Under the pieces are notes generated by a model. The model searched no databases. It was given only the letters and a program-made list of their open reading frames with translations, and was not told the DNA's origin. The position numbers and the translations under genes were made by a program. A DNA stretch of 63,978 bases, counting the filler, from Octopus bimaculoides (Eukaryota), in NCBI RefSeq assembly GCF_001194135.2. It is 6 parts of 6 records of this genome, joined end to end, with 100 filler letters (N's around TTAATTAATTAA, not from the genome) between each part and the next. Parts side by side here need not be neighbours in the genome. Positions count along the whole stretch, not along the records: positions 1 to 19,067 come from NC_068988.1; 5 more parts are not named here. One strand, written 5' to 3'. Shown piece after piece: positions 1 to 63,978 of this stretch (the first letter of the stretch is position 1; every line of letters starts with the position of its first letter).

Positions 1-41
1 TCTCACTCTGTCTCACACACATACACACGCACACACACACA

Positions 42-535
42 CCTTGACTCACTCATACTCTGTCTCTTACAAACACACACATACATAAATGTATACAAAC
101 ATATTTACAAAGACACACGTGTGTATGCGCGCGCGTGCGTGTTTGTAAGAGACAGAGAGTGAGTGAGTCAAGGGCTGTGTTGTCATATGCATACATCCAA
201 AGATGTATGTATATTTATGCATGTACGTATACATGACAACAAACCTTTCTCTCTCACTCACACTCTGTCCCTTACAAACACACACATACAGAAATGTATA
301 CAAACATATTCACAAAGACACATGTGTGTATGCGCGCGCGTGCGTGTCTGTAAGATACATAGTGTGAGTGAGTCAAGGGCTGTGTTGTCATATGCATACA
401 TCCAAAGATGTATGTATATTTATGCATGTACGTATACATGACAACAAACCTCTCTCTCTCACTCACACTCTGTCTCTTACAAACACACACATACATAAAT
501 GTATGCAAACATATTTACAAAGACACACGTGTGTA
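42..535. repeat. About 2.5 copies of a 205-bp tandem repeat with internal inverted repeats
   Basis: Near-identical blocks are offset by 205 nt (ORFs 67-303 and 272-508 are near-duplicates). 42-74 is inverted against 141-173. Confidence 0.85.
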
Positions 536-637
536 TACTTGCGCGCGCGCACGCGCGTACGTGGTGGGCGCTCCACAACCGCCATTTATTTCAATTACTC
601 TTCTGAGGATATTCACGTATATCATTTTTTTCATTTA

Positions 638-860
638 ATCATCATCATCATCATCGTTTAACGTCCGCTTTCCATGCTAGCATGGGTTGGACGATTTGAC
701 TGAGGACTGGTGAAACCGGATGGCAACACCAGGCTCTAATCTAATTTGGCAGAGTTTCTACAGCTGGATGCCCTTCCTAACGCCAACCATTCAGAGAGTG
801 TAGTGGGTGCTTTTGCGTGTCACCCGCACGAAGGCCAGTCAGGCGGTACTGGCAACGATC
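638..860 (-). mobile_element. RTE-tail type SINE or RTE LINE 3' end with (GAT)n tail (family D)
   Basis: CATCATCGTTTAACGTCCGCTTTCCATGCTAGCATGGGTTGGACG...CTGGATGCCCTTCCTAACGCCAACCA. The same element recurs at 49534, 47397, 39275, 36410, 43905, 35150 and, in the opposite orientation, 38955-39196. Confidence 0.8.
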
Positions 861-1045
861 CCCATTTTAATTTTCGTAAAAGTTTCCAAGTACCAATGAG
901 GCTTTTTGGCACATCTTCAATTTTGCCCATTCATGAGAGGCGCCCAGCCATCATTCATCTGACAGTCCATCTACAGAATGTCCTCAAATTTCTATACAGC
1001 ATATTTTGCCATTTTTTCTTCAAGTATATAAGCAACAATTTCATT

Positions 1046-1073
1046 CCCGAGCAACGCCGGGTGCCTCTGCTAG
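1046..1073 (+). mobile_element. Helitron-type 3' terminus (GC hairpin + CTAG|T)
   Basis: CCCGAGCAACGCCGGG (CCCG/CGGG hairpin) followed by TGCCTCTG-CTAG and T, the canonical Helitron 3' end arrangement. Confidence 0.65.
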
Positions 1074-1438
1074 TATATATATATATATATATATATATAC
1101 TAGCAGAGGCACCCGGCGTTGNNNNNNNNNNNNNNNNNNNNNNNNNNNNNNNNNNNNNNNNATCATCATCATCATCATCATCATCATCAGTAAATTAGAA
1201 ATCCGAATGAGGAGCACACTTTAAGTAATAGAGCAGTTATAGAGAAAGACAGTTATGGCTGATTCATAGGGTTACCCACGGGCCGCGTCCATTAAGTTCT
1301 TAGCTTTACATACGCCTCTTCACACCCTAAAGGTCAATGTCCGATAAACTATCACTCTCCTCTTTCTCTCCTTCTCTCTCTCTGTATATATATGTGTGTG
1401 TGCGTAGTGTGTGTTTGTATGTGTGCACGTGCGTGTGT

Positions 1439-1487
<49 letters not shown>

Positions 1488-2821
1488 GTGTGTGTTTGTG
1501 TGTATTTATGTATATATTTGTATTTTCTTTTTAACTTTACACCATTTCAGCTGAGGAGTTTCATTTTAGATCGCACTCTGAGAATGTTTGGTCTCATTCC
1601 AAGACATCTAAGCAATTTGAATATGAAAATCAAAAAACAAAAACTGTTAAAATTGGTTTTCGTTTACGTTCCTCTATGCAAGTGGAGATCATCGAAATGA
1701 TATTTATGATCTAAATTCAATGATAAACAATATATATGATAACAAATGAGAACTTGATATGATTATAAATGAGATGTCAGCTATTTTTACCATTCATTCC
1801 TTTCCTACTATGAAATCTGCAGATGGCATGTGGATGATGTATAAGGAAAACTTATCTCCAGAAGATTACCCACCGAATATAGTCATAAAGATATTGATCT
1901 GAATATACCATAGTTGACGTGTGTAGTTACCTATGTACTTGCGTTCATGTCAGTGGTCGTGTGATAATGTGTTTGTTGTTGTGTGTGCACATATGAGTGT
2001 ATGTATGCGTGTGTGTGAGTGCGTGTGTGTGTTTGTGTGCGCTGAGCTTGTTGGCATTTGGTACTAGGTTGGGCAGACCTATGATCAAATATGTTCCATA
2101 TATGATTATCTCATATTTTTCCGAGTGTGGTTTATCCAAGGTGTAATTACACCAAACTATCTAGCGTTTCCTTAAATTTCAAGTCTTGAACGCTATGTTG
2201 AACAATTTGAGGGAGATTTGGTTGATTTATTTCTAGCCGATTGCGAGCACTCCTAGATTTTGTCGTTGGTGTTCGGGTGTATGTAAGGATGCGTGTGTGA
2301 GTGTGTCTGTTGTGTGTGTGTGTGTGTGTGTGTGTGTATCTATCTATCTATCTATCTATCTATCTNNNNNNNNNNNNNNNNNNNNNNNNNNNNNNNNNNN
2401 NNNNNNNNNNNNNNNNNNNNNNNNNNNNNNNNNNNNNNNNNNNNNNNNNNNNNNNNNNNNNNNNNNNNNNNNNNNNNNNNNNNNNNNNNNNNNNNNNNNN
2501 NNNNNNNNNNNNNNNNNNNNNNNNNNNNNNNNNNNNNNNNNNNNNNNNNNNNNNNNNNNNNNNNNNNNNNNNNNNNNNNNNNNNNNNNNNNNNNNNNNNN
2601 NNNNNNNNNNNNNNNNNNNNNNNNNNNNNNNNNNNNNNNNNNNNNNNNNNNNNNNNNNNNNNNNNNNNNNNNNNNNNNNNNNNNNNNNNNNNNNNNNNNN
2701 NNNNNNNNNNNNNNNNNNNNNNNNNNNNNNNNNNNNNNNNNNNNNNNNNNNNNNNNNNNNNNNNNNNNNNNNNNNNNNNNNNNNNNNNNNNNNNNNNNNN
2801 NNNNNNNNNNNNNNNNNNNNN

Positions 2822-2852
<31 letters not shown>

Positions 2853-3176
2853 ATAAATTATATTAAAGTGTATCTGAAAGATACCATCATTCTAGATATA
2901 GCAGTGAAAACTTGACTCTAAAACCACATCAAGTATTCATACAGCACCTGGAGAGAAGACAAAGTGACAAAATAAACTAGCCTCATCATTGGAATATACA
3001 CAAAATGGTATTATATATACCATGCGAATACTTACATATACGCACGTATACACACATATGTATGTATGCACACGACCATCTTAAAATTGCCTGTCTAAAC
3101 TCCATGTGCTATATAGCCAAAATACCACCGCAGTGAATATAATGACGAAATAAATATATAAATTTATATAAATATA

Positions 3177-3510
3177 GATAAGATTGTTATTTAAAATACT
3201 GATCATAATAAGTGGCTTGCATGGAAATAAAAACCTTATAAGTAATAATTATTATTAAAATTATAATGAATGGTATCTAAAAGTTACCATCATGCTAGAT
3301 ATAGCAGTCAAAACTTGACTATAAAAACCACATCAAGTATTCATTCAGCACCAGGAAAGAAGACAAAGAGGAAAAATAAACTAGCAAAAAAAAAAAAAAA
3401 AAAATATTGGTATTTTGACCGTGGAGTTTAGACGAGCAATTTTAAACTGGTCTTGTGCATATGTGCATACATATGTGTATATACGTGCCTATATGTAAGT
3501 ATTCGTATGT

Positions 3511-3550
<40 letters not shown>

Positions 3551-3876
3551 NNNNNNNNNNNNNNNNNNNNNNNNNNNNNNNNNNNNNNNNNNNNNNNNNN
3601 NNNNNATATTCCACTGATGAGGCAAAGCATTTCTAATGCAAAGCCAGAAATCCGGGATCTAGAATTTTGCTAGTTTATTTTGTCTCTTTGTCTTCTCTCC
3701 TGGTGCTGTATGAATACTTGATGTGGTTTTAGAGTCAAGTTTTGACTACTATATCTAGCATGATGGTATCTTTTAGATACCCTTCATTATAATTTTAGTA
3801 ATAATTATTACCTATGAGGATTTTATTCTCATGCTAGCCACTTGATATGATCGGTATTTTAAATAACAATCTTATC
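3177..3876. mobile_element. Foldback/MITE-like element with ~210-bp inverted arms
   Basis: 3177-3389 is the reverse complement of 3665-3876 (about 85-90% identical by eye). A third partial direct copy lies at ~2858-2981. Confidence 0.75.
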
Positions 3877-6668
3877 CTTATGTGAGCAGAGAAACACACA
3901 CACACTTCAATTCGCACAACGAAACAGAGTAACACACACGCATACATGCAAACACACACACAGGCATAAAAGCACAAGCACGAAGACAAAAACATCCAAA
4001 CACATGAATATGCAAAATACATACATAAAGACGTATGCACATACATATATACATACGCACACATGCATACATCCATACATACATGCATGCATGGATACAT
4101 ACATGCATGAATACATACATGCATACATACATGTGTATGTGCACACACACACTGCCCCACACACACATGCGCACAGACAAAGAAAAAGAACGCAGCTCGA
4201 ATATCGGACAGAGTCAAGGACTATTGAAGAGGCTGGAAGTNNNNNNNNNNNNNNNNNNNNNNNNNNNNNNNNNNNNNNNNNNNNNNNNNNNNNNNNNNNN
4301 NNNNNNNNNNNNNNNNNNNNNNNNNNNNNNNNNNNNNNNNNNNNNNNNNNNNNNNNNNNNNNNNNNNNNNNNNNNNNNNNNNNNNNNNNNNNNNNNNNNN
4401 NNNNNNNNNNNNNNNNNNNNNNNNNNNNNNNNNNNNNNNNNNNNNNNNNNNNNNNNNNNNNNNNNNNNNNNNNNNNNNNNNNNNNNNNNNNNNNNNNNNN
4501 NNNNNNNNNNNNNNNNNNNNNNNNNNNNNNNNNNNNNNNNNNNNNNNNNNNNNNNNNNNNNNNNNNNNNNNNNNNNNNNNNNNNNNNNNNNNNNNNNNNN
4601 NNNNNNNNNNNNNNNNNNNNNNNNNNNNNNNNNNNNNNNNNNNNNNNNNNNNNNNNNNNNNNNNNNNNNNNNNNNNNNNNNNNNNNNNNNNNNNNNNNNN
4701 NNNNNNNNNNNNNNNNNNNNNNNNNNNNNNNNNNNNNNNNNNNNNNNNNNNNNNNNNNNNNNNNNNNNNNNNNNNNNNNNNNNNNNNNNNNNNNNNNNNN
4801 NNNNNNNNNNNNNNNNNNNNNNNNNNNNNNNNNNNNNNNNNNNNNNNNNNNNNNNNNNNNNNNNNNNNNNNNNNNNNNNNNNNNNNNNNNNNNNNNNNNN
4901 NNNNNNNNNNNNNNNNNNNNNNNNNNATATATATAAGCATATACATATATATATGCATATGTATATATATATGTATATGTATATATATATATACATATAT
5001 ATATGTATATATGTATATGCATATGTATATATATACATATATATACATGTATGAATATGCATATATATACATATGCATATACATGTGTTTATGTATATAT
5101 TAACATGTTTACGCACACATATTTACAGAGGGAGAAAGAGAGAAAGGGTGACGGACAGACACATACATACATACATATATATACATACATACATACATAT
5201 ATATACATACATACATACATACACACATAAATACATACTTGCATACATACATATGTATATTGGAAGAGAAGAATTAATAATAATTTGTTTGTTGCCAAGC
5301 ATTTTTCCATCTCATATAAACAGGGATGTTGCATGTAAAGATGAAAAGTTAAGTAGATATTCTATGAAAGACAAACATTATACGAATATTAATAAATACG
5401 AAGATTAGATTCGAGAAAATGCTTCTTAATCCACTACTCTCGTAAATGTTTTCCAAAGGATCTCCCTACTATAACACTGGAGATCGAAAAACTAGTAAAT
5501 ATCCGACCGATGCCAGATATTAATTTGGATCCGATAGAAAATTTGTCAAATGTCTCTAATTCTACTTAGAACGTGTGTCAATGCTTTTACTAACATCGAT
5601 TTGGATTTAGTCAAACCAAGAGAGCATCAAAATGAAGTGGGAAAATAATGTAAAGTGTACTAATTTGACTGTGCACTTTTTCAAGCCAATAATTATTTGT
5701 TAGATTGGCCTTTAATACATTCCTTTTATTGTTTTGATGATTTTAGAATTGTCACTCAAATGCACAATATTGCACAAAAATGTGGAAACATTTTTAATAT
5801 ACAAGAAATGACTGCAATTTTCTGTTGGAGTTTGTATTCATTGTTCATTGTTCACGAATTTTAAGACATTTCCTGTACATTTTTTTGTCACATGTGACTT
5901 ATGCATCTGCCCTACACATTCTTGAGACATTGCTTTATAAAATCACCTGAATCGAATGAAAGTTGATTAATATGTACGTTGCAATCTTGTTACTTTTTGT
6001 CTGCGAGAAGGGTGTAGATTTCGAAGCAAAATTATTGAATTGTAAGGGATATAGAAATTTCAAACCAACAAAAGAAGCAAAGCCTTACTGTAAGTAAGTG
6101 ATACTTAAAAAATTCTAATTTTATTTGAGGTTACAATGTAATCGTTACGTTTATGTTCGCTACGGTAACAACGGAGGACGGGATATAACAAAGAAAAATT
6201 AAAAAAAAACTGACTTCTTGGATAGAGTACAGTAAAGAGCAGGAAAACAAATCGAAAACGAACAGGAAAACAAATCGAAGAGGAAAAGTACCAAGCGTCC
6301 AAGTTGGATGGGCGCCCACCTCTAGGGCGACTCACCGTTAGGAATCTTTTTTCATGTCATAAATGTATTTACAGTTAAAAAGTCAAATGGATCACGGATT
6401 ACTCGTAATAGAACTGTTTCACAACCTATTCGCCAGCACATTCTCAATCACTCCCACGCATCTTCTAGTAAATTGACTGGAGCGCTGAAACTTCGACTTG
6501 CTCCCACCTTCCTAAAATTGATGAACTTGATGAGACTTTATTAAGCGGTGAGAGTCTATGTATTCAGTCCTTTAGAATTTTTCTACTGTGCAACCGATTT
6601 CACCAAAACACCAAGTTGAGTTGGTTGTGGTGGTGTGTTGGCGGTTGTTAATTGTTTGAATTCTCAGC

Positions 6669-6881
6669 CCAGGATCTTCCAGATGTATATTACTGCATAC
6701 ATCTCCCGCATTTGCTCCAGGGAGTAGAGTCTTAGCTATTTCAGTATTTCCCAGTAGCTGAGCTGTTGTAATGAGACGATGTTCTTTGTGAAGCTTTGCT
6801 GGATTGCTTCAAGATCCACTGTTAATATTACAATGTTGCGTAGCCATAGCTAGGAGCAGTAATCCAGGCGGCTGAGGACCA
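6669..6881 (-). repeat. 213-bp inverted duplicate of the CR1 segment 7588-7800
   Basis: Base-by-base reading shows an exact reverse complement of 7588-7800. Confidence 0.92.
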
Positions 6882-7229
6882 GTAGTTGTGATTTCAACGA
6901 CATGTGTAAAGTATTTCTAGCAGATCAATCTACTGTAATGAGGCTATGTCAGTGGCTCCAATAATGTAGTTAGGCAAACACCAAATATTCCACGATCCTT
7001 ATGATAAAGTTAGCTGATGGTTGAATTCTGTCTACTCATGGCAACAATTATCTGACGTCAATACACAAACCAGCAATGCATAAAAATTGAATGAGCATGC
7101 ATAGAACTGTTTCGTTACTCGGTGCATCTCACAGAAGTCTACAGATAGCTGCATTTCTACAGACTTATGAGAACCGCCAGTAAACAACATTCACAGTTTC
7201 TATGCAAACCAGGTATCACTACTGACCTC

Positions 7230-8170
7230 CGTCTGAAAGTCATCCAGAAAACATCTCGCAGAAAATACAGAACCCCAGTGATGCTACACATCTGCAGCAG
7301 GAGTTACACTCAATTTACAGATGGGCTGAGGATAATAATATGCAGTTTAATGCTGAAAAATTCGAAGCCTTGGGCTACCAGCATCCAAAACTGAATATGA
7401 AACTTACAGGGTACACTGCTCCACTGGGGAATTACAATACCAGAGCCTAAATCAGTGAGGGACCTGGGTGTCGACATGAGTGATGATACCTCTTTCCAAG
7501 TGCACATTACCAGGATGGCAACAGAGTGCAGACGACTGGCTGGCTGGATCCTGAGAACGTTCAGAACCAGAGAAAATGAAAGCGTGATGGTCCTCAGCCG
7601 CCTGGATTACTGCTCCTAGCTATGGCTACGCAACATTGTAATATTAACAGTGGATCTTGAAGCAATCCAGCAAAGCTTCACAAAGAACATCGTCTCATTA
7701 CAACAGCTCAGCTACTGGGAAATACTGAAATAGCTAAGACTCTACTCCCTGGAGCAAATGCGGGAGATGTATGCAGTAATATACATCTGGAAGATCCTGG
7801 AAGGAATTGTGCAAAGTTTTGGAACTGAAAGCTACACGAATATCAGAACGAGTCGACACTGCACAGTGCCAAAGATCCCAGCAATGCCATTGCACTTCAG
7901 GACCAGTTACTGCAACAGCCATGGTTTCAGGGGCCCACAGCTTTTTAATATTCTTTCAGAGAGCCTGAGGAACCTACACAAAGTGGATGTAAGTGTTTTA
8001 AAATCAAAGCTGAACCTCTTACTGTCAAGAGTCCCAGATAAACCTACCTCACATCAAGAGGTGCAAATGAGGGTAGCGATATCAAACTCTGTTCTTCACC
8101 AAGTGGCACATATTAGAGGAGGCGCTCACTAATCACAAAACGGTGGTGCCCTTCCATGGCCACAGCTCTG
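7230..8170 (+). mobile_element. Decayed CR1-type LINE, RT C-terminal region and 3' end
   Basis: Translates with stops and frameshifts to ...LQQELHSIYRWAEDNNMQFNAEKFEAL...VRDLGVDMSDDTSFQVHI...GWILRTFRTRE...LSRLDYCS*LW...LRLYSLEQMREMYAVIYIWKILEGIV...GPQLFNILSESLRN, typical of CR1/L2-group ORF2. Confidence 0.9.
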
Positions 8171-8603
8171 AGCTGAAACTACGAATATATATATATATAT
8201 ATATATATTTACATATATATATGTATGTCTATGTATGTGTATGTGTGTACTTCATAGCTTGGTGCCTACCAAGAGTCACTGTGCCTTTCATTCTTCCGAT
8301 TCTGATAAAAGAAATACTAGTTGATGAAAAAAAATCATGCTCTCTTCGATATAGTAGATTGTACCCAAGAAATCACTGACCCAGCTTGGCGATATTCCAT
8401 TGACAAATATAAGTACATCGCACACACACAAACAAACACGCACACACACACATACACATACACACACTCACACACATACACACACATGCATATCTCATAT
8501 CTGAGTATGTATATGTATTTTTACTTAAATAAGTGCTTATATATATACATACATACATACATACATACATACGTACATACATACATACATACATACAAAC
8601 ATA

Positions 8604-8914
8604 CGTGCATGGCTCAGTGGTTAGAACATCGGGTTCACAATTATGCGGTAGTGAGTCTGATTCCTGAACTGGGCTGCGTGTTGTGTCTTTGTGCAGGCAC
8701 TTTATTTCACATTGCTCCACTTCACTCAGCTGTAGAAATGAGTTGCAACATCACTAGTACCAAGCTGTGTCGGTTTTTTCCTTTCCCTTGGATAAAATCT
8801 GTGGCGTGGAGAGGGCAGGTTGGCATGCATGGGTGGCTACTTGACTTCCATAGACAACATTGTCCCGACTTGTGCCTCTGAGAACTTTTTAAGTGCCATC
8901 CCGAGGTCATTCAT
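8604..8914 (+). mobile_element. tRNA-derived SINE (family C)
   Basis: GCATGGCTCAGTGGTTAGAAC (A box)...ACTTTATTTCACATTGCTCCACTTCACTCAGCTGTAGAAATGAGTTGC; homologous to 53818-54118. Confidence 0.8.
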
Positions 8915-8935
8915 NNNNNNNNNNCTTTATATATA

Positions 8936-8991
<56 letters not shown>

Positions 8992-9622
8992 GTGCTGTAA
9001 ACATTCTCCACCGCACATATTCAATGTATGTGTTTTGTTTGTTCTGGGGTGAGTCGTCTCGCCTGTATATAAGATTCAGATGTTTTAACACTCAGTTCAA
9101 TGAATGAGTTGTCCTTAAGGCTCTTCTCGGGCGAACCCGAGGAACAAACAAAACACATTCGTTGAGTATGTATGGCCGATAATACATATATACACACAGG
9201 TATATTAATGCAAGCAAGGAAAATAGAACTCAAAACATGAGTACCAACGAGAGAAAAAATGGAAAACAGGACAAGTAACATAAAGTACAACCCTCCATCA
9301 GTTGTCGGATGCCTATGTACTCCTCATTTCGAGCATTTAACGAGAATATGAGTCTTCGAAGACAGTTGCTCCCATAAATCCCAAGATAAAATTGGGAACA
9401 AAAACAGGACAGTGGAGACATCAAGAAAACCGAATGAAAACAAACATGGAGGGTCGTTAGACCAGAACGAGGGGAAAATGGTGAACGCTGGGTGAAATAT
9501 TTTCTTTGAAAAGAGAAAAGATAGAAGAGAGAGAGATAGAAGACGTCCAGTCCTTATAATGTCGTGCAAGAAAAGAAAGATGGTCACGTGAGGAAAAGAA
9601 AGATGGACGATGNNNNNNNNNN

Positions 9623-9653
<31 letters not shown>

Positions 9654-11706
9654 CATATATGCATATACATATTCATTTATCTTTATTTATATGTATAGGT
9701 AGGTGATGTGTGTACGAGTGCCTATGTGTATATATTTATCTATATGTGTGTTTATGATTATGCTTACGTTTACTGGTTTGAAAACTGTTGTAACAAAGCA
9801 TAGCGTAGCGCATCTATAAAATATTGATCAATATAGCAGACAACTATATGACAAGAGGGGATCGACTATATAAGTATGTGTGTGTGTGTGTGTGTGTATG
9901 TATGTGTGCGTGTGTGTGTGTGTGTGTGTGCTGTGTATGTCTGTTTGTGTGTTTATATAGTGCCATTTGTTTAAAGTATATTTTCAAACATTTGCACCCA
10001 TATCTCGAAATGCTAAAAAAACTCACCATCACTTCAAACCTCAGTTAAATAAATATCTTTATGTTCAGTAACAATATCACCCATTCGATTCTTCCCATCT
10101 CGTAACCCGCTCCACATCGGTGACTTTCCAAGCTTTCATTTGGTTTAAACTCCATATGAATGCAAGGAAAAATTCTACGCTAGCCACTCTGAAAGATAAA
10201 AAAGGATTCTGTTTTGGTTGTAATAAAGTATTGATGGCTTTTGTGTTATTCTTTAACCATCAGACACCAAGATTCGTTTTATTTTTTCTTTATGAAAGCG
10301 AAATCATAGAAACGGTAAGCAATTGAAAGTGTTTGGTCATTCGAGCTGAAGTAACTTACTGTAAAAAGAATTGATAAAATATTCATTTATAAAGCAGAAG
10401 ATTTTTAAGTTTGGCAACCATTTTCAACACAGCGTTTCGTCAAGCAAGAAGGTCTTCATGAAATATTTGTATAAAAGCTTCCTAAAGCAAAACTATTTAT
10501 CCACTTGATTTAAATAAAAGAATTGAATATAAGTAACTCAAAAATAAAACGAAAATAAGGAAAAAGAAATTATAGAGTAAGGAAATAATACAATACCAGT
10601 GAGAAGCTATACAAATGTTAAAGATTTGGCCTTCAGCAAAACAAATCACAGAGAACATTTTGAGTTGATTACAAGATTATATTTGAAACTGTTAAAACGA
10701 ACAGTTTATCATTTTGAATAGCTATGAAACAATTGATAGAAATAAAATTGGTTGTGAATTCTCATCACAAAATATAACGAGTGGGTTGCGCTCGAACAGA
10801 AATAAGCCACCATATATAGAATAGAAATTGTCAGTTATCTAGAAATATCAATCTTCAGAAAATATTACCAATAATTTACAACAAATTTTAGGTCGAAAAC
10901 AACGGTAACTTATCCTCAGTTGATAATTTTGTGACCAGGTTTCAATTCATGACGGAAGTTTCGCGGCCCATTCACAGAGACGTTACATCTTGGTCTACGT
11001 CCTAAAATTAGTCTATCTAAAAAGCTAAGGAAGAATTAGCTGCTATTTCTTTCAAATTGTGTGACAGAAGTGACTCCGTCGTTCCCTATTAATTGAAGAA
11101 AGTAATTTTCAAATGCTTAACTACCGTACTTCTAAATGGCAAAGACCTCTCATTATTCGTGCGTTCAATTGGAAATCTTTCAATCTCTTTATGAAAATAA
11201 TCATTGTTTTGGAAGCACACCACTCAATAACCTATAAGCAATGAGCAAAACAGCTTGTTGTTCAAAACAGAGGAAACCAATTCATGTGAGCATGGCGTTG
11301 GTGCTAGCTAGATATAACATACAAATACATTATAATGTACTGAATAATATAGTTGTCATTTTCTAGCTGAACAAACAATCAGTCTGATATTTACGAGTGA
11401 TTAGAGATGTTTTTCACTGTAGTAGTAAACCCATGTCAATCTAATGTATGATCAGGTTTCGAATCCACTAATGTTCATGTATGTCAATGTTTCTTTGTTA
11501 CCATGTACCTTGTCATATATATAAGCCCACACTTAATTGCGAGATATATACAAATTCATACACTTCTACATGACACATACACTTTTGTATGTAAACTTTT
11601 ATACTTGTACAATATAAACTCAAGCATATTTAGAAGATATACAAATGGCAAATACACTTATATACAATTATACAACTATGTACCACAAATACACTTACAC
11701 ACTACA

Positions 11707-12005
11707 TACGAATTGCAGTCCTGAAGTTTTGATACTTTTTCAGGAGAGGAATTTAGTAATTTCAAAGAAGTACAAATCTCTAATCTCCTTCAAAGTAAAA
11801 TCCTCTGACATGAATGCATTTGTAGCGCTCCAGTCATTTCTTGAAGGTTTCCATGAGATCCTCTAAAATGAAGGTTCCAGGACCCTTGTCACAGCCTCCA
11901 TATTTTCAATGCCTTCAAAACGATTGCCCCTAAGAATCTCCTTCAGTTTGTTGTATAACCAATTGTTACTAGGAGCAAGGCCTGTACTGTTGTCCATTTC
12001 TGTCA
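11707..12005 (-). mobile_element. Mariner transposon 3' relic (transposase C-terminus + TIR + TA)
   Basis: Minus strand reads GLAPSNNWLYNKLKEILRGNRFEGIE...ETFKK*LERYKCIHVRGFYFEGD*, compare mariner SPDLAPSDF.LF..LK..L.G.RF...W.KCI...G.YFE. It ends in ...GACTGCAATTCG|TA. Confidence 0.8.
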
Positions 12006-12868
12006 AGTAGTATGTTACTAGGATGGAATTATAATAAAGCGTCTTTAGTAGGGTGTGTCCAAAGTGTTGTCACAGGCGCTTCCGTCTATCTTCAATAAAA
12101 AGTTAGCAGGTTATTAGATGTATAATACTGATATACTAAAATTGCAATAATTTAGAATAGTTACTATTGCCTCTCTTTCAAAACGTCTCTTACATTTACA
12201 CAAACACATGACTTATACAAACATACAAAAGGGTGTGTTTAGGTACAGGTAAACGACAAATTAATATTTAGAAAAATAGTGCTTTCCCTAATGAAGCAAA
12301 TCTCTGACAAAATGTGTTTGCAGACAGTAATGACCTTCCCGTTTTTCCGGATATCGTGGAATAAATACATCGACCGATATATCATATCTGTCCTTATTTT
12401 TAAGACAATAATATGTTATTTCAAGGATATTTGGATGATATATCTAGCAGATCAGTCTACTGCTAGAGACAACGCCATTGGCTCCTAAAATGTAGTTAAG
12501 CAAATACCAAATATTCCAATGAATCTCATCAACGAATTTATATCCCTTAAGAACACCTCAATAATTAAATATTTCGAATAAGATCAGCTAAAAAAGAAAC
12601 AAAATCACACAATGAAATATTAGAAATATTAAGAATAATACTGGTTAAAGATAAATTATATCTAACACTTAATGTCGCAAAAATCCTATATCCAGGTATA
12701 ACACTGATTGATGACCCCTCCCACATAATAACAATAAAGCTTTGAATATATCACGAAGAGTATTGTAGGTTTGCTCGGAGTATTGCGGTACAGAAGTAAA
12801 ATAAGGAATTTTTACAATCATAGGTTGAGATTTGTTCTCAAAGTGTTTACATTTCTTGCATCTTTCAG

Positions 12869-13006
12869 GTCATCTATGGGAATCCTGTTGCTCCCGTTGA
12901 TCAAGAAGAAACCACAGATGATGATAGTTTTCCATTAGATAATGAAGAGGAATGCCAGCCAAAAAATGTAACGTCATGTCCTCCAGACCATTGCTGTGTC
13001 ACAGAG
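12869..13006 (+). CDS. Internal coding exon (phase 0/0) of a prokineticin/astakine-like cysteine-rich secreted peptide
   Basis: Acceptor TTTCTTGCATCTTTCAG|GTC and donor GAG|GTGAGT. The 138 nt (46 codons) read VIYGNPVAPVDQEETTDDDSFPLDNEEECQPKNVTSCPPDHCCVTE. The other two frames contain stops. Confidence 0.88.
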
Positions 13007-14137
13007 GTGAGTTGTTTGTAGTGTCTATAATTTAATATCATAAACTGAATTTTATAAAAGAACTTAGTTCAAGTAAACTGAATCTATACACCGGAAACAG
13101 TTATTATATGTAGAATTGGCAACGAGCTGGCAAAATCGTTACTGCGCTGAACAAAATGGCTAGAGGATTTCATCTGCCTTTAAGCTCCCAGTACAAATAT
13201 CATTGTATTCGACTTTGCCTTTCATACTTTGGTAATCGATAAAATGAATACTATCTGAGTACAGGGGTCGATGACATCGATTTATTCCCTCCCCTGAAAT
13301 TACTAGCCTTGTGATAACATCTGAATCCTTTATTATTGGTAGAATCTTTAGAGCGTTGGAGAATTTCATTCAGGTGTTACTTCTGGCTGTTTACATTCAA
13401 AGTTAGAATCCCACTGAGGTGAAATTTGCCTTTCACCTCTCCGGTGATCGCTCAAATATATAGGTTTCAAGATGTCGATGATTTTTCATGAAATTAAATA
13501 TGAGAATCAGTTGAGCGATCGCGTTAACGCTAGTGTTGTAATAATATCAGATTTCAGTGGTAGAATTCCTAGAAAACAAGGTATTAATTCAAGGTGCAGT
13601 ACTTTTTGAATTCAAATTCCATCTTTTATCCTTCCGGGTTCAATAAGATAAAATACCAGTGAATTACTGGAGTTGTTGATATAGACTAATCTCCTTGTAT
13701 TTCTATCAGAAGCATTATCTTCAACTGTAAAACGCAAACAAACAAAAAAAAAAAAACTTAGACGAAGAAACGAATGAGGATCTCCGTCGGCGAAAATATA
13801 CAGTAATGTTTGTAAATGTAATTTCATGTGCTGTAGGGGTGAAGATAAATCTAATGCTTGATGATTATTTCTTTTGTGTGTGAGAGAAAGACGGAAAGAG
13901 AGTGAAAGGGAGGGGGAGAGAGAGAGAGAAGGAGGAAAAAGTCGTTATATTTTGCACTGTTTTACCTGTCAAATGAAAAATGTTTTCATCTTATCTTTCT
14001 GACGATAGCGCAGTCCTGAAGCCACAGTTTCCATTTCTCTTCTCTGCATACGAACATAACGACATACATCAACATCATCCGTTCTATATTACTAATATTG
14101 ACAAACTATGTATTGAATTATATCTTTCTCTTCCTAG

Positions 14138-14320
14138 ATTCTTGCGTACCAGCCAAGTTTCAAGGGCCAGAGAGCAGCCGGCCATTTGGTATGTCGACGC
14201 ATGCGCGACGAGGGAGAACTGTGTATTTTGAAGGACGCCTTACACATTTGTCCATGTAGAGAAGGTCTCGACTGTGTGGAAATGGACGATTCGGATTATG
14301 GACACTGTTCGCGAATATAG
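14138..14320 (+). CDS. Terminal coding exon of the prokineticin/astakine-like peptide
   Basis: Acceptor TATCTTTCTCTTCCTAG|ATT, phase 0, reads ILAYQPSFKGQRAAGHLVCRRMRDEGELCILKDALHICPCREGLDCVEMDDSDYGHCSRI*. Joined to the previous exon it gives C-x7-C-x4-CC-x21-C-x9-C-x8-CPC-x5-C-x10-C, the 10-Cys prokineticin/colipase-fold pattern. Confidence 0.88.
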   Translation: MLAYQPSFKGQRAAGHLVCRRMRDEGELCILKDALHICPCREGLDCVEMDDSDYGHCSRI

Positions 14321-14469
14321 GCCGAATATAATTCAAAGTCAGAATCAGTAGCAGCGGTTACAATAACAGCAATAGCAACAACTGCATCCATGACAGAGCG
14401 GCAATAATAATAACATCAGCAACAACAATCGACACATAAAAATTCTCTATCTGGTACTACAACCACATC

Positions 14470-14506
14470 AACCTCCTCTTCCTGCTGCTGTTGCTACTAC
14501 TATAGT

Positions 14507-14590
<84 letters not shown>

Positions 14591-14690
14591 ATCACCAACT
14601 CACCACCACCACCACCACCACCATCACCACCACTACTACTAATAATAATGATTATAACAATACCAATTACAACTAAAACAAATACAACAA
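14470..14690. repeat. Compound (CTA)n/(CAC)n/(AAC)n microsatellite in the presumed 3'UTR of the prokineticin-like gene
   Basis: Visible directly in the sequence. Confidence 0.9.
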
Positions 14691-14697
14691 CAACATC

Positions 14698-14703
14698 AAT
14701 AAA
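14698..14703 (+). terminator. Candidate polyadenylation signal (AATAAA) of the prokineticin-like gene
   Basis: First AATAAA I found after the stop codon and the (CTA)n/(CAC)n tract. Further AATAAA hexamers occur near 14847 and 15124. Confidence 0.3.
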
Positions 14704-17059
14704 TGCACGCAGTTCACCATGTACGCATTTCTAACACATCATATCACATCCCACACAGCACATTTTCTGCCCAATCACCGTCCCAGCACTCTAACATATA
14801 ATTCTAATCATACAGAGCACACGAAACATAGTCACTGCCCCATGAAATAAACATACCTCACATTACTCATAAACTACACAACTTACAAAATAACCCCAAG
14901 TAAATTCCAACCAACAAAACCAAGATCCACCTGTACTAAACCATGTCAAACTGATCTCAAAAAAAGACAATGCTTAATATCCGTCTGGTTAACGGACGTG
15001 CATTTAATGCATGTGCAATTAAACTTGCATGAAAATTTTGATAATAATGTTTCGTTGATTAGTATATTGTGTTTCCAATAACAGTAGAATTCAGTATCTT
15101 GTTCAGCCACTGTGGGTAACCGTAATAAAAAGAATAGAAAAGAAGCTTTGTAATGATAACGTATAAGCAAGTGGATGATGAGACTTTCAACGCTTTCTCA
15201 AATGGCAATAAAGTCAATAAGAAGGATACTTACACACACACACACACACATACACACACACACACACACGCACACACATGCACGCACGCACACATACAAA
15301 CACACACACACACACACACACGCACACATGCACACACAGTATACACTATATTTAGTATCAATGCTACTATTGGTTTCATGCGTAAATAGTCGAAATTTTC
15401 AAGCGTTCCTCTTAATTCGTTTCAATGTTATATAAGGCTACTTTGTTCAGCTTGGAAACGGATACCAATGCTTCTAAGTGAAATACTTGAGTAATGTATT
15501 CATATGATTTTCAATATTGTGAAATCGAAATCAGGGAACAAATTGTAGCATTGTTAACACGTAAATACANNNNNNNNNNNNNNNNNNNNNNNNNNNNNNN
15601 NNNNNNNNNNNNNNNNNNNNNNNNNNNNNNNNNNNNNNNNNNNNNNNNNNNNNNNNNNNNNNNNNNNNNNNNNNNNNNNNNNNNNNNNNNNNNNNNNNNN
15701 NNNNNNNNNNNNNNNNNNNNNNNNNNNNNNNNNNNNNNNNNNNNNNNNNNNNNNNNNNNNNNNNNNNNNNNNNNNNNNNNNNNNNNNNNNNNNNNNNNNN
15801 NNNNNNNNNNNNNNNNNNNNNNNNNNNNNNNNNNNNNNNNNNNNNNNNNNNNNNNNNNNNNNNNNNNNNNNNNNNNNNNNNNNNNNNNNNNNNNNNNNNN
15901 NNNNNNNNNNNNNNNNNNNNNNNNNNNNNNNNNNNNNNNNNNNNNNNNNNNNNNNNNNNNNNNNNNNNNNNNNNNNNNNNNNNNNNNNNNNNNNNNNNNN
16001 NNNNNNNNNNNNNNNNNNNNNNNNNNNNNNNNNNNNNNNNNNNNNNNNNNNNNNNNNNNNNNNNNNNNNNNNNNNNNNNNNNNNNNNNNNNNNNNNNNNN
16101 NNNNNNNNNNNNNNNNNNNNNNNNNNNNNNNNNNNNNNNNNNNNNNNNNNNNNNNNNNNNNNNNNNNNNNNNNNNNNNNNNNNNNNNNNNNNNNNNNNNN
16201 NNNNNNNNNNNNNNNNNNNNNNNNNNNNNNNNNNNNNNNNNNNNNNNNNNNNNNNNNNNNNNNNNNNNNNNNNNNNNNNNNNNNNNNNNNNNNNNNNNNN
16301 NNNNNNNNNNNNNNNNNNNNNNNNNNNNNNNNNNNNNNNNNNNNNNNNNNNNNNNNNNNNNNNNNNNNNNNNNNNNNNNNNNNNNNNNNNNNNNNNNNNN
16401 NNNNNNNNNNNNNNNNNNNNNNNNNNNNNNNNNNNNNNNNNNNNNNNNNNNNNNNNNNNNNNNNTATATATATACACATACACATATATATATATATATA
16501 TATACACACCTCAAAATTTTAAGCAAGAACACAAACACACTAGAAATATGTAAAATCTTATATTTTTGAAGTTTAAATAACAATATGGTGTGATTTGAAG
16601 GAGATTTTGCTTCAATTTTAAGCAGGCGAGAAGCAACGTAGATGCTTTCTCACTGTTTCAAGTGTATTGCATGTAGGACGCAGAGGTGAAGAATTTTTTA
16701 CGTAATATTTTTTCTTTTATTATGTTTGTTTCTAAATAAAACCTAGAAGAAAAACAAACTGCTTTCTTGTGATTAATTTCTTTTTGTTCTCCGGAAGTTG
16801 TTGGATAGCAAAACCGGTAAAGAGCCATATAAACATTGACTAGCAGATTTAAATTTTGTCCAATGATGTCTTGATTTCAAATACTACACGGATTAATTTG
16901 CCTTTCAGAATTAATAAGTCGGCGATTTGGCAGAAACGTTAGCACAACGGGCGAAATGCTAAGCGTTAGAGAGAGTAGAGATTGAGTTTTTTTAGTCGAC
17001 CCTAATAGTCAATGCCTTTCATGCCGTCTATCTATTTTATTATTCACCTCTGGAGTGCT

Positions 17060-17210
17060 TCTACTTTCATAATGAGTTGCTTCGTATGGGGAGACTACAG
17101 TGGGCAACAGTATTCAAGGTGGGGTCAGGCAAAAGTAGAGTAGAGAAAGATGATGGTGTGAGCATCTCTAGACCGGAAAGTTCTCAGAATCTAGGAGGAC
17201 ATCCTGCGAG
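17060..17210 (-). mobile_element. Decayed CR1 LINE RT fragment
   Basis: Minus strand reads S*ILRTFRSRDAHTIIFLYSTFA*PHLEYCCPL*SPH, compare CR1 WILRTF.SR....L.LY...VRPHLEYC..VWSP. Confidence 0.75.
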
Positions 17211-19067
17211 CCAAATAAACCTTGCTGTTTACGTGGGAACACCAGTTTAGATTGTTATCAACAATTACTTCAAGGCCTTTGGTGTTCTTGGATGACACTA
17301 AGGTAATTTCAAAGTTTCCTTTTTCCCATGCATGTATGCATATATATATGTATATGTCTATGTATAATAAAAATAAAAATAAAAAAAAATAAAAAAAATA
17401 AAAACAATTTTTAGAATTTTAACCGTTGTCTGCCAAAACAGTGACATATATATGTGTAGATGGATCAGCGTATATATGTGTATACTTTAAGATTATACGT
17501 ATATATGTGAGTGGGTATATGTGTTTATATGATTGTGTGTGCTTGTACATATGTATAGGTAGGTTTATATTTGCATGTATGCATGTAATACATTGTATCC
17601 ATTCAGTGTTACACGGTGGTGAGAGGAGCACATGCACACACAACCATATGTATATATNNNNNNNNNNNNNNNNNNNNNNNNNNNNNNNNNNNNNNNNNNN
17701 NNNNNNNNNNNNNNNNNNNNNNNNNNNNNNNNNNNNNNNNNNNNNNNNNNNNNNNNNNNNNNNNNNNNNNNNNNNNNNNNNNNNNNNNNNNNNNNNNNNN
17801 NNNNNNNNNNNNNNNNNNNNNNNNNNNNNNNNNNNNNNNNNNNNNNNNNNNNNNNNNNNNNNNNNNNNNNNNNNNNNNNNNNNNNNNNNNNNNNNNNNNN
17901 NNNNNNNNNNNNNNNNNNNNNNNNNNNNNNNNNNNNNNNNNNNNNNNNNNNNNNNNNNNNNNNNNNNNNNNNNNNNNNNNNNNNNNNNNNNNNNNNNNNN
18001 NNNNNNNNNNNNNNNNNNNNNNNNNNNNNNNNNNNNNNNNNNNNNNNNNNNNNNNNNNNNNNNNNNNNNNNNNNNNNNNNNNNNNNNNNNNNNNNNNNNN
18101 NNNNNNNNNNNNNNNNNNNNNNNNNNNNNNNNNNNNNNNNNNNNNNNNNNNNNNNNNNNNNNNNNNNNNNNNNNNNNNNNNNNNNNNNNNNNNNNNNNNN
18201 NNNNNNNNNNNNNNNNNNNNNNNNNNNNNNNNNNNNNNNNNNNNNNNNNNNNNNNNNNNNNNNNNNNNNNNNNNNNNNNNNNNNNNNNNNNNNNNNNNNN
18301 NNNNNNNNNNNNNNNNNNNNNNNNNNNNNTATATATATATATATATATATATTGTGTGTGTGCGCGTGTGTTTATATACAACCTTCGACATAGTAACAGT
18401 CATATATACAGCTTGAACAGACACTCATATAAGTACGTAAGCATACGTTCACATGTATGTACACATATACACGCACACAGACACGTCTACACACTTACAT
18501 ACCTAAATATTCACAAACATACATAAGTACATACGTGCATATATACATATATACATACATACATTCTTATAGGCATGCATGCATGCATACGCATGTACAC
18601 ATATGCACACGCACATTCTTACATGCACATTACATACATACATACATACATACACACATACATACATACATATCAAGAACTAACTGTTACTTTCTCAGAT
18701 GCAGCACGGAATTTTATCAGTGAAAAGGTCGCGGTCTCAAAGCGACAGAAATATTTTGACAAATTAAATTTAAATTTTGAAGTGAATCTAATGGTTTTTG
18801 TGTGTTTTTAAATGGCTTATAAACACCTTCCACGCTGCATTATAAAATAACATAGCTTTAAAACTTCCTAATGACTTCAATATCATTATCATTATTACTC
18901 TTTTCCTGTAATAAAATTATTTTATTAGAGGAATATAGTATATGGTAATACTTATAATGTACACACTAGTATATATATATAATAACTATAGACACACACA
19001 TACATGCATACACAAATACATATACACATATATAGACACATATACATACACATAGATATCATATATA

Positions 19068-19167
19068 NNNNNNNNNNNNNNNNNNNNNNNNNNNNNNNNN
19101 NNNNNNNNNNNTTAATTAATTAANNNNNNNNNNNNNNNNNNNNNNNNNNNNNNNNNNNNNNNNNNNN
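19068..19167. other. Assembly linker 44N-TTAATTAATTAA-44N
   Basis: Exact 100-bp structure with stops in all six frames, repeated five times in the window. Confidence 0.95.
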
Positions 19168-21110
19168 AATATACTCGTCAATATGTCTTCTCATTATGTA
19201 TAAAAACCAGCTTGAAAAAATTGACTAAACTTTCCTGCTTAATACCACCCCCCTCTATCGTATGTTTCATATCAACTTTCTTAAAACGGCGTACTTTTAA
19301 TGAAATTTCTGTGGAGAAAGTTATCTCTAATTTTCAGAATTTAATAGAAAACGCAAAAAGTGTATAGTATAGAATCGAAAATCGGGAATTTAAATAGGGT
19401 CAAGCTTTTACTTGATTAGGACTTCATCAAAATAATTGAGTCTTGTCATGGTGATTTTCAGCATTTTTGCCCGAAATCTTTTTTATTTTATTTTAATTTT
19501 TTTTTTCATGAAAGAGGTAATAGCTATTAGTAACTCGATTGAATAAACTGATTATTAGATCTAACATTTTAAACATAAGTGGCAATTCCGTTAAATGAAT
19601 TAAAACTAGAATTGCAAGAATGTAGCGAAAGCGATCAGCTTTGTAATTGCCTACGAAAACAAAATTTCGACGACATTAATTTCTAATTTGGAAAATAATT
19701 ATCTAAATATTGTTTCTGACGACTGAAATTATCAAATATACAATAAATGAGCAGTTATTATTATAGAAATTTGACATACACAATTAGAATTTTGAGCCAA
19801 CATTGAGTCCACCGCATCTTAGAGTGGGAACACCTGTTCGCTAATGAAGTTCATACGATAATCGATTGTTTTGTTTCTTTTTTGTCATCTCTCTCTTTTC
19901 TTATTACTGCTCTGTACTCAACTAATGCTTCCTTCAAAAGCATACGTATACTGAATTCTACACCAGGTTATTAGAATCGCAATGTCTAAGTGAAATATAT
20001 ACACGCGCGTGTGCTCACACACATATATAGATATATACACACACGTGTGTGTGTGTGTAGGACCTCGTCTGGTCCTGCTTGTCTGAGATTCGAAGCCAAA
20101 GCCATTCGCTTTTGCTTGTTAAACAAGTGTGTTCCTGTGTGTTTACATCTCCACACCGGATGATAAATGGGAAATACTTGACCTCCCAGCACCTTGCTGG
20201 TCACGGAAAGGTTAGTCCTTTGTTTAGAATTTGACCTACATCCTATAGTCTATATAACAGAGGCCATTTCCTTTCTCACCTTTTTTGTGTCAGCCATGAC
20301 CAGGAACAATACTTCTCTTCGTCCTTCAGTCGCCAGACAAAGAGCAGTTCAGCCGAAATCAAGAATGGATGATGCCACTTTTATCTTTTCTTCCTCTCTT
20401 TTCAGAACAATGCAATCCCTACGCTTTCTCTCTCTACCGCACTCAAATACTAAAGATAAAGTTAAACACTGAACTTTCTTGATGATGAAAAAAGCTGTAC
20501 AAACCGTTACACTGAGTTTCATGCAACCGAGCTTCAGACAGTAGTGAGAAGATTGGTTGCTTAAAACTCAGAGTAACGGTGAACCTACAGAATGCTTAAT
20601 TTTCAATACCATGGAATCACTTGAGGACAGCGACACTGCAATGCCTTTTCTCTAATGCAGTTGCACTTCTAATTTTAAGGTCCAGGAGGCGCCTGCTGAC
20701 TATTCCCACTTAACTTTGAGAAGAGCCGGAGAGGAAATTGTTCCTGAGACCTTTAAGAGTTAGGTAAGGTGACCGTTTGATGAAATGGTCCACGTAGTGA
20801 TCTATTTTTAGGAGGATAGCTAGTTCCTTCTCTCCAGTGTTTATGATACTATATGCTGAAAGTCTGCTTTTTATATTTATATTTTGGTAATATTATTTAT
20901 CAGAAACCTAGTGTATGTTGCGGTACTTAATTTAGTTTAGTCTTTGTTTTTTTTCTGGAACGGCAAGGTCGATGAGGGACGAATGATATTAAGAATGTCA
21001 TAGTTGTTCAGAGTGTTTGAGAAAAGATTGATGTTATGTCGAAACCCTTGGTTTTCTTTTAAATCAGAATCAAGGAATTCAAGAGCTTTGGTTTGAGAAG
21101 GTACTCTCTC

Positions 21111-21345
21111 TCTCTTTTACTCTTTTACCTGTTTCAGTCATTTGACTGCGCCCATGCTGGAGCACCGCCTTTAGTCGGGCAAATCGACCCCAGAGTTTAT
21201 TCTTTGTAAGCTTAGTACTTATTCTATCAGTCTCTTTTGCCGAACCGCTAAGTTACGGGGACGTAAACACACCAGCATCGGTTGTCAAGCGATGTTGAGG
21301 GGACAAACACAGACACACGAACATATACACATACATACATATATG
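21111..21345 (-). mobile_element. tRNA-derived SINE family A, 3' half
   Basis: Reverse complement of the 3' half of 46503-46918. Confidence 0.85.
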
Positions 21346-23076
21346 AACTTTTGTGTTTTGAAATCGTGCTGTGTACAAGTGTTGTGTCGGTAGTTCCTTT
21401 TTCATAAAAAAGCCTTCCGGTACACTTTCCGTTGTTTCGACAAAGTCTAGCATATAGAACTTTCTGATTGGTGTATTCAGAGATTGTTAGATCAGGTATA
21501 CATCTTGCAAATTTTTTATTTGTCTAATTAAACAGTAATTCATAACGACACTGTTTCAAGTTTCCCATTGATTCGTACAGAATACAGTTGGGATCTTTCA
21601 GGCGCATATTGTCAACAGAGATTCAACCACAACTCTCCAGTGAAGTCATTCCTTTTTGGTCGCTGGTAAGGGTCATTGGTCAAGCTGTGTCACGAAGACG
21701 ATGCTGAATGGTAAGGGAGACTACTCGTCATTTAGTTCGGAATGTGGAACCAGCTTAAAACACTCTAAAATGAATTGCACCAGCATTAGAGAGGTTGTGC
21801 CTGCCAGCGACAAGATTAAAGTTTTCTAGGCTTTGTGTTATCTCAGCTCATTCATCAACCAATTATGAATTGGTTGGGTGTATTTTATTGTAGCACAACC
21901 AGCACATACGAGGTTTCCTTCTTCGCAATACCGATGAATTCTCACTGTTCTATGATGCCTTTTTTTTCTTTTTTTTTTTCGTGCCAATGTGATGCAGAGG
22001 ATGTATTAGAAGAGATTATGATGACAATGGAAACCAAGACGAGAGAGTGAAATAATTGAGAATATATAGGGAGAAAGTGAACGGGGTAGAAAAGGTGGTA
22101 AAGGAGGGAATAATGAAAAACAGGAAGTGATGACCACAACATATTTGCCGGTAACAGGATTTGAATAGAAACTCAGAATGATGAGAAGTGAGAGGGGCAG
22201 GAGACTGAGTGGTGAAATATGGAGTAATAAAAGTGAAAGAGATTGAGGGGAGAAATATCAACGATGATGGGAAAAGAGAGAGAGAGAGAGAGAGAGAGTA
22301 ATGGTTAACAACAAAAGTGCGCGATCTTGGTAAGAGAGAAAGAATGAATAAGACAAGAGATGAGCGATGGTGAGAGAAAGAGAGAGAGAGAGAGAGAGAG
22401 TTGTTAATAATGAGAGGGAGGGAGTGTTAGCTATCAATACTGAAAAATGATGGTTTGATATATTGGATGTAGACAGATCCGAAATGCTATCCTTCGTTGT
22501 ACAAATACCGTAATTCAATGACTGAGAGAGGGGAAGGATGAGCGATAGACGAGTGAGTAATGGAGAGATGGCCTTCAAAACCACCACCCTATTTACGTCC
22601 GTTTCTTCACTGTTGCACAGGTGGACGAGTCTTTCTGTAATACAGTCAATCCTCGTGGTCCTGTGTTCATTTCTTTCGTAACGTAGAGACTCTTCTGATC
22701 AGCACTTGCTACTTTGTCACATATTTTCCTAGCTCTCCTTCTTCTACAGATACTATCCAATTTGAGCGCTCCGAGTTTCCTTGAGATCTTCAATATGCAT
22801 TACATGACCATACCAGTGCACGCATACATACTTTTTATACTAAGTAGACCGTATAATGGAAAGGAAGGTTTATGATACCTGTGGAGTATCTCCTTCCATT
22901 ATAATTATTTTTGTAGTTTCAAGGATCTGGAACACGAAGTTCACAAGAAGAGTACAATTCAATAGTCGTACAAGCATGGAAAAGAGAACCTAAATATGGT
23001 TCGTTTTTTTCTTCTTTTCTTTTCTTTAATGAATTAGTAGAAAGAAAACTGACTTTCATATTCAAATCTTTTATAT

Positions 23077-23874
23077 TTTACTTATTTCAGTCATTAGACT
23101 GTGGCCATGCTGGGGCACCACCTTGAATTTTTTAGTTGAACGAATCAGTTCCAGGACTTTTTTTTAAGCCTGGTACTTATTCTATTGATTTTTTTTTTTT
23201 GCTGAACAGCTAAGTTACAGGAATGTAAACATACCAATACCAGTTGTCAAGTGGTGGTGGGGGGCAAACACAAACACANNNNNNNNNNNNNNNNNNNNNN
23301 NNNNNNNNNNNNNNNNNNNNNNNNNNNNNNNNNNNNNNNNNNNNNNNNNNNNNNNNNNNNNNNNNNNNNNNNNNNNNNNNNNNNNNNNNNNNNNNNNNNN
23401 NNNNNNNNNNNNNNNNNNNNNNNNNNNNNNNNNNNNNNNNNNNNNNNNNNNNNNNNNNNNNNNNNNNNNNNNNNNNNNNNNNNNNNNNNNNNNNNNNNNN
23501 NNNNNNNNNNNNNNNNNNNNNNNNNNNNNNNNNNNNNNNNNNNNNNNNNNNNNNNNNNNNNNNNNNNNNNNNNNNNNNNNNNNNNNNNNNNNNNNNNNNN
23601 NNNNNNNNNNNNNNNNNNNNNNNNNNNNNNNNNNNNNNNNNNNNNNNNNNNNNNCAGGTTCCATCCATCAAATCCACTCACAAAGCTTCGGTCAGCCGGA
23701 GGCTATAGTAGAAGACACTTATCCAATGTATACATACACATGACAAGCTTCTTTCAGTTTCCATACACAAGGCTTTGGTCTGCCTAAAGACACATGCCCA
23801 TGGTGTTGTGAAGTAGGATTGAACCCAGAACCGCATGGTTAGGAAATAAGCTTTTGTCACACAACCATGCCTGC
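23077..23874 (-). mobile_element. SINE family A (diverged) spanning an N gap
   Basis: 3' part at 23077-23278 and 5' part at 23655-23874 are both homologous to 46503-46918. Confidence 0.75.
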
Positions 23875-23960
23875 ACTGATGTTTGTACAAACATTAATTA
23901 ATGTATATGTAGCAGGGAAAGAAATAAATTAAATGTACAAAGTATTTGTTTTCTAGAGAG

Positions 23961-23966
23961 TTTATT
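23961..23966 (-). terminator. Candidate distal polyadenylation signal of CDK2AP1
   Basis: AATAAA on the minus strand followed about 25-50 nt downstream by a U-rich tract (TTTGTACATTTAATTTATTTCTTT). It sits at the edge of a SINE-poor, CpG-poor stretch. Confidence 0.35.
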
Positions 23967-24498
23967 GACCACAACATTTACATCCTACAAAAGAACACTG
24001 GTATGAGACAACAGTTAAGCAAGGAGCAACTATAATGTAACACAGTTGGAGCTTTTAAAACACAAGTCATGAATGACCAAAAAAAAAAGTGATGAATATT
24101 TTATAAGTACAGACTAGGAGATGTGAAACCTGAAGACAGCATCCAACAAGAGAAAATGTGCATTAAAAAAAACTAAGAAACAGCAACAACGAAAATGAAA
24201 ATATAAATACAATAGATATACAATCTGAATATGAATATTTGAACATAAACTGTCACATAAGATCGATAATCTCACTTAGATAAACCATATTGAAAATGAC
24301 AAAATGAAAAATGAAAAGCAAATAGCAAAACGTCTGACTTTTGTGAACAGATATGCACAGTTTACATTTTCTTTAGAAGCAGCAAAAAGTTTAGCAACAA
24401 TAATAAATGAGCAGCAGTTTTACTATTAAAACAAGTTAAAGAAAGAAAAAAAAAATATTATAGAGATGCAATCGCTAAAGCTACAATATAGATACATA

Positions 24499-24536
<38 letters not shown>

Positions 24537-25662
24537 GTTCTCCAAAAATTGGTAATGCCATGTTGAGAATGCCATGTTTTTGCAGAAATTGATTTGGTAA
24601 AAACAAAAAAAAAAANNNNNNNNNNNNNNNNNNNNNNNNNNNNNNNNNNNNNNNNNNNNNNNNNNNNNNNNNNNNNNNNNNNNNNNNNNNNNNNNNNNNN
24701 NNNNNNNNNNNNNNNNNNNNNNNNNNNNNNNNNNNNNNNNNNNNNNNNNNNNNNNNNNNNNNNNNNNNNNNNNNNNNNNNNNNNNNNNNNNNNNNNNNNN
24801 NNNNNNNNNNNNNNNNNNNNNNNNNNNNNNNNNNNNNNNNNNNNNNNNNNNNNNNNNNNNNNNNNNNNNNNNNNNNNNNNNNNNNNNNNNNNNNNNNNNN
24901 NNNNNNNNNNNNNNNNNNNNNNNNNNNNNNNNNNNNNNNNNNNNNNNNNNNNNNNNNNNNNNNNNNNNNNNNNNNNNNNNNNNNNNNNNNNNNNNNNNNA
25001 AATATGCATCTATATACTCTTGTATACAGATGCACCTATCTACTTTACATACACACTGGCAAATATGGTAATAATTGAAATTCCCATTAAGATTTCTAGT
25101 ACAAATTTTATCACTGTTAGAATTCAAATCATTTTTCATTCTTTAGAATTGTGATGGTTGGAAGAAATTCTAAACACTACATAGTGTCTATTTACAAATT
25201 ACACTAGTTACTCTCAAGATTATGCTACTAACAGAGAATTACCAGTTATCTTTGAGCCATTTTTAATTCAATGTAAATGAACATGTGATCTTGAGAGTAT
25301 TGGACCATGTGTATTGATCTAACCAAATTCTAAAATCCCAGCCTGCTGGCTGACATCAAAATATGGTTTCTAATCATTTTTATAAAAGCACAGGCTTTTC
25401 TATAAAAAATGATGATGTCTTTATTATACATATATTAATGCCTGTTTTTATGTTCAGTTATAATAAAAACAATTTTACATTAATCTGACAGGTTACTCTA
25501 TACTTTTGTAGAGTACAAATTTATTATCCTTACACAAGAATGTTGTTGGCAGTGACTTTGCAGTCCAACAATGGCTTAGCTGGCTGAAACTTCAAAGTCA
25601 CTGTCGACAACATTCTCGTTTAAGAATAATAAATATATGTATATAGATTTATTATATATACT

Positions 25663-25858
25663 TAAAAGGTTGTTGGTTATGGCTGGTTGGGGAGTGACAT
25701 TGGTCTTGCACCTATAAAGTTCTTAGCAGTGTAGGTGACTCGTCAGACTCATTGGCTAGAAGCACATAACCTCCCAATGAGTCATCTATACCACTAAGAA
25801 CTTTATAGGTGTGAAACCAATGGTCGCTCCTTGTCTAGCCATAACCAACAATCTTTTA
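25663..25858. mobile_element. TA-flanked hairpin MITE with ~80-bp imperfect terminal inverted repeats
   Basis: TAAAAGGTTGTTGGTTATGGCT...CACCTATAAAGTTCTTAG...GACTC is inverted against GAGTC...CTAAGAACTTTATAGGTG...AGCCATAACCAACAATCTTTTA. Confidence 0.8.
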
Positions 25859-26561
25859 TGTATTACTGCTCTAAAGTTTTAGAGTATGCTTCTTTTCTGA
25901 TTTATGAAGTACTGACTGATGTATATATATATATATATATATATAATTCATTTGCAGTAGTGTATTCATTAATGTAACTCCCAGGCCATCAACATTAACA
26001 GACAAGAGTGAGGCATGGAATAATGTAACCACATGGTCAGGTTTAGAATTTGAAAAATGCATGAAGAGGATGTATTATTAATTCTATTTGGGAATTCATT
26101 ATTTGCTTCAAAATGTCCACATTTATATTATTTTATCCAGAGTGCATCAAATTTAGATGTTAATCAACAGTATTTATACAAATGTTAATTGATGTAACCA
26201 ATTTGTTTATTACTTTGGAAAAAAAAAAACAGTATTATTAGTCTTCTCTTCCAATCGAAAAAAAAAAAAAAAAAAAGTTATTTTCTTCAGCAATTACTGA
26301 GCCTTGCTCAAGAAACTGTGAGATCTTTTTATTTTTAGATTTAAACACAATTTAAGAACAGTATTCCTTCTGATAAGGCACAAGGCCTTTTTATTTTTTA
26401 TTTTATTTTGAAAGGGGGAAAGAGTATAAGTGATTTAATCAATTAGAATATGTTAATAGTTACTTTATCAAGCCTGGGAAGTTGATGTCAGCTGGATTTC
26501 AACTCAAAAACAGTGAGATATTGGACTAGATACAGTAAAGTAGCCAGTTCAATGTCCTACT

Positions 26562-26604
<43 letters not shown>

Positions 26605-26793
26605 CATCATTATTATTATTATTAATGGCTATCTTTGCCACCATTTATAATTAATAACAGAATTAGCCAACCTCATTTACATTTTACATCACCATGGCTG
26701 CACAAACCAACATTTGTGAGTGCATAATAAAAGCACAAACATTCAGAGATCCACACATTTTATGTAGTGATTAATATGTTCATATATATAGAT

Positions 26794-26824
<31 letters not shown>

Positions 26825-29316
26825 CACACACGCACACATACATATAAAGACAGACAAATACAGTATGCAACTAAGGTCACAGGTTTCAGTATGCTTGTAA
26901 CATCAACTATTACTGCACACATAAATCAGCTTTCATAAGTGCATTAATGATGTAAGTCTGGGAAGACAATCTTATCCAAGATTTGAAACCCTGTAACTAC
27001 TCAGTTTGTAGACAATTATCACCTCTACACTATTTGCAACCTCACCTAACAGATAGTGTACAGCCACCAAACAATTCCAAATAAGCAGGCTTTGTTGCTT
27101 CTAATCTTATACCAAACTTCCATCTTTGTATTATATTTGTTACCACTAAATGACTACACACAGGCACACACACACATATAGATTAATATATGTGTGTGTA
27201 TGTTTATGATGATATACTGTATGTTGAATGTTATGAAAAGGTAAAGTCTAAAATTGGTTTATGAATGTTGTATATTTAAATGACAGCCTATTGTGTTTAT
27301 AAATAGTCAAGAAATGTGAAATAAACAGTGTAATATGGTTTTAGTTAATAAGCACGTGCTCCTGAATCTATGTACCCCAGCCCCACCCTTTTAGATGCAT
27401 GCTCCTATATGAAGGGTTTTTTTTTTATTGAACAATCACTTAGGACAATTACATTTTACACATGAAAGATGTTGTAAAGAAATTTACTGAAAAATTTAGA
27501 AATTTCAGCTAAAAGGAAAGAAAAATATGAGAACTTATTAGATGAGTGGATGTTAGAATCTTTAATCTTTTGTCTTAATTAATGGCTGTGAGACTTTCCT
27601 CTCTCAATTGGTTTTTACTTTCTCTTTTCTTAGTTAATGTTTCCATATCTGAATTATTTTTACACTAGCATGTGTTAGGCGGCTCTTTATCTCCATGAAT
27701 TTATTAAAGCAAACATTCCCCCCTCCTCCCCACACCACTATTAAAACACTTCCTGCACACAGCATACTGTCCTTGTATTTAATAATCGAAGTGACAGTAC
27801 AACACTGATGACTTGTAGCTAGATGCACAGAAGATATCTAAGGGACTGTCAGTACAGATAGCATATAACAGTAGCCTCCAGCTGGAACAATGCTTCTCCA
27901 TGCATCAGACCCCAACTAACATACTCCATTCCATACATCTTTATTAATACCAGAAACAAACCACTATCTTCCTCGGAAGATAAATAATTCATTTCTCTGA
28001 AGTAAAGAGACTAGCCACAAATAGATATGTCACATCAGAGGTACATCATCAAAACAATCATCTGTACTTTTAGTGAAAGATCAGCTTTCCATTGTTGATA
28101 TTTCATGCTTTTATTTGTTCACTGTTTCTTTTTAATTATAATTTGATATTTATTTACAGTAAGAATTCTTTAATTCATGTATTTATTTATTTATTATGAG
28201 TTTGTTTAAAAAAAAAAATAACCCACACCCACATATCAATGAAAAGCTTAAATGAGAGACTTAGAGAAACCATATTTGTGACAGGAAGAAATCTTCAATC
28301 TGCTTAATCCCAGCACACTTGTGGCTTAAGATAATAGCAGGAACTTTCTCTGAAAAGGTGTGAAATATTGATCTCATCTCCTGTGTTTCGAACCAGTCCA
28401 TTCTTGAATTATCAAGGTACCATATATTCATTTGATAAACAGAAACTGAAAGAATATATATATATATATATATATAAGTATATAATGGGTATTTGCTTAT
28501 GTTTGTGCTTTTCCAAAACTCCTGCAAAAAACCAGTAAATTTGTCATTTCCTCTCTCAACAAATTGTCTGCTGGCTTTGAACTTTTTAAAGTTATGGAGA
28601 ATAACAGATAAGGATTAGTGACAAGAAGGGTATCCAGATAATAGATTCAGCTAACCCATACTAGTATAGAAGAATGGACATAGAAACATATTGAGTGAAT
28701 AGGGAATATGGCACCTGAAAATGACCAGAGAATGAACCAGTCAGAATGTAACGAGAAACACAAAAGATGAGGATAATAGTGCGGATAATTCCTAATGAGG
28801 ATAATTCATTCCATTCAGTCTCAGAAAAATAAACAGAGAGAATCATTAAATTCTTATGGACTGTTGCTCTGTTTTGTTCCATTTTAGACTTTCCCCGCCT
28901 CGTCCTGGCTTTCATTGATAGATTATGGTTTCAAGCAGTTAAATTTCTCATTGGTCTACAGGTGACATGTTATTGTCAATGCCAACAACTACCACATGTT
29001 ATATTTTCCAAAGTCTGATGTTACTAGTAGTTACTAGTTATGGCAACATGAGGCCTGAAGACAGACAGATATGCACCTGGTTGAAATGCATGTGGCAAGT
29101 CAACCAACAAGGAGCTTCGAAAAGTTCTGGACTTCAGAGTACAAACAAAGCCTCTTGCCAAGGAATACAAAACACTTTCTTTTATCAGTGAAAGCAAAGT
29201 GCTACGTAGTTTGCAATTATATTAACCCAAACATTTACTGAGGCTGCTGTTCCAGCTCTTAACCTCTTTTATGCACATAATCAAAGAAAATAAAACTAAA
29301 AAATAATTGTATCGAT

Positions 29317-29347
<31 letters not shown>

Positions 29348-29904
29348 NNNNNNNNNNNNNNNNNNNNNNNNNNNNNNNNNNNNNNNNNNNNNNNNNNNNN
29401 NNNNNNNNNNNNNNNNNNNNNNNNNNNNNNNNNNNNNNNNNNNNNNNNNNNNNNNNNNNNNNNNNNNNNNNNNNNNNNNNNNNNNNNNNNNNNNNNNNNN
29501 NNNNNNNNNNNNNNNNNNNNNNNNNNNNNNNNNNNNNNNNNNNNNNNNNNNNNNNNNNNNNNNNNNNNNNNNNNNNNNNNNNNNNNNNNNNNNNNNNNNN
29601 NNNNNNNNNNNNNNNNNNNNNNNNNNNNNNNNNNNNNNNNNNNNNNNNNNNNNNNNNNNNNNNNNNNNNNNNNNNNNNNNNNNNNNNNNNNNNNNNNNNN
29701 NNNNNNNNNNNNNNNNNNNNNNNNNNNNNNNNNNNNNNNNNNNNNNNNNNNNNNNNNNNNNNNNNNNNNNNNNNNNNNNNNNNNNNNNNNNNNNNNNNNN
29801 NNNNNNNNNNNNNNNNNNNNNNNNNNNNNNNNNNNNNNNNNNNNNNNNNNNNNNNNNNNNNNNNNNNNNNNNNNNNNNNNNNNNNNNNNNNNNNNNNNNN
29901 NNNN

Positions 29905-29968
<64 letters not shown>

Positions 29969-30299
29969 CTGTCATTGACAGAGAGTGAAAGAAAGAGAGA
30001 GTTGAGATTGAAAACTAAATAAAATCTAAAAAGCAAAACAAAATAAATAAACATGAGTCATATCTAAAGGAATGTTGAAATGTTACAGAAGGAAATATAA
30101 AAAAAAAAAAAATACTGACAAAAGCTGGAATTTGAAGAAAATTTCAGAAACTGAGCCATTCTTCAAGGATAAAAGTCTACAGACCAACAAACAGACTGGT
30201 GGCTGGTTAGTTTATTTGGTTGAGTTGTTGGTTGTTATTTTGACTTCTAAAAGAAACAGAGAGAGAAAGAGAGAGAGGTGGGGAATTGATTGGATTGCC

Positions 30300-30641
30300 T
30301 CATGTCCGAGCACTGCGTTCACACTCCATCAGACATTCTCGCACCAGTATGCGGGCATGAACGATGCCTCGCTTCAGTCGTTCAGCGGAGGATTTGCTGC
30401 CAGAGTACGTCGGACGTATATCTTTGCCCATGTCCTCGATGACCGCCAGAAGCTGGGTGTATTTTGTCTGAGGGTGTTGTGACATCTGTGGTAATTGCGG
30501 ACCCCGGTTGGCTATGGCCGGGGGTGGCGTACCATGGTTGCCATGTATGTCCAACTCTGAGCGTGGTGTGCCAGGATTGCTCATCACTGGCGTAACCGGT
30601 GAACTGGACGCTGTTCCTTCTATGATCACATCATCGTCCAT
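30300..30641 (-). CDS. CDK2AP1: Cyclin-dependent kinase 2-associated protein 1 (DOC-1, NuRD subunit), 113 aa
   Basis: C-terminus [56 protein letters not shown] matches the CDK2AP family signature (human [55 protein letters not shown]). A splice acceptor (TTTCATTTCAG) lies 9 nt upstream of the ATG; the exon starts at 30650. Confidence 0.96.
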
Positions 30642-31401
30642 CGTCCGGTTCTGAAATGAAATTTATACAAAACGAGAAATTCTCAGTGAGGTAGATATTT
30701 AAATGTACAATTTTGTCACTTTTAACAAAGGCAGCACTAAATTGAGAAAGCAAACAGGTTAATAAAATGAAAGTCAGGTCTATTATTGATTGAAGTGAAA
30801 AAAGATTTGGGAGCTTCTTATATCTTCACAGTCACTGTGCATACACTGCGACCTAACAAAACATTGAAAATCATTTGGTGGACTGAAAAAAAAAAAAAAA
30901 AAAAAAAAGGGATCAAAATTTGAAAATGGACTAAAATCCTCATCACCCCAAGGCAAAAATCGACCTTGGTGGAATTTGAACCCAGAACACAATGAATCAG
31001 AAAAGTATTTTGTTCAATATGCTAATGATTCTGCTTGCCTGCTGGCTTATAACATAGGCATAAGGCCAGAAATTTAGGAAGGAGGGGGAGTACAGCAAAT
31101 TAAACTTCACCAGCACTTGAATGGTACTTTATTTTATCAAGGATGAAAGGCAGGGTTGATTGTAGCTGGATTTGAACTCAAAATTTAAGTGCTGTAACTA
31201 AATATTGCATGGAATTTTATCTGACAATCTAACAATTTTCCTAATCCACTGTCCAATCATAATGATAATCCTTTCTATTAAAGGCACAAGGCCTAAAACT
31301 TGGGGTAGGGAGCTAGTTGATTACACTGACCCCCAGTGCTTAATTGGTACTTATTTTATCAACTCCAAAAGGATGAAAGGCAAAGTCAACCTCATCGGAA
31401 T

Positions 31402-31440
<39 letters not shown>

Positions 31441-31990
31441 GCCCTGATGTAATGTCAGGCACTGGCTCTTATGGCTTCTGATCTTAATTGATTGGAAGTG
31501 TTATCATGTACATTGTTTTGTCTTGGTATAAAAGATGGTCTACACCAAATATTCTGCTCAATACTACAGATCTGCTTGTCAGTTGTTTGACCGTAACCAG
31601 TTGAGCATGTCCCTTAGTGGCTGACGATATGTACATCTCTGATCATGAGCAGAAGTAGTGGAGGGAGCATCATAGCCATGTGTTGAGAGGAATTCTTTGG
31701 GGTTTGGATAATTCACTTTTGGAAACGTGGGTGTTTTGTTCATCATCCTTAAACAAACCTTATTCAAGGACCTTTTGAGCAGGATGGGCTACTTGACCTG
31801 AAGAAAGTTCTAACTGGGTCCCACTTGCAAGATCATGCGCTGTTAATCTTGATATGAGAGCATCATGACATGCACACATGGTTGTGATGCATGTGCCTGG
31901 TGTACCCTTATCAGACGGGTAGTCACGATGAGTATACTGTGCTTCGTATATTCTACCCCAGTGTCACTTTGATAGCATGCACTGCTCTCT
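31441..31990 (-). mobile_element. Unclassified interspersed repeat, probably a LINE 3' end with (TAT)n tail
   Basis: Non-microsatellite block abutting an (AAT)n tract at 31405-31440. No confident protein motif was seen. Confidence 0.4.
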
Positions 31991-32074
31991 TAATATCTCA
32001 GGGAATCCAAATACAGAAGAAATTCTGAAAACAGTGTTTATGGGGACACCTTATATCCTACAAAAACTACTGTC

Positions 32075-32745
32075 TACAGGGTGTTCAGGCTAAATTTGAC
32101 AGTTTGCATAAAAGGAAAAGAAAAAACAATATTCCTTCCAAAAATAAAAGCACTTTAAAAACATCAAAACATATCAAGTAGAGTATAGCTGGGAGATAAC
32201 AGTTTATTCAAAGTAGCCGCCCTCAGCTTACACCATGGCCTCAAGATGGAACCTGGCACATGCGTTCCTCACTTGTCCCTGGGAAGATCTTTGAACACTG
32301 CCTTCATCTTGGCCACCAGCTTGGCTTTGGTGCTGCAGGGAAGGTAGTTGGTGCTTTTCTCATCCACGTCCCACACATAGTAATCNNNNNNNNNNAAGCC
32401 TCACATAGCTGTCTGAATTGAGTCTAAGGTGGGCAGCATGACATCACCCTCACTGGAGACACACCCAAAGACCATCACCTTACTGCTGGCCACAGCTTCA
32501 TAGTCTCCGTTGCAGCTGTCCATGTCATGTCTTACAGCCTTTATAGTGTTCACAGAGCAGAGTAGCAGTCATGATGTCGGCATTTTGATACCCAGCATGA
32601 ATCATCATGATACAGGTAACTCTTTTCCAATATTCAGGTGGTTTCCAGTCCTCCATGTCAGCTAAGTTTTTCTCAACTACAACTTTAGTCTTTATGCTCT
32701 CCAATGCTGTTGTGTGTTCACTGATACATCAAGCTGTTCCTGAAA
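32075..32745 (-). mobile_element. maT (DD37D-type) Tc1/mariner transposon, internally deleted and decayed
   Basis: TA|CAGGGTGTTCAGGC terminus. Minus strand reads VMVFGCVSSEGDVM...LNSDSYVRL and DYYVWD...LPCSTKAKLVAKMKAVFKDLPRD...NACARF...EAMV*AEGGYFE*. Confidence 0.8.
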
Positions 32746-33019
32746 AAAGGAGACATAAAAAATTATCAAATTTAGCCTGAAAACTCTCTATATAACTCCA
32801 AAGCAATCTTTTGCCACCTATTATCAAAAACGCATTTTCTGAAAAAATACTTCTTACGAATCCAAGGCACACAATTATGAAACACAAATCCCTCTCACCA
32901 AAACATGGCACTTATCACCCATCCTAGTTATAATGCCCACTTGAATATATAACTTGTTGCCTCTTGAGGTCTCTGGATGTGAGTTGGACTCAGCTCATAC
33001 AAACACAAAACAAAATCCA

Positions 33020-33235
33020 AACATAATAATAATAAAAACTTGGCACAAAGCCAGCAATTTGGGGGGAGGGGTTAAGTTGATTACATCAACCCCAGTGTTC
33101 AGCTGGTACTTATTTTATCAACCCCCAAAAGGGGTGAAAGGCAAAGTTGACCTCAGCAGAATTCGAACTCAGAATGTAAAGAGAGACGAAATGCTCTAAA
33201 GCATTTTGCCTGGTACTATAAAGATTCTGCCAGCT
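33020..33235 (-). mobile_element. SINE family B copy
   Basis: Reverse complement of the 37113-37349 family (GGCAAAGTTGACCTCAGCAGAATTCGAACTCAGAA). Other copies or fragments occur at ~30930, 31030, 31270, 33480, 34970 and 13240. Confidence 0.75.
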
Positions 33236-35499
33236 CATGATAATAATAATAAATGCAGCATTTGGCAAATGGAACATGTCCCTTCCACAGAAAGCAGAAG
33301 AGCACACATCCAATTTGGTCAAATGTGAATAAGGGCAATAATATATGACAGAGGTGATGTAAGCATTTGCTACTTCTGCTCGATCTTTCAGGGATCGCTT
33401 TCTCTCGGCCTATTTCTGGGTGAGATTGGCCACCTTGCTCGTCACTTCATCATGATGATAATAATTGTTTCAAATTTTAACATAGGGTCATCAATTTGGA
33501 GAAGGGGTTAGTTAGTTACACTGATCCCTGTACTCTTCTGGTATGTTAGTTTATAGACCCCAGAGGGATGAAAGGCAAAGTTGACCTCAGTGGGATTTGA
33601 GCTCAGAAGGTAAAGAGTCAGAAGAAATACCACAAGTCACTTTTCTGACACTAGCAATTCTGCCAGATGACCGCCTTATGATATATTTGATATATCAAAG
33701 TAACACCTGTCAACTATATCATAGACAACATCAAAGCACCAGTAACAGTTGTTAACTAAACAACACAGGACTAGTAACAGGACCCAAACTCTCAATCTCT
33801 CCTGTACCCTCACCTATTCACCCTCCAAGATTACACAGGATGTTGTACATTCAGGCATTTATGCTTTTTCCCAAAGACTGTCTGTGCTGCCTGTAAAACT
33901 GAACAGAGTTACAAAAGTGGATAATGATATTCAGTGTGTTGATCTTGTAGAGTAAGAAAAAAAAATTTTAAGGATGGTAAACATTTGTGGCCATATTTGG
34001 CCCAAATATTCCACCTGTTTTATGTTCAATCTGGCCAGACACAGCTTCTAACACTTACCAGACAATGTCCTTCTAAAATAAACAATCATATCATCAAAAT
34101 TTCAAAGCTGCGAGATAGTGCAGGATTAGTTCAAAACAATGTGAAAAAATAAGCATTACATTTGACAAGAAATATGCCAAAGGATTAAAGATGATGGGAA
34201 CCATGGCAGGATCTGAACTCATAAAATGGAAGGACAACTACTTGAGTCCCTCTATAGTCTTTGTAGGGACAAATTAAACAGTAACAAATACTTGGTTATA
34301 ATTTTTAAAGGATAAATGTTGTTAACTACATCAACTCCAACATTCCAATGCTATTTATGTCACAGACTCAGAAGAAATGACAGGAGAAGTTCACCTTGGC
34401 AGGATTTGAAATGAGGATATAAAGAGGTGTGATTAAATAGTATTTGTTACTCTACCAATTCTGGCATTCCACCACTTTAGTAACAATAATGAGTGGTTAA
34501 CGAGACAAGTCAAACAATACAGTTAGCAACATAACAAGGCAATGCAGTACAAACACCATAACAATCATATTCTCTTTATGTTATGTATGAACAACATAAC
34601 AGTGCAGTTTTGTACTGATAAATCAATATAAGTTAAACACTGTAGGAACAACAACAATAATATTTACAACAAACAAGTCGTTACAGGTACAACAACAGTA
34701 ATGACAATATGTCTAACAGATCAGTTAGCGTACAATGGCAAAAACAACAGTTAGTATATACAGTGGGTGTTGATAATAACAACAGTTATAATAACAACAC
34801 AATATATATAACAGATCAGTAAGTATATACTGATGTAACAACAGTAACAACAACAAACAAGACCAGTTAGTAGATACTGTAACAACATATAACAAAACAG
34901 TTAGTACAGCTAAAACAATGACAACAACAACATGGACCATATCTGTTATCTCATCTAACAATTAGGTAATATTGGTTTCAAATTTTGGCACGAGGCCAGC
35001 AATTTTGGGGAAGGAATAAGTCAATTACATTGACCACCAAAAGTCAAAGTCAACCCAAGAGGCATTTGAATTCAGAACGTAAAGTCAGAAGAAATGCCGC
35101 TAAGCGTTTTTCTGGTGCAGTAGCAATTCTGACAGCTAATAACCTGACATCGTCATCATTTAACATCCATTTTCCATGCTGGAATGGATTGGACAGTTTG
35201 ACAGGAACTGGCCAGCTGTACCGAGTACCATTTGTCTGTTTTGGCACGGTTTCTATAGCTGGATACCCTTCCTGGGTGTTTTTTACTTGGCACCAGCAAA
35301 CCAGTAATATTAAACAGCATCAAACAACAAACCTTGGTCCAGTGAATCAGTCCACCACATCATCATACATCGTGCACTGTTATTTGCTACAATAAAAGTT
35401 CCACCCTACATGGGCTGAGGTAGACAGTGTCCACTAACTCTACCCTAACTTCTGCAAACCTCATAATTACATTAATGAGATTCACTATTTTCCTTTCAG

Positions 35500-35885
35500 A
35501 TGTATTTGTGCATCAAGCTGGTGCAAATGTGCACCAATGTGATGTTTGTGGATCAAGGGCAATCTATTTGTATAGGAAGCTGATGTATTATATGTATTTC
35601 TGCATCAAAGTGATTATATTTGAGCATCGAGATGGGTATACAAGTGCACCAAGGTGGTGTATTTCTGCACCAAACTGATGTATTAATACACCAAGGTGAT
35701 GTATTACTGCACCAAATTCATGTATCCATGCAGCAAGGTGATGTATTTCTACATCAGAGTGATAATATTTGTGCACCAATCTGGAGCATTTGTGCCTCAA
35801 AGAGGGTGTACTGGTGCACCAAGGCAATATATTTATGCAGTAAGCTGGTGTAGCTGTGTATCAAGCTGATGTTTTTGTGCACTGC
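35500..35885 (+). repeat. Degenerate ~21-bp minisatellite (GCACCAAGGTGATGTATTTCT-like)
   Basis: Recurrent CACCAA/CATCAA motif about every 19-21 nt. Part of it translates as heptads HQGGVFL-HQTDVLI-HQGDVLL. Confidence 0.75.
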
Positions 35886-36049
35886 ATTTGTGCATTCTCA
35901 AATCTTCCCCAGGTTTCATTTGCTTCGAACATGCAACCTTTTTTTTATAGAGCTGTCCTCCTCCAAATGCATCAAATGCTAATACTAACATAGTTTTTCT
36001 CTCTCGCACATTACATTGGATTCCTCTTCTGTTCAGTTGTGAAATGCGC

Positions 36050-36385
36050 TCTAGTAGATGTGTAACGTTAGTGAACATAAACAAAGAGACCATAAATGAG
36101 CTGAGAGAAAAGCTGAACATAAGAGAAGTTAGATGTGTATAAGGGAGGAAAACTGTTAGTACTGGCATGTGATGCATAGGGACGAAAACAGCTATATAAA
36201 GTGCTGCATGCTTAAAATGCCTGGAACTTGTGGAAGACAGAGACTGATGAAGTATTGGATGAAAACTGATCTATAATTACAGCATCTCATGGAGGAAACA
36301 ACAAAGGAACAAAGGATTGGCGATATGCAATGTGAGAAGATCTGCCTACCCATGCAGGCATGGCGAAATGGATGTTAAAATTAGC
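36050..36385 (+). mobile_element. Decayed RTE-clade LINE 3' end
   Basis: With frameshifts it resembles RWMCNV...NELREKLNIR...HVM...GTCGR..., the RTE ORF C-terminus. A similar fragment lies at 38835-38945 (KTWDKVLKANLKTLNLMKEMTVDRDMWCNAVLEKT). Confidence 0.65.
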
Positions 36386-36959
36386 AGTGCAGGAGGATGG
36401 GAGACATAATGTCATTCTCCCATGCTAGCATGGGTTGGATGGTTTAACAAGATCAAATGAACTAGCGAGCTGCATTGAGCTCCAACATCTATTTTGTCAA
36501 GGTTTCTATGGTTGAATGCTCTTCCTAATGCCAATCACGTTACAGAATGCACTGGGAGCTTTTTTTCTATGATTCCAGTGCAAGTGGGGTTACCAAGTAA
36601 CTTGCAAAATGAAGAAAAGAGCCTCCACTAAATGGGATTGCAGTAGAGTTTGAGGTGGTATTTATGCCAGGTGTTGAAGGATCTAAAGCATGAGAAGGAC
36701 AGACACAGGTATCTTGCTACAGATGAGATACATGGTTACACCACATTATGGAAGGGTTAGTAGGAATAACTGCAAAGTAAACAATGATGGGAATAACAAG
36801 CTGTCAGAGTGCAATACAAGAAAGAATACACATAAAGAATCAGGAAGGGTGAGTGAATAAGTTCATTATAGAGTTTGAGAAGAGAATGATAGATGGTGGG
36901 AGATGAATGTAGAGGTCATTGTAGTGAATAAAGTTGAGGTGTGGCCAACAGTAAATATC

Positions 36960-37371
36960 AGCATGGCAGTGGTGAAGGAAGCTTGCTTTCCAATCATGTG
37001 GTCATGGGTTCAATACCACAGCACAGCACCTTGGGCAAATGTCTTCTGTAGCCTCAGGCTGACCAAAGCCTCATGAGTAGATCTGGTAGACAGAAACTGA
37101 AAGAAGCCTTAGAAGGCGGCGAGCTGGCAGAAACGTTAGCACGCCGGGCGAAATACTTTGCGGTATTTCGTCTGCCGTTACGTTCTGAGTTCAAATTCCA
37201 CCGAGGTCGACTTTGTCTTTCATCCTTTCGGGGTCAATAAATTAAGTACCAGTTACGCACTGGGTCGATGTAACCGACTTAAACCCTTTGTCTGTCCTTG
37301 TTTGTCCCCTTTACGTTTAGCCCCTTGTGGGCAATAAAGAAATAAGAAACTGAAAGAACCCTGTCTTGTAG

Positions 37372-37407
<36 letters not shown>

Positions 37408-37410
37408 ACC
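36960..37410 (+). mobile_element. SINE family A copy interrupted by a family B insertion
   Basis: The family A 5' half ends at ...AGAAACTGAAAGAAGCC and resumes after 37349. Confidence 0.7.
37113..37349 (+). mobile_element. Full-length young SINE family B with target-site duplication
   Basis: GGCGGCGAGCTGGCAGAAACGTTAGC...TTCTGAGTTCAAATTCC...GGCAATAAAGAAATAAG, flanked by AGAAACTGAAAGAA at 37092-37105 and 37345-37358. Confidence 0.88.
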
Positions 37411-38089
37411 CGTCATGAGATCAAATAATGTTTGTAAGCAAGCATCAGTGTCCACCATACAATCCATGTTGTTTGATTTGTGTCTTCTATGAGAAACATG
37501 TTTGGTCATGGGAAAATATTCCTTGCATGGAAGCAGTAGGGGCATCCAGCTGTAGAAAATCTGCCTCAACAAATTCTGCCTGACCTAAGCAAGCTTGGAA
37601 AATTGAACATTAAATGCTGCTGGTAATTATTCAGTTCTTCAATTAATTGTATTACCTGTTCCCCAAAAATAACAAGTAAGGGGCTGAATATTCCACACAA
37701 AAACCTGAAAGTAGATTTCAGACAGAATCAGCATGGCCACAGTGTGTGAATTACAGATTTAAGGTTATAGCATATGACATTTTCCTCAAGATGCCAAGCA
37801 AAAGGACAGAATTCGAGATTTTGTGGTTGTGAAGTGAACTTCTTAACCATGCAGCCATCATATACCTATATATGCATACATGTGCCTTTTTTCAAACCCC
37901 TTTCATTTTTCTAATGTTTCTACCAGTCAACCCTCCGTCACCCACCATCTTATCACTTTCTCTAACATTCACGTTTGTATCATTCATGTGTCTTATGTCT
38001 CTATCAACTGTGCCCACTGCCATTCTCTTTTCTCACTCAGTGTTTATACTACTGGCACTCCATTCAGTTACGATGACTAGGGTTCCAGT

Positions 38090-38372
38090 TGATCCAATCA
38101 ATGGAACAGCCTGCTTGTGAAATTAACATGCAAGTGGTTGAGTGCTTCACAGCTACGCGTACCTTTAACGTAGTTCTCAAGGAGATTCAGTGTGACACAG
38201 TGTGACAAGGCTGGAACCTTTGAAATACTACTCATTTTTACCAGCTGAGTGGACTGGAGCAACGTGAAATAAAGTGTATTGCTCAAGGAAACAATGCATT
38301 ACCAGGAATTGAACTCACAACCTAACAATCATGAGCCAAATACTCTAACCACTAAGTCACACGCCTTCACTC
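38090..38372 (-). mobile_element. tRNA-derived SINE, family C-related variant
   Basis: Shares CAGCTGAGTGGACTGGAGCAACGTGAAATAAAGTG...GCTCAAGG and the tRNA-like head with family C. A related copy lies at ~40570-40868. Confidence 0.7.

Positions 38373-63978: not shown

Follow-up and report, generated by a model that had tools for sequence, protein, structure and literature searches.

Do two short open segments in a stretch of Octopus bimaculoides DNA (63,978 nucleotides, filler included; hereafter the window) form a spliced gene for a secreted cysteine-rich peptide, and if so, what kind of protein is it? A first-pass annotation had joined them into an astakine-like peptide of ten cysteines, cytokine or venom component, and supposed that the gene had been missed. 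Here, we find that the two segments make up the final pair of coding exons in LOC106870902; this gene is real, conserved and already annotated, and its product is a secreted protein of 127 aa.

Gene structure and annotation status

The exon pair and its junction hold up as first proposed. Both exons (A and B; Table 1) are bounded by canonical AG/GT sites, exon A lying between ...tttcttgcatctttcag on its 5' side and gtgagt on its 3' side, with ...atatctttctcttcctag directly 5' of exon B. The length of exon A is divisible by three, so the two exons join in phase 0, and the reading frame is intact. Their spliced product is a 106-aa peptide with ten cysteines, VIYGNPVAPVDQEETTDDDSFPLDNEEECQPKNVTSCPPDHCCVTEILAYQPSFKGQRAAGHLVCRRMRDEGELCILKDALHICPCREGLDCVEMDDSDYGHCSRI followed by the stop, with spacings of 7, 4, 0, 21, 9, 8, 1, 5 and 10 residues; this is exactly the pattern, CC and CPC included, that the first pass had read. 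The peptide is identical (100%, full length) to residues 22–127 of RefSeq XP_052826107.1 (LOC106870902, O. bimaculoides, 127 aa), residues 22–67 being the product of exon A and residues 68–127 that of exon B. The first of these encodes VIYG (the end of the signal peptide), an acidic linker, an NVT N-glycosylation sequon and Cys1–Cys4 (C-x7-C-x4-CC), and the second carries Cys5–Cys10, with the CPC motif. Exon B aligns to ortholog mRNA with 75% identity over 161 nt (blastn), and an intron-less ortholog mRNA contig (L001) runs uninterrupted through both junction positions, reading ...CCVKE/ILIYQP at the equivalent of 13006/14138. The exon pair is far beyond chance.

Table 1 Features of the locus, in window coordinates.
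Feature	Position	Strand	Details and basis
ATG mini-exon	12672..12695	+	MSQKSYIQ, then gt; used only by superseded RefSeq model XP_014772624.1
Upstream exon extension, alternative acceptor	12824..12868	+	catag/GTTGAG; used only by XP_014772624.1
Polypyrimidine tract and AG acceptor	12849..12868	+	...tttcttgcatctttcag; closes the intron 3' of the far-upstream signal-peptide exon; sequence
Internal coding exon (exon A)	12869..13006	+	138 nt, 46 codons; tblastn 100% identity over the exon
Intron	13007..14137	+	1131 nt, phase 0; GTGAGT...TAG in sequence
Last coding exon (exon B)	14138..14320	+	183 nt, 60 codons plus TAG; tblastn 100%, E 2e-40
Presumed 3' UTR	14321..14851	+	extent inferred only, from sequence
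(TAC)n/(CAC)n microsatellite in presumed 3' UTR	14494-14640		TRF
AATAAA motifs in presumed 3' UTR	14698-14703 and 14846-14851		sequence

The gene is indeed missing from the mechanical ORF list, but only because, as a eukaryotic gene, it is broken up by introns into short exons. The further suggestion that it was missed or possibly unannotated does not survive. The same two exons and their junction recur in three successive public models (A0A0L8IEB8, XP_014772624.1 and XP_052826107.1), and the UniProt entry derived from them, A0A0L8IEB8, is named "Prokineticin domain-containing protein". With the locus and this label already public, LOC106870902 is therefore an ordinary, uncharacterised gene rather than a missed one. 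Elsewhere in the window, nine further ORFs match no Pfam family, searches returned no Rfam family and no tRNA, and tblastn found no second copy of the ten-cysteine domain.

Precursor and signal peptide

The current RefSeq protein changes from ...GIFFH to VIYGNP at the acceptor before 12869, and the gene spans about 109 kb (about 114 kb for the O. sinensis ortholog). The signal-peptide exon is absent from the window, judged by exact six-frame matching and permissive tblastn. One segment, LGIFFHVI at 6338-6361 (E 0.68), which spans the protein's exon junction, was rejected as a chance match because its surroundings do not continue the match. The signal peptide would be supplied by an N-terminal exon some 100 kb upstream, outside the window, with cleavage predicted after VIYG. 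Orthologs back this current model: they keep a hydrophobic N-terminus of the MALSNFVQLTWTCLA type, unlike the mini-exon start of XP_014772624.1. That mini-exon supplies no signal peptide of the conserved kind, and translation probably does not really start there.

The 127-aa precursor consists of the hydrophobic N-terminus and a single ten-cysteine domain. The predicted mature N-terminus is NPVAPVDQEETTDDD..., about 24 residues before Cys1, and the mature chain has an acidic composition, with 22 D/E versus 9 K/R. It would comprise about 102 aa, residues 26–127 of the precursor, and is probably N-glycosylated at Asn54 in the conserved NVT sequon. MIT1 and the prokineticins share the disulfide pattern C1–C4, C2–C5, C3–C7, C6–C9 and C8–C10; the same five bonds are predicted for the octopus protein.

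A predicted colipase fold outside the Pfam Prokineticin family

The cysteine order C..C..CC..C..C..CxC..C..C, contained within about 75–80 residues, is that of the colipase-fold superfamily. Two AlphaFold models of moderate confidence (pLDDT 70.4 and 76.4) predict an all-β ten-cysteine domain. For both, the top Foldseek matches are MIT1 (1imt), Dkk1 (3s2k_C and 3s8v_X), Dkk2 (2jtk) and colipase (1lpb_A), joined in the second search by the MIT-like spider toxin U33-theraphotoxin (2n8k); probabilities are 0.96–1.00 and TM scores 0.5–0.65, with E-values of only 2e-3 to 1e-1. Searching PDB sequences with the family profile places Dkk2 first (E 0.004), followed by Dkk1, Bv8 and MIT1, and phmmer of the spliced peptide alone against PDB sequences gave no match. 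An hhalign comparison of the family profile with the human hormones PROK1/2, the latter a profile of only two sequences, scores 79.6% (E 1.5e-5) over 52 columns with Cys2–Cys9 in register. Because structure prediction with Foldseek, profile–profile alignment and consistent sub-threshold Pfam and PDB matches agree, assignment of the protein to the colipase fold (the prokineticin/Dkk Cys-2/colipase/MIT-like superfamily), as the first pass had proposed, is supported.

Whether the protein belongs to the Pfam family is another matter. The gathering threshold of Prokineticin (PF06607) is 21.6 bits. The spliced peptide returns no PF06607 match at E<=10 and nothing else relevant from Pfam, and its best-scoring relative (P0009) reaches 13.9 bits (E 0.069), every relative staying below the threshold; the profile match that the first pass had looked to is not there. 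The family consensus finds only Colipase_C (E 0.02) and, weakly, MIT_LIKE_ACTX (E 1.2), both sub-threshold, and the sub-threshold matches of the relatives are mainly to colipase-fold families. With no PF06607 score at threshold, the protein therefore falls outside the family as Pfam defines it, although it is predicted to have the fold.

A clade with molluscs as its named members, and purifying selection on the cysteine domain

Orthologs are present in O. sinensis (XP_029639647.1), O. vulgaris (CAI9726469.1), Argonauta hians and a cuttlefish, and conservation in cephalopods covers at least five species. An exhaustive HMMER profile search (E<=1e-3) brings together about 19 cluster representatives in one clade, in which every member with a named source is a mollusc. 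All ten cysteines are invariant in the 19 family members, and the clade consensus reads C-x7-C-x4-CCVKE...Y.PE..G...C.PLR..GE.C...CPC..GL.C...GHC. Some members (a scallop relative included) are already named 'Prokineticin domain-containing', others 'venom protein 164-like'. The same search retrieved no arthropod astakine and no vertebrate prokineticin at E<=1e-3, its matches being molluscan or environmental proteins of which none is named astakine; no Crassostrea representative stands among the matches listed. Coleoid cephalopods possess two ancient paralogs, seen as two orthogroups, both of them expressed in Sepia esculenta larval RNA-seq.

Compared with the cuttlefish ortholog, the cysteine domain has a pN of 0.14 and a pS of 0.75 (pN/pS ~0.19), non-synonymous change running at roughly a fifth of the synonymous level. 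The domain is under strong purifying selection. The first-pass annotation had pointed to paralogs and positive selection as a check; we find two ancient paralogs, 1:1 orthologs and selection of the purifying kind.

The analysis brings three small gains: orthologs support the current RefSeq model with its far-upstream signal-peptide exon; the protein is placed in a clade that is compact and deeply conserved, has molluscs as its only named members and includes two paralogs from cephalopods; and the purifying selection on it directs further work away from venom. Prokineticin-like peptides have been described as widespread across molluscs (De Oliveira et al. 2019, PMC6425005). As such precursors had been reported, and the gene and its domain label already stand in RefSeq and UniProt, the finding itself matters little.

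Candidate functions

Overall, we favour the view that LOC106870902, whose last exons lie in the window, encodes a secreted colipase-fold protein that is a candidate endogenous ligand of the prokineticin-domain/astakine type. Strong purifying selection speaks against a venom peptide in rapid evolution. It is in keeping with a secreted, astakine-type ligand of the animal's own, and points towards endogenous signalling (haematopoiesis, neuroendocrine roles). Astakines are haematopoietic cytokines that stimulate haemocyte production and bind the ATP-synthase β subunit on haematopoietic cells, and CgAstakine is the oyster counterpart of the arthropod proteins. As the profile search recovered no arthropod astakine, it is a common fold and architecture, rather than orthology, that connects the protein with astakines, and the specific step to an extracellular ligand of this invertebrate type is one that we regard as evenly balanced.

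The receptor of such a ligand would not be one of the vertebrate prokineticin GPCRs, since the protein lacks AVITGA and those receptors are reportedly missing from protostomes. The AVITGA hexapeptide is absent from the mature N-terminus, and no aligned family member has an AVIT motif before Cys1. One source (PMC8398477, citing Bullock 2004) describes this hexapeptide, at the mature N-terminus, as needed for receptor activation. Prokineticin GPCRs are reported to have been lost in protostomes (PMC8557429), and the literature describes both invertebrate prokineticins without AVITGA and protostomes without PKR-type receptors (PMC8398477, PMC8557429).

Among the alternatives, a colipase-like digestive cofactor is unlikely, as is another secreted protein without a signalling role, for example an antimicrobial or part of the matrix. 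The top structural matches include pancreatic colipase, and for some relatives Colipase_C leads the sub-threshold Pfam matches (E 0.015), but the Colipase_C matches span only 13–17 residues around CPC. Colipase carries an N-terminal activation peptide; the octopus protein has nothing resembling one. The acidity of the protein would likewise be unusual for a cationic antimicrobial peptide. A digestive role could also draw on oyster prokineticin-like transcripts, reported mainly from the digestive gland (PMC8398477).

The other option of the first pass was a venom peptide from the salivary gland. Such a peptide, MIT-like or akin to 'venom protein 164' and delivered into prey, now appears improbable. 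The best structural match is the snake-venom member of the fold, with a spider MIT-like toxin third, and NCBI calls bivalve relatives 'venom protein 164-like'; these names, however, are similarity-derived labels, not tests. Against injection into prey stand the low pN/pS of the cysteine domain and the fact that relatives also come from bivalves, which are not venomous, and from gastropods that graze, Patella and Haliotis among them. The cuttlefish ortholog, moreover, occurs in many whole-larva RNA-seq assemblies. Octopods and a cuttlefish share 1:1 orthologs, and the searches turned up two paralogs and no more; there is therefore no lineage-specific expansion.

Could the domain instead bind LRP5/6-type receptors in the manner of a Dickkopf Cys-2 domain, as a single-domain modulator of Wnt signalling? 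We think this improbable too. Dkk2 Cys-2 gives the best PDB sequence-profile match, sharing the motif CKP(L/V)..xGExC...C.C.kGL.C, and Dkk1-C and Dkk2-C rank among the top structural matches, but the octopus protein has itself diverged within that motif (CRRMRDEGELC). Dkk1/2/4 also possess an additional N-terminal cysteine-rich domain, whereas the 127-aa octopus precursor has one cysteine-rich domain only, preceded by the signal peptide and an acidic, cysteine-free linker. For lophotrochozoans, the literature describes true two-domain dkk orthologs separately (PMC6425005).

That the segments are non-functional, as a chance pairing or a pseudogene, is scarcely credible: the exact 127-aa protein was found in genome annotations only and in none of the transcript assemblies searched, with no other support for such a reading, but the frame is intact, the splice sites are canonical, orthologs are conserved in several cephalopods, an ortholog is transcribed and pN lies far below pS.

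An endogenous ligand of the prokineticin-domain/astakine type thus remains our preferred reading. Our literature search found no study of a cephalopod prokineticin or astakine, and to our knowledge cephalopod haematopoietic factors are essentially unknown; white-body research could reasonably take up LOC106870902 as a candidate, though an unremarkable one. More tentatively, the CCVKE...FGHC proteins, all molluscan where named, may constitute a subfamily of colipase-fold ligands that is distinct and has not yet been described, with the two paralogs fixed before the octopod/decapodiform split and LOC106870902 as the cephalopod astakine counterpart, a haematopoietic or neuro-endocrine cytokine signalling through a non-PKR receptor; we consider this extended proposal possible but doubtful.

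Comparison with known systems

Vertebrate PROK1 and PROK2 (AVIT family, PF06607) share with the octopus protein the ten-cysteine framework with CC and CPC, and, at the family level, the motif C.P(L/M)...G(E/D).C. In place of their AVITGA hexapeptide, the octopus protein has some 24 aa of acidic linker before Cys1. Relative to PROK1/2, the loop after CC is 10 residues longer in the octopus clade and the loop before CPC 9 residues shorter, as compensating indels. The octopus protein is acidic, whereas human PROK1/2, with their sequences read by eye, are rich in basic residues.

The molluscan and lophotrochozoan prokineticin-like precursors (PMC6425005; Cragi-prokineticins 1-5, PMC8398477) likewise combine a signal peptide with a single ten-cysteine colipase-fold domain, lack AVITGA and occur across molluscan classes. 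Set beside the published oyster and scallop prokineticins by their descriptions only, the octopus clade has a signature of its own, CCVKE, Y.PE..G and FGHC. The arthropod astakines of crayfish and shrimp (PMC8398477) follow the same plan as the octopus protein: each is a secreted protein that has one prokineticin-type domain with ten cysteines and is devoid of AVITGA.

Gene structure and existing models

Exons A and B of LOC106870902 join in phase 0, as exon A is 138 nt long, and their translation matches exactly the two-exon, ten-cysteine peptide proposed by the first-pass annotation (106 aa; Cys spacing 7, 4, 0, 21, 9, 8, 1, 5, 10). This peptide is 100% identical, over its full length, to residues 22–127 of XP_052826107.1 (127 aa), titled 'uncharacterized protein LOC106870902 [Octopus bimaculoides]'. 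The gene had been taken as missed and possibly unannotated, wrongly: it is indeed lacking from the prokaryote-style ORF list, but that list is the only place without it, and public models in RefSeq and UniProt already carry both exons. The 90% cluster of XP_052826107.1 holds the original genome-project model (UniProt A0A0L8IEB8, 112 aa, 'Prokineticin domain-containing protein'), an older RefSeq model (XP_014772624.1, 129 aa) and the orthologues from O. sinensis (XP_029639647.1) and O. vulgaris (CAI9726469.1). Gene model and domain label are thus both public already.

Every model in the cluster has the same exon pair and junction, with differences upstream only. The superseded XP_014772624.1 starts at a local ATG mini-exon and splices into a different acceptor, 45 nt before exon A; the N-terminus of the current RefSeq model, MALSNFVQLTWTCLAVGIFFH, is encoded outside the window, and a search within the window found no such signal-peptide exon. 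The gene range is ~109 kb (~114 kb in O. sinensis). Judged by conservation, the far-upstream exon of XP_052826107.1 is favoured over the mini-exon, because the Argonauta hians (P0002) and cuttlefish (P0003/P0035) orthologues share its type of N-terminus, a hydrophobic stretch followed by GNPV. LOC106870902 thus exemplifies a short first exon ~100 kb away, overlooked in early annotation.

Transcripts and selection

The orthologue contig L001 (Logan, 1196 nt, run ERR12374249) encodes a 130-aa protein in a single unbroken frame, continuous over both junction positions (...TWTQ/VTHGNP... and ...CCVKE/ILIYQP...), and therefore represents spliced mRNA; variants of this protein occur in >80 additional contig sets. 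Runs with contigs of the orthologue family include SRR25114243, from Sepia esculenta larvae (PMC10442824), and SRR19578104, which appears in several S. esculenta transcriptome papers. Both carry P0005, the orthologue of a paralogue, not that of the window gene. The latter (P0034) was found in SRR25158131 and SRR25158145, and P0005 in SRR25158145 and sister runs, a co-occurrence from which we infer that P0003 and P0034 are cuttlefish proteins.

Comparing the window CDS with L001 (Nei–Gojobori) gave pN 0.14 and pS 0.75 (saturated) for the Cys domain, pN/pS ~0.19, and pN 0.38 and pS 0.67 for the acidic linker, pN/pS 0.56. The Cys domain is under strong purifying selection.

A small family, molluscan where named

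Searched exhaustively with an HMMER profile, 1.84 billion representatives yielded just 19 proteins at E ≤ 1e-3. P0017, among these, is a repeat artefact. The remaining members are 94–145 aa long, apart from two longer, mis-modelled exceptions, and carry the ten-cysteine pattern behind a signal peptide (consensus C-x7-C-x4-CCVKE...Y.PE..G......C.PLR..GE.C........CPC..GL.C........GHC). All members with a named source are molluscs: cephalopods, bivalves (Mizuhopecten, Dreissena, Ruditapes, Solemya, Mya) and gastropods (Patella, Haliotis, Gigantopelta, Bradybaena, Physella, Nucella, Littorina, Babylonia, Elysia). The majority bear the label 'uncharacterized'; the scallop entry reads 'Prokineticin domain-containing protein', and 'venom protein 164-like' is the title of two bivalve entries.

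A second cephalopod orthogroup comprises the single Octopus paralogue, LOC106876164 (41% identity), and P0005. Both orthogroups are clean and contain Octopus and cuttlefish (identity 72% and 76% within, ~50–55% between); the duplication is therefore older than the octopod/decapodiform split. An environmental ENA relative (P0018, 191 aa) reads CCVKEV, an unrelated stretch, then GIAYIPEATGPKP. It looks like an intron-retaining mis-prediction, hinting that the intron after CCVKE is positionally conserved across the family.

A predicted colipase fold

The anticipated match to the Prokineticin profile (PF06607) did not materialize: a Pfam scan of the window protein gave zero matches, and those of its relatives are all sub-threshold. 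Four of the seven families matched are colipase-fold (Colipase_C, E 0.015; Prokineticin, E 0.069; Dkk C-subdomain 2, E 0.15; MIT_LIKE_ACTX, E 0.22), the others being DUF2043 (three members), Lustrin_cystein and FXa_inhibition (one member each). By curated threshold the protein falls outside the Pfam Prokineticin family, and sequence models alone would be insufficient to place it.

Against PDB sequences, the family profile matched Dkk2 Cys-2 (E 0.004), followed by Dkk1, Bv8, MIT1 and an MIT-like theraphotoxin at E 0.5–3. AlphaFold2 produced all-β models with pLDDT 70.4 (4 aligned sequences) and 76.4 (19 aligned sequences). The best Foldseek matches of both in the PDB are MIT1, Dkk1-C, Dkk2-C and colipase (top matches: probability 0.96–1.00, TM-score 0.5–0.65), joined by U33-theraphotoxin with the 19-sequence model only. 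A human PROK1/PROK2 profile (two sequences) aligned to the family profile at 79.6% probability, E 1.5e-5, with Cys2–Cys9 in register and two compensating indels, one family loop being 10 residues longer after CC and another 9 shorter before CPC. Both share a C.P(L/M)...G(E/D).C motif, from which the octopus protein has diverged (CRRMRDEGELC). PROK1 and PROK2 are hormones, not toxins. Together, the Foldseek, profile and profile–profile evidence agrees with the fold first proposed, and the predicted colipase fold is well supported.

Sequence context

The window DNA is AT-rich, with many microsatellites and nine assembly gaps. The eight gaps tabulated below, inside this piece, account for some composition windows of very low GC and for long X-filled pseudo-ORFs. 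Nine other ORFs have no Pfam family, and Rfam families, tRNA genes and a second domain copy were sought in the window and not found. The remainder looks non-coding, intronic or intergenic with microsatellites, gaps and interspersed repeats. The perfect inverted repeat could be a foldback element, an inverted-duplication element or an assembly artefact. Three motifs in the 1131-nt intron, unreported by the repeat tool at the settings used, may be decayed copies of a SINE-like element, and the triplet array past the stop codon could be length-polymorphic.

Features of the window
Feature	Position	Strand	Details
Exon A	12869-13006	+	...tttcttgcatctttcag/GTCATCTATGGG...TGTGTCACAGAG/gtgagt, read from the window
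Exon B	14138-14320	+	...atatctttctcttcctag/ATTCTTGCG...CGAATATAG, read from the window
Mini-exon, XP_014772624.1	12672-12695		superseded start
Exon A extension, XP_014772624.1	12824-12868		superseded
Asn54 sequon	12965-12973		NVT
Assembly gaps (8)	1122-1161, 2366-2821, 3551-3605, 4241-4926, 8915-8924, 9613-9622, 15570-16464, 17658-18329		N runs, ~2.8 kb total; mostly bordered by TA/CA microsatellites
Tandem repeat	48-536		205-bp period, 2.4 copies, 94% matches, CA/TG-run rich
Spurious ORFs	67-508	both	mirror images, caused by the tandem repeat
Inverted repeat	6669-6881, 7588-7800		213 nt, 100%; 706 nt between arms; large intron upstream of exons
Retrotransposon-like region	~7300-8130	+	right arm and beyond; by eye like degenerate C-terminal part of non-LTR ORF; no Pfam match
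Interspersed repeat	6887-6992, 12414-12518		direct copies, 80-83% identity, ~105 nt in two blocks, 5.5 kb apart; second ~350 nt upstream of exon A
Intron motifs	13214-13246, 13424-13458, 13619-13655		ttgcctttca..c.tt.cggt.atcg.t.aaat, by eye
Triplet array	14494-14640		(TAC)n ~32 copies, then (CAC)n; presumably 3' UTR
AATAAA motifs	14698-14703, 14846-14851

Candidate function and known systems

The window gene is conserved, and its small product combines a hydrophobic N-terminus with one colipase-fold domain. The hydrophobic core spans precursor residues 9–20, and the signal peptide would be cut after VIYG, with small residues at −1 and −3, to release a predicted secreted, acidic protein of ~102 aa (22 D/E versus 9 K/R). 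Five disulfides would follow the MIT1/prokineticin pattern. The sequon between Cys1 and Cys2, at which Asn54 may be N-glycosylated, recurs as NLT (O. sinensis, Argonauta) and NAS (cuttlefish) and is absent at this position in LOC106876164 (NKD).

An endogenous extracellular ligand is the most likely function, a candidate about as apt to be right as wrong. Prokineticin receptors require an AVITGA N-terminus (PMC8398477), which the protein lacks, and are reported lost in protostomes (PMC8557429); any signalling would therefore run through another receptor, as also proposed for astakines. A putative Dkk-like LRP binder is a rival, favoured by the best sequence match (Dkk2 Cys-2), although the window protein has a single domain. 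Another is a colipase-like or other non-signalling protein. The venom peptide offered at first pass is disfavoured by the strong purifying selection on the Cys domain, 1:1 orthology without gene expansion, the occurrence of relatives in grazing and filter-feeding animals, and transcripts from whole cuttlefish larvae.

The CCVKE/FGHC clade is a candidate for a subfamily of its own. The window protein has the same architecture as its closest known counterparts: the 'prokineticin-like' precursors listed from across the molluscs (PMC6425005), the oyster Cragi-prokineticins (PMC8398477) and the arthropod astakines.
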